A DNA stretch of 63,701 nucleotides, counting the filler, from Salisapilia sapeloensis CBS 127946 (taxonomy: Eukaryota > Protista > Oomycota): the NCBI GenBank assembly GCA_023334545.1. It is 5 parts of 5 records of this genome, joined end to end, with 100 filler letters (N's around TTAATTAATTAA, not from the genome) between each part and the next. Parts side by side here need not be neighbours in the genome. Positions count along the whole stretch, not along the records: positions 1 to 25,483 come from JAADVB010000251.1; 4 more parts are not named here. The stretch is one strand, 5' to 3'. Below, piece by piece: positions 1 to 63,701 of this stretch; the first letter of the stretch is position 1; the number at the start of each line of letters is the position of its first letter. The notes under the pieces are model-generated. The model was not told where the DNA came from. It worked only from the letters and a program-made list of their open reading frames with translations, and searched no databases. Position numbers and translations under genes: made by a program.

Positions 1-335
1 ATATGAGGCGCTAGTAGCGCTGCACAAGGGTGAAAAGCCAGCCATACAGGACGAGATCAAGGGACCATATCAACCCCATCGATACATGGACGGAAGTCTT
101 CGCCTACAATGGGAAACTGGAGTAGGCTCCAGTACGAGAAACGGAGAACGTGCCATTCTCAAGCCACTCCTCTTTCTTTCTCGTCTTCATAACAAAGCCA
201 AGCATAAGGAAGTCGCTATTAATGGACCAGAGCGACGTACGTGCCGCTCAGCATTCAAACGTCTAGGTCATACCTTCATTGGAAGGAAAAAAGAATATCT
301 AAACTCACTGGAAAGTTAATCAAAATACGCATGAA
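1..335 (+). repeat. Inverted repeat copy A at the left end of contig 1
   Basis: Reverse complement of 25149-25483. Manual ungapped alignment gives 1 mismatch in the first 223 nt and about 15 more in 224-335. Both copies end at the same base (ATATGAGGCG...) at the contig ends. Confidence 0.97.
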
Positions 336-630
336 GTTGTTGCCGTCCTGGTAGATAAATGGTGTAATCCACTTTTAGCCGTTCGATAGCACCAAGGTTA
401 CCGGATCGCATACAAGAAACGTATATTGCCTGGATTTCCTCTTCTCCGGCGGGATAGTAAAACTGAGATAAAGTTATTAACGAAACGTCTGTTTTTGCTT
501 GTCATTCCATTTATCTGGGCATCCTATCATTTTCCTGTGCATATTCATTCGTCTTGATTTATAACTACCCGACGAGAAGCGAGGAGCATGTAGCTGACGC
601 TCTCTGTGCACAGTCCCTAAATCAAACGAA

Positions 631-2533
631 ATGGAAGAAGACAGGAGAGGCCTGTTACATGGTAACGGACCTGCTGACAATGCTTACGCTGGTTCAGCCG
701 TAGCAGAGCCCGTACGTGATGCTAGAGCCACCTTCGGACAATCGAATGGTATGGATGGCTTCGGGTCTGGTGCCAACTCCCCCTCGATGGCGCCTCGCCC
801 GACGGAGATGAAAATCATGGCTACCGAGTTCGACGCTTCCCTACCTCCGGAGGATGCTAGGACGTATAGAGGACGCTACAAGGTTCCTTTTTGACTCATC
901 ATTAATAACTGTTCACATTGATTAAATGGGTGACAACCTAATAGAGATGGCCGGGTGTCGTGGCGCTGCTTGCCATGTTCGCAGTCGCAGCAGCTCTTAT
1001 CACATACGGAGCAATAAGCACAAGTCAACAGTCCAGTAATCGAGCCAAACTGTTTGAACGAGCTCAAAAGGATGCTCGGGGCATCAAAGATGGCAAAACC
1101 AATGGCGAAGACCTCGTGGAAGACGATGGACAGATCGGGAATCCAAAGGAGTATGCTAATATGGGCTGCGAACAACCGAATTACTTGAGTAAGAACGGTA
1201 AGATCTACGCCCAAGCCGCGAATGGGACGGAAGTCGCGGTCAGTGTGAAAGGCGTGAACTGGTTCGGCATGGAAACCGGTATGAACGTCCCTCTCGGTCT
1301 GTGGGAGAACGCTATGAACGGAACGACAAGCTATGAGATTGCGTCCTTTCTCTCTCGTAACAAGTACAACAGCGTTCGTCTCCCAGTTTGTGTCGAAAGT
1401 CTCTTATCGGACAAAGGACCGGACAAAGGACTCGTGAACCTCCATTCGAACCGAGCTCTGAACATCACGACGTACATGTCGACTCTCCAAAGTATCATCG
1501 CGTCTTTGGCCTATCGACACATCACCGTCATGATCAGTGTCCACACGTTAACGACGAAAGAGTCGGGCGGAGCGTGGTACAGTGAAGAGCTTGGTGTGTC
1601 GGAAGAGCAATTCATGGATGCTATCGACCTCTTGACATCTAACCTGTGTTCTGAAAAGTACTGGAACGTCCTCGGTCTGGATCTTAAGAACGAGCCACAC
1701 GAATGTTCTTGGGGTGGCGACGCTCCAGACTGGCAGGAAGGAGCGACGAAGATCGGGAAACGGATGCTGAAAGGATGTGACAAGTGGTTGGCGTTTGTGG
1801 AAGGCATTAACGAGGCCCATAAAGCGGAGGTTAATGGTGTAGAGAACACTGTCTTTGACTGGTGGGGTGGTGGATTGGCAAAAGCTGGCAAGAATCCGAT
1901 CGACTTGGAGACGAAACACAAGCTCGTGTGGGCTCCTCACTACTACAACACTGCAGTCACACCTGCGTGGTACTTGTACGACGGTGGAGAAGGCGGACCT
2001 GACGCTACGTGGGTCGATTACGAAGAACTTGATGACGAAACGTTGACAAATAACGTCGAGGAGACGATGAAGATCATGTTCGGGTACTTGAATGAGGATA
2101 TTGGGGAGGACACGCCTGCGATGGTTTTGGGCGAATTCGCAGGTCTCTATGCTACGGACAAGCACGAGAAAAAGACGACGAAACGTACGACGGATGCGAC
2201 GATTAAAGTGATGATCAAGGACAAGTATGCCGGCGGGTACATGTGGTCTCTGAACCCAGAGAGTGCGTACCAGTTCAACCCTGCCTCTGAGTACGTATTT
2301 TACAGATTGGCCGTCTTGGTTGTTATCAGGATGGTGTTTATATAGATTTGGATGATGTTAAATTCGTGTGGACTACTTGTAGATACGGACACTTCACCGA
2401 AGGTCTTCTCCTAGACGACTGGCTTACACCCAATAGTGTGTTTGTGAAAGGCATGGAAGCCATGGACGAATTGGAAGGATTGAAGCCGTTTCCGTGCTTC
2501 CCAGTCAAGGTCGACTCAAGCGACGATGACTGA
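631..2533 (+). CDS. GH5 endo-beta-glucanase (oomycete cell5A-like), type II membrane-anchored, 3 exons
   Basis: Joins ORFs 631-894, 960-2345 and 2348-2533 via GT-AG introns 883-944 and 2291-2382. Motifs GVNWFGMET, LKNEP (acid/base Glu), WAPHYY, LGEFAG (nucleophile Glu), GLLLDDW. A hydrophobic helix follows RWPGVV. Confidence 0.9.
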
Positions 2534-4117
2534 TGAGTTTAGCGAGGTGGAAATATGCATTTTCGTACGCTACATATTCGGGCACTTCAGACGCTTGTTT
2601 CATCTTTCGAAATGAATGTGACAGTTCCGACTACTTCATTCAATTGCACTCTTCACTTTATCTATTTATAGATTTGTTAAAGGTGCACTTCGCCTCAGCA
2701 ACTGATCGTGTCCAAGCAGTACTTTGGTTTTGTAAGGAAGTCTGTGCGGCCAAAGTTCATTCGTACTCATGGACCATTTGTAGTTTAGTGGTAGTCATCT
2801 AGCTAGAATTGAAAGTGATAATGTTGCTGGACATGATTAATAACTTCAGGTTTTGATCAGCAAGACATCATTGGCATTGTGAAACACTTTGCTCAACAAG
2901 ATCTCGCAATACAAACAGGTAGATTTCTGCTAGGCATTTCATATTTTTTACTTGTACATCTACAGTAGCAACCCAAAACTCATTAATTCAAAATTAACTT
3001 GGAAAAGGTGAAATTATTTAATCTAAAACCAAGTTTGGATTAATAAAGCATGTAGCTTCCAGCTTGATGTCCTTTTATTAGTGGTACTCTATATGTGATG
3101 AGTAGATTCCTCGTGATATGAGGCGTAGTCTAGCGTCGACATTAAGCGGTGCTTGCTTGTCATAAAGACATAAACACAAGATCGATTTAAGTCAAATGGA
3201 ACCTTGATTCTAATTTATTTATTTATTGTAAATCGATAGGTATAGCTTGGATAGGTCCTACTGCCTTCTCTAAAGCTAAGCGATGTCGATAAAAGCCTAG
3301 TAGAAGAAAATATTCAGAATATCCCAAGGCGTGTATTTGAGCATATATAGTACGTAATGTAGATCAAGTCAAGCTACCAAAGCTCGTTGAGATAGGTCGC
3401 AATAATCTAGCAAAGTTCTAGTGGACACTTGCAGCTTAATGAACACATAACAACTCAAGAGCATAAGCATGTGATGAGAATTATCGACGTCATATGTCAG
3501 CACAGCAAGGTGTTGATCGGACGTAACAACCATGCATTTCAATCGAAATTGAATCGCACAATAGTGAAAATACGATAGACGCTGCTATACGGCACCGCGA
3601 TACACAAGTTCAAGCATGTGAACAATGCGTATGTATCTCTCCCAATTCTTGTTATACGTTGTCCAAGTGCTCCATGCAACTATCAAGCTTTCAGAATCTG
3701 CGCATTTCTATCTTATCAAAAACGTATCCAGCGAGATTCGATCTTCGTTCTTGCATACTATCCGCATATGTAATAGACTTACAAAGATTATGACAGTAGT
3801 GTGCAGCTTCATTCCTCGCGGTAATTTTAAGCAAGCTGAATTGAACTCATGCAACCTACCAATGGTATTACTGCTCCATCAAAGCCGGTGCCCACGTACA
3901 CCTCATAGAGGCTCATTCGCATCGGCTACACCACTCATATAACTGCACACTGGGTGCTTTTCGGTAGGGATCGGTGCAAGTGTTGAAGTCGAGTCCAATG
4001 CGCAAACCTGATAACCAGCTGGATTCCTGTCTCATTGAAGATGCTCAAGAAATGGATGGCTAGAAAGATATCCGTTGTAATCTACATACTCAAATCTTGA
4101 TTATCTGATTACACTGG

Positions 4118-5497
4118 ATGCGATCACCCAAAGCGCCGCGAAGGGATCAGTACAACATTGGAGGAATGGAGAGCACTGACCAAAAAGCCGTGGGTGTGGA
4201 TGCGGTACCGCAACAGGCTTCTAATCTCAGCCCTCGACGCCATGGCGCTATGAGTGCAAGGGCCGCTGTCGAGACAAAGAGGACGACAGACGATGACGAG
4301 GTTGTCAGTCGACGAGGTGTCGGAGAACCTCACCGCTCAAAATGCCTCGTGATCTACACTGGGGGTACATTTGGAATGGTCCCGAACCATGAAGGAGTGC
4401 TGCACCCGTCGAGTGGATTTTTGCAACAAAAAGTGTCCGAAATGGACGAGTTCCAATTCGCGGATATGCCTGAAATCACCGTGTCCGAGTGGAAGGACCC
4501 GATCGACTCCTCTGATATGTCCCCTGCCGATTGGGAAAAGATTGCTCAGGAGATTGAAGCAGCCTACTGGGAATACGACGGATTTGTCGTTTTACAAGGC
4601 ACCGATACCATGGCCTACACTGCAGCTGCATTGTCCTTCATGCTCGAGTACTTGGGCAAACCAGTGGTAATTTCCGGTGCCATGATCCCGCTTCATTTCC
4701 CACACAGTGATGCTCGAAGGAATCTGGTCATGTCTGTCATGTGTGCCTCTACGCTAGAAATTCCTGAGGTTTGTATCTACGCACATGACAAGCTACTTCG
4801 TGGTAACCGATCTACAAAGCTTGCGAACATGTCCGTGGACGCTTTCCAATCGCCCAATCTACCTCCGCTAGCATCCACTGGGGTGGAGACGACGGTGGAC
4901 CAATCTTTGATCTTACCGTATCCACGAAGACGCTTTAGCATCTTCACGGACATCTTCACCAACGTGTGCGTCTTCCATTTAGTACCAGGCTTTGACGATG
5001 AGTGCGTTGAAGCGTACATTCGTCTTCACAAGGAGCGGACGACTCCGTCCTCTTCTCCAAAGAGCAATGAGAAGAAAAAGAACCAGGCTTCTGAACGGCA
5101 GCATCGAAAGGCCATTGTGTTTTCTCTTTATGGCACGGGGAATGCACCATTGAAACAAGATGGCTTCTTACGTGTCGTAAAGCTAGCTCTGGAAGCGGAG
5201 ATTCCAGTGGCAATTACGTCGCAATGCGTGTATGGAAGGACACAACTGGACACGTATGCTACGGGCATTGAGTTGCTACGCATGGGAGTCATCACTTCAT
5301 TGGACATGACACTAGAAGCGACAGTGGCTAAATTGGCATACTTGATCGGCAAGGGCTTTTATGGAGAAGAATTGAAGAAGAAGATGGAGACGGACCTACG
5401 AGGCGAACTGTCCGTTGTCGATGCCATTATTGCTGGAGACGACTTGAACCGGAACAAACAATATCGAAAGATGGTCGTCAAAAACTTTGCTCACTAG
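4118..5497 (+). CDS. Type I (cytosolic, AnsA-like) L-asparaginase with an N-terminal extension
   Basis: Motifs IYTGGTFGM, GTDTMAY, KPVVISGA, LLRGNRSTK, YGTGNAP and the C-terminal DMTLEA..AKL. Intronless ORF. Confidence 0.9.
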   Translation: MRSPKAPRRDQYNIGGMESTDQKAVGVDAVPQQASNLSPRRHGAMSARAAVETKRTTDDDEVVSRRGVGEPHRSKCLVIYTGGTFGMVPNHEGVLHPSSGFLQQKVSEMDEFQFADMPEITVSEWKDPIDSSDMSPADWEKIAQEIEAAYWEYDGFVVLQGTDTMAYTAAALSFMLEYLGKPVVISGAMIPLHFPHSDARRNLVMSVMCASTLEIPEVCIYAHDKLLRGNRSTKLANMSVDAFQSPNLPPLASTGVETTVDQSLILPYPRRRFSIFTDIFTNVCVFHLVPGFDDECVEAYIRLHKERTTPSSSPKSNEKKKNQASERQHRKAIVFSLYGTGNAPLKQDGFLRVVKLALEAEIPVAITSQCVYGRTQLDTYATGIELLRMGVITSLDMTLEATVAKLAYLIGKGFYGEELKKKMETDLRGELSVVDAIIAGDDLNRNKQYRKMVVKNFAH

Positions 5498-5795
5498 ATA
5501 AAGTGCCATGATAGCTTTAAATACACAATTGTTCGAGCGTTCCAAGTTACTGTATTACTTTCATTCTATTAGCGGATACCATAAAGGATGCAATTCGAAA
5601 ATCTAACTTTCGGTGGTGAGACGGGCAGGAGTATCCAGTTTGAAAATACCAAGTGTCCGCATATCCATCGTATACTTTATCAAAGTGGATGCCATGACGA
5701 TCATCCAGTAGTTCACTTGCAACACACAGCGTATCCTTTACGTAACACCCACTATTCCTTCACGAGCTATCTCGTTCATTCGGTAAATAGCGTAG

Positions 5796-7604
5796 ATGGA
5801 TGCAAGAGCGACCGAACCGGCAATTCATGGTAGGCCATCAGGTTGGGCGAGGCCGTCGACGACGCTCCAGCCACACCAACAGAACAGATATACTGAGTCA
5901 GTCATTGGTACGATGTACAGCAGCAATGTGAATGAACCGTCTGGAGTCTCTGGAGACCATCCACAGATTAAAAAGCTCGCTGCGATGGAAGTTGTCGGAA
6001 CTGAAGCTTCAGGTGCATTTAGAAACCATAGGCGTCGCTGGCCTGGTGTTGTTGCCTTCGTCGTCATGATACTGACTGCGATTGCTCTAATATCATACGG
6101 CTCCGTCCAGACGTATCATTCCAAGTTAGAACGTGCCAAAATCTACCAAGAATACCTCAAAGGGGAGCGTACAATTAAAGATGGCCTCTCAGACGGTAGT
6201 GACCTCGTGTCGGACGATGGCCAGATCGGAAATCCAAAGTCCTATGACGTGAACAAAGAGTGTCACATGCCAAATTACCAAAGCAAGCAAGGAAAGATCT
6301 ATGCCGTTGCTCCAAATGGTACGGAAGTACCTATCCAAATCAAAGGTGTCAACTGGTTTGGCATGGAAACCGGTCTTGCCATTGTCTACGGTCTATGGGA
6401 AAACGCTATCAACGGTACTACAGCGTACGAAGTCGCGTCCTTCCTAGCTCGAAACAACTTTAATGCCGTCCGACTACCTATTTCTGTGGAGAATATTCGG
6501 GACGAGAATCCACCAAAGCCAGGCGTCATTAACACCGCGACAAATCGTGCGTTCGATATTCAAAACTTTACAAGTACACTTCAATCGGTAGTGAAGGCTC
6601 TCGCATATCGTGAAATCGGTGTACTCATTAGTATGCACACGTTGACGAACAAAGAGTCAGGTGGGAACTGGTACAGCGAAAAACTAGGCGTAACCAAGGC
6701 TGACTTTCTTGATGCCATCGGCGCCGTGACAAAGGCTTTATGTCACGATGACTATTGGAATGTCATGGGTATTGACTTAAAGAATGAGCCAGAGACAGCA
6801 ACGTGGGGAACAGGAGAAGAAGACGATTTTGTCATTGGAGCAGAGAAGATTGCAAAGAAAATGCTAGACGGGTGTCCGAAATGGCTCGGGTTTGTCGAAG
6901 GCATCGTAGGTGACTCGTACACCGTTGAGATCGAAGGACAAGAATTTAACTACTACAATTGGTGGGGTGGCGGGTTGCAGGGAGCAAGGACGGCAAAGCC
7001 CGACTTTGGCGTGGATCATAAGCTCGTCTGGGCACCACATTACTACACGACTGCTGTCTCTCCCCAAATGTACTTTTATGGAAATGGCACTAGCCCAGAC
7101 TATCATCCCTATGTGGAATTGGACGACGATATGCTGCTAGCTAGAGTAAATGGCACGATGACGAATATGTTTGGGTATCTGATAGACGATCCCACAGAGT
7201 ACGCTCTGTTACTGGGAGAGTTTGCTGGTCTGTACGTTGGTGACACTCATCCGAATAAGACGATTCAGCGTACGACGGAAATGACTATCAAGGTGATTAT
7301 GAAAGAAGGTTATGAAGGCGGATTTATGTGGAGTCTCAACCCCGAGTCCAGCTACCAGTACTCGGACGCAGCAACGTACGTATTGCGTCAATCTGTCTCA
7401 GCCACTACGTGTCGCTACATCTTATATATGCCGAAACTGACGATTTTTTATTGCATTTGCAGCAAAGGATCCTTTACGGAAGGTCTGCTAGAGGACGACT
7501 GGCTGACTACGAACCAAAAGTTCTTGGATGCCTTCGAACCGATGAATAAGCTGCCGCATCTATCGAAATTCCCATGCTTTGAAAAGAAAGGCGATGGCAA
7601 CTAG
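5796..7604 (+). CDS. GH5 endo-beta-glucanase paralog 2, type II membrane-anchored
   Basis: GVNWFGMET, LKNEP, WAPHYY, LGEFAG, GLLEDDW. The ORF reads through an in-frame 87-nt intron at 7376-7462 (GTACGT...TTGCAG). The true start may be a downstream Met. Confidence 0.9.
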   Translation: MDARATEPAIHGRPSGWARPSTTLQPHQQNRYTESVIGTMYSSNVNEPSGVSGDHPQIKKLAAMEVVGTEASGAFRNHRRRWPGVVAFVVMILTAIALISYGSVQTYHSKLERAKIYQEYLKGERTIKDGLSDGSDLVSDDGQIGNPKSYDVNKECHMPNYQSKQGKIYAVAPNGTEVPIQIKGVNWFGMETGLAIVYGLWENAINGTTAYEVASFLARNNFNAVRLPISVENIRDENPPKPGVINTATNRAFDIQNFTSTLQSVVKALAYREIGVLISMHTLTNKESGGNWYSEKLGVTKADFLDAIGAVTKALCHDDYWNVMGIDLKNEPETATWGTGEEDDFVIGAEKIAKKMLDGCPKWLGFVEGIVGDSYTVEIEGQEFNYYNWWGGGLQGARTAKPDFGVDHKLVWAPHYYTTAVSPQMYFYGNGTSPDYHPYVELDDDMLLARVNGTMTNMFGYLIDDPTEYALLLGEFAGLYVGDTHPNKTIQRTTEMTIKVIMKEGYEGGFMWSLNPESSYQYSDAATYVLRQSVSATTCRYILYMPKLTIFYCICSKGSFTEGLLEDDWLTTNQKFLDAFEPMNKLPHLSKFPCFEKKGDGN

Positions 7605-8064
7605 GCCTACACAAGAAGCTTTGTAGCTCTTGTACACATACATAAAAGATATGTCTACATTGTATTTTACATTCCTAGCTGTTGCATTCTTCCCTCTGCT
7701 GTTCCCAGCTCAACACATCCTTAGGTTTCCATAGCCATGCCAATATGCGAAAGACAATGCCATTCATACAGATAGGTACAACTAGTGAATATGTGGGTAA
7801 TAAAGTTTATATGCAAGCTTATGACTAGAAGACAAGTCCATGGTAGATGATGCCTGGAGTATGTCGGAAGTTTCAACATTCTCAGATAAGTCGATTCACA
7901 ATATTCGGGTGTATGTACGCCTCATAGTAAACGTAGTACTAAATTCCAAAGAAGGAGTGATTTTACTAAAATTAAGTATATTCTATGTAGATATTCTACC
8001 TACCAACTCCCAACAACACACGTAAGCTGGAGAGTAGCTTGGTCCTGTGTATCTCTGTACAATC

Positions 8065-10183
8065 ATGGACTTAAGCACACACTATTGGCATCGAGTCCTT
8101 CTTCTATGCATCGTAGTATTACTATCGCTACACATTGTCAACGCAGATGAAGAATCGCATGAAGTATATGTCCATTCCTTCCATCTCTATCCAATTGCCA
8201 TACTCATCACATCCTATGATAGTACAATGTCGGTGATGAAGTCGTGATCTGGGTGAACAAAGTCGGACCGTTTAACAACCCGCAGGAGACATACACGTAC
8301 AACACTCTTCCATTCTGTAAAGCACCAGGAGAAGAGGAACCGGAGACCCATGCTCTCGGCATTGGCGAGATCCTAGAAGGCAATGAGCTCGTACACTCGG
8401 GCATGAAAGTCAAGTTCGGAGTTGACACGCCCCACACCACGCTTTGCTCCCAAACGCTCACAGACGACGATGCTCTTACGCTCGGAGCTGCTGTATGCTC
8501 ATCTCCACATAATAATTGCGATGCAAAGCCTAACATGCTAATAGGTGGATGACCACTACTGGTACCAGCTTAACGTCGACAACTTACCTGTCTGGGGACT
8601 TGTCGGCAAAGTGATGAAGCCGACGGACGAATCTGAGCTACTGACGCAGGTATGTCCTTCTCATCTTCCATCGCTCCTATCGTCATCGTACTAAGACACG
8701 ACGATAGTATCCTGTCGGCACTCGGATGCTCTACACACACAAGAAATTCAGCATCTCGTACAACGGTCCGTACATTATCCATGTCAACCTGACGTACGCC
8801 AACGTCCTCACCTCCATCGCGTCCAACAAGCCCGTTGAATTCACATACGAAGTGACATGGACAAAAACAGACATTCCATTCAACCTACGCTTTGATCGCT
8901 ATCTAGAAGATGAGTACGTTGTTCTCTATGCTATATGCGTTATGTAGAACTCACGTGTATTTCGACATAGCTTCTTTGAGCACCAGATCCATTGGTTCTC
9001 GATCTTTAACTCGTTCATGATGGTCATCTTCTTATGCGGTCTCGTCGCCCTCATCCTCTTGAGAACACTTCGCAACGATTATGCGAAATTTACGGAAGAT
9101 GATGCCGATGACATGCTTTTAGATGGAGGTAAAGGTGCCCTCTTGCGTGATGACGCCAACTCTGGATGGAAACTGCTGCACGGCGACGTCTTTCGAGCGC
9201 CTCCTCACCTCTTACTCTTCACAGCACTACTGGGTACAGGCGCACAGCTTCTCGTCCTAGCTATTTGCGTCATGTTCGCTGCCATCGCGTCTTCCTTGTA
9301 TCGAGAACCCGGCGGTATCGTCTCCGTTGGGCTGACCGTCTACGCCTTCTCGGCACTCATGAACGGATATGCGTCTGGTGCCTTCTACCATCAGTTCTTC
9401 TACCCTCGCGTTAGCAAAGACTGGATCCGAGCCATGTGTCTAAGCTCTGCTCTTTTACCCACAGTTATCTTTGTCACGGTCTTCTTTATCAACGCACTGG
9501 CAGTGTACTACGGAACGACGTTTGCCATTCCTTTTGTCACGATCGTTCAAGTGATCCTAGTCTGGTTCTTTGTCTCGTGTCCTCTGTCGGTATTGGGAAC
9601 CATCTTAGGTCGTCATGGTGCTGCTAAAACTGGCTTCCCATGCCGCGTAAACAAGTTCCCGAGAGAAGTGCCTCAAGCGAGATGGTACTTGCGACCTCCT
9701 ATCATGATCGCCTTGACAGGCATCCTTCCCTTCGGCAGCATCTTTATCGAGATGTACTTCATCTTCGCCTCGTTCTGGAACTACAAGTTCTACTATGTCT
9801 ACGGCTTCATGCTTCTCGTCTTCCTCATCTTGTCTGTCGTGACGCTATGTGTTACGATCGTGTGCACCTACTTTTTACTCAACGCAGAGAACTATCGATG
9901 GCACTGGACGTCATTCTTTGCAGCAGGAAGCACAGCAGGATATGTCTTTCTCTATTCGATCTACTTTTACTTTTTCAAGACGCGCATGTCTGGATTCCTC
10001 CAAACGTGCTTCTACTTCGGATATATGTATTCTACGATTGATCTACTATGTCTAGATGGGAAACTAATACTTGGATATAGGGGTCTCTTCTGCTTTGCTT
10101 TCTTCATCATGTGCGGATCCATCGGATACTATGGTAGTAGTGCCTTTACTCGACGCATCTATCGGAACATCAAGTGCGAATAA
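8065..10183 (+). CDS. TM9SF3: Transmembrane 9 superfamily (EMP70/TM9SF3-like) protein, 6 exons
   Basis: Signal peptide, then VNKVGPFNNPQETYTYNTLPFC, VDNLPVWG, FFEHQIHWFSIFNSFMMVIFL, GWKLLHGDVFR, GILPFGSIFIEMYFI, ENYRWHW. Five short GT-AG introns, the last in-frame at 10027-10080. Confidence 0.9.
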
Positions 10184-10287
10184 ACAAGCAAGCTTTGCCT
10201 ATTCCTTCTATCGATCGACTCTCTTCTTTCAAAACTACTTGATCGCTCGTGATAACACACAAAAGATGGCAAATCAAATGTACATGA

Positions 10288-12329
10288 CTATTCTTGAAAG
10301 GAATTTATGATCTTGATAATCGATTGCCATCCGCCGAGGATCATGCCGCACGCGCCAACGGTTATCAAAGTGCAGTGGAAGACGATAGAGATAATGGATG
10401 GAGAGTGCTTATCCAGCGATACGTACAGCAGAGGTGGGATAACGATTGCCAACATACTAGACCCAATGGCTCCAAAGAGACTGATTAACAGACCAACGTC
10501 TGGGACACATACGGCAATTACCATCAACGACGTGCACAGCATGGAACGGAAGAGCGTCCGATTGCATTCGTACTTGGAGATCGTACACACGTGCTGTTCC
10601 ACACATGCAGGCATCGCCCCTTCTTCCTCCATCTTTTGCTGTTTCTGATGTGCATCCACGTCAACGACACCGGACGGCTCGTTGTCTTGATGCCTTCCTT
10701 GTACATCTACTCCAGCTTCTAGAGCTTCCGAGTGATGTTCACGACGTCTCCGGCGTTGAGAAGGTGGGGCAAAGGCTGACTTGTGAGCCATGGCACGCTC
10801 CAGCACTTCGATCGCAGGGTAGAATTGTGTCGGGAAGGAGAGTAAACAGGCAAATGCCATGAGCAGATTGGCGACAGTGACGAGCATACCATCGGCATAT
10901 TGGAAAAGGACTGCTGTGACGCTTCCATTGTCAATTACGCCAAAGGAGATCGTCGGAATAAGACCAATGCAGAGGTAGATGACGAGGATGAAGAGCATGA
11001 CACACCATAGGACGCGTGGAAAGAGCTCTGGATTCTTCATCTCGTTCTGGATAGGAAGGATGAGACCAATGCCTTCAAAGCTGTACACCGCCGTACCTGT
11101 AGAACATGAGAAGCATGTCGTGATAAATGATAGTACAAATAACATACCAAAAAAGCCTGGTAAGAGATCCCAATCGACTAGTGTTGGCTTTCGATGCGCC
11201 GTCTTGTCGTTTGCAGCAAAGTCAAAGGAACAGTAGAAGACGATGCCAATCGCAATCACAACCGACAAGTTCCCTATCGCCATGGTGACTACTAGTTCTT
11301 CTCTAAAGGTACTTTATAGGACGTACCGATGTTCGAAAATGGCGTGATCTTTGCTAGTGTACGGATCCAGGAGAGGACCAGTATGAAGGGGAAAATAAGA
11401 AAGATAATTTGCCGCTCCTGTAGCGCCTCGGACATTCTATCCAAAGTATTAGTTCAAAAGTATACACGAGACAATCAAGAAATGTAGTACGATTCCGGCA
11501 ACACGACGTGGATGTTTGTCGCGATGAATGTAAAGTAGACACAGCAGATACCCAATTGAGTACCGACGAGGAAGATGTCAATGAGCAGTTTGCCTTTCTT
11601 CCCTAAGACTGCTTTGCCGACGTCTCCGAACGACATCCGACCTTCCGGTTTCACCTTCCGCTTCACGTACAAGAGCAAATTCATGTTGTAGATCGACAGC
11701 AATGCCTATGTATACATCTAAGTACTAGTTTCCTATATCTACTACTACATAAAGTTTACGAGTGTCACGAACATGATCGAGGCACCAACGACGCCGGATT
11801 GGGAGAAGCCGTTCGGTAAGGACATGGCTCCCGGTCCGACATTCCCTTTCAGCAAGTGGATGACCGTGGCGGCAATCCCGATCTGTTTTGCCGTTTTTTT
11901 TCGTCTCGATCGTCTACCTCGACTGTTGGATCCTGTCGTCCTTGTCCTCGTGGATGATGAAGTAGATGACGCGCCGCTTTCGCTTGGAAGACTAACGGAA
12001 GATGTCGCGGTTCCATTCACTTTCTTATCGCCTTCTTTCAACTTTGAAGACTCCTTTGTACTAGACAGAGCGGAGCCATCGTGATCACCAACGGAGCTGG
12101 CATGCCGCTGCTGGTCGCTACCGTCCTCATCGCTCTCGACGAGCTCATGATGCTGATTCGCACGTCTCGCAGCAAGACGTTTCGCGTGCTTATCAAAGCT
12201 CGCGAGTGCCTGCTGCTGCGTTCGTATCGCACGGTCTTTAATGGATGATCCGGCATTGACATCGGTCTGGTCCTCCATACTGGACTGGGGGGTGGATCCA
12301 GTGCTATGGAGTAAGCCACTCGACTCCAT
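10288..12329 (-). CDS. Amino acid/auxin permease (AAAP, SLC36-like) transporter, multi-exon
   Basis: IHLLKGNVGPGAMSLPNGF, SFGDVG, TQLGICCVYF, AVYSFEGIGLILPI and SFPTQFYP spread over ORFs 11745-12341, 11475-11702 and 10288-11283. First ATG at 12329 (12341 is TTG). Exact exon boundaries are approximate. Confidence 0.85.
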
Positions 12330-12873
12330 AGAAAAATGCAAAGAAAAGGATACGGAAGGATATAGAACCTAGTCTGTTTTAAAGGTCCTTCACGATGCGT
12401 TCACTTGCTAACTTGAGTACAAAGTGCACGCCGAAAGGTTTGTTCTGAAGCCCCGACGCATGCGACGGTTTATTAACACGTATGATCAGGAAAAATATTG
12501 GTACAGTCTGCAGGTGCGCTTTCACAGGAACAGCTGGAAACTGTCTATTCTAATCTGAGACAAACGGGATCTCGGAAGCGAGCTGCCGTCCATGTTCAAG
12601 TTGCACGTACGCGTCTGGAAGATGGTCGAGACGACACGTTGAGCGTTTGGATAGGACAAAAGTACTTTTGGACATTGATTAGACCATACGAGTACTTGTA
12701 CAAGTTTAATGGATGCATGCGCACGTACTTGAATTAACGGTACCAATAGACTGCTCGGCGTTCGAAAGGACACAGCTGGGCTATTCTTAGCTTTCGTATC
12801 CACACGGACGATGTATCAAGAGCAATACGATCTACTGGTCATTTGGCGAGACACATATTCGTCATAATAGACG

Positions 12874-15038
12874 TTACACTTTGGTTTCCTACGTACATCA
12901 TCAGTAGCTCGTACAATACATGTACAAGTATTACGTACCAAACTCATGACGATACGATTCCACGCTTCCATACTCTGTATCAAGTGTCTCCACTTGGCTT
13001 CTCCATCTAGCCCCTTCTTCTTCCGTTCCTTCTGAACAAGCTCCATCAACTCTTCCGTTCCCTCCACATGCTCCAACTTTTGTATCAACTGATCGTAAAA
13101 CGCATTCGATAACATATCCACTTGTGCCTCAGGAGGTGCCTGTACATGCTCCTGTCGTACTTGCATATCCTTCTCCTTCTTCTCGGAACGTATAGGGGAT
13201 GAAGACGGTACGGTATTAAATGATCCACTAGAACTACTGATAGAGGACGCTCGATGCCATGCTGCAGGCGTCGTCAATGACCACGTATCTGTTTCGCCAC
13301 TTGACTCCATTTCCCCGTCTTTCTGGACGATATTGAACGACAGATTGCGAGAGAAGACAAGACCTCGGTACGCATTCTTTCGAACGCTTCGGAGGCATCT
13401 CCAGAGAGTCGAAAAGGATGCTCGAGACCGACGAGAGGCACCAATGTGGTACTGCTTGTAGGCATATTCGATCAAAACATGATGCACATGGTCCTGTCCG
13501 ACGTACGACAGAATCAACGTCCGTGCATCCTTCCGACGCAGCAAAAACGAACCTTCTGGTCGGTCTTTCAAAAGACTTTCAGAGCGAGACCGAGTGATAC
13601 TGCCAGCGAAAAACTTCCACACCATCTCATCATTCAATCGATCTTGCTCTCGTTTCCTCTCCTCCTTCTCTTCCTCCGTCTCCCCCACCTCTTCCACACT
13701 CTCATCCTCTTCCTCTTCTTCACTATCCAAGTACTTGACATTCGCGAAAGGGAATGAAAACTCCGTCTCTTCTTCGGAACTTTCTTCCTCCTCTCGAGCA
13801 ATAAAACTATCCGAGTGGACGTACAATCCCTTCCCATCGTCTCGACCGAGGATCCAGTAGCTACCATAGTCACGTCGAGGCCATAGCTCTTGTGCCGTGC
13901 CTGCTTTCGACTCGTTATGACCGACACTCTCGTCTTCTACGTCCTGTCGAGGCAATGAGGTTATAGCAAACGTTGGTAGACGTAGGAGAGACGCAGAGAA
14001 CTCCGTCGAGTCGTCTTCAGACGGACCACTTTCGATCGGCAGACTAGTCTCCGCCGATCCGAACAGCGGCTGTGGCTTATCCATAAACTCCATCGACTTC
14101 ATACTACGCTGACTGGATCGATTCTTGATAATAAACTCAACCATACGCTCTAAAGCAGCCATGACCGCCGGATGGCGTTCGTTTTCGCCAAACGAAGACC
14201 GACCAACGGTCCACATCCAGCCTTTGAAGCCTGCAGCTTTTGCATACGAGTTAATATCGTCGCTTGCCATGACACGCTTCTGGATCATGTCTGCTTTATG
14301 AGCTAACAGGAAGAACGGAATCTCTTTCGCTGAGATGTATTGACCTAAATTATGTCGCCACTTGTCGATGGCAGCGATGGAGCTAACTCGGTGGACATTA
14401 AAGACCATGAAGAGTCCGTCAAGCTCTTCACATAATAGAGATTGTAAAGACGATGCAGATATGCCTTTACCAGTATCTACTTCTATACTAGACACATCCC
14501 AAATGTGAAGAATCACCTCTCGATTGCCTGTCTTTGGAGATCGGAACTTGAGAGAGCTCACATCAGCGCCAATGGTTGGATTATACGTCACCCGAAATGG
14601 CCGTTGTAGCCACCTACGTACGATACTAGTCTTCCCCTATAGATATGGTTACTATTCTAGCACGATACGAATGAAATACATGTCAGATACCACGCCTGGC
14701 CCTCCGACGATGCCGATTTTAAACTCCAGGTTGGCGCTAAACGTATCAGGACCAGAGTGGGCTGGGCCGATGGAAGCAGCCGGACCAGATTCGGCCCTTG
14801 ATCCGGCCGCACCGTTGCCAAGGAAGGTGGAGGACAGCATCTTCATCCATCGCGAAGTCGCATGATCCACTTCCTGCACAAACGACTGACCGATGGCGCT
14901 GAAGCGTGCACTTGAAGCCTCTGATCCGTCTGCTGGGAAAGACACGGGATATGAGCTAGCAGAGGATGTTGGAGATTGAATCGGAGATCGTGTAGGCATG
15001 GGAGGCAGCCCATCCCGAGCAGCTTGTCGCTCCCCCAT
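12874..15038 (-). CDS. Rab-like small GTPase domain fused to an acidic coiled coil and an SH2 domain
   Basis: Splicing intron 14637-14690 restores the P-loop GGPGVGKTS. Then YNPTIGAD, WDVSS (G3) and AHKAD (G4). The SH2 reads WKFFAGSITRSRSESLLKDRPEGSFLLRR...HVHHVLI. The 3' end is uncertain; a 50-nt intron would end the protein ETKV* at 12874. Confidence 0.75.
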
Positions 15039-15259
15039 TGTCAGATATTGTGATGCAGATCACTAATTCTACGTTACAATCTCTTTTTCAATACGTTAAT
15101 ATAGACAGACGGTGTGTTTTAGTGGATGGGTAAAATGTAGCCACTTGAATAAATATGAGTGATACACCAAATAAAGTATAAACAATTGCCAACATTAATT
15201 ATGGGCTGGAAGTTTCGACTTGGCAGTTTTTATAAGCGACCTGTCCAAAGTTGGCCAAA

Positions 15260-16208
15260 ATGGATGATGTTGTGGCACCAGATGAGCCGAGTGAGCAAGA
15301 GACAAATACTAAGAAGCAGCGCTACTATACACCTCGTGAAGTTGCGCGTCATAACCAACCTGAAGTACTTGCATTTAATGAATAGCTGTTAGTACTTCTT
15401 TTATGCTGACAACTATTCGTTTTAACTTCAGGACTGCTGGATTTCCATTCATCACCGAGTTTTAGACATTACGGGCTTGATCCAAGATCATCAAGGTAGG
15501 TCTACAAGATTGTTGCGTGCCACGGTATTCGAGCATTTTAAAGCATGCTCTCTTCATGCCGAAGTACAATTATTGTGATAGCAAGTGTTAATATATTCCT
15601 ATCGCAACAGGGGCATTGACACAACCTTTGGTTCGACATGCTGGTGAAGATCTATCCCATTGGTTCGACCGCGAGACTGGTGATGTATGCTGACATTTTG
15701 AAATACATTAACAGCCTTCCCGAACCGAACACTCACTGCAATATAGATAAAGACATACATGGACCCGAAAAAGCAAATTGAAGTTCCTTTTCTTCCTCAC
15801 GGGCCATTCGTAGATGTCCCACCGTCAGAGCCGACATCTTCTTGGAGTACGCACAATATCGTGCCTTGGTGGCAATCTCCTCGTTACACAGTCGGGAAAC
15901 TATCCAAGAAAGTTAAATGGATTGAAATTGTGAATGTTCTCACACAGCAGACACATTCACTAGAAGTTTGTTGTGAAGAAACAATTGACGAGATTCAGGA
16001 TCGGTACCTCACGTTAAACTCCCATGCTGCAAGCTATACTTGGAAGTACTTGGATGCAGGTGAATTCGTTCCTCTCGACATGAAGCGGACACTGGATGAG
16101 AACGGAATCCCTGACGACACAGAGTGCTTCGAACGATTTGATATGGACGATCAAAAGTACAAGCCTATCATACACATTTACTACAACGATGACTTGACGA
16201 TCCAATGA
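15260..16208 (+). CDS. CYB5D1: Cytochrome b5 domain-containing protein 1 (flagellar-associated family), 4 exons
   Basis: Spliced reading RYYTPREVARHNQPE^DCWISIHHRVLDIT...^HAGEDLSHWFD...^IKTYMDP..PFLPHGPF, then WWQSPRYTVGKLSKK, VCCEETIDEIQDRY, YNDDLT. The flagellar role is family knowledge, not shown here. Confidence 0.85.
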
Positions 16209-16350
16209 TAACCGAAAGGGTATGAATGAATTAAACAAAACTTTTATTGAATAAAGCGTTTCATCACGTTGCCGAAACGACACTTGAGATAAGCCTTACC
16301 ATCAAGCCAAGCTTGCTCTACTTTTTATCACTGGCTTCAACCCGTCAATT

Positions 16351-17971
16351 ATGAGCTCTATCAGCAAAAGCGTGCAATCGTCTGTCGCTAGTTCATTCAT
16401 CAGCGCATCGGCCAGTGGAACGGAGCGCAGTATATCTCGTCGTCGGTCCGGGGCAAGTTCGGCAGACATTATTCACAATGCCAACAATGCAAGGATGAAA
16501 GAGCTTGCTGATAAAATTGGTATACTATCATTCAAATGGGACTGTGCCGTTTATACTGATAGATTGTTATGCTGCAGGCCACTTATCTGATCTAGCTAAT
16601 GACATGCTATCGGACCTAGAAGATGAAAGCGAGAGATTGTACGCAAGGATGGGAAAAGCTGAAACTCGCCTAGGACGTATAAGAAAGAAGCAAAGTCCAC
16701 TAAACCACTCTGACGCTCACTCGAATGAAGAGGCTGCAACTTCTGTCGTATTAAAAGCATTTAAAAAGCTTTATGAAAAATGCCAAGACGAACCGCAGTT
16801 TTATTTGGTAGGACGAATCTTTGCTAGACAACATAATGGTATACCAAACTTGACGCTACATCAGTTTGCCGATCTAGGTTTCGATGTAATGAAGTCAGCA
16901 CATCTGAGCAGTCCAAACCTCTTTGAAGAGCAGTGGGTAGCAGAACAGGAAGCGATACAAGAGCAAGCACTAAAGAGACGTGAAGAGCGCCGTCAGCGAA
17001 GAAGAGCGTCCAAAAGATTACCTGCTCAACCGTTTCCTGACCGTCGCTCGTCTCTTATCCGGAACGACTCTGCTTCTATTCTACAGCGAATCAAGTCTTG
17101 GAGAGATGGCAAGTCCAGCAGTGGGCAACTCTCTCGGCGTCCGTCCAAGAGCCAAACGTCTAAAAAGCAAAGTTGGACTCCCGAGTTAGAACAAGAGCTT
17201 GGTGTCCAAGAGATTGAAGAAGTCGAAGAGATCCCACCACCTCCGCCTGAACCGTACCCAGAACATGACAGCCCATTAGCACAGGATGATCAGGATGAGT
17301 ACACAGAGGAAGCTTCACCAGAAAGATCGAATCGATCGGTTGATAAGAGCATAGAAAGCGAAATTGCCGAGAACTACTCTTCTTATGGAAGTATTCGAAA
17401 TGATCCGTTTGACGCAGGAAACGATACGGATATTCCACCTCCACCTCCACCGCCTATCGACGACGACAATGAAGACTATGATGACGCTGCCAATGAAGGC
17501 CAAACGACATTGACTCCTGATGCCCGAGATAACACCCCACCTTCGACTCCACGCATAGCTCCATCACCACGAAACTTGCTGAATGAAATCCAGTCTGGTG
17601 CCCAACTACGTTCCATCCAGGTATCGACAATATGCATTCGACTATACATGTAAGATCATTTCCATTTTACCAGGTAAACAAGCCGGAACCAACGTCAAAA
17701 GCAGTGCCACCAAGCTCCCTGTTGCAACAGATCAAGGCAGTAAGTGTCAATTGATTCTGCTTACTGATAGCATACTCATACCTCCCGTCCATAGACACAA
17801 GGCCAGTTACGTCACATTGAACGCCAGCCACCACCACCACCACGTCATCCTTCTTACTCTGCTCCGTTTGCTGATTCCATCGCTCGCATACTTGAGCGTA
17901 GAGCTGTCATTGCCTACGAGTCAGATAGTGATAGCGGTAGTGGATATCACAGCAGTGATGACGAATGGTAA
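16351..17971 (+). CDS. SCAR/WAVE-family actin nucleation-promoting factor, multi-exon
   Basis: WHD-like helix HLSDLANDMLSDLEDESERLYARM, a basic stretch, poly-Pro tracts, WH2 LLNEIQSGAQLRSI, and a spliced C-terminus IARILERRAVIAYESDSDSGSGYHSSDDEW* (acidic tail ending in Trp). Confidence 0.75.
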
Positions 17972-18071
17972 CATGAATAAAAAAAGTTAGATGCTTTCCA
18001 AGCCAGATTTGCCATTGCTTTACTTGGTTACTACCCAGCTCAGCTTTCGTACTATCTCGTTTAAAGCTGAC

Positions 18072-19231
18072 CTACGACTGGACATTGGCAGATCCTCTTC
18101 CTCCGTTCTGCCATCCACCTCCACGACGTCCACGCCCTCTTCCGCCACGACGACGATTTCCATTGCCTCGTCCACGTCCATTACGGTGGTTACGTCGATC
18201 GGTTAAGCCAACGGCTCCAAATGTCTCTGAGTTTAGTTTTCGTTCATCACTAGCCGTCAATCGACCTTTCCTATTGCCTTCCAACCGATCGAGTGCGTCG
18301 CACGAGATCGTGTCAAAGAAGGAGGATTTCTGATACGATCCTTGACTCTCCTTCTTATCCAACTTGGAGAACTCGCTCTCTTTATCGAACGTGTTGAGCT
18401 TCTCTTCGAAATTGAAATCTCCAGATGTCGCGACAGTCGGAGGCTCCTCCGGTTTATCGCCATTCGGTGCACGGCGTTCCTTACGACGTAAGAGGTGGTT
18501 ACCCATTCCTGGTGTCGTACGATTGTTTCCATTCGATGGGGCAGGAGCATTCGATCGCTGGGGTGCATCCGTTTGCTTCTGCTCTCCTGCTACCTGCTTA
18601 CTTGGCTCTTGTGTCGGTGCACCAGAAACGGAGCCAGGCGTTAGCAGCGTACGTTTCTACACGGAAAAATTAATATCTAGCTGTACTACTGTAGTGAGTC
18701 GAGTAGACAAACCTCTTCGGACGATTGCTCCTCCCGTTGTACGGCAGGTTGCGGGGCTTGTTGTACAGGCGGCTGCTGAGGTTTTTGTTGCTGCTGAGGG
18801 GCTTGAGGTGGAGCAGGAGGGGCTGGAGGGGCAGGAGGGGCAGGAGGAGCCCGTGGAGGGCTTGCTTGAGGAGGAGCTGGTGGAGCCGCCGGGGGTGGTC
18901 CGTATCCATAGCCTGGAGTAGGAGGCTGTTGAGGAGGCTGCGGCGCAGAGGGTGCTGCCTCGCAAACGTGCAGGTCCTTGATTTCGGATGCCTTGAACGT
19001 AGCAAACTGCAAGACCTGAGGAGACGGAGGCACGCGTTCAGCTCGCCGCCCTTCAGTGCCGAAGGACCGAACGTTCTGCAGAGCTACGGTGCTTTGTCGA
19101 GTGTCGATATTAAAAAGGAAGCCTTCGTAGCGCACATCTGTCTTGGAGATGAGGCTGATGCGTGAACCAATGTACGGGATGCCGTCCTTGGGTTGCTCTT
19201 GGGCGCTCTGGGGAGGCTGCTGCTGTTCCAT
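18072..19231 (-). CDS. LSM14: LSM14/Scd6/Trailer hitch P-body protein, 2 exons
   Basis: LSm14 domain [20 protein letters not shown]...VRSFGTEGR, a Pro/Gln linker, then FDF-like ([13 protein letters not shown]), FFD ([12 protein letters not shown]), TFG (LNSETFG) boxes and an RGG tail. Confidence 0.92.
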
Positions 19232-19487
19232 TATTTCGTTCCAAGGATTTTATACGTGTATGCCAGCGAATCAGGCTATTCTTGAAATGAATTCCGGTTC
19301 TTTTGTGGCTATGCAAACTCAATACTTTAAACTATAGTAATCTATATAGATAAACAGAATATTTTTATACAGCATAAAAAGAAATGTGCAAAACATAATA
19401 GGTTAAAATTATATTTATTTATCGTTAGATGGATGGTTTTGATGGACGAATCAGCAAGAAAACAAAGAAAGCGAAGAAAGCATCAGC

Positions 19488-19874
19488 ATGAGTCGGTACC
19501 ACTCGCGTCCACAGCATTCAATGGATCTAGACATTGATTCTTCTTCCGAAGACAATACGAGCTATCATGCAATGGACGTGCGTGAATTGGAAGGCTATCG
19601 AGATAATGCAATGGCACGTCAGGATGAACAGCTCGACGATATATACGACGGTGTCGTCAATCTTCGTGATGGAGCACATGAAATCAATAACGAAGTGACT
19701 GGTCAGAACGCTCTAATCGATGATGTACACAACCGCATGGACGGTGCTGGAAGCGACCTGGAGGAGCAAACCGAAAAATCTCGAGAAGTGCAGCACAAGA
19801 ATCGGCATGCGTGTGGCTTGTACGGCGTCATCGTCGTCGAAGTCATTGTCTTGATCGTAGTCTTTGCCGTCTAG
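19488..19874 (+). CDS. Short Qc-SNARE with a C-terminal transmembrane helix
   Basis: SNARE heptads QDEQLDDIYDGVVNL...EVTGQNALIDD with a zero-layer Gln, and a hydrophobic C-terminus. No Habc domain. Confidence 0.8.
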   Translation: MSRYHSRPQHSMDLDIDSSSEDNTSYHAMDVRELEGYRDNAMARQDEQLDDIYDGVVNLRDGAHEINNEVTGQNALIDDVHNRMDGAGSDLEEQTEKSREVQHKNRHACGLYGVIVVEVIVLIVVFAV

Positions 19875-20047
19875 ACTCGTCAGACTATTCTATATTGCAA
19901 TCAAGCATGCCATTTACACTATTATTCAGCAGTTTCTCGTCCGTCGTTCTCGTCTACTCTTATTCATGTGGCAGAAAAATAGAAGCAGTACAATCGACAC
20001 TTTATGTTCAAAGGTGGGATTAGTGCATTCAAGCCACTTTATACTGC

Positions 20048-21033
20048 TTAAAGCGCGCTTTTACGACTGGAAAATAGTTCTAGCTGCTGTAGTTCGTCTG
20101 CAATGTAGTTCGAGACAGCGTCGGGATCCTCCATCACCATCAAGTGGCTTGTATTTGGAATGGGTGTACAACTCTTGTAAATGCTTGGAAAATGCTTGGC
20201 CAACGGGTCTGAGATGTCGCCTTTTTGGGCTAATTGAGACTTGCCGCCGTGGTTTAAGAAGATTTTACACTTTGGACGTTGCAGTTCTTCCTGACTAAAG
20301 TCCAAGTGCCATGCACTGTAGAAGGAAGCTTCTTGGTGTGGATGACAAGCGAGGGTGATGGTCGAGTCATTTGGATTTGTTGTATCCTTTACAAGTGCGT
20401 GGTTGATATATTCTTCTAACACCTCACGATTCCACTTACCAAAGTTTTTATAAGAATGAAAGTATTCTTGTGCATCGTTCCATGAGTCCCTACAAAGGAT
20501 TAAATGTGAATACGTTGATATCGGAAGAGAAATGGACATTACCATTTGCATCGACGCGCCAGTGCGAGTGAGACGAGGAAGTCAGTTCTTTTCTTGTCTG
20601 CTTCCGTCTCTGTGTGACTCATCGGTTCGAATAAAATGAGCCCGTCAAAGCTGCCTGGTCGTTGCACCTCCGCCGTCCAAAGAGCACAGCCGCCCAAGGA
20701 ATGGCCGATGCCAATCACCGATCGACGCTTCAAGCCATTTCGATCGTCTTCAGCTCGAATTGCATCCAACTGACGAAAGACCTCTTCTGCTCCCCATTGC
20801 GGATAGTACATCGCTGGGTGAGACACACGAGGACGAGCTGGATTGCTGAGATGCAACGTCGCTGGTTCCGTTTCATCCCGACGATAGCCATGATAGCGGA
20901 ACATGAAGTGCCTGTAGTCAACATTGGTTGCAGCGGCAAGCAATGGGGAATTCTTCAACCGACTGATCGTCGGGTTCCATACTTCAGCACAGAAGCTTCC
21001 AGCATGGGCGAAGAGGAGCGTGATGTGCGTCAT
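20048..21033 (-). CDS. Alpha/beta-fold hydrolase, 2 exons
   Basis: FAHAGSF oxyanion-like motif, GHSLGG nucleophile elbow and SHLMVME His. ORFs 20539-21033 and 20048-20551 join through a ~52-nt intron (W^DSW). Confidence 0.8.
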
Positions 21034-21831
21034 TTAACTCGGTCCCGTTTGCTTTCGAGATTGGTGTCCTGAACTTCAAGCTGACGTGTACAAAAAACGC
21101 CATACAAAAGTCAAGTCAATTGAATTTTCACGTTTTGAGTGGATTTTAAGGTACTAAATATTTGGCAAAAGGATAGACTCGGAGCTGAGCTGGCGGAGCG
21201 TGGTTGCATTTTCATGTCGACTAGCGGTCACATCGTCCGCACAGATACGCGCCAAGATCGCAGACCAGAGTAGCATTCGTATCTAGTACACTTTCTTCCG
21301 TTATAAATGAATTCGACTTTTACTATCTCGATTAGAATACGTTGCTGATGTTTAACTCGCCGATGGCCATACCTATCAATCACGACCTAGTATCCACTAG
21401 CCGTTAGACAGATTCTGGAGAAGAAGGTGGGATGCACGCGGCACAATGCTGCGACAATAGTACCGCACCCATTCTTTACAACCAAGCAGCCATAGGAATT
21501 TTAAGTGAATTCATCAGCTATCCTTCTCTTCCAACTCCCAAAGTCTATACGTTTCATCTCTTCCAGCCTTGGAAACGCTCCATCCCATTTGTTCTCGAGA
21601 ACATGCCGTGATAGATAGAAAACGATACGTCCACGGAAATGAGGATGCAGAAAAAGAACCGTGTCAAGTCGAGCGGAAGAATCAGTGGGCACTGTGAGAC
21701 GGGCCGTTACACTTGGTTTTTGTATGCTGTCCGGACTCGCTGTCGAAAGAGCCCGTCCAAACGACGTCTGCAGGTGAACTGTTGCTCGCCGTTCCTTTAT
21801 TCCTGCTTCTGCCGCGCCAAGACAAAACACC

Positions 21832-22719
21832 ATGACCGCTCCTTCACTGCATGCCGTCTCGGACCCTCGTGTCGCCTTCGCGCTCGGTATGCTCCACAAA
21901 CTGCAGCAGCTCGCGCCGTCGAATGATGCACCCAAAGACGCCGAGCTCATCCAACAAGCACTGTCCCAGGAAGACTGTGAATCGCTTCTAGGACTCATCG
22001 AAGAGTCCATGTCGATGGAAGAACTGACGGAAGCGCTCCACCCGCTCCTAAGCAACGTCCCGCCAGACAAGCACGAAATTCCGGACGCGCTCTCCTGCTC
22101 CATCTGCACCATCGACATCATGCTCAAGCCGTGCTCGCTCCCGTGTGGTCACAGCTTCTGCAAGCCTTGTCTTGAGCACTGGCTTCGACAGTGCCAGAGC
22201 TGTCCCACTTGCCGCCGGTCTGTTGACATGCGCGTCCCGCTAGCCGTCGACACTTCTCTTCAAGTGATGGCCAGAACCAACTTTCCGGATGAATATCTTG
22301 CTGCCCAGAAGGAAGATGAAGAAGAACGTTGCGCTCGTGTGCACGCCTGTATCGCCGATGCCGTTGCCAAGGGGAATTATAACTTGCAAACGATGTTGGC
22401 GGACGATCTGCAAAACAGTGGCGAAACACCGGAAGAGCATAGTGCCCACGTCCAGACCGTGCTCTCGCAAGATCCGGAGCTACACGACAAGATCCTGTCG
22501 CTCCAAATTCGAGACCAACTGCGGAAGGAACGGCAGCTGCGAGAAGAGTCGCGTCGACGACACATGTCGGCGTACGGCGCCGTCCGTCGTGAACGCTCTG
22601 GCTCGAGTGGCAAAGTGACCGACTCTGCCAGTCGCAGGTACGCGAATCGCTCGAACAAGAGCGGCACCAAGACCAAACCATCGCGCTTCCTAGCGCAGCT
22701 CATCGGCCGTAAGGATTAA
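21832..22719 (+). CDS. C3HC4 RING finger protein (putative E3 ligase)
   Basis: CSICTIDIMLKPCSLPCGHSFCKPCLEHWLRQCQSCPTCRR. Confidence 0.85.
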   Translation: MTAPSLHAVSDPRVAFALGMLHKLQQLAPSNDAPKDAELIQQALSQEDCESLLGLIEESMSMEELTEALHPLLSNVPPDKHEIPDALSCSICTIDIMLKPCSLPCGHSFCKPCLEHWLRQCQSCPTCRRSVDMRVPLAVDTSLQVMARTNFPDEYLAAQKEDEEERCARVHACIADAVAKGNYNLQTMLADDLQNSGETPEEHSAHVQTVLSQDPELHDKILSLQIRDQLRKERQLREESRRRHMSAYGAVRRERSGSSGKVTDSASRRYANRSNKSGTKTKPSRFLAQLIGRKD

Positions 22720-22792
22720 GATGATCATTTTTGTACTATTGAGACCCTGTAAGCAAAGGGAGAATAAAAACGGATTACATTTCAACGGATAC

Positions 22793-24526
22793 CTAGGTCA
22801 TCAACGGATCTTTTGGTGTACTTTTATCTGCAGCAATGCCGACAAACGTCGGGAAACGCGGGATACCGCTCTTGGTGAGCTCCTGACACTTGTACACAAT
22901 GATCGATCCGATGGCTGGTGGGTTCGATCGTTGAGCATCTGACATGCCACTCGCGACCTTGAAGGTCTTGCCACTCGCCATGCGACATAAGAGCGCTCCC
23001 GTCATGTCCTTGTACTTGCCTTTGCCACCTTCATGCGACACGACTTCCGCTTCGCCGTCGTAGAAAGACTTGAGCTTAAGCAAAGACTTGGATCGAACGC
23101 GATCGTACTTGCTTTGCGGTTTACGTAGCATGACGCCTTCACCTCCTAGAGCTTCAATCTCCTTTAGCATCTCGTACACGTGATCATGGTCACGGCATGT
23201 CGTATGCTCCACCCACGTCATGTATGCCGACGCTGTACGGCGAACTAGCTCCTGTCCGTGGCTCATCCGATCTTCGAACGCATCTTGGTCGGATGTCAGC
23301 GCATCGAATACCTTGTACACGATGTCGGCCCATTTTTCCGATCCTTGCGTTTTCACGACACCCACCGTCACGTCAAATTGACCTCTCCCACCAAACAGTT
23401 CGCCATCCAAGTCCACATCATCCGGAAAGTCTTGCTTAAACCAGTCCGGAGCAGGATAGATATTCCCTTCTCTCGAAAGAAATTCACGGCGAGAGGCTTT
23501 CCAGTACGCACGCACACCGTCGAGCTTCTCACTCATCCACCAGCCTTCGACATTTTGCTTCGTAGGATCCCACTTGAACGCTAGCATCACATTCGGACGG
23601 TCCTTTGGTCGTTTCGTTGGTGTCAATGCTTTTTGAGCTTTTTGCTCAGATAAATTGACTCGAGCTTGTTCGAATTCAGCTCCAAGGAGCTGCACTAAGT
23701 GCTTGCAACTGCGATTGGACGGAGCAACGCCACCTTGGAAGCGCCACGCTGGACAACTACACGTATACCCGTCTGCCGTACGCTTAATGGTGTAGGTACT
23801 ACCTGAATCACTTTTCAAGTGAGTGGTATCTCCAACCTCGAGTACCGTCTTGGGTTGCACATCCGCCGACGCCGACGCTTCAGATGTATCCATGTGAGCA
23901 TCGTAGTCATCTGTAGACGAATCCGCCAGTTTCTGATTCCATTCCTCTTCCGAGAGAAGTATCGCGCCTACTTTTTCAGCGGCTTCAACTTTTTTACCAG
24001 ACTTATCTCCACACACGACGATGGTCGTCACTTTCGTGACTCGAGGAGCGACGGAGAAACCAGCTCGAGTTGCCGCTTCCTTCGCTTCAATACGGGTCTG
24101 AGTCACCAACTTACCAGTAAACACCACGACTTCTTCCGAACTGGCCTTGGCTGTCTTTTTCACAGGAGACTTGGCGTTTGCTTGGTTTTCGGCAGTGCGT
24201 TTAGTGCCTCGACGTCCACTCGGTTTCTCTTCGTCTGCTCCTGTCGACACGACTTCACGCTGTGGACTCACGTCTCTCACTTGCTTTCGACTCGACTCTT
24301 CTGCCTCAAGTCGAGACATCCATTCCGCTTCCGTCATTACGGTGATGTTGTCGTTTTGAGCAGATTCAATTTTCTTTGCGCCTACCTTTTCACCACAAAC
24401 AAGAATCGTCGTACTTTTATTCATCGCATTACTCGTCTTGTAGCCATACTCCTCAGCTTGCTTCATCGCTTCTGATCGAGTCATATTGGTAAGTTTGCCA
24501 GTGAAGACGACATGTTCAGAGCTCAT
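22793..24526 (-). CDS. ATP-dependent DNA ligase (minimal bacterial/viral type) with two N-terminal BRCT domains and a SWIM zinc finger
   Basis: Ligase motifs I MSEKLDGVRA, III LDGEL, IIIa YKVFDA, IV GEGVML, V LLKLK, then an OB fold ending IPRFPTF. Two VVFTGKL...TR.EA...T.I.VCG.K BRCT repeats. SWIM CSC-x15-CKH. Intronless. Confidence 0.88.
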   Translation of the reverse strand: MSSEHVVFTGKLTNMTRSEAMKQAEEYGYKTSNAMNKSTTILVCGEKVGAKKIESAQNDNITVMTEAEWMSRLEAEESSRKQVRDVSPQREVVSTGADEEKPSGRRGTKRTAENQANAKSPVKKTAKASSEEVVVFTGKLVTQTRIEAKEAATRAGFSVAPRVTKVTTIVVCGDKSGKKVEAAEKVGAILLSEEEWNQKLADSSTDDYDAHMDTSEASASADVQPKTVLEVGDTTHLKSDSGSTYTIKRTADGYTCSCPAWRFQGGVAPSNRSCKHLVQLLGAEFEQARVNLSEQKAQKALTPTKRPKDRPNVMLAFKWDPTKQNVEGWWMSEKLDGVRAYWKASRREFLSREGNIYPAPDWFKQDFPDDVDLDGELFGGRGQFDVTVGVVKTQGSEKWADIVYKVFDALTSDQDAFEDRMSHGQELVRRTASAYMTWVEHTTCRDHDHVYEMLKEIEALGGEGVMLRKPQSKYDRVRSKSLLKLKSFYDGEAEVVSHEGGKGKYKDMTGALLCRMASGKTFKVASGMSDAQRSNPPAIGSIIVYKCQELTKSGIPRFPTFVGIAADKSTPKDPLMT

Positions 24527-25148
24527 GATAAGTTGGCAGTTGCTCGCTCAAGTCGAATTGGATTATGGAAACCGATAAAGTTTGCAGTTCGCTTCAAGTA
24601 GTGGTTACTATTTTCATGAGTCATTACATTCCTTACGTGGTTGCTCTCTATTTGATACAAAGATCAGGTGGATGGTTAAGGTTACTCAAAACCACAGTAC
24701 GCAAAGTGATTTTAATTAGAAACCCCGATAGAATCGATTATGGAAACCTAGAAACAAGGGACTTGTAAAAGCACAATGCATGTTCATGCAGAAAGCTCAT
24801 AATCATAATGATATATATCATGCTCTAACCGAGTTTTACAAGATGCTAGAAACTATCAGATGGATGGAGAAGCATGACCATAAATTACGCAAAGAGTATT
24901 TTATCGCAATTATACTTTCGAAAGTAAGCATGAAATGGAGTTGCCGCGACATTCCCAAAGGGATGGCTGGATTGTAAAGGAAAGACAAGCTCAAGATAAA
25001 GATTGGACTGAAAGTCGTAGTATGTTTTCAATAATAAACCTTACGCCAGTGAATCCATAGACATCATCGATACTATGGGAATCGAACATGAAACGTTCAA
25101 ATCAATCAGAAGAAAACAGCACACTTTTTGCTTTATTTCAAGAAGCTA

Positions 25149-25483
25149 TTCATGCATATTTTATTTAACTTTCCGGTGTATTTCGATACTCTTTTCTCCT
25201 TCCAATGAAGGTGTGACCTAGACATTTGAATGCTGAACGGGACGTACGTCGCTCCGGTTCATTAATAGCGACTTCCTTATGCTTGGCTTTGTTATGAAGA
25301 CGAGAAAGAAAGAGGAGTGGCTTGAGAATGGCACGTTCTCCATTTCTCGTACTGGAGCCTACTCCAGTTTCCCATTGTAGGCGAAGACTTCCGTCCATGT
25401 ATCGATGGGGTTGATATGGTCCCTTGATCTCGTCCTGTATGGCTGGCTTTTCACCCTTGTGCAGCGCTACTAGCGCCTCATAT
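25149..25483 (-). repeat. Inverted repeat copy B at the right end of contig 1
   Basis: Reverse complement of 1-335, with about 16 mismatches and no gaps. Confidence 0.97.
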
Positions 25484-25583
25484 NNNNNNNNNNNNNNNNN
25501 NNNNNNNNNNNNNNNNNNNNNNNNNNNTTAATTAATTAANNNNNNNNNNNNNNNNNNNNNNNNNNNNNNNNNNNNNNNNNNNN
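25484..25583. other. Artificial contig linker (44 N + TTAATTAATTAA + 44 N)
   Basis: Exactly 100 nt with stops in all six frames. The same structure occurs at all four gaps. Confidence 0.98.
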
Positions 25584-26177
25584 ATTGGAGCGTTGGGCAA
25601 GACCGGTCGAGGTATCTGCGAGTACAGTGGTGTGGACCCGAGTGAAGTCGACATCCTCATGGGCACCTTTACCAAAAGCTTTGGTGGCATCGGAGGATAC
25701 ATTGCTGCCTCTCACGAGATCATTGCCGCCATCCGCAACTCAAGCGCAGGTGCCCACTACGCCACTGCCTTGTCTCCTGTGATCGCCATGCAAGTGCTGA
25801 CGGCACTGCGTATCATCTGGGGCAAAGAAGGAGGTGATTTGGGCGCAAGAAAGTTGGCGCAACTACGAGATAATAGTAACTACTTCCGCCAGAGACTCTA
25901 CGAAATGGGTGTCACGACGCTCGGCAACTTGGATTCGCCCGTGATTCCGGTCATGCTGTACTACTTGTCAAAAGTCGGAGAGTTCTCGAGGGAATGCCTG
26001 AAGCGCGACTTGGCAGTGGTAACCGTCGGTTTCCCCGCGACGCCGTTGCTCTTGTCTCGCGTTCGTTTCTGCATATCTGCCGCCCACACAAGGAAAGATT
26101 TAGATGATGCATTAGCTAAATTAGCAGAAGTAAGTGAAATCTGTCACGTGCGATATGAATCGCACGCAATGGGGTAA
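25584..26177 (+). CDS. LCB2: Serine palmitoyltransferase LCB2 subunit, paralog A (5'-truncated by the contig edge)
   Basis: PLP-lysine motif MGTFTKSFG, DSPVIP, VGFPATP, RFCISAAHT. Confidence 0.9.
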   Translation: MGALGKTGRGICEYSGVDPSEVDILMGTFTKSFGGIGGYIAASHEIIAAIRNSSAGAHYATALSPVIAMQVLTALRIIWGKEGGDLGARKLAQLRDNSNYFRQRLYEMGVTTLGNLDSPVIPVMLYYLSKVGEFSRECLKRDLAVVTVGFPATPLLLSRVRFCISAAHTRKDLDDALAKLAEVSEICHVRYESHAMG

Positions 26178-26219
26178 ACGAGTAGATGGGTGCAACGGAA
26201 ATGGATGATTTGCTTCTTT

Positions 26220-27020
26220 TTATTCATGCTCTTCCGTTTCCGTCGGTCGAACACGAACGTTACCAACGTCCATGACGAGCGATAGTTCATACAATGTGTT
26301 CTATGCTAATGATGAGATACATGTATATAACACGAGTGAAGAGAAGATGTACCTCGAGTTTACGAGCGTTGTACTTGATGGAATCAAACTTCTTACGAAG
26401 AGCTCCATTGCGGAAGTCGAACTGAAGCAACTCTTCTTGAATGGATAGCACCATCTCACGGCAGAGAGTGACTTCATCGACATCACGAGCAGTCGCTTTG
26501 GCGACGCCGTATCGCACAATTTCGCCAGACATGTCAAGAATGCCTCCTAAGTACTCTGTTGGCGTAAGCTGAGGAATCTCTTGCATTGGGAGTAAAGATT
26601 TGTGCGTCAAGTAATGCGCAAAGCATTTGCCTTCGGCGTACTCCTCCAAAGAACTGGAGTAGGCGCCGTCTCGAAGAGTCGGGTTCGCTTGGATCATCGG
26701 TTGCAAGTCGGTCATGACAGACTCGGCCGTCGTGAACAACTTGTTCGCTTGCGCATCATCACCTCGATGCAATGCAAAGATAGCTTGTTTCGATGCCTTT
26801 TGGATCTCTCGCGATCGTTTGATTACTTGTTCACGCAACTCGTCATATTCTTTCATTTCTACATGCCATCGTCGGGTCCATCAAGTCTGTCTACATGTGT
26901 CTAAGTATTCATCTTACGAGCATTTATGCGTGCGAATTCGTCCGTATCAAGTAGTTGCAAACGCGGTTTCTTCACGTCGCTCAACGATTTTGCGAGTAGC
27001 TTACGCTTCGCATTCGACAT
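26220..27020 (-). CDS. Translin/TRAX family (C3PO) protein, TRAX-type acidic motifs, 3 exons
   Basis: Introns 26859-26917 and 26301-26352 give MSNAKRK...YDELREQVIKRSR...EEYAEG...EYLGGILDMSGEIVRY...NGALRKKFDSIKY...ENTLYELSL...*. Confidence 0.85.
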
Positions 27021-27367
27021 CGTGCTGATCCGTCCGTATCTCACGCGTCGTGTCAATCTCGAGAGCATGCCTTCCATCGAATAGCAATCGAATAGCAATC
27101 GGCGATCGGACGATCAGTCGTACTTAATCGAGATCCACCGGTGGAGATGCACAGTACGGGGGAGCTGATCATTTTTATCACGACAAGAGACACCGAGTGC
27201 TTGTACGTGTTCAGTATTGCTTCCTCATCTAGGTTCACTTTTCTGAGATTTGATTCTTTCACTCGTAGATCCACTCACTTGACATTGATATCGTCTACTA
27301 CAGTACGTCTTTCCTTTGGTATCACACACCTGCTAGATCCTCATTAAGAGCATTCGTAGCGCCAAGC

Positions 27368-28792
27368 ATGAGCAAAGTCGTTCGTCAAAGTAAATTCCGA
27401 CATGTGTACTTGGAACCGGCTAAGTTCGAGAACTCGTACACCAACCTCCGGCTCGCGACTACGACTGGAGAGCACAACTACATTAAGGGGAACACCAAGT
27501 TCTTCTGTGTCGCCATCAATGCAGGCGGTGGAGCCATGGCCGTCGTCCCGTACGAAAAAGTAGGCAAGTTCGACCCGAATTTCCCACTTGTCGCGGGACA
27601 CAAAGGAGCGGTCTACGACTTTGACTTCAATCCTTTCCACGAGCACCTCCTAGCCTCCGGATCGGATGACACGACGATCAAAGTCTGGGGCATCCCGGAA
27701 GGTGGGCTCAGTGAGACCTGCACGGAACCTCTAGTCGACCTCCACGGCCACGGACGTAAGGTCACGTTGATCAAGTTCCACCCGACGGCCAACAACATCC
27801 TAGCATCCACCTCGTCAGACTTTTCAGCTCGCTTGTGGGACATTGAAAAGGGCCAAGAGGTCCTTCAGATGGAAGAGTGGGGGGAGAACCTCGTGCAAGA
27901 CCTCCAGTGGAGCTACACGGGCAATCTCCTCGGTACGAGCTGCAAAGATAAGACCGTGAGGCTGTATGACGCTCGTAGCGGCCAAGTCGCGGCGCAGAAA
28001 GAGGGAGCGCATGAAGGCTCGAAGAGTGTCAAGATGGCTTTCTTAGGAGATAAAGAGACGTTCGTGACGGTCGGGTTCACGAGACAAAGCCAGCGTCAGT
28101 TTAAGGTCTGGGATCCTCGAAACATGGACAAGGAACTAAAGAAGGTGGACATTGACCAAGCCGCGGGTGTCATCATCCCACTCTACGACCCAGACACGAA
28201 CCTCTTGTTCCTATGTGGCAAGGGAGATGGTAACGTCAGATACTATGAAATGTCCGGTGGAGAACCGTATGCCTTCCCTGTGAGCGAGTACCGATCTACG
28301 ACGGCCGCCAAGGGCATGGCCATGATTCCCAAGCGCGGATGTGACATCATGAAGTGTGAGACGGACCGACTACTCAAACTGACGTCGAACGCCGTCGAGC
28401 CACTGCATGTGTACGTTCCTCGCAAGTCCGATGCGTTCCAGGACGACATCTTTCCGGACACGTACGCTGGCGTGCCATCCATGACAGCGGACGACTGGTT
28501 GCAGGGCACGGACAACTCGCCTGCGCTTATGTCGTTGAACCCGAACTCGTTTGGTAAGATCACATTCGACGGCAAACGCTCTCGAACGGCTTCGACTAGA
28601 TCCACTTCGTCCAGTTCGTCTCGTTCGTCTCGCGTGAATCGCACGGCGTCGGGTGTGAAGAGCTTATTGAGTCGCAGCAAGAACTCGTCGGAAGACGCTG
28701 GTGAGTCCAAGCTGCAAGCTGAATTGGATGCTGCCAAGGCACGCATTGCGGAATTGGAAGCCAAGTTGCAAGAGAATGGCATTTCGTATTAG
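27368..28792 (+). CDS. Coronin (WD40 propeller plus C-terminal coiled coil)
   Basis: MSKVVRQSKFRHVY, GHKGAVYDFDFNPF, CGKGDGNVRYYE, VPRKSDAFQDDIFPDT, and the C-terminal LQAELDAAKARIAELEAKL. Confidence 0.95.
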   Translation: MSKVVRQSKFRHVYLEPAKFENSYTNLRLATTTGEHNYIKGNTKFFCVAINAGGGAMAVVPYEKVGKFDPNFPLVAGHKGAVYDFDFNPFHEHLLASGSDDTTIKVWGIPEGGLSETCTEPLVDLHGHGRKVTLIKFHPTANNILASTSSDFSARLWDIEKGQEVLQMEEWGENLVQDLQWSYTGNLLGTSCKDKTVRLYDARSGQVAAQKEGAHEGSKSVKMAFLGDKETFVTVGFTRQSQRQFKVWDPRNMDKELKKVDIDQAAGVIIPLYDPDTNLLFLCGKGDGNVRYYEMSGGEPYAFPVSEYRSTTAAKGMAMIPKRGCDIMKCETDRLLKLTSNAVEPLHVYVPRKSDAFQDDIFPDTYAGVPSMTADDWLQGTDNSPALMSLNPNSFGKITFDGKRSRTASTRSTSSSSSRSSRVNRTASGVKSLLSRSKNSSEDAGESKLQAELDAAKARIAELEAKLQENGISY

Positions 28793-29084
28793 AGAGGACG
28801 AAAGGAGACACCCGTCTACGGTAGACATTTTCAGACAAGTGAAGCTGTAGGTAGAGAAAGAAACAAGACAATGGAAATGTGATTCATTCAGTTTGATCGG
28901 GTGGTTCGCTTACGATGAAGAGCGACTTTGAAGGGTGCGATAGATGCCACCGTGTCGTGGTTTCTAGTCGAGGTGTTAGTGGACGTTGTGAGGCAGTTGC
29001 ATTGGTTCTACCTTGCTTGTTAAACGTGACTCGTATGGAGATGGATGTTCCTCTAGTAGTAAGCACAAGAGAGTTAGGTAGAGG

Positions 29085-29832
29085 TCATCGGTAGATGCGT
29101 TGGAGATACATGCCGTCTACGATCTCTGGCCCACCAGTAAAGTTACTGACCATGACTGGTTGCGCTTCGGCATTCGCGTTTTGGAGTAGTAAGGCATAGA
29201 TACCGCCATGCTTTGGCTTTTTCTCCGGTAATGGTCGTGCTTTCGAGCTGGATGATGATGATCGTCGTCGAGGACGATATGCAATGTCTTGAAGTGTACA
29301 AGATGAATGCTCATTGTCTTCTGCGTCATCGGTAGAGTATGGATGTCTATCGCCACCGAGTATAACTCGCTCAAGGCTTTCTCTCCTATCCTTTCGACGT
29401 TTATCGGAGGCAGATAGATGAGGAAGGTCTTTCTTGTCATTCGCATCTTGTAAAGTCCTCGACTCCGTATCGTTATATTTTTTATATGATTCGAACTCTA
29501 TGTTATCATCATGGCCACTCCAACCGCTATCTTCCTGCGTTTCTCCATGCGGGCTTTGCAACGCCTGAAAAGACCACTTAGTACAATAGACACAACGCAT
29601 TAAGCAACATGCTAGAGGTAGTTACGAGAGCTTCTAGAGAAACATCGATAGCCTGGTTGTTCGTCCTAGCAGGTAGTAGAGGTTGATTGTTTCCAATTTG
29701 TAGTCGAGGAGGTAGGTCGAGTTCCATTTCCACTAGTTCATCTAATCCATACGTCGACTCGCCAAGCTCTTCATCCTGATTTCCTTCTTCTTCCATGCGT
29801 CGCATTTCCATCCTCTTTTCTTCGTCGGCCAT
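29085..29832 (-). CDS. Hypothetical acidic/low-complexity protein, 2 exons
   Basis: ORFs 29578-29832 and 29085-29600 join in frame via a GTAACT...TTTCAG intron (LEAL^ALQSP). No family recognised. Confidence 0.5.
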
Positions 29833-29908
29833 GATCCTGTTATTGAACAGTCACAAGTAACTACTAGCGAAATCGTTTCTATTTCATCTTTATCCCATTC
29901 CACAATGA

Positions 29909-31861
29909 TTAGGACCACGACTCGACCACGTATCGCTTCGTACGTTGCATCTTTTTCAACAAATTATCCGCATCTTTCAACGATAGCTTCGCTTCTGCTC
30001 TCAAGATATCTCGCAACGCTTCAAACACATCATTGGGCATACGTTTCGCCGACCCAGCGATGTAGATGTATCCTCCATTCAAGATATGCTGACACACCTC
30101 TTCCTTTGCTTCCACCAGTTTCGTTTGGACATAGACCTTGTGGCTTTGATCACGTGAAAAGGCAGGATAGAAACGTGTAAGGTCGCCAGCATTCTCCATT
30201 GCTAGTAGCTCCTGCCCGTATAAGAAATCTTTATCTTGATGCCGACAACCAAAGAACAGATACGTGTTGCCAGGATGAGGCGACGTCGTACGTAATACCT
30301 TGCGTTCTAAAGCAATGGCACGAGGTGAGGCGAGACCAGTACCTGGTCCTACCATGAGAATACTCTCATCAATGTCTGGCGGTTGAAACACGCCATGTTT
30401 CAGCCACATGGGCACATAGGTCGTCTCTGTTGATAGTTGCTCAAAGTAGGATGAAGCAATGCCTTTTCGACGTCGCTTATAACGAGTCAAGAAGTCCACA
30501 ATAGCTACACTTAGATGCACCTGTCCACATGCGTTAGTCTAGATCTCAAGATAGAAGACAAAGGGACTTTACTTGATGTGGATAGAGGAGAGAAGAGGAC
30601 GCAATGGAATACTGACGAGGCTTTAGACGTGGAACGAGCTGTAGGATCATCGCCAGTGATAATTTGGCACTAGGAAAGTCGCTCAGGACCTCTGCGTACG
30701 TCCGTTTCTCTCGAATGCAGTAGTCATACAAGAGATCGACACCTTCTGGCGACGCAATCTCTTCCAATTTCTCTTTCTATCCTTCACATGAGCGTGCATT
30801 TTCATACTGCTTTGTGTAACATGACCTACCTCTTCTTCATCTGTAGCAAAAGTAGACAATTGACTGAAAAAGCTACGACGTGGTGTGCCTAGGATGTCAA
30901 GAAACTTTTGAAAGACATCCTGAACGGTACATGGAGTTGGGAAATCCTGTTGCTTGCTTCCGTCCACTCTTTCAATAGAAACCACAGTATTTCCTTCCAT
31001 ACGAACGTACGCTAGCATCTCATCCACACCACTCGTGTTTTCCGGATAGACAACAGCTACATCACCAGCTCTGTACTCTTCCCCGTTTCGTTTCTGAGCA
31101 TGCAGAGGTAGCTCAAACTCTAGGTGTCGGACATCCTGTTGCCAGTCTGTTGCTGTAAGACGTTTATTCACAGTGAGTTTAGGTACGAGCAGTCCACTCT
31201 CTTCGTTCACGACGTGAAGTGGTGGAGCATAGAAGTTCGACGCGTCTTTCGTCGGATCAAAGCTACTGGCTGCCTGAACTGCGTCGCTATCGCTTACATT
31301 AGCAACCGTATAGACCTGTTGAACTGCCTTTGGACTATCATCAATGACGAAGCCGTCTGGAAGCGGATGCATGGATAGCACAGCTTCCCACAGAGATGTC
31401 AGCCACGGTAGGAGCGCACCAAAGTAGCCAAACTCATGCTGGTCATCACCCAAACCTCTTTGAATGAGCTCCTGAGCGCCTAGTTGTACTAGTCGAGCTT
31501 GTAGTCGACGAGCGACGGCATTAAACTTGGCATAACTCGAGTCTCCGAGTCCGAAGACGGCGGTCTGGACACCACTCAGCCAGTCTTTACCTAGGCTTTT
31601 GCGAAGGAGCGATCGCCAGCCATTGGACATATTACCAGGTGCCTCCCCATCACCTGTAGTAGATACAATGAAGATGACGAGGTTACAGCGAGGCAGACGA
31701 GTGCTGACGTCGAAGTCGTCTAGAGCTGAGACTCGCGTATCAACGAGGTTGCGATTGATTGCAAGCTGCTGCACATATTGGGCAACATCCTGGGCATTGC
31801 CTTCTTCACTGCCGTAGAGAATGAGGAGCTTGGGTGCCGTCCAACTATCGGTAGATGCCAT
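29909..31861 (-). CDS. NDOR1: NADPH-dependent diflavin oxidoreductase 1 (Tah18), 3 exons
   Basis: Flavodoxin domain LILYGSEEGNAQDVA, STTGDGE, FGLGDSSY; FAD domain QDVRH, PRQYSIASS; NADPH domain GPGTGLA, FFGCR, YVQ, ending VVESWS. ATG at 31861. Confidence 0.92.
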
Positions 31862-33520
31862 CTTCGCTATAGTTGTCAAATTCTCATGAAATGTGGCCAA
31901 ACGTTGTTGGTACACATATGGATGAAACACGGTACAGCATACGTCGAAGTTACTGCATGTTGGATCATGATTCCACGCCGCGAGTGTTACTATTTTAGTG
32001 TATATGGTTTGGTAGATGCGCATCGGCTATCTTGAAATAGCTCATGATAACCAAGAAACGAGTTAACTTTACTATTGAGGTGCATTATGACCTTTATTCC
32101 CAAGTTTCCATTGATTTTATCTCTTGAAATCAATGTTTAAAATTTTCCCGTTCATTTTCCCATCAATCTCCATATAATGGCCGTTATGGAAGGAGCTAAG
32201 ATATCAGGGTACTATTTGAGGGTACATTGTCACTGGGTCTAAAAGTCAACCTGACAACATAATCAAAAGTAAGAAACAATAGAAAAATGTTTGCATGAAT
32301 GCACGATGTTTTGAAACTTCGTTTAGTCCGTGAACCATACAAAAGCCAATGCATTCATAGGCTAAACTTAGTTACATTTCAAGATCGTGTTCGTTGAGCA
32401 GATATTCGGGTATTATCCAAGGAGCAATCGGTATAGTGAAAAGATACAAATATACAAAGACGCAAATAGTGTAATAAAAATCATGCCCAAGTCTTTGGCG
32501 GTGCATCCTATGTTTATGTCGCTACCCAGCTTGCCATTCCTATCCACGTATATCGTACGTATCTCTGTCATGCTTTGGCGGGGCATACTGTCGAGCGTAT
32601 TGTAGTTTCTCGTCGAAGTCATTTAGATTGAAGTTGCATTCGATTTACTTCCGCTATTGAGCTCTTCGACATTTTAGTGGGACGGCGTACAGTGTGAGTC
32701 ACATATATCGGTAAATTATTTCGTCCAAAACTGTACTTTGTTCCGATATAATAGCGAAGAGCTAACTAGCGCAAGTAAAGCGAAGAGCTCACCAAGTGAA
32801 GCGACTCTTTCGCGCGCATTTTCAAATTTGCACATTTCGAGCACCGGTCATGGCTTGAAGTCTTCTCGAAGATAGCTTCCTCCTGATTGCATCAAAGACC
32901 AAGACAGAAAAAGACTAAGAAAATGAATATGTACCTCCATCGGCAGTTCAGAATACTCTCTTATGCATTCGATATAGTGGAAGAAAGTTATGTTGGATTG
33001 CTACGTTATGTTTCCATAGCATGTAGCTCATCCAAATTGGCAATTCTCAACAAACACAGAGCTGTCCGATTCAATTGTCAAGGACAGAACTGCAAAAGGC
33101 GAAACCCCAATTTTGTCATATTGATATCCAGGTCGCACACGGCCCAACTGTTTACCAGAATGAAAGTGTGCTGCCGGTCTAATACTGTCAAATCTTGTCT
33201 TAATTAGATAGAACTAGTTTTCAGCTGGCAAGTTTCACAACTTCATCTTTCGAGAGCTCTAGGATGTGATATAGCGATATGTCAAGATTTACTTATGTCA
33301 TGGGTACAAGCCGATCAAGTGGCTTGATGCAAATCACCATCTATAGACAATGGTATCGTTACGGATAGAATCGAAAAAACAAGCGTCCATCCATTCAACA
33401 TGAATCTTTTCTAAATCCTGCTATAAATACGTGTCGCTCTAAGGTTATTCATTATGTTCAACTGCTAAGCAAATAGACGCATGTATTTCAAGAAAAATCT
33501 TTGTAATTGTTAATATAAGT

Positions 33521-34962
33521 CTAGTACAAGAGCTGCCGACCGATTGGATGAGTCAAGAAAGCCTCGTCAATTTCTTCATCCGAGCATTGGAGCTCGATCT
33601 TGGGATATCTGGCGGACTTATCTCGAATCCGACGTACAAGACCTGATCGTTCCAGCTCGTCACATATCCAAAGTAACTGACTTGGTCGCGGCCTTGGCTT
33701 GAAGTTACGAGTTTTACATTGGATGTCAAATCGCTCGACGATGTTCTCAAACTCTCCTTCTGATCGATGACTTGTCCTCGTTTCTGCTCGCAACGCCAAG
33801 AGAAAGACACATTCAAATTTACTCGCTCTCTTTAATCGCACCAAAAGAGCTGAAGTCGTCATCTCATCTTGCACTCTTTGCAAATCATTTTCTGTCACAT
33901 ATTGCTCAGTCGATTCTTTAGCTTCACGCAAACGACGAAGACAGATATCCACTGCTTTACGACATATTGTTAGTGCCTGTCGAACGTCTCCAGATTGGTG
34001 AGAGACTGTTTTGGCACATAGTTGGATCGCGTCTTCACTAAAAACTTGGAGTCGTTGCAACCGTTGCTCGATGATTTCTTGCAACTGGTCTTTGCTGTAA
34101 GCAGGGAAGATGATACGCTGTCCACTCATGCGACTACGAATTTTGGACGGCATGCGTTCTGGGAGATCCATCGTATTGGCAATACCAACGAGCACAAGTT
34201 TCGAGTGGGGAAGTAGCTGCCACTCTAGCAGATTGTACAATACTTCGTTTTTACCGGCCACTAGGAAGTCTAATTCATCTAGCAATACTATCAAGACTGG
34301 GCGAGTTGAGGATGGAGTTGCGAATAATGAATGCAGAGCTGTAGCCAACTTGGCAGCGCCGCGAGTTTTCTACAGACAATAATTTACATAATGTACTTAC
34401 TGTTGATGTAAAAAGTGGTTCTCAATACCTTGCTATCTTCTGGATGTAGAGCTTGCCAAATGATGTTGTATGTTACATCAGGTTTGGGCATGTGCATGCC
34501 ATTTACCTCGACGCAGTTGAATGGTGGAAGGTAGTCCTCTGACTCGGACGAATTATCCGATTTAAGGGAACGGAGGACGTCTTTGACAATCGAAGTTTTA
34601 CCGACACCCGGTAATCCGCTAATGTAGATAAATCCGTTGTCATCACGCTGAGATTCAACGGATGAACGTAGCATACTCCAAATGAGCGTTCGCTCCGTCT
34701 CACGCCCGACCATCGCTTCTTTCGGTAAACTAGATAGTTGCAGCTCTTTCGCAGCATTTTGCAATTGAGATGTTGTAGTAGAGTCAACTGAACGAGGTTT
34801 CTTCGATTGACTAGATGACTCATTATCACTTTGACGAGATCGTTTGGACGCACTGCTTTCGGCATTCATCGAGGTGTCGCTAGAGGCCTTCATAGACTTT
34901 ATTAGTACACTAAAATTTGAAAATACAGCTTCTGCAGTTAGTGAAGCATTTAAAACGGACAT
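33521..34962 (-). CDS. ORC1: Origin recognition complex subunit 1 (AAA+ and winged helix), at least 2 exons, 5' end uncertain
   Basis: Walker A YISGLPGVGKT, EVNGM, Walker B LLDELD, YNLLEW, IANTMDLPER, SRMSGQRIIFPAYS, GDVRQAL. CDC6 is the alternative call. Confidence 0.8.
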
Positions 34963-35096
34963 TGAAGGATGTAGTGGAGTCTACAGGTGCGGTGTTGTCT
35001 GGATTAGCTACTTTCATGGCGAAAACTACTTCCTTGTCAAAGTAGTTTGTTTGTGGCATTTTATATAGAAATGTATACATCTTGGACAATGAAATA

Positions 35097-35114
35097 GCTA
35101 AATGCGAATTGAGC
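35097..35114 (-). promoter_or_regulatory. Oomycete INR+FPR-like core promoter motif upstream of ORC1
   Basis: Minus strand GCTCAATTCGCATTTAGC resembles the oomycete consensus GCTCATTYBNNNWTTY. It lies in the short ORC1/RAD1 divergent gap. Confidence 0.5.
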
Positions 35115-35202
35115 AACTAAGAGCTCTCTGCGCACCAATACACTTCTCTAGAATTTATTAGCAAGCCTTAGGAGTCGTCCAGAATAGTACTAGTGTATTG
35201 AA

Positions 35203-36243
35203 ATGGCTGGAATTGATGCGAATATCGGCCATGATGATGTGGATGGTGTGAATGAAGCAAGTTTCGAGTGCTCTGCTACTAGTGTCAAGGTACTGGTGAC
35301 TCTGCTGGGCTGTCTACTGCACAGCAAAAGCGAAGAGCGCGTACGATGCAATGCTGATGAAGGAGGCTTACTATTTACATCATATTCTCGGGGTAAATCA
35401 CTACAAGTCAAGACATCCTTGAACAAGGAATTGTTTGAGAGCTACAAGTTTGTTGCTGGATCTACGACTGAGAATACACAGGACGGAGACATGGACGAAG
35501 AACTCACATTTTCATTAGACCTGACTTTGCTAATCGAGTGTTTGTCCGTATTCGGTCAAAGTGCTCTATCCACCAGTTCTCTTCAGATGCGCTACGTGCC
35601 CCAGGTACCATTCTCACAGATACAATCGTACCCGTATAAGCTCAATTTATTTTATGCTCGATGACTATAGACAGCAAAGCTGTTATTAGCAGTTGAGGAG
35701 AATGGTGTTATGTGTGAAAGTGCGATCCAGGTCCTTGAGACGGAGGGTGACGACGTTGGTCAAATGGATTTTGAGACGTACTTTGAAAGCTCTGCGGTCG
35801 TTGGTCGATGCATCATCCAGTCTCTGCCTCTTCATGAAGCCTTTGCAGAGCTCTATGATCTCCCAAGTGCTGCTAACGTGATGATTGCGATGCAAGATCC
35901 GACGAATCCCGATCTTGTAAACAGTAGCAATGTATCCACATCATCTCTAAGTCTCAGCGCAAAGTCGGAAACTGGCTCGTGCGAAATTGAATTTGCATCG
36001 AACTCATCTGCTTTCATTGAGTACTCCTGTAGTGCAGAAGCAGGTAGATGCGAAGCTTCCTTTCATGTCGCTGTACTCCAGCATGCTTTTAAGGCTTTGA
36101 CTCATTCAAACGAAACGTTCTTGCGCATGAACGAGCACGGATTTCTGTCCGTCCAACACATGATTGAAACTTCGTCAGGAGAAAAAGCCTTTGTGGACGC
36201 TCTCATTTGCCCAGAGGAGATTCCGGACGAAGCTACACAGTAG
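35203..36243 (+). CDS. RAD1: 9-1-1 checkpoint clamp subunit RAD1, 2 exons
   Basis: PCNA-like fold motifs LQVKTSLNKELFESY, LLIECLSVFG, LHEAFAELYD, GSCEIEF, LQHAFKAL, RMNEHGFLSVQHMI. Confidence 0.8.
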
Positions 36244-36920
36244 AATTCAATAGCAAAGTTACCACGAGGAAGCGTTTCTTTTCATTTGAGTTTTAGCCAC
36301 GGCTATGCAGTTATGGAGTGAAAGACTAAATGTAACACCAGGACGCGTTACAACGATGCACATTTCAATGTAATGCGTAAACGTAGGGAGGGAGGACCGC
36401 GCTGGACATGGCCTTATGAGATAATTTCGCCATGGTCAGGAGAATATGAATACAATTGGCGTACAGAAAGCGGTTCAAGTTCTACTTTAGCTGCATGAGC
36501 CATGGTGTTAAGTAGACAGTTACCTTAAAAAGTCTTTTTGAGCATGTGAAGCAATTTCGGATATTTGCCACCCAAATGGCTGCAATAAACTTATACATGA
36601 ATTGTTTTTGATGGAGAATAGGAGCCGACCAACGTTTCTACTAAGCCATACACACATCACTTGTACCGGTATTTTTATGCAGCTGAAGCTTATTTACGAT
36701 GGAAGCGATGTAATGTAAATTATAGTTGAAGAGTATCATTCGATTAACCCATAATGCTGGGAGTTTATTTAATTAAAACGCCGTGAACTTGTAGATTTTC
36801 ATTGAAGCATGCATTGGAAAGTATAAAGTAGTGCTTTAAATTGAGAACTGGAAACAATGTTGCTCCATTTATAACGCTTCGTATTGAATCAAGATATGCA
36901 AAACTACAGCGAAGGTATCC

Positions 36921-38390
36921 CTACGCAGCAATAGCTGCGACCTTCTGTCTCTTTGGTAAGAACTGCACGTGGCAAATTTCGCTCACTTCCTCAATCACAT
37001 TCAGAGCTTTGTCCAAATCCTCGCGTTTGTGAGCAGCAGATACACAGATGCGCACACGACCAAGGAGCACAGGAATAGCAGGGAATGCCACCGTCACGAC
37101 AGCAACGCCACGCTTCATGCATTCCTTGTTGAATTGTCGAACTTTTGACATGTGATAAAGCATGACAGGGATGACGGGAGAGTCAAAGTGGCCGAGCGTA
37201 ACGAGTCCCATGTCCATCAGTCGCTGACGGACGTAGTTGCAGTTGTTACGGAGAGAGTCGAGTTTCTGTCGACCAAGCGTCGTGCCATCCTTGCCTTCCA
37301 CCATCTTCAATGCTGTCAACACTTGCTGGATGACCGTGACAGACAGGATGGGCGAGTACATGGCACCACGACTCGCTCGACGGATGTGGTCGCAGATTTC
37401 TTTCGACGACGCGACGTAGCCACCAACACCTGCGAAACTCTTGCTGAAAGTACCCATCAGGATGTCAATTTCACTCGGGTCGACACCAGTCTGCTCACAG
37501 ACACCTCGACCATTCTTGCCAAGTGCACCAATGGAGTGAGCTTCATCCACATAAATGTATGCTTTATACTTTTTGCAAGCATCAACCATGCCCCGAAGGT
37601 CGACAATTTCACCTTCCATGGAGTAAATGCCTTCCACCATGACAAGAATCTTGGTCCATGCACGTCCTGTCTTTGGCTGACCTTCAGCAATTTTGCGACG
37701 AAGGAGCTTTTCCAAGTACTTTGGATCGTTGTGTTTCAGCACAGCGATGACTGCTCCAGAGTCACGGGAACCATTGACGATAGACGTATGGTTGAGAGCG
37801 TCACTGATGATCAAAGATCCTTTGCCCATAAGTGTTGGGATTGAAGTCGCGTTCGTACCGTAGCCCATGGTGCAGACCACAGCATCTGGCTTCCCGACAT
37901 AGGCAGCAACTTCACGCTCGAGTTCTTCGTGCAGCGGTGTGGTGCCAAAGTCCATGTTCGAAGAACTGCTGGCATGACCATACTTGTCGATCGCAGCAAA
38001 GACATCTTTGCTGCAAGTGGACATCCAGTCGTCAGCAAAGCCGAGGTTGTTGTAAGAGCCCATGTTGATACAAGTTTGGACTTCATCCGTCGAAATGAAC
38101 GTTTTGTTTCCATCAAGAGTATATCGCTTGACTACATCGACATTGGCAGTCGGTGGACCAGCGATGGGATGGTTAAAGCAATCGGAGAAACGCTCGTAGA
38201 AGCGACGAGTGTAGAAACTTGAGAACGAGTCGAGCAAAGGAGCATAGCCTTTCGGTGTATGGACATTGTACCGAGAGATTCCAGTAATGCCTCCAAGCAA
38301 GTCACGCAGTCGGCCAAAGAAAAGCACGACGAGATATTGCAAGTAGCAAAGGACTTTCGCGACTGGCGGGACTTCCTCTGCAGTCAGCAT
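36921..38390 (-). CDS. LCB2: Serine palmitoyltransferase LCB2 subunit, paralog B (intronless, divergent)
   Basis: GYAPLLDSFSSFYTRR, NMGSYNNLGFA, SDALNHTSI, VEGIYSMEG, YVDEAHSIG, MGTFSKSFA, DSPVIP. Confidence 0.92.
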   Translation of the reverse strand: MLTAEEVPPVAKVLCYLQYLVVLFFGRLRDLLGGITGISRYNVHTPKGYAPLLDSFSSFYTRRFYERFSDCFNHPIAGPPTANVDVVKRYTLDGNKTFISTDEVQTCINMGSYNNLGFADDWMSTCSKDVFAAIDKYGHASSSSNMDFGTTPLHEELEREVAAYVGKPDAVVCTMGYGTNATSIPTLMGKGSLIISDALNHTSIVNGSRDSGAVIAVLKHNDPKYLEKLLRRKIAEGQPKTGRAWTKILVMVEGIYSMEGEIVDLRGMVDACKKYKAYIYVDEAHSIGALGKNGRGVCEQTGVDPSEIDILMGTFSKSFAGVGGYVASSKEICDHIRRASRGAMYSPILSVTVIQQVLTALKMVEGKDGTTLGRQKLDSLRNNCNYVRQRLMDMGLVTLGHFDSPVIPVMLYHMSKVRQFNKECMKRGVAVVTVAFPAIPVLLGRVRICVSAAHKREDLDKALNVIEEVSEICHVQFLPKRQKVAAIAA

Positions 38391-38434
38391 ATTTCCAATT
38401 GGCGATTGACCTAAGCGCTTGAGCTGTTGCGGAC

Positions 38435-38448
38435 GAAATGGAAAGTGA
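38435..38448 (-). promoter_or_regulatory. Oomycete INR+FPR core promoter motif for LCB2-B
   Basis: Minus strand TCACTTT-CCA-TTTC fits YCAYTYB-NNN-WTTY, about 45 nt upstream of the ATG. Confidence 0.55.
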
Positions 38449-39052
38449 AGTGTTGTGGAGCTAAAAGCGACTAAATAAAAACAGTAGTATCATGCCATGC
38501 AGGTGTCACCAGGTAAGCTCTATTTAATGGCGTCAGTACATCTCTGATGCCTGCGATAGTACACGACTGAAATGACTTGTTGTGGCATTGCGTTTCGCAT
38601 AAGAGGACTACTTGACCGAGGATTTACCTCGATGAAATGAGCATGTAGTAAACATTAAAAGTAGGTGACACCGACACAGGTTCATATGTAGCAAGATAAA
38701 TTCCCCTTCAAACAATGAAGACAGATAAAGATTAAAGATCATGCAGTGCATAGCCATAAAGATTACGCTGCACTCTCATGCACGAAACATAGAAACTGGT
38801 GCGATCTTTTCTAATGTTCACGAAACACAGATGAATGGCCATCCGAGGTACTTGCAAACAAGACGAAGGGAATTGAAAGATCATTTCAGTTTGTTTTGGA
38901 GGTATCATTTAAGGTAGCTTCAAAGTGCGCACGAGGAGGCGTCGATTCTAAACTTCAAGATACCTTTTAATCCAATCTCATGTCTTTAATCTGATTTTGG
39001 CCAATCGAAGGAGTACCTCACAACGCCGCAACGCAGTGTCAAAGGTCGCGTG

Positions 39053-42000
39053 ATGGATGGGGCTGGCATCCAACTGTCGAGATCGCAGCCAGCAGCGAAT
39101 ATCGTCTCAACGGAATGTCTCGATGATATGAAAGATAGTGCGCTACTTGCTTCCGTCGCTAGCATCGACATCTCTTCTACTAAGAGGTTAAGTTCGGATG
39201 AAGTCCTGTGGACTGCCCATCGCGTGCTTGGACAAGATGATGCGAGCGTCTATTTGCGAGGTACTGTACTAATGATGTCTGTTCCCTTCGAACTTGTTGA
39301 GACATTCTGATGTGGTCTCTCTGGGATTTCTGCTGTAGCGTTGGCCGCACGCGTCTTGGCAATTTCGATCGTGACGGATCCGTCGTTGCGTAGCCATCTT
39401 GATCAAGAATCTCTTCTACCACAATTAGTCGAACTTGTGCGTGCATTGCGCTCAATCAAAAAGCGCAATGCCGACACGAACAGAGCAACCGTGAATTGCT
39501 GTTTAGCTGTTGCCTTGTTAATGCAAACGACTGGTACAGAGCATGAAAATCCTCCGAATGAGTAGATATCTAATTCTTCTTTCTGTAGACAGATATTCTT
39601 ATACGAGTACCATGCCGATTGCTTTCGATTCAGATATACTGGTGATGCCAGAAAAACCAATAGAGTTAGGTAGTGAACAGCTACATTTGACAGCCAGTCG
39701 GTTATTACAGAGACGTCTTGAGCCTCCTTCAGCGGTGCAAGAACCTCAACCAGTGATCCAAAGAACCAGGTCAGTCGTCCAAAGACCCAAGCCAGTGGTC
39801 CAAAAGCCACTACTTGTTAAAAGTAGAAAGCTCCCTGCCAAGAGAAAGCCTCGTATAAATAACTGGATCGAGCAGGAAGAGATTCAAGAAAAAGAAGAAC
39901 GAAAGAAACAGCCGACAAAAGAAACGGAAGTAAATTCTTTTCAGGATGTAGATGAAAACCCTAGATTTCTGCCAACACCTCATCGAGTATTTCAATTCGA
40001 CCGGTATCGAGTCATTACGCCGATGTTTGTAAAGCCAGAAGGATATCAGCCGACACGTCTGACACCTCTACATGTTGTATCACCTGGCGGAGAACAAGAA
40101 AGAGCTTCTCGGATGACAGTATCTCCTTTAGAATTAGCAGAAAGTAATATGGAGTCAAACAATGCTCAAGAAGCTACTTCCATGAGCACTTTAGACGATA
40201 TCGAAGCGAATACGTTTGACTTTTCAGCCTCTCGTTTACATTCAGCATCTGAAGCGCTACTAGGAGCGAAAGAAATGCTTCATTTGCTTGAGCAGAAAGA
40301 GATGCCGATATCTTCTCATCGTCGCATATTCCAGGAAGGCACTCCTGATCGTGAATGGCTACGAAAAAGGCCTCATTCACCTACAAGAACAAAACGAATG
40401 CCTTGGTCTGTATGGAGAGACAGCTTTCAGGAATATCCAGAAGCAGTCGAAGACGATCCGAATGATCCAATGGCGATATCTACATCTTATAAGGCAGTGC
40501 CAAGTCGTGAGTTGAAGACCACTTCCCCAAGATCACCATCCTCACGTATTCTGTCCTCATTCTCACAAGATAATCGACATGCATTTGAGCTAGAAACACC
40601 AGCGGAGAAGCGGATGAGGCTAAAAACGATTCTCTCTCTTCCCTCCAATCGTTCCAACACAGCAAATCCATCGATCGATTCCTATGCATCTGAACTAGCT
40701 CAATTAAAAGTTGAAGAAGCACGTCTTCGTCAAGAAATGAAAGACACGATGCAGGCACAAGCTGATCACTTACCTCTACGTTATTTATTTAAGTTACCAG
40801 GCGGCGCAGCTTACTGCCGACATCGAATGCAGCGAGCTATATCGAGGTGGATACTCGCATTTGAAGACGATCAGAAACGGCTAGCTTTATCCCAATGGAA
40901 AGCATGTGTAGAGCATCTCCGATACCAAGAGCGAGGTCGTCTCTATCGTCGCCTGGCTGGTGGTAAACGAGTAAAGGCATCCTTGGAGCTCATATTGCAT
41001 CGACAATTGCAGCAAGGGTTTTTAAAGTGGGTAGACTCGGCTCAGTTGGCAATATGGGAATCGAGAGATAGTGCTGTTCGAACGATTCAGACGAGTGCTC
41101 GGAGGTTATTTGGTTTACATCGTTTTTTACAAATGCATGCAAAAGGAACATTTTTAAATCCACATTTTGCTGATATGTACCTCGCACCGGAGCGACAAGT
41201 ACAGTTTCAAATACCTGTTTCCGTCCGTATAGCACGAAGAAAAGTATGGTATGCTTGTGTAAATGTGCAGCAACAGTATCGTTGGATCCGATGGAAGCGA
41301 TATTGGCACATGCATCGACAAGCTGCGATTAAGATGCAAGCTGGAATACGCATGCGCATCCAACGCATGAAGTATCTTCAAGTTCGACGAGACTTCATAA
41401 AGCTACAGGCAGTCTATCGTATGCATCTAAAGTATATCGTTTATCATGTATTACGAGAAGCGACTATACTGCTACAACGCAACTTTCGCTTTGTTCGAGT
41501 TCGACGACTCAAGCGTTTGATCCAGTTGATGCAATGGCGCGAGCATCAGAAACAACTGACTGCAACGATCCTCCTGCAGCGGATAGCTAGAGGATTCTTA
41601 GGACGTATCGCCGCGAGACTTATGTATAAAGAGCGACAGGAAGAACATTATGCAGCTCTACTAGTACAAAGGTGCTGGTATCGCCGGAATAATGAATGGT
41701 CAACCTTTTTGCTACTGGGTTGTCTACGCGAAAAAGGGAATGAAGAGGATGCATTTGACCGAGGTGTGCGTGTTTTCACGATCCATCATGCTGCTAAAAA
41801 GATCCAAAGACAATATCAAATATACATTACGACAAAGAAAAACGCTGCTGCCATTCTGATGCAAAAGCATTTTCGACGTTGTATTGCTGTCATGATTGTC
41901 TGTCAAAAGCGATTGGAGCTCATGTCGATGCGAAAAATGAAGTGGTGTCTTCATTTCGCATTGATCCGTCGAAATGTCCATGCAAAAAAAATACAATTTG

Positions 42001-45000
42001 CTTGGCTACGTGCAGGTGGAAGGATGTATCACCATTTGCATCACAAACGACTAGTACTTGTTGAAGCGAAGGTGAAAGCTATGTATCATCGCTTGTATGA
42101 TGCAGCGACAGTCATGCAAGCTATAGTACGAGGAAAGTTCGGAAGGATAATAGCTCGAAGAGAACGTAGTGCAAGGAAGCTTCAGTTTACTATACGTAAA
42201 TTTCTCTATTGGAAGCACGTGCGAGCTGAAGTAGCAAGAAGGCGGCATTGCTTTGCTGAGCGTACGAGCAGAGAATGCATTAATGCTGGAATGAAGAGTG
42301 CTGTATACAAGATAGTCCTGATGCGTCGCAATGCAGCTACTCAAATCCAACGAATAGCTAGAGGTGTCCTAAATCGAATGAGGATGGTCTCAGCAACAAT
42401 TGCACAGGAGCGACGAGTGATGATGGTTTGCCGTATTCAGACACTTTGGCGAGCGAGTGGGAGCTATCGTCTAGCCAGGAAGATGATGGAAACGCATAAA
42501 AGGAAGGAAAAGAACCCATATTTAAATTGTACAAGCGTAGCAAACGTCTTGTCAGCAATGCTGTCTAGTGCTCACAAGTATTTTGACCCCATGGATGAAC
42601 TGAGTGGTATGGCTCTTTCTGCATGGTCACAACAACTTGGAATACATGCAGCATACTTTCATTTTTTTGAAAATGACGAAGAGCTGGCACATCGTGGTCC
42701 TGCAAAAGCGCTAGAATTCCTTCGGTCTATGCAACAGGATGACTGTCGCCATAAAGTCATGCAATTGGGAGTCGATAAGGGTGATCTGGAGTTGATCATG
42801 ACGAATCTTTATGCGAAGCAAACGCTTGACGAAGTAAAGGAAGCTAAGAAGAATGTGAAGCATCATATCCAGGTGTTCTCTACGTTTGAAAAAGCACAAG
42901 CGAATGCTCGATATCAACTAGAAGCACTAATTCAACGTCGTGATCAATGTCAAGAAACCCACGATGATATGGCCTTGGAAAGTCGTGATTTTCAAAACCT
43001 GCCACTAGGTCTTCGCCGACGGAAGGAGAAGATAATAGAAGAGCTACAAGAGCTACAGTCACGGATTCAAAAAGGCAAGTCTCATCTCGATAGTTGTGTA
43101 TCCAAATGTGAGATGCAGCAAAAGCGTGTCGATGAATTGCGACGACATGTACGTGATGCCTTGGAACCAAGAGAAGAGTCTGCAAATCATAGCTTGAAAT
43201 ACTTTAAACTGATTGAATCAGTCGATGTCGCTCGTGAATTATTTCTCGCCAAGTTCCCTCGACTAGAAGCTCGTGCACAGACGTTTGCGAAGTCATTAGA
43301 AGAAGTTCGAGTGTCTCGATTTCAACTTGTACGTTTCTTTCAAGAATGCGATACCATCTCGGAGGTAAAACAGAAGTTTTCGATGCTGACTAATGCCAAG
43401 TGCACGTCTGAAGTTGATCGTTTTAACTATAAGCGATTTCATGCTTGTGCTGATACGTTACAATACGGATGGGAACGAATTGCAGATCTATTGAATGTAT
43501 CATTTGATATGGCAGTTGATCCACGAGCTTATATGCGTTGCGGATATCTCGAAAGGTGTGCAATGGACGCAATTAATATGATTTTTACATCGAAGACAGG
43601 GTATGACAAGACAGTGGAGTGGCTTGGATTTGCTGAAGACATTTCGAAATTAAATCGATCGATCGAAACATTCCAAGCAATATATCGAGGCGTGCATACA
43701 AGGAAGCACTATAGTATTAATAAAAGTCAAGAGAAACGTAACCGAGTGATAGGAGAGTACCTTGAAGATTTCCATTTTGATCGAGTAACACCTTTGTGGC
43801 AGGCTGATCGCCGAAAGGAGGAACAGGAATTGGAAGAATGGTATAAGGAGAATGAAAAGGAGGAAAGAAAGCGTCATCTTTATCAAACACTACGATACTT
43901 GTATTCGGAAGAATGGAATGACCTTGTCCAGAGATATGTTTATTCGAAATGGGATGGCAAGGAATGGACGGAAACGCACTACGAGCGACCTGTGTATACT
44001 ATTGAAGAAGAAGACGCTGTGATTGTGATTCAAGCGCACTGTCGTCGTTTTCTGGCGCAAAGAGTGACTGAGCAACGAAGACGTGAAATGCATAAATGGA
44101 GGAAACGAGAGGTATATCGACAAAGTTGGGAAGCAAAGCAGAAGGAACGGGAGCGACTTGTAACGATGGATATTTCTTTAGACGCAAAAGTCAATGAGCG
44201 AAAGGAGATGGCAGATAAACAGCGAAGTGTCAACAAGAAGCCATCAACCGTAGGACTGAGAGCATCAACAAAAGATAATGTTCAGATTAAAGGATGGGAG
44301 ACATGGAGAAGTGGATGGGAGCAGCAAATACAATCAAGCTATCATGCAAGCGTACTTAGTCGCCATCGACGTAACATGGTATTCCCAGCTCCTGCCAGAC
44401 AACCGAACGTGCATGCGTCCGCAATTATGTCTCTATTAAACGATGCAGACGATTTTCGAACTACTTTTGCCCCGACAATATCTGCCACAATTACCATTCG
44501 TCATACAAAAGCTGTTCTTCGATTTGGATGGCAAGAAGTTTCGAATGGAGACTCGCCGTATTATGTGGACACTCTAACGTTGGATACGAGCTGGTCACCA
44601 TCATATTATGAATTTGACGAAGAGTATGCTACTTTAAAAGTTCAATCTATCGCTAGATGTCTTCTCGCGCGCATGAACCGATCCCAGTTACTTTGGTCGA
44701 TCGATCTAGTTGGTGAAGTAAAGTCTATGCTCGAAGAAAGCTCCAGAGTGGGCTGGATTGGCTTTGGACTGGAGGGAGTGAACACTCAAGCAATGCTTAC
44801 ACGCATGGGACTTGCACGCCACGCGCCTAACTTGGCGAAGCGATCAGTAGTAGAAGTTTTGAAAATACCTTCAATGAAGCTGAGTCAGAAAGGATGGACA
44901 CCAGAGGAGATTAAAGTCCTTGGTGATATTCCTCAAGCAATTCAGAGAAAGTATCCTCAGAGCCAAGAACAAATTGACCTTGATCCTGCTTTGTCGCATC

Positions 45001-47174
45001 CATATAACATTTTGCCATCCACACGCTACGTCCAACAGGTAGTGACGAAGCAATATCCGAATCAACAAGGTAGAGTGAAGGGTCTATTGTCGGCCATCAC
45101 AAGTTCATCGACACCTATCTCGTATCGACAGCTACAAACGTTCTTACGAAAATATGGTGGTCGCCCAGATGATGCAGTTAATAATATCATGGAGATTGCG
45201 TCGCTGTCATACATGACGCAAAAGTCACAAGAGCGTCAGATCTTAAAAATGTATACTATCTGCACTGCACGTATGATATCTTTGGTCGCAAACTATCGTA
45301 TCGAGACCTTACGTCATCACCTCTGCGCTGTATTAATCACAGCAAAAGGTCTAGAAGACTGTGTAGGTGAAGTTGACGAATGCGTCATAAAGATAGCAGA
45401 CAGCTTGCCCATGGTTTCCATTCCGAATGAAGAACTACAGACCTACAGACAAAAAGCCTTGGATCGATATCCTGCGAAATGTGTCAAAGGTTTGTGGGAG
45501 CATCGTATAGATATGACATTTCCTATATTTTCATACGCTCAATTGGCTTTTTACCTACGAGAAGAAAGCATCGAATACATGTTACTGTGCATCAGCTGTG
45601 TTATGTCGGTCCAAGCAACATATCGAATGCACCGAGTGAGAATCTGGTATCAAAGTGTCGTTGCTTGGCGACGAGCAGCTGCAATAATAGTCCAATGTGC
45701 TTGGAGAGTAATCCGTGCGTATCGACAGAAAACCCTCTTAGCGTACCAGATTTGGTCCCAATACGAGCAACGTTTAGATAAAGAAACAAAACAGTTTTAC
45801 TACATTCATATACCGACAGAAGAGAGGACGGAGAGTGAACCACACGACCTAGAGGGCAACATGATTCCATATCGCCCGATGGTTCGGGATCGATTAACAA
45901 AACGTTGGATTCGGGCATGGCCGGACTTTGAGCCATGGAAGCAAAAAAGTAACGATCAGGATGATGTACAACATCAGTACCCATGCACTATTTGCCAGGA
46001 GATTTCTGCCGTGCGAAGATGTGACGAGTGTTATGGCCAAAATGGAGACTACGTAGACTTCTGTCTAGCATGCTTCTTTGATGCGCATATGCAGTTGGAG
46101 TGGCATTCTTATCATCTTCTGACAAACCAACGTGTACGATACTTTTCCTGTATTGAATGCAAGCGTCTATCGTGTCAGCGATGTCTGCAATGCGATGAGC
46201 ACTACTGCTCTCGCTGTTTCCATCGTGTACATGGCAAAGGACACCGTCGCCAAGCGCATGTATGTGAATTTTACGCACCTATGGCTGCAGTATGTATTGA
46301 ATGCGAAAGTCGGATTGCCATTGAGTACTGTACAGTTTGCTCAGACTTTCTTTGTGCTGAGTGTGCCAAGCTTACTCATAAGCGTGGAGCACTGCAAAAT
46401 CATACTCGTCAGCCAGTCCCACAGCCATTGGACTCCCCTGAAGAGGTTCACTGCAATCAATGTCAGGCTCGAAAGGCAGATACTAAGTGCGAGCATTGCC
46501 GTATATCTTTCTGCCAAATTTGTAAACAAGAGAAGCATGTAACTGTGTGTCTCGAGACCAAGCTGGAACAACTACTCCAGCAGTTATTTGCTGACCGGTT
46601 GTGCGTTGAGTGTGGGAAAATCGCAGATCGAAAGTGTGTCGAGTGTGGTGACCAGTATTGTAGTGTACGATGGATGGGTAACCCAGGCTGCTTTGAAAAC
46701 TTTCACAACAAAGGTAGACGCTTTGGGCATGCTGCAATACCGTTTGAAAAGGCTGTAGAGATACCAAAGGAAGTGCAAAAGCTGGAAGAATTGGTTAGAC
46801 AAAAAAGAAAGGAAGATGCGAAGATGGAGAGTGCTAAGCTGACACAAGCGTCTGATTACCCAGCGAAGAAAAAGAAGCTGAAGAAACCAAAGAAGCGATC
46901 GAAGGTTTGCACCGCTAAAAACTGTTCAGAAGCGTCATTAAAACCTTCCGTTCCTTTCTGTCTAAAGCATTTTACCTTGCAAAATGCATTATCAGTTGCT
47001 AATGGCGACCACACTGAAGCTGCCAGGTTACTACTCGATGCCAAACTTGGTCGATTGCGCGCTCAACCATCACTGTGGAGCAGGATGGAGCAACGAGTAC
47101 CCGTTTTGAAGAGACTAAGAGGACGAAAGAGTATTTTAGGTACCATTCGTGAAAAGCTGGCTGAAAAGCTGTAG
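39053..47174 (+). CDS. Giant (~2,700 aa) multi-IQ, WW and B-box zinc finger protein
   Basis: A 7.6-kb open frame (39543-47174) plus two upstream exons (introns about 39260-39338 and 39534-39588). About 18 IQ-like motifs (e.g. ATILLQRIARGFLGR), WW-like segments (GWQEVSNGDSPYYVDTLTLDTSW), five B-box-like Cys/His units at 45980-46740, and coiled coils. Confidence 0.85.
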
Positions 47175-47282
47175 ACAAATACAGCCTTGTCTAATCTGTT
47201 TCATACTCCTAAAGAAGCTAAAACGACTTAAATACAATTCCTTCCGACCACTAGTCGCGTTGTTACCAAAGTTTATGGAAGT

Positions 47283-48145
47283 ATGTCGGACTATGCCCTA
47301 ACGAATGATGCATTGGTAAGATTCTTTCATGGCTTCCATTCATTTGCATGCAAAGTTGTATAGGGCAGTGACAGGTGGTAATAGGCTGACAAGGAGTTAG
47401 AGCGCTTTCACCAAGCTATGCTGCGTCATGCTGAACTACGAAAGAGAAGTAAGAGTCGACATGAACAGCAACAACAAGAGCAAGGCTGCGGTAATATAAG
47501 CACTACGAACGGTGAGTACGTATGGTCTCCCGAATCGACGGAGGTGACTTCTGAAAGTCAAGTGGCGAATCTTATTAGCGAGCTCCGATCAGTCTTGAAC
47601 GGGGACCCATCAACCAGTCATAGTGACGGAAATGCGATCAAACAATCGACAGAGGAAGCTCGTACCATTTTGTATAAAGTCAGAGATGAAGATAAACATG
47701 AAGTGATTCTGCAACTACTTCGACAAACAGCCTCGTTAGAAGCGGAGCGAGATGATGCCAAATCTTTCGGAGAGAGACTCACGATGGATCTAATCCAGAA
47801 ACAAGTAAGTTATTTATCTATCTTTGTAAGATAGCTGATCTGGTAACTCAACGGATATGCAGGAAAAAGAGCAAAGTCGACACAACGCCGAGACGACCGA
47901 GCTTCGGCGACAGTTATCCCACTACATATACCAACATCCAAAAGTGGAAGAGTTAAAGTCGCAAGTTCAAAACCAATCGAATGAAATTCGACAGTTAGAG
48001 GACAAACTAGCATTTGCGGTAATATTTATTATATCCAAAAATCCAAAGAAGTCATTTACATTGTACTTAGGTACAAAAGCTTCATCGTAGTCGACAACGT
48101 GAGCAAGAAATGCGTCGACAATACGATCCTCTCTACAACATCTAA
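47283..48145 (+). CDS. Hypothetical coiled-coil protein, 4 exons
   Basis: MSDYALTNDAL^ADKELERF... joined to ORFs 47418-47834 and 47857-48090 and a last exon VQKLHR...YNI* by GTAAGA, GTAAGT and GTAATA introns. Confidence 0.6.
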
Positions 48146-48238
48146 ACGCAACTTGTACCATTTACAATCTCACTTTCTCTTTTTTGCATTCACATGGGAA
48201 AAGCATATACAAGTTCATTAGCTCCCTCGTTCGGATGT

Positions 48239-51200
48239 TTACGACGCGACCTTGGAATCTGCAGTCGTCACAGGAGGTCGATAGCAGTCCGGCAAGTACT
48301 TGAGCTGAATTGCATTGAACGCATACTTATCCTTACCAGTATTCACCATCACATTCACTCGTCGCACGCCACGTTCACGCATGGCGTCACACAGCTGGAC
48401 ACCATGCTTGACGTTAAAGTAGTCGACAAGCATTTGAGACGCTTCCAACGTCACAGACATGGCCGTGCGGTCCTTGCCACTCTTACAGCAAGTGGTTCGT
48501 CCAGCCCCAAGCTTTCGACATAAGTCGCTCGTCTCCAACAAGAAGCCGACATTCTTCCGTTGTTCATTATGCTTCAACGCAAGTGTCATCCGATTCGACA
48601 AGTCTTCCATCGCACTTTCGACCTCTGCTAAATCTCTCTGTCGATGCTTGATAAAGTCTTTCGAAAAGAGAGGAGATCGAGGATGCCTTCTCTCTCGATG
48701 GACAAAGTAGTTCAAGTCACTCTTGTACTGCTTCACATATTTCTTCAAATACTGCATACTCTCGACGTTCACTTCATTCTGGAGACTCGCATCGAGCATG
48801 TGATTCGCCACCGACTGCATCTCATTCACACCCTGTGAGAAGAGAACGCAACGGATCTTAATCGGCGTCGCATGCTGCATCTTGTCCGGTAGACGCACAA
48901 AGACGTCCGTCGGAACAGCAAACGTCACGATGATCTTATTATCCGGAGGTGTATTCGAGATGCCGATGCACTTGGCATACTTGAGCTTCGGATTCGCATC
49001 CATGCTCTGCACCAGTTGGATGCTTACGGAAGAGTTGAGCCACTTGGCAGCATCCGCCATGTCCTCCAGCATCCCTTTCTCACTCTTGTACGTCGACAAG
49101 AGGCTTTCAATGCTCAAGAGGAAGCCACATCGACACATGAGTGTCAGTCGGTCTTGATGATACGTCGATCCGTTACTTGCGAGACCGACGACGGATAAGA
49201 AAGCAGCAGACGCAATACCAAGAGCTTGGCACCGGACGACATCTTCCCGTCGCTCGATTTTCTCCGTCAGTTCCTTGTCCTTTGGATTCGCATTCAAATC
49301 CTGGCGTAAGCGACGTAGTCCTCCATCCTTATACCCGAGACAGTGAGCTGCTGGAGCACCATGCGTGATAGCAGCATGTACGAACTCATCTTTCGACACT
49401 TGATCGTCCTCCATTCGTGTGTTATGCAGCGCAATGGGTTCACCAGCAGATAGTTGGATCCGATGGGCTCGAATGAGATGACAGTTGAGGTTGATTGGCA
49501 TGAACTCATGCGTCTTGTCTTTCTTCTGGACACTCCGTTTGAGCGATCCAGTGACACCAGGCTCAAGACCCTCCTCCAGCATCGTCAGCAATGCTCGGTA
49601 GTGCCCATCCTGGTCCTTGTACTTTTGTAAGAGCGCCAAGTAGTGGTCCAACGACTCTTGTGCAGTGTCGATTAGATGGGAAGTATCCTTGTACTGATCA
49701 CCCGAATCTCTCTTATCACCCACTTCCTTTAAAAACTCTTGCGCTTGATGCACACGCGAGGCATTCCGATCCTGCATCATCTTTAGATACGCCACAGCGA
49801 CTGATAGTCCACAGTAGGAAGCAGACAGTTCTTCCGAGATATGCAAGTGCCGCACTTGATCACTCTCCTGTCCTCTCGCAAGATGACTGTATCCTCCAGT
49901 CCCTTCTTTCTCATCTAGACTGTCCATTGCGGCGGTATCAGCGATAAAGTGTCGTTTCGCATACGCATAGGAATGTCCGAGGTTGATCGTTGCGCTTGGT
50001 ACGATCCGTTCCATCGTTAAAAAGTGTCGTTGACTCGCCTTTTGATTCTTAAACTGAAGCACAAGCGTCGGTTCTCTTGAAAAGAGCAGATTCATCGGAT
50101 CCAAGAGCATGAATCCAAGTGACTTCTTCTCCTTGCCTTCAGCTCCAACACGTGTCAAGGAAAAGATTTCAAAATGTAACATACCACGCGTAGATAATGG
50201 GATCGATAGTAGCGTATGAAAGTCTCGGGCGAAGAAATCTGCGCCACATGAACGTAACGATAATTTACTCTGCACTTCCGTTCGACTCACTTCCAGCATC
50301 TTTTCCTGTCCAGCAACGACAGACGAGACGACCACGAGCATGTATGGAGATTGCTGTGTACCTTTGCTGCCGACCGACACTGCGAGCTCGATAGATGGCG
50401 TGGGACGGAAGCGAGCGAGGCTTAGCGATTGCGCTCGAGTGGCAGGAGCTTCATCGAGCGACACACCAACGCCTTTCAAGAGCCCAGTGTCGTCCCAATT
50501 GCCTTTTACGTTACTCGCAGACCAGTTGCTTTGGGTCAAGAGAACGCTGTCGGCACTTAAAGACCGGGGCTTGGGTCGAGTCACGAGCATGCTGTGGTTA
50601 TCGACTGCCTCGTTACCCGTCACAGGCATGGAAGTCGTGTTGCGTGTATCTGATAGTTTCATCCCTTCTCGACGAGCTGCATGCTCCTCCTGTTCCATCT
50701 GAATAAGCCTAGAATCTGTCGCATTGCGCTGTATACTTCCTCTTTTTAATGGACTACGCTCGACTTCTGACATGAACGCGAGAGGAGCTGACACGGGGCC
50801 GGAGCCGATGCTAGGTTTCCGATTCAAACTGTCGGACGTTCGGGGTTGATTCCCACCAACCGCACCATTACTTATGCGTCCAGAGGACGTCCTGGACACT
50901 TGCTCATGGGCGATCAAGTCTATGTTTCGAGCGATAGCAGAGACCCAGTCATTCATGGCTTGTTCTCCATCTTCAGCAATAAGCTTCAGTTCCCTTTGAC
51001 TATTCTTCACGATAAACCGATGAGGATAGTTTTCGACAGGAGACTTTGTGACTGTCGTGGTCTTGTCAATTTGCATCTCGCCTAGCTTTGTCAAGGTCTC
51101 TTCACCGGAATAGTAAGCTAGGACAGGTCGATCGGAGCGTAAGAGGAAGAAACGACGGTGCCAAGTCTTCCAGAAAGACCCTTGTTTAATCAAATACCCT

Positions 51201-51667
51201 CGTTTGAGAATGTCCGAGTCGGAGAATTGCTCATGAATCGGCGTCTTCTCGTTCTTCTTCGCATGGACAGATACTTGTTTCTGCTGCTTTAGTTGTTTGT
51301 GAGCTTGACGGTTCTTTAGCATCGCCATTGCTCGCGAACCTTCCTGTGCGCGGTAGAACTGGTCGTGGAACGTACCGCTGGACGATACTTGTAGACGTGG
51401 CTTGACACGGTCCACACTCGTACTAGTCGTTCGTCCAGCTTTCATTAAGGCTGCAATATCTTCTTGTGGAAGGTCTTCCGGAACTTCATCTAGAAACTCA
51501 TCTGAGGCTTCACTTTCACTGCTCTTCATGCCAGTCGAAGCATTCGAGTCGCGTGGAACAGACGACGCAGCGGAAGGTCGTTCGTCTCCATCATTTTCAT
51601 GCACGTTCGTCATGACGACAGACTCAGCGCCAACGCCGTGAATTGGAGCACGGTTTGGACCAAGCAT
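48239..51667 (-). CDS. INPP4: Inositol polyphosphate 4-phosphatase (INPP4-like) with an N-terminal PH domain
   Basis: PH domain KRGYLIKQGSFWKTWHRRFFLL...WVSAI, a C2-like region, EFMPINLNCH, HGAPAAH, LFSQGVNEMQS, and the CX5R catalytic motif CKSGKDRT. Intronless. Confidence 0.9.
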   Translation of the reverse strand: MLGPNRAPIHGVGAESVVMTNVHENDGDERPSAASSVPRDSNASTGMKSSESEASDEFLDEVPEDLPQEDIAALMKAGRTTSTSVDRVKPRLQVSSSGTFHDQFYRAQEGSRAMAMLKNRQAHKQLKQQKQVSVHAKKNEKTPIHEQFSDSDILKRGYLIKQGSFWKTWHRRFFLLRSDRPVLAYYSGEETLTKLGEMQIDKTTTVTKSPVENYPHRFIVKNSQRELKLIAEDGEQAMNDWVSAIARNIDLIAHEQVSRTSSGRISNGAVGGNQPRTSDSLNRKPSIGSGPVSAPLAFMSEVERSPLKRGSIQRNATDSRLIQMEQEEHAARREGMKLSDTRNTTSMPVTGNEAVDNHSMLVTRPKPRSLSADSVLLTQSNWSASNVKGNWDDTGLLKGVGVSLDEAPATRAQSLSLARFRPTPSIELAVSVGSKGTQQSPYMLVVVSSVVAGQEKMLEVSRTEVQSKLSLRSCGADFFARDFHTLLSIPLSTRGMLHFEIFSLTRVGAEGKEKKSLGFMLLDPMNLLFSREPTLVLQFKNQKASQRHFLTMERIVPSATINLGHSYAYAKRHFIADTAAMDSLDEKEGTGGYSHLARGQESDQVRHLHISEELSASYCGLSVAVAYLKMMQDRNASRVHQAQEFLKEVGDKRDSGDQYKDTSHLIDTAQESLDHYLALLQKYKDQDGHYRALLTMLEEGLEPGVTGSLKRSVQKKDKTHEFMPINLNCHLIRAHRIQLSAGEPIALHNTRMEDDQVSKDEFVHAAITHGAPAAHCLGYKDGGLRRLRQDLNANPKDKELTEKIERREDVVRCQALGIASAAFLSVVGLASNGSTYHQDRLTLMCRCGFLLSIESLLSTYKSEKGMLEDMADAAKWLNSSVSIQLVQSMDANPKLKYAKCIGISNTPPDNKIIVTFAVPTDVFVRLPDKMQHATPIKIRCVLFSQGVNEMQSVANHMLDASLQNEVNVESMQYLKKYVKQYKSDLNYFVHRERRHPRSPLFSKDFIKHRQRDLAEVESAMEDLSNRMTLALKHNEQRKNVGFLLETSDLCRKLGAGRTTCCKSGKDRTAMSVTLEASQMLVDYFNVKHGVQLCDAMRERGVRRVNVMVNTGKDKYAFNAIQLKYLPDCYRPPVTTADSKVAS

Positions 51668-52027
51668 GACTAGTTAATCCAGAGTAAATGTGGGTCTCAA
51701 AGGTAGCTCTCACGTGCGAGCAGGGAGAGCACGCGAGCAGTCTATTGTATGAATATAAATGACGTACGCAACCGTGACATGATATACGTCTTACAAATTT
51801 ACACTCATCTACACTTGCTGATTGTAAGTAAAAAGATATGTAAATTGTGGACTAGAAATGAACCCACGAAGGTGTTCTATTCCACACTTCTGTTGACTAT
51901 AGGCGTTAATCTCATGCTCGTCTATTTTCGAATTATTAGCTCCACTTGAACCTAGCTACAACTCGACTGTACCGCAGCAAATTATGTGAGAAATCAGGGG
52001 ATTGTAATAATTAATCAGGAAGGTAGA

Positions 52028-52582
52028 ATGAGCGCGAGTACTCGTCCAGAGATTCTCCTTTGGAGCAATCGTGCGATAGATCGTGCAAAGAATGAAGAGT
52101 ACAAGGAGGCAGCGGACTTGTACCGGAAAGCACTAGAGCTTTCAGAAAAAGTATGTCAGTCGGACAAGCACGATGGCCAAGCTCTTGTTGCAAATGCCAA
52201 TTTCCACATCGGGCAGTTCCTCCGCAAGGATAGTAAGAGCCCACAAATCGCGGAAGAATACCTCTTGAAAGCACTTGCTGCTCAGGAACAGCTCTACACT
52301 GAAAGGGGGATTGTGCCCGTGAAACATGCGATTAACGAAGTGAAACTAACTCGAGAGGAGCTCGGGAAAGTCTATGAAATCCTTGGTCAAGGACAGAAAG
52401 CACGAGACATACGGACACCCTCTCAGCGTATCTGTAGCAATGATAAATGTCCGTCCGTCACATATACTTCTTTATCCGTATGCTCTCGTTGCGAAAGTGC
52501 CTGGTACTGTAGCAAGACTTGTCTAGAAGCGGACTTATCTTCTCGCCATCGCGCGTACTGCGAGACGCTCAGTCCAGCGTAA
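52028..52582 (+). CDS. TPR-repeat plus MYND zinc finger protein
   Basis: TPR-like helices (EAADLYRKALEL, AEEYLLKALA) and a C-terminal CSNDKC...CSRCESAWYCSKTC...HRAYC. First ATG at 52028. Confidence 0.75.
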   Translation: MSASTRPEILLWSNRAIDRAKNEEYKEAADLYRKALELSEKVCQSDKHDGQALVANANFHIGQFLRKDSKSPQIAEEYLLKALAAQEQLYTERGIVPVKHAINEVKLTREELGKVYEILGQGQKARDIRTPSQRICSNDKCPSVTYTSLSVCSRCESAWYCSKTCLEADLSSRHRAYCETLSPA

Positions 52583-52684
52583 AAGCATTCTCTTCGTTTG
52601 ACAGCGACAAATTCCACGTACTGAAACATGAAGTAGGAAGATAGCAAAGGAGATGCAATGGAAAGATTAAAAAGTATGCCGTTA

Positions 52685-53517
52685 TTATTCAGCCTTGGCG
52701 CCTTTTTCGCAGACGTAAATGTAGTGCACGGCGTTCGCATCGGCTTCAGACGTTTGCACGGCACTCACAGTCGGCTTGGGGACCGTATGGACGGTAACTT
52801 TCCACGGCAGTTCCTTGTTCTCCAAGTACGATCGACGGTTATCAGGAGTACCGTAGGACACGACGAAGAAGACGCCCGCGGGCTTGAGGACGCGGCAGAC
52901 TTCCTGACACATCTTGGAGACGTTCGCCATGGAGTTTTCACCGCACAAGAGCGAATCCATCGTGCCCTTGTCCACAATAGCGTCATACGCTTCGTCCTCG
53001 AGTTCGAGCTGGCATGCGTCCATTCGTTTCCACGCCATGCTTTCAACTCGGTCTTCGTACTTGGCGCTCATCTGCTTGACGACGACGTCCGAGATGTCAA
53101 TGTTCAGGATCTGCTGGTACCCGTCATTTACCATCTCTTCCGAAAGTCTCGAGTTTCCAGCACCGGACATGAGGATCGAGTCTGACTTGGGAATGTACTG
53201 GTTCAGCAGTTCTTTCAAGCCGCCATAGCGCTGGTACCAGTCGAATTGCTCCGAGTCTCTGTTGTCATGGATTAGTATCTGCGGACAAAAACGTACAGCA
53301 ACTGCTAGTGTTCATCTAATGTTCTACAACATGTTATTGCCATGACAGCAAGTAGTATATGCTGCATAGAACGATGTAGGACAAGAACAAGAACGAAAAA
53401 GACATGCACATGTATCCGAATGACACAAGTTGTTGCAGTTGTGCAAGGGTGTAGTATCTCGCATACGCACTTTGTGTAGCGTTCATCCCAGTAGGAAGCT
53501 TTGCCGTACTGCGCCAT
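52685..53517 (-). CDS. SAM-dependent methyltransferase (EEF1AKMT4/METTL13-N-like), 2 exons
   Basis: MAQYGKASYWDERYTK^DSEQFDWYQRY, GAGNSRLSE, NIDIS, VDKGTMDSLLCG, CRVLKPAGVF. Confidence 0.88.
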
Positions 53518-53920
53518 GATGTATGTAGTTTGGTGGATGTGAGGTAGTGAGGAAGTGCGGAAGTGAAACGGAGGGACGCGACGGCAACTTTTGGCGACGA
53601 CTTGACCTGGTGGCTCGCTCGTGGCAACACGGAAAACGTCTATTTTTCTTCAATACTGACGCTACTATATTGGATCTCATGTTGCCACATCTTTTCTAGC
53701 GGTATCTCGATATAATTCATACAACTCTACTTGTCAAGAAAGGTTTTGGGAGAGAGAATATGCCTACGTCAGTGAAATACCTTTTGTCGTCAATGAAAAT
53801 CGGCTCGTGGGAAAGGTAGAAAGCTTCCATAATTCGAAAGGTGGATCTCAGATTAGTATGACGTGGTACGCAGATGGTACATTGACAACAGCATCGAAAC
53901 GAAGCAAGAGCCTCGTCGAG

Positions 53921-56900
53921 ATGGCAGATCTCGAGGCTGCGATTGCAGCGGAGGAAGCGAATAGCTGCGAGAAAAGTTTCTTTGAAGAGCATGGACGAGC
54001 TAAGGAACTAGTACATGCATTCACACAGTCCTCGGATCCTTTGGAGATGGAGCAGCACCTCGAAGCTCTCATCATTATCGTACGACCTTTTATTCTAGAC
54101 ATGTAGTAGCCTTGTGCGAGTATATGAACGTGTAAATGCAGATAGATAAGTACATGGAACAGTCTTACCTACTAGATGCGTATTTGCAAATGCTTCTCAC
54201 GCCAGTAATGGATTCGATCAAGAATATCATGATATCCGCCGTCGCATCCTCGACTTCCAGTGATGCACAAGCATTTCCCTATCAGATATATAAAGATCCG
54301 AAGTTACACAAACTCTGCCAATGGGTTTATCAACTCTGTCGAGTTCGAGGCCACAAGACCATTGTCAAAGTGCTTCCACATGAAGTCGCAGATTTCGAAC
54401 CTGCGCTATTCCTTCTTCAGTCACAGGACAAAAGCGACCACTCGACATGGGAGACGCGATACGTTCTACTGTTATGGCTTGCCATGCTTTGTCTTGTTCC
54501 GTTTGATCTGTCCTCCATTGATTCGTCTTCTGTCGATCCGTCTTCCACTTCCATCGTCGATACGATCCTCACGCTCTGCAAAGGCTATCTATCGGATCCA
54601 GGTCCGACACAAATAGCCGCGAGCATTTGTCTTGGTCGTCTTCTAAGTCGTCCAGACATGGAAAACGATGTACTCGACAGGTTCTTGCAATGGGCGAATC
54701 AGGAATTGGCTGTCGCTGTGGCGGATGACGACAGTGATGCCTCCGTCGTTCGAGCTCCTCGAGCTAGTCACATCACGGGAATCATGCAGACACTTGCTCA
54801 CATCGTCAAAAACTCTCCTCGTGACAAGCATCATGATGCCAGTCGAGTCTACTTTACTCGTGTCCTTCAGCTCAGTACAAAGCTAGCGGAAGAAGCGGAC
54901 GACCCGAATCCGAATATCTACAGCAGTACCGTCCATCGCAAGTTTAGTGTCAAACTCGTACAACGTCTTGGACTATTATATCTACCTCCGAAAGTGCGTT
55001 CCTGGCGCTATCAACGTGGTGTTCGATCTCTAGAGTTGAACATGGAGTCTGCTGGTATACCAAACGCAAGCGTCGGCAAGTCTCAGATGATTTCTAATAC
55101 GACATCGACCGTCTCCCAGAGCTCGAATCAAGTGGACGAAAAAAATGACCAAGAGGAAGAGCAGGATGTGGAGAATATTGAAGAGTTAGAACAGATCGTA
55201 GAAGTACTTTTAAGCGGTTTACGTGATAAAGATACAGTCGTTCGATGGTCGGCTGCCAAAGGTGTCGGTCGCATCACTGGAAGACTTCCGTATGCATTCG
55301 CAGATGACATTGTCCAAGCTGTATTGGAGCTCTTCGTGGCGACGGAAGGTGATGCGTCGTGGCATGGAGCTAGCTTAGCTGTAGCAGAACTAGCTCGACG
55401 AGGAGTACTGTTACCACAGCGTCTTCCAGAAGCGACAAACTGCGTTGCGAGAGCGCTTGGGTACGATGTCCGTCGTGGAAACCATAGCGTTGGAGCTCAT
55501 GTTCGAGACGCTGCTTGCTACTCGTGCTGGTCCTTTGCTCGTGCATACGATCCACACCTATTGCTTCCTTACTTGGAGAAAGTGTTGGCACCAGCGATGC
55601 TCACGACTTGTGTGTTTGATCGTGAGTTAAATTGTCGTCGAGCGGCGTCTGCTGCCTTCCAAGAGTGTGTTGGTCGACAGGGACGAGAGAACTTTCCCCA
55701 TGGCATCGACTTGCTGACAAACGCAGACTACTTTGCCGTCGCGAACTTGAGACATGCGTACTTGGACGTCAGTGTTTTTGTTGCGTCCTTCCCAGAGTAT
55801 CGATACTTTCTACTCGACCACTTGTTGTCAGCTAAAACCAGCCATTGGCATGTCTCCATTCGACAGCTAGCAGCCAAAGCGTTAGGACAGATCAGTGCCT
55901 TAGATCTGCCGTACACAATGTCCGTTGTCCTACCGAGACTATTGGCATTTGCTGTGCGTGACGATGTCGAGGTGATCGCTCGACATGGTGCTGTCTTATC
56001 CATTGCCGAGGTCCTGAGCTCATTGACACAAGTGTGTGCGACGATAGATGGGGAAATTCAAAAGAAAGTCAAGACACTGGCGTTGGATCTAGATAAGAAA
56101 CGACTCTTTCGAGGTCGCGGTGGCGAGATGGTTCGACTCGCCATTTGCCGCGTCATTGAAAGTATTGCAATAGCTCGTCTAGGCCTTAGTTTCCCACTCG
56201 TAAAAAAGTATCTAGCGATTCTAGAAGAATGCTTCTGCCATGCGACGGAACATGTACGCCGTGCTGCGATCGATGCTTTTGCTGTTTTCACTCGACAGTA
56301 CTGCGCGAAGATTCTACTGGTTGGAAAAGATGAACATAAGAAGTTTTTGCAGAGTGTCCTACCTCATTTAATGTCATCAGGCATTAAAGTGAATGTCAAG
56401 GAGGGAGGCAAGGAGGTGACAATGTTCAATTTGAACATGTCGATCCGACGCGGATGTCTACGAGCGATCGGTGTCGCGTCTAAGGAGATGGTCGGACCTG
56501 TCGCGAACGAGTGTGCCGAGTTGTTGTTTGAAGCAGCGGATGTGAAGAGACAGGATGGGGATGAAGCTGATGCGGAGAGTCGAGTGGAAGCGATCAAAGC
56601 GATTGAAGAATTGTTCGGTCGAACGGGAGAGGATACCATCGTGGAATTAAGAGGGGTGGAAGGGAAGGCTGTGGAGACTTTGATTCGTTGCATTCATGAT
56701 GACTATAGCGTGGATGACCGAGGCGATGTCGGCTCTTGGATTCGAAAGCAAGCCATGATATCACTAGAAAAGCTACTGCTTAGTCGAGTCACAGGCGTCG
56801 CAGCTCTTGTTGATCGACGAGTGTCTAGCCTGTATGGCGAAGGAAATATCCGACAGGTTGTTCCGTTCCCACGTCATGTGGAAGACGAACCGACGGATCC

Positions 56901-57244
56901 AATGTGTCTTATACAATTCGAGAAACCAGCATTTGGATACTACTACTTTCCGTTTAATGGAAGTGGCTATCTACGCTTGTCCCACGTCTCTTTGCTACCT
57001 GAAGATAATGATAACGATAAACCATTTGTTCTGCCGACAATGGAAGAGAGGGAGAGACTTGCATCGATGAATGATATAGTCCATGGCTCCTCGCCTGTCT
57101 TCGTCCAACGCATTCCGCCTGCTCTAGTTAGTGATTACTTCAATGCACTCTTCAAGCAGCTTAGTGAGAAGCTAGACAACTTGCGTCAGACAGCAGGTCA
57201 GATCCTCTTTCGTCTCTTGCACTCATCCGTTCCTCGCATTGACG
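53921..57244 (+). CDS. TBCD: Tubulin-folding cofactor D (HEAT repeats), 3'-truncated by the contig edge
   Basis: Intron 54080-54141, then EQSYLLD, RVRGHKTIVK.LPHEVAD, WETRYVLLLWL, DKDTVVRWSAAKG, WHG.SLA.AELARRG, HVRDAACY, DRELNCRRAASAAFQE.VGR, RGDVGSWIR. Confidence 0.95.
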
Positions 57245-57344
57245 NNNNNNNNNNNNNNNNNNNNNNNNNNNNNNNNNNNNNNNNNNNNTTAATTAATTAA
57301 NNNNNNNNNNNNNNNNNNNNNNNNNNNNNNNNNNNNNNNNNNNN
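57245..57344. other. Artificial contig linker
   Basis: 44 N + TTAATTAATTAA + 44 N. Confidence 0.98.
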
Positions 57345-57390
57345 AAATGCATTTCGTCTTTCCTACTCCATTGCCGTCCTCACCGCTCAG

Positions 57391-59482
57391 TTAGTTGTAC
57401 TTGTCGATGGCTTGGAGGAGCTCCCGACTCTCGGCCGCAAAGTCCAGCGGCTCGAGCGTCGTGACGCTGCACTTGACCCGCAGCTCGTCCATGACGTTCT
57501 CCGCCTTGACGCGCAGCTTGAGCAGGTAGGGCCGGAAGAGCGCCTCCTTGAACGCAGCGTCGAAGAGCGCCGGACTCTGCTCCCTTAGCTCCATCATCTC
57601 GTCCGCCGACTTGCCGCCCAGCACCACCTTGCCCTGCTCGTTGAAGCACGTCGTCCACGTCGTGCCCGTGTGGTCCTCGAACGCAGTCGACATCACGTAT
57701 CGGTTCTCGCACCTGTCGTACGACGTCTGGCACTTCTCGCACACAAAGTTCTGCGCATAGTCCTGCGTCATCTTCTTCTGGCACTTGGGACACGCCTGGT
57801 ACGACACGTTGTTGTCGTGCTTGATGAACTTGACGCTCGCCTTCACCGTCACGTAGTCCGGCTTCTGGCCGTACCCGAGCTGCTTGCCCTTCACGTCCGC
57901 CAGCACGGCGCGCTCATTGAAGGATCCGAGTCCTCCGCCGCCGCCGAACGCCCCGCCGCCGCCACTCAGCGCCTTCACGTGCACGCTGCTGCCGCCGTTG
58001 TTGAACCAGTTCAGCAACTGCCCCGCCTCCGGGATCGGAGGGTTGATCGTGCAGCTCGACCCGGGCAGCGTCCCGAGCGATCGGCCGTTGAAGTCGCTCA
58101 CGCGGCAGCCCTTGAGCGCAATCACGTTCTGCGCCCAGCTAGAGCAGTCCTCCTGCGCCCGCTCGTTCCACAGCGTGCACTTGATCTCGGCGTTCGAGTC
58201 GTCCACGAGCGTCAGGTCCCGCTTGAACAGCTGCTTCCCGGCCTTGGATGTGATCTCGTTCACCGGCCCGACGTCCTTCACCACCGCGATCACGTCGATC
58301 GTGCTGTCCGGCGCCTGCCGCTCCAGTTCCTCGATCTTCTTGAAGTGGTACTTGACCTGCTCGATCGACGCGTCCTCGTTCGCAGGAGACACCTCGGCGC
58401 TCGCGTCGAACGTGATCTCGTAGTCGTTGTTCACGCTCGAGAAGCGCCGGTTCGCCAGCTTGATGCGCCCGCCCGACATGAAGAACACGTTGCCTGGGCG
58501 CAGCAGCTCATAGAACTTGTCCACGGCGTCCTGGAAGAAGGCCGCGCGGATCTCGCCGCCCTTGGCGTCCAGCAGGTCCACGCTGAAGAGCTTGCCCTGT
58601 CCCCGCGCGTTGTTCCAGTGCTTGATCGGCGCTCTCGACGTCACGCGGGCCTTGATCGTCCACCGGCCGCCGGCGTACGGGTTCAGGCTCGCAATGTCCG
58701 TCACGCGGACGTTCGGGTCCGTCTTCACCACCGGCGCGCTCTTGTTGGAGTAAGAGGACGTCGGTGGCGCGTTATAGTTCTGCACTGGCTTCTGAGGCTG
58801 CTGCGGCGGTGGAGGAGGCTGGTAGGAAGACGCGGCCGGTGCGGCAGGAGGAGCCGACCTGCCGCCCTCGATGCTCTGTGGGTCTCCAATGCGTTCGCTC
58901 ATGGGCACAATTTCCCCGACGTTGAGCACGATGATGATTCTGATAGATGTGGATGAGTTTCGAGTGCAATGAATCCTCGAGACAAAGGACGTACCGACGG
59001 CCCTGGACGTCGTTCCCAATGTAGTCCTTGAGCTGGACGGCGCAGTTGGGCTGCAGCTGCTCCGTTTCCATGAGCTGTTCACAAGGTAGGATGAGTAAGA
59101 GTCTAGCGTCTCTGGCCGTGGCGCAGACAGACGAAGGACATGTCCTCGACCAGCAAAAGTAGCAAAGGACGTACGTGAGCCAACTGTGTCGCGAGCATGC
59201 CGGTGATGTAGTGGGATCCGTCGGAGAGCACCGTCCTAGTGTGGCAATTAGACCTAGATGACAGCATGCGGATATGTACTCGACATACCGATATCGGTCG
59301 GCGCCACTGCCGCTCGCAGGCTTGATGCGCTTCGTGTCGATGACCTAGTCGTGGGCATGCCTCGTGAGCACAACATAGAAAACGGAGTCGGAGGTACAAT
59401 GCACCTGCAGCCAAGGCTCGAAGCCGTCCGGAGCGTCTCGATTGAAGAGCATGGAGACGGCGTTGGGCGTGAGATTGACCAT
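57391..59482 (-). CDS. RPA1: Replication protein A 70-kDa subunit, 5 exons
   Basis: Reconstructed N-terminal domain MVNLTPNAV..LQ^VIDTKRI..DRYR^TVLSDG..MLATQL^..GRR^IIIV; DBD-A WTIKARVT..KLFSVDLLD; DBD-B IDVIAVV, TLWNE, SDFNGRSL; zinc finger CPKCQKK..CEKC. Confidence 0.95.
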
Positions 59483-59503
59483 CCTTCTGTCTAGATGTTT
59501 GTA

Positions 59504-59529
59504 TGTCTTTTGTGTCTTTTGTGTCTTTT
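59504..59529 (+). repeat. Short tandem repeat (TGTCTTTTG) x ~3, just upstream of the RPA1 ATG
   Basis: TGTCTTTTG TGTCTTTTG TGTCTTTT read directly from the sequence. Confidence 0.8.
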
Positions 59530-59929
59530 ACTGTTCGTTTGGCTCCTTTGCTGCTGTTTTGATGGCGTTTTGGCGCCAAATTCGTTCATAAGACAGACGG
59601 CGTTTGTGACGCTGTATTAGTGGGACGGGAGGAGGCGGGAAAGCTTTCGGTTTGAATCGGTCGAAGCCAAGGAAGGAATGTACCGACACAAACTGTAATA
59701 GAGAAGAGCTTGGGGTAGTGCAGGATGACAGACGCTTCAAAGACATGGAGACTTGAAGGATTACGACAGCAACGAGACCGCCCAAGCATATACCAACAAC
59801 AACAGAAACTCAATATAGAAAGCGGAAAGCAAGAGCAAGCAAAGCGAAATGCATGGATAAAATAAAGGTGGATGACACACCAAAATCGTGTTTCTTACGA
59901 TGCAGACAACAACGAAATGCAGAAACAAA

Positions 59930-60936
<1,007 letters not shown>

Positions 60937-61036
60937 NNNNNNNNNNNNNNNNNNNNNNNNNNNNNNNNNNNNNNNNNNNNTTAATTAATTAANNNNNNNN
61001 NNNNNNNNNNNNNNNNNNNNNNNNNNNNNNNNNNNN
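60937..61036. other. Artificial contig linker
   Basis: 44 N + TTAATTAATTAA + 44 N. Confidence 0.98.
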
Positions 61037-62457
61037 GCTACAGCACGAGAGACGAAATCCAAATCTTTTAAGAGACTTCTCCCACACATGACTCTCCCCA
61101 CATATCGTGCAGTGGAGCAGAATCGACTACTCTTCTCCAAACCGCTTCCTTTTTTACTAGGCTCATTGCCAACCGGGAGATAAAGAGCATCGCTGTGGGA
61201 TGCCAGTGCAATCTCATCGATATATGCGTGCGATTACCTCCTTGCTGGTATCTACAGGCTATCGCGTTCAGAAAGACAGAAGGCTATCGACGGCCGACGG
61301 GAGCAGTTCATGGCTTGTCCGAAAAATGTAGGCGTCATGTGGAGCATAGAGACGCTGGAGGATCACAGCGGTGTTGCACAACCATTGCTTCCCAGGGGAC
61401 GACCTCATATCCCTCGCGCAAGCCAAACGCCGAGCGAGGGACTGGCCACGCGGTACGTCGATATCGTGGAAGCAAATTACGATGCTCCTGTACGAAGAGC
61501 AGGCGTCGCAGGCGGCAAAGTCGCACAGATACGCCCAGCGCATGAACGTCAAAGGTGCCTCGTGGCACTAGAAGAGCAGTGTTTTTCGCTACAGCAACCT
61601 AAGCAGCTCCCGGACCAACGCTCTATCCTACAGATGATTCCAACCGAAGCCAGCCGCAAAGCTCCCATGGCATCCGCACGCCAGTCTATGTGGCACACTC
61701 TCGGCCAAGTGCGACGGGCACCGGACTAACCTTATCGAAGCTGATCTCTTTTGGCTTGATGATGCAAGACACTGGGTACTCCAGGACGTGGCACTGCTGA
61801 AGCATGGACTCGTAGGTCGAAGCGGTGTCCTGAAATACATCTTACTTGCCAGTCACGCGTGCTCTGTTTCGTACATTTCTAGATTTTACATAGGCAAATG
61901 GCTAGATTGCACCTCGAGGTTGCTACTGGCCGAGTCGCAACTGGTACCTGCGAGCGTATCTAAAACGGAGAACGGAATGCGAAGGTATGATAAGTTGCCG
62001 CCTCTAGCTCGACCGGATGAACTAGACTCGACGCATGTATAGTTAGATATCTAGGAAGATAGCTACACGCTCTCATCTCGTTGATACAGTTGTCCTTGTC
62101 AGGAGCTCTTGACAGCGAGAGTTCATGTAAAGATCTATCGCTAAGTGGCAAACGCGCCGGCATCGGCCTTCGGAACACTGTAGACACCACATTTAAAAAA
62201 CTATCGCCATCCGTCACAGCCCGGCCGAAGGAAAAAGGGCTGGCACCATAACTTCAATGTCGCCTGTTCAATGTTACAGAGCTCAAGAGTTTCCGTATCA
62301 GTAGCAGCACTGCCACTGAACTCAGGTATTGGTTGATCCTTCATACTGGTTCCGTAAAACAATAAAGTATAAAACCCTTCTGGGTCAAAGGATATCTCAT
62401 GTCCATTTCATGGTACGCAGCTGACTGTCGAGATAATAGAGTTTCGTCTCCACCGCC

Positions 62458-62557
62458 NNNNNNNNNNNNNNNNNNNNNNNNNNNNNNNNNNNNNNNNNNN
62501 NTTAATTAATTAANNNNNNNNNNNNNNNNNNNNNNNNNNNNNNNNNNNNNNNNNNNN
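62458..62557. other. Artificial contig linker
   Basis: 44 N + TTAATTAATTAA + 44 N. Confidence 0.98.
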
Positions 62558-63701
62558 AGTCTATGCTCCTTGTTCTTGATCATTATGAAGGAGAAATGTA
62601 TCTGATTATAAGTCAATGACTGCAAAAGATGGAACTTCCCACTTTTAGGTGTACACTTGTCCGTCCAATAAAAGTGCCAAAATAGGGGCACATTTTAGGG
62701 TTTAGGAGAGTCGACCGTTTTGCGTTGCACCATCAGCATTTTGTAAGAGTTGGCGACAAGGTCGAGGAGGTCGATCGGGAGTTTACAGTTGAAGAATCTT
62801 TTTTGTACGATGCGTGTGTTTTGTGCTAGAGACGAAATTGTATATATCGAAATTGAACCAACAACTTTTTTTAGAAGTGGTACCATACGATGCGCAATGG
62901 TCGACTTGGTGGGGTCAAACGTGTTCGTAATGCGTGAAAAGTTGTGTGTGGCGCGCTATATGAGCTTTTGTATAGTATACAAAGACCAAGTATAAATGTC
63001 AAGAGTCCTATTTTTTGAATTTGTGGATATGTTTCACTGGGCCACTGACGGCAAGTGTATATGTCTGGCAGAGGCTTGTAGGCACGTATGGTGCAGCCAT
63101 GGGTTGTGGAAAGACTATAGGTAGACTATTTGTTAAGTGATCTGACCCGATAGTGTAACGGGACACGGTTCTTCTCTATCTCCAGAGGAAGGAAAGATAG
63201 ATATCCAAACGAATCCTAAAAGGTATCCGAAGCTGGGCGGCAAGGAGCAAGGCACTTGAGTAGTAGAAAGCAAATTGCAACTGAATTGGAAACGGTAGTA
63301 GAATCTACTCTTTCCCTGGTCTCGATTGGCATCCTCCTACAAATTGCTAAAGCTTCCTTGCAAGCAAAGTGGAAGCTAAAGTAATAAAGCGGTAACTCTA
63401 TTAGAGGCGAGGGCAGTTGAGGGGTGGATCTGGGGTGCATGAGTTGTTGATAGCGAATTCGATGATGATCTAGTCGAGTCTGTTCTTAGGTAGATCATCG
63501 ATAGACGACATAGATCCTGATAGATGTCCACGAAGGACTGCAAGGATACAGAGATATCCATGAAAGACGACGTAGATACAGACAGTGATCTAGTACCTTG
63601 CAGACGAAGAGTATAAGGGTCAAACAGAAAGGAAATAGAGAATTCTACATGCATACGAGATACGAGTAGAATACAAGAAAAGGTAGGATAACGAAAGATA
63701 C

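Follow-up and report, generated by a model that had tools for sequence, protein, structure and literature searches.

What becomes of a small GTPase when the residues that make it a switch are replaced and an SH2 domain is attached to it? The question is raised by a locus of Salisapilia sapeloensis CBS 127946 in the window, by which is meant the whole analysed stretch of 63,701 nucleotides, filler included. The initial annotation, made from the nucleotide sequence alone, proposed that an atypical Rab-like GTPase is fused here to an SH2 domain in a stramenopile, and that the fusion links phosphotyrosine reading to membrane traffic. The host is indeed a stramenopile (an oomycete), and SH2-dependent phosphotyrosine signalling is generally credited to opisthokonts and amoebozoans as their invention.

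Gene structure and transcript

The GTPase-SH2 gene consists of three exons on the minus strand (15038..12874) and encodes a product of 686 amino acids (Table 1). The limits originally proposed, 12874-15038, coincide exactly with the stop and start codons, and past an upstream in-frame stop the earliest start codon is the ATG at 15038. Exon 1 codes for an N-terminal region in which Ser, Pro and Ala are abundant and ends with ...KIGIVGGPGV, while exon 2 opens with GKTSIV...; the P-loop GGPGVGKTS therefore straddles the splice. With this model all five motifs named at the outset (GGPGVGKTS, YNPTIGAD, WDVSS, HKAD and GSFLLRR) are found as described. The protein terminates with ...MSLETKV, comparable in alignment to the orthologue ends NLELSTL.. 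and TLEITAP. A 3′ read-through orf of 591 amino acids, ending with ...SRSYCS, was excluded by the orthologues and the RNA in favour of a 50-nt intron and a short last exon.

Transcript contigs from three probable RNA runs of one study span positions 12729..15040-15101 unbroken, with exactly the two introns (54 and 50 nt) spliced out, unlike the DNA run, in which both are retained. A further intron of 64 nt lies at 12665-12728 and may belong either to this gene or to an amino-acid transporter gene located downstream. The GTPase and the SH2 domain are thus on one transcript and in one protein, as had been supposed. A genome search located a single copy in S. sapeloensis, and this copy is intact and transcribed. 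There is next to no chance that the fusion is an artefact, either of two adjacent genes misjoined by read-through or of a decaying pseudogene: the altered G motifs by themselves might hint at decay and nothing else supports it, whereas both domains lie within a single exon of 566 codons, the RNA contigs cover the whole gene with its introns removed, and approximately 30 orthologues have a like architecture with the altered motifs invariant.

For the analyses that follow, the exons were searched separately, the full-length fold was computed on an orthologue, and the SH2 domain and C-terminal bundle were modelled on the window's own sequence.

Table 1. Features of the GTPase-SH2 gene, with positions counted along the window
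Feature	Position	Strand	Remarks
Exon 1	14691..15038	-	116 aa: start codon, N-terminal region, beta1, first half of P-loop
Intron 1	14637..14690	-	54 nt, GT..AG; cuts P-loop between GGPGV and GKTS
Exon 2	12939..14636	-	566 aa: remaining G domain, linkers, acidic helix, SH2, C-terminal bundle
Intron 2	12889..12938	-	50 nt, GTACGT..TAG
Exon 3	12874..12888	-	ETKV and stop codon
Conserved N-terminal motif VDHATSRWMKMLSSTFLG	14817..14870	-	alignment
Rab32-like G domain	14076..14729 (intron 1 inside)	-	Pfam Ras, PDB matches, orthologue model
G1 / P-loop GGPGVGKTS	14625..14705 (intron 1 within)	-	canonical GxxxxGK[ST]; kept in all full-length orthologues
Switch I / G2 YNPTIGAD	14562..14585	-	Thr invariant among orthologues
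Altered G3 WDVSS, then I-E	14487..14501	-	Asp retained; DxxG Gly replaced by Ser, catalytic Gln by Ile
Altered G4 HKAD (canonical NKxD)	14289..14300	-	Lys and guanine-specific Asp retained
G5-equivalent TVGR	14199..14210	-	in GFKGWMWTVGR; Rab32 counterpart GFAGWFETSAK
Conserved linear motif FSASLLRLPTFAITSLPRQ	13944..14000	-	predicted disordered; orthologue-model pLDDT <50
Conserved linear motif YGSYWILGRDDGKGLYV	13818..13868	-	predicted disordered; Trp and Gly invariant
Acidic Glu-rich stretch	13632..13796	-	C-terminal part a long helix running into SH2
SH2 domain	13353..13619	-	predicted fold extent; Pfam match 13428-13613 (aa 342-403)
Ser-rich linker	13164..13340	-	predicted disordered
C-terminal three-helix bundle (QEHVQAPP...FY...WRHLIQSMEAWNRIV)	12939..13154	-	AF2 pLDDT ~90

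The G domain

Both expected domains were recovered in the protein by Pfam, Ras (PF00071) with 52.1 bits against a cut-off of 21.6 and SH2 (PF00017) with 31.6 bits against a cut-off of 21 (35.3 bits in a genome scan); the Roc family also matches the G domain (37.7 bits). In a single-sequence search of the PDB the best match was Rab32 (54.7 bits), followed by Rab38 and Rab29, with all others at 38.8 bits or less, and when the family profile was used, the top nine matches were all Rab32, Rab38 or Rab29 (76-83 bits) and the next was Rab1a (70 bits). The lead of Rab32/38/29 over other Rabs, 6-13 bits, is a score margin and not a phylogeny; judged by sequence matches in the PDB, the G domain is nearest to this group. 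The AF2 model of an orthologue superposes on Rab structures with TM 0.8-0.86. A feature search of the ESM Atlas returned generic small-GTPase clusters alone (0.80-0.83, under the evidence level), and a scan of exon 2 against NCBIfam, a prokaryotic library and hence uninformative here, gave no match.

The canonical G1 motif and G2 threonine of the Ras superfamily are present and invariant across orthologues. The canonical G3 (DxxG and Gln), G4 (NKxD) and G5 (SAK) are not: their places are taken by DVSS with Ile, HKAD and VGR, and nothing of the three consensus motifs survives except the G3 Asp and, in G4, the Lys and Asp. WDVSS aligns with WDIAG(Q/L)E of Rab32, and W-TVG at the G5 position is invariant across orthologues. 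Comparison by eye recognises RabF1-like IGADV, RabF2-like ILHIW and RabF5-like MVFNVH, with RabF3 and RabF4 of the switch II region replaced, and alignments indicate that switch II is remodelled and contains an insertion.

In Ras, the GTP-driven change of switch II requires Gly60, hydrolysis requires Gln61, and guanine specificity depends on Asp119. By its sequence the domain fits the description of a pseudoGTPase: G3 has lost its Gly and Gln but kept its Asp, and the P-loop (G1), the switch I Thr (G2) and the Lys and Asp of G4 are likewise kept. Because of these intact residues, it would be expected still to bind guanine nucleotide; because the DxxG Gly and the catalytic Gln are lost, its hydrolysis of GTP would probably be very slow and proceed without classical switching. 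The suggestion of a pseudo- or constitutively-on GTPase was a reasonable one to draw from these motifs. Binding of nucleotide could be weakened as a whole by the His that replaces Asn in G4 and by the VGR that replaces SAK in G5.

No C-terminal prenylation motif (CC, CXC, CCXX etc.) is present in the protein, since its C-terminus has no Cys, and most orthologues likewise lack one. N-myristoylation of the MGE start was considered and rejected, as Glu3 is disfavoured and Gly2 is missing in orthologues. Given these absences and the replacement of switch II and RabF3-F4, the proposed link to membrane traffic is not supported; its sole basis is the likeness to Rab32/38/29.

Orthologues and the origin of the altered motifs

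Peronosporales, Pythium, Albugo and Saprolegniales all have orthologues, so that every oomycete order sampled has the gene. Their E-values, 1e-159 to 1e-83 at 36-52% identity, place the similarity far past chance. For about 30 oomycete species the combination of Ras and SH2 is already annotated in NCBI and UniProt, and the entries named 'SH2 domain-containing protein' of Phytophthora infestans, P. sojae (PHYSODRAFT_489080), Plasmopara halstedii, Albugo laibachii and Saprolegnia parasitica (SPRG_20327) are orthologues with equal domain order, altered motifs and gene neighbours. The S. sapeloensis copy does not differ from them in kind, its host being a more divergent oomycete. The neighbours shared with the orthologues constitute a conserved neighbourhood; in Saprolegnia, the orthologue is followed about 5 kb downstream by a RabGAP-TBC gene.

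The gene is not a new discovery, because its orthologues are already in databases, and the novelty that the initial annotation implied survives only with respect to characterisation: a full-text search found no paper describing a GTPase-SH2 protein of oomycetes or stramenopiles (surveys of SH2 evolution may list the architecture), and no experimental study of the oomycete orthologue entries was found in the literature searched. What the present analysis adds is a verified transcript, the placement near Rab32, an inventory of motifs, the conserved gene neighbourhood and the inclusion of an ochrophyte alga in the family's range.

Among 29 sequences from four oomycete orders, WDVSS, HKAD, WTVG and FLLRRKD are nearly invariant, from which it appears that the altered motifs are under purifying selection. 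Distant relatives were found in the xanthophyte Tribonema and in a metagenome. Their G3 motif is WDVAGAQ and their G4 motif is also HKxD; the Tribonema relative ends in LCCS. Since these relatives retain DxxG, its loss in oomycetes is derived.

The same comparison bears on whether the domain might yet be a true switch with non-canonical catalysis, in which a GAP or a dimer partner contributes a residue in trans (Rap/RapGAP, GAD-type) and the SH2 domain merely recruits the protein, an explanation that has a minority chance of being correct. Rap has no catalytic Gln and is nevertheless a full switch, its RapGAP supplying the residue. If nucleotide chemistry matters, conservation of G1, of G2, of the Asp in G3 and of the Lys and Asp in G4 would be expected, and all of these are invariant; relatives outside the oomycetes carry a Gln after DxxG, one position further along than usual; and the RabGAP-TBC gene of Saprolegnia is a weak hint in this direction. 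However, substitution of Ser for the DxxG Gly takes away the flexible hinge linking the gamma-phosphate with switch II, as established by Ras G60A, switch II is remodelled with an insertion, and no cognate GAP or GEF is known.

The SH2 domain and the phosphotyrosine toolkit

To our knowledge, no oomycete SH2 protein other than Spt6 has a known role. In the present protein, the GSFLLRR motif lies near 13533-13553 (minus strand), and the phosphotyrosine-pocket residues alphaA2 Arg (SITR), betaB5 Arg (FLLRR) and betaD4 His (VHHV) are all present and invariant in the family. Matches in the PDB by sequence are the C-terminal SH2 domain of ZAP-70 (E 7e-6), Vav and Syk; the nearest is not Spt6. Modelled with AF2, the SH2 sequence of the window is confidently folded (pLDDT ~90), with a central sheet flanked by alphaA and alphaB, and matches ZAP-70, SOCS2, PLCgamma1 and SHP2 with a Foldseek probability of 1.0; VIA gives Z of 9-9.7 for the SH2 fold. 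Judged from sequence and model together, this is a canonical SH2 domain of the Src type with the residues of a phosphotyrosine pocket; the annotated pairing of such a domain with an atypical Rab-like G domain (G3 without Gly and Gln, G4 HKxD) holds.

The genome was surveyed for tyrosine kinases, as had been recommended. It contains more than 140 matches to PF07714 and one kinase with the tyrosine-kinase signature (HRDIAARN and PVKYMAPE), as well as one strong match to a classical PTP. A profile scan found four SH2 loci, this gene included, which equals the count in P. infestans, where a paper on the kinome numbers four SH2 proteins without describing them and treats the extent of tyrosine phosphorylation in oomycetes as uncertain (PMC3019232).

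The scarcity of oomycete tyrosine kinase candidates, together with the presence of just four SH2 proteins, would suit an SH2 domain that does not read phosphotyrosine but binds phospho-Ser/Thr or unphosphorylated partners, as the tandem SH2 of Spt6 does in part, or is structural. Spt6-type SH2 domains are also among the structural matches (Z 8.9-9.2). This explanation is quite improbable: the three pocket residues are all invariant, the nearest sequences are those of ZAP-70, Vav and Syk rather than Spt6, and the genome possesses both the kinase and the phosphatase described above.

Linkers and C-terminal bundle

The conserved N-terminal motif takes the form ATSKWMKMISSTFLG in Peronosporales and Albugo, is weaker in the alignment of Saprolegniales, and appears as a low-confidence helix (residues 13-25) in the orthologue model. 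The 146-residue linker holds 31 Glu, and the helix that precedes the SH2 domain corresponds to residues 394-433 in the orthologue model and 2-14 in the window model. The C-terminal bundle, conserved out to Tribonema, is family-specific and matches no known domain; its structural matches are only generic helical bundles (Z ~8, within noise for helical models). For the orthologue modelled at full length with AF2 the pTM is just 0.36, and for this reason nothing is concluded about contacts between domains.

The tyrosine within the YGSYWILGRDDGKGLYV linker motif (KGxYL) is conserved in 26 of 29 sequences, and the motif may be considered a candidate phospho-site or docking motif. If this Tyr or another were phosphorylated and bound by the SH2 domain in trans or in cis, the protein might dimerise in the manner of STAT, with the bundle aiding association and the protein itself as the principal ligand of its SH2 domain. 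The position of the Tyr in a predicted disordered region beside an invariant W..G motif, and a confidently predicted helical bundle conserved as far as Tribonema, are consistent with such an arrangement, but the Tyr is replaced by Phe in Pythium oligandrum, and the relatives from Tribonema and the metagenome do not have the motif. Dimerisation of this kind is unlikely, and would be compatible with the function proposed below.

Proposed function

What the gene encodes is a multidomain signalling protein conserved in stramenopiles. The domain order, from N- to C-terminus, is a short helix, the Rab32/38/29-like G domain, a long disordered and acidic linker with two motifs, a helix, the SH2 domain, the Ser-rich linker and the bundle. 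The best explanation, held with slightly more confidence than doubt, is that it is a Rab-like pseudoGTPase that binds nucleotide, hydrolyses it poorly, and is placed in the cell by its SH2 domain instead of a lipid anchor. The G domain would belong to the nucleotide-binding class of pseudoGTPases, of the Rnd/RhoH kind. In the absence of a lipid anchor, docking of the SH2 domain on phosphotyrosine sites would determine the location of the protein; phosphorylation of these sites might be the work of the one kinase bearing the tyrosine-kinase signature, or of dual-specificity TKL kinases, and its removal that of the classical PTP. Platforms for partners may be offered by the G domain, by the motifs of the linker and by the bundle at the C-terminus.

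A more speculative and rather doubtful extension, though somewhat less so than STAT-like dimerisation, is that stramenopiles possess an ancient phosphotyrosine module that arose independently of those of opisthokonts and amoebozoans. A GTPase derived from Rab32, having left the prenyl/GDI cycle and, in oomycetes, also the GTP switch, would be positioned and controlled by its own SH2 domain, with tyrosine phosphorylation replacing nucleotide exchange as the on/off signal of a Rab-like effector platform; the Tribonema relative, with its DxxG and CCS end, would be an intermediate.

Since the protein is strongly conserved and single-copy, with the SH2 domain joined directly to a GTPase-like domain, it offers a tractable route to the role of tyrosine phosphorylation in oomycetes, which include major pathogens of crops and fish. 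It also represents a natural case in which switch residues were replaced and then fixed over four oomycete orders, with DxxG-bearing relatives available for comparison.

Comparison with known systems

Rab32, Rab38 and Rab29 (Rab7L1) share with the protein the common Rab fold, the GF-GW that precedes G5 and the W-D that opens G3. In contrast to Rab32, its G3 is WDVSS(I/A)E and not WDIAGQE, its G4 HKAD and not NKCD, and its G5 TVGR and not TSAK; in contrast to all three, switch II and RabF3/F4 are replaced, the prenylation Cys is absent, and there are approximately 500 extra residues including the SH2 domain. Rnd1-3 and RhoH are nucleotide-binding, constitutively GTP-bound members of the Rho family that are prenylated and keep the DxxG Gly. 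The resemblance to them is an intact P-loop and intact base-recognition residues with the catalytic Gln gone, whereas here the DxxG Gly is also lost and there is no lipid anchor.

In animals, RIN1-3 combine SH2 with a Vps9 Rab5-GEF, Vav combines a GEF with SH2, and p120RasGAP combines SH2-SH3-SH2 with a GAP; the SH2 domains of Vav and RasGAP are among the matches to that of the window. These proteins likewise place phosphotyrosine reading and Ras-superfamily signalling on one polypeptide, but with the SH2 domain on a GEF or GAP rather than on a GTPase-like domain, and without homology beyond SH2. Multidomain GTPases such as Rab44, Rab45 and CRACR2A (EF-hands, coiled coil), Miro and RhoBTB similarly carry a small-GTPase domain inside a large protein with signalling domains; their accessory domains are different, and Rab44/45/46 retain canonical G motifs and prenylation.

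Gene structure and transcription

Reading of the sequence and computation of the junctions showed that the region 12874-15038 is one minus-strand gene of three exons with a 686-aa product, in which a GTPase-like domain and an SH2 domain both lie within exon 2. The initial annotation had placed an atypical Rab-like GTPase fused to an SH2 domain here; its limits match the stop and start codons exactly, and all of its motifs (YNPTIGAD, WDVSS, HKAD, GSFLLRR, and GGPGVGKTS, whose coding sequence intron 1 interrupts) were found.

A search of sequencing runs yielded X1, a DNA run from which the assembly was probably made; four runs of a second study hold 85-87% of the sampled words, and three of these were compared with X1 over 12700-15200. 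Each of the three gave one contig of ~4.4 kb spanning 12729 to 15040-15101, with exactly two joints over the compared region, one skipping 50 nt and the other 54 nt, both where introns were predicted; the joint ends read CT..AC in plus-strand orientation and hence GT..AG in that of the gene. Neither joint is present in X1. The label "RNA" for the second-study runs is a guess, and their contigs are considered transcript-derived because precisely two canonical introns are absent; the three samples, being from one study, count as one independent source. Since the spliced contigs span both domains, which also share an exon, the alternative of two separate genes fails, and an artefact is excluded.

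The same contigs extend ~2.1 kb into an amino-acid transporter gene, which could reflect overlapping UTRs, read-through or assembly merging. A third intron sits in the non-coding stretch between the Rab-like/SH2 stop codon (12874) and this gene. The transporter (Aa_trans) is directly downstream on the same strand and is followed by EMP70, an order common to the window, P. infestans and Saprolegnia parasitica. A BRCT DNA-ligase gene is directly upstream in P. infestans and is also present in the window. In P. nicotianae, the gene model P0035 ('WRKY transcription factor 19') is in error: it joins pieces of the GTPase-SH2 gene to the transporter.

Locations of genes and gene parts, in window coordinates unless a locus (L) is named, or a contig (C) of the genome assembly G000
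Feature	Location	Strand	Description
Rab-like/SH2 exon 1	15038..14691	-	116 aa, last residues KIGIVGGPGV
Rab-like/SH2 intron 1	14690..14637	-	54 nt, GT..AG
Rab-like/SH2 exon 2	14636..12939	-	566 aa, first residues GKTSIVRRW
Rab-like/SH2 intron 2	12938..12889	-	50 nt, GTACGT..TAG
Rab-like/SH2 exon 3	12888..12874	-	ETKV + stop
Third intron	12665-12728	-	64 nt, GTACGT..AAAAG, spliced from RNA contigs
Conserved gene order	window 9017-15038; L006 6001-12995; L007 6001-12712
BRCT DNA-ligase gene	22793-24526
Neighbour ORF	4118-5497		L-asparaginase (N- and C-terminal domains)
Neighbour ORF	5796-7604		GH5 cellulase-family protein
Signature kinase	L005 1129-1920 (G000:C670:4298-5089)		HRDIAARN in subdomain VIb, PVKYMAPE in subdomain VIII
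STAND-type/SH2 ORF	L003 34-1806 (G000:C80:34573-36345)		591 aa
Short SH2-only ORF	L001 1255-1890 (G000:C484)		WFHGDMSR...GAFLIRFSES; best-scoring SH2 of genome, 43.7-45.3 bits

The GTPase-like domain

Searches were run exon by exon; the exon 2 product matches the Pfam families Ras (52.1 bits, cut-off 21.6) and Roc (37.7 bits). When the G domain was searched against PDB sequences, Rab32 came first (54.7 bits), followed by Rab38 and Rab29/Rab7L1, with all other Rabs at 38.8 bits or less; a profile built from 16 G domains of the family returned only Rab32/38/29 as its nine best distinct sequences (76-83 bits), then Rab1a at 70 bits. In the AF2 full-length model of the Phytophthora orthologue P0001, the G domain (pLDDT 70-85) superposes on Rab10, Rab35, Rab1, Rab8 and Rab32 with target TM 0.8-0.86. 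The sequence matches indicate that the domain is probably derived from Rab32.

Aligned with Rab32, the window protein has WDVSSIE in place of WDIAG(Q)E, LLAHKAD in place of LLANKCD, and GFKGWMWTVGR in place of GFAGWFETSAK. The protein retains G1, the Thr of switch I, the Asp of G3, and Lys and Asp of G4, but has lost the glycine of DxxG, the catalytic Gln, the Asn of G4 and the Ser-Ala-Lys of G5. The C-terminus, MSLETKV, contains no cysteine, and therefore the prenyl anchor of Rabs is absent; the protein is Rab-like and not a Rab proper.

Residue roles are established in the Ras family, where the DxxG glycine is the hinge and the glutamine is catalytic. The G domain is predicted to bind guanine nucleotide but has neither residue, and would therefore be locked or very slow, as are Rnd and RhoH; alternatively, it may be a true switch for which catalysis is supplied in trans. 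In an alignment of 29 sequences, the altered motifs are conserved as strongly as the canonical ones, which argues that they are a derived state under purifying selection, not decay: HKAD, WTVG and FLLRRKD vary little or not at all, and WDVSS varies in only five sequences (WDVAS twice; WDISS, WDVSC and WDVSF once each).

The SH2 domain and remaining parts of the protein

The Pfam SH2 model matches the exon 2 product at 31.6 bits (cut-off 21), bearing out the SH2 assignment of the initial annotation. The best match among PDB sequences is the C-terminal SH2 domain of ZAP-70 (E 7e-6), followed by Vav, Vav2 and Syk. The fold of the window's own sequence, predicted with a 27-sequence alignment for the portion that begins with the pre-SH2 helix and stops where exon 2 does, likewise recovers an SH2 domain (pLDDT about 90): Foldseek matched SH2 domains of ZAP-70, SOCS2, PLCgamma1, SHP2 and Nck1 with probability 1.0, and a structure search independent of Foldseek found SOCS1, SHP2, PLCgamma1, SOCS6 and Syk at Z 9-9.7. 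Three SH2 residues do not vary within the family: Arg alphaA2 (SITR), Arg betaB5 (FLLRR) and His betaD4 (VHHV). Every criterion of sequence and fold makes this a domain of the Src type and a predicted binder of phosphotyrosine; a rival reading is that it recognizes something else.

In the P0001 model, the 130 residues past the G domain are disordered, but contain a pair of short conserved motifs, FSxSLLRxPTKAITTLPR and GGxW[IM][LF]GxxKGxYL. The tyrosine of the latter is conserved in 26 of 29 sequences and might mediate a STAT-like self-association, as an alternative to the docking function proposed below. A long acidic helix then runs into the SH2 domain, beyond which lie a Ser-rich disordered region and a bundle of three helices predicted with confidence (pLDDT about 90); a structure search with the bundle returned only generic helical bundles. 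Exon 1 carries another conserved motif, ATS(K/R)WMKM(I/L)SSTFLG.

Relatives and age of the fusion

A word-index protein search found 34 family members (36-52% identity, most of 560-750 aa) in many species of Phytophthora and in Plasmopara, Bremia, Peronospora, Hyaloperonospora, Peronosclerospora, Pythium, Nothophytophthora, Albugo, Aphanomyces and Saprolegnia. Most have a precomputed Ras+Roc+SH2 annotation, and they are named only 'hypothetical' or 'SH2 domain-containing protein'. An exhaustive profile search returned 44 representatives at E < 1e-30, with three remoter proteins ranking beneath the oomycete tier. Two of these, a 640-aa JGI metagenome protein (P0072) and a 662-aa ENA protein, match both Ras and SH2 in Pfam; the third, of 591 aa from the xanthophyte Tribonema minus (P0079), matches Ras in Pfam and, over its SH2 region, the family profile. 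Aligned with the oomycete proteins, the Tribonema and JGI proteins retain HKxD and [FY]L[LI]RR[KR], as well as the W-containing helix at the C-terminus. As these relatives share the architecture, the fusion is judged to be older than the oomycetes. G3 is WDVAGAQ in the Tribonema and JGI proteins, so that DxxG is kept, and WDVGS in the ENA protein; loss of the DxxG Gly seems to be an innovation of the oomycetes. The Tribonema C-terminus, LCCS, resembles a Rab prenylation motif, which in a single sequence is no more than a lead. The P-loop region of P0079 looks mis-modelled and the stretch LAEHLPPRA..KMLVAHK is present twice, suggesting an error in the gene model.

Candidate phosphotyrosine signalling components in the genome

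The assembly comprises 22.4 Mb in 1365 contigs. Because this is small for an oomycete and the protein has at most 52% identity to any database orthologue, either the assembly is partial or the organism belongs to a divergent lineage whose genome is compact. The Rab-like/SH2 gene is single-copy and is one of four SH2 loci, the others being Spt6, a short SH2-only protein and a P-loop protein of STAND/NACHT-like type that carries an SH2 domain at its C-terminus. The kinome paper on P. infestans counts 'only four proteins' with plausible SH2 domains and none with PTB domains in that species, and reports two putative tyrosine kinases that carry HRD(I/L)AARN (PMC3019232). A survey for tyrosine kinases, proposed in the initial annotation, found one match to a degenerate DNA pattern for HRD[ILV]AARN (reversed control, none), in a kinase that also has PVKYMAPE; its probable orthologues are the two putative tyrosine kinases of P. 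infestans. There are also more than 140 matches to PF07714 and one strong match (205 bits) to classical PTPs. With the SH2 loci, these place candidate writers, eraser and readers of phosphotyrosine together in the genome.

The STAND-type ORF, the second unusual SH2 architecture of the genome, matches SH2 above the cut-off (27.7 bits), and AAA_16, AAA_22 and NACHT in its N-terminal P-loop region all just under their cut-offs. The short ORF has no Pfam domain other than SH2 and matches only the first 44 positions of that model, so its SH2 domain is probably split by an intron.

Proposed function and comparison with known systems

Since there is no prenyl group, the SH2 domain is the obvious device for placing the protein: it would dock on phosphotyrosine sites, with the subsequent recruitment of partners left to the G domain, linker motifs and helical bundle. 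The initial annotation knew of no characterised fusion of this kind. A literature search, with key surveys of SH2 evolution outside its reach, found no paper describing a GTPase-SH2 protein, which agrees with that claim; the Ras and SH2 domain pair as such is already annotated in orthologues by databases. The gene is real and well defined; it belongs to a family that has been catalogued but not studied, and is of relevance to the evolution of signalling and to oomycete biology.

The protein varies known themes of GTPases and SH2 proteins; it is uncharacterised, and its function is inferred. Animal SH2 domains are joined to regulators of small GTPases in RIN, Vav and p120RasGAP, whereas here the SH2 domain is joined to the GTPase domain itself. 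The large Rabs Rab44/45/46 retain canonical motifs and prenylation, in contrast to the altered G motifs and anchorless C-terminus of the Rab-like/SH2 protein.
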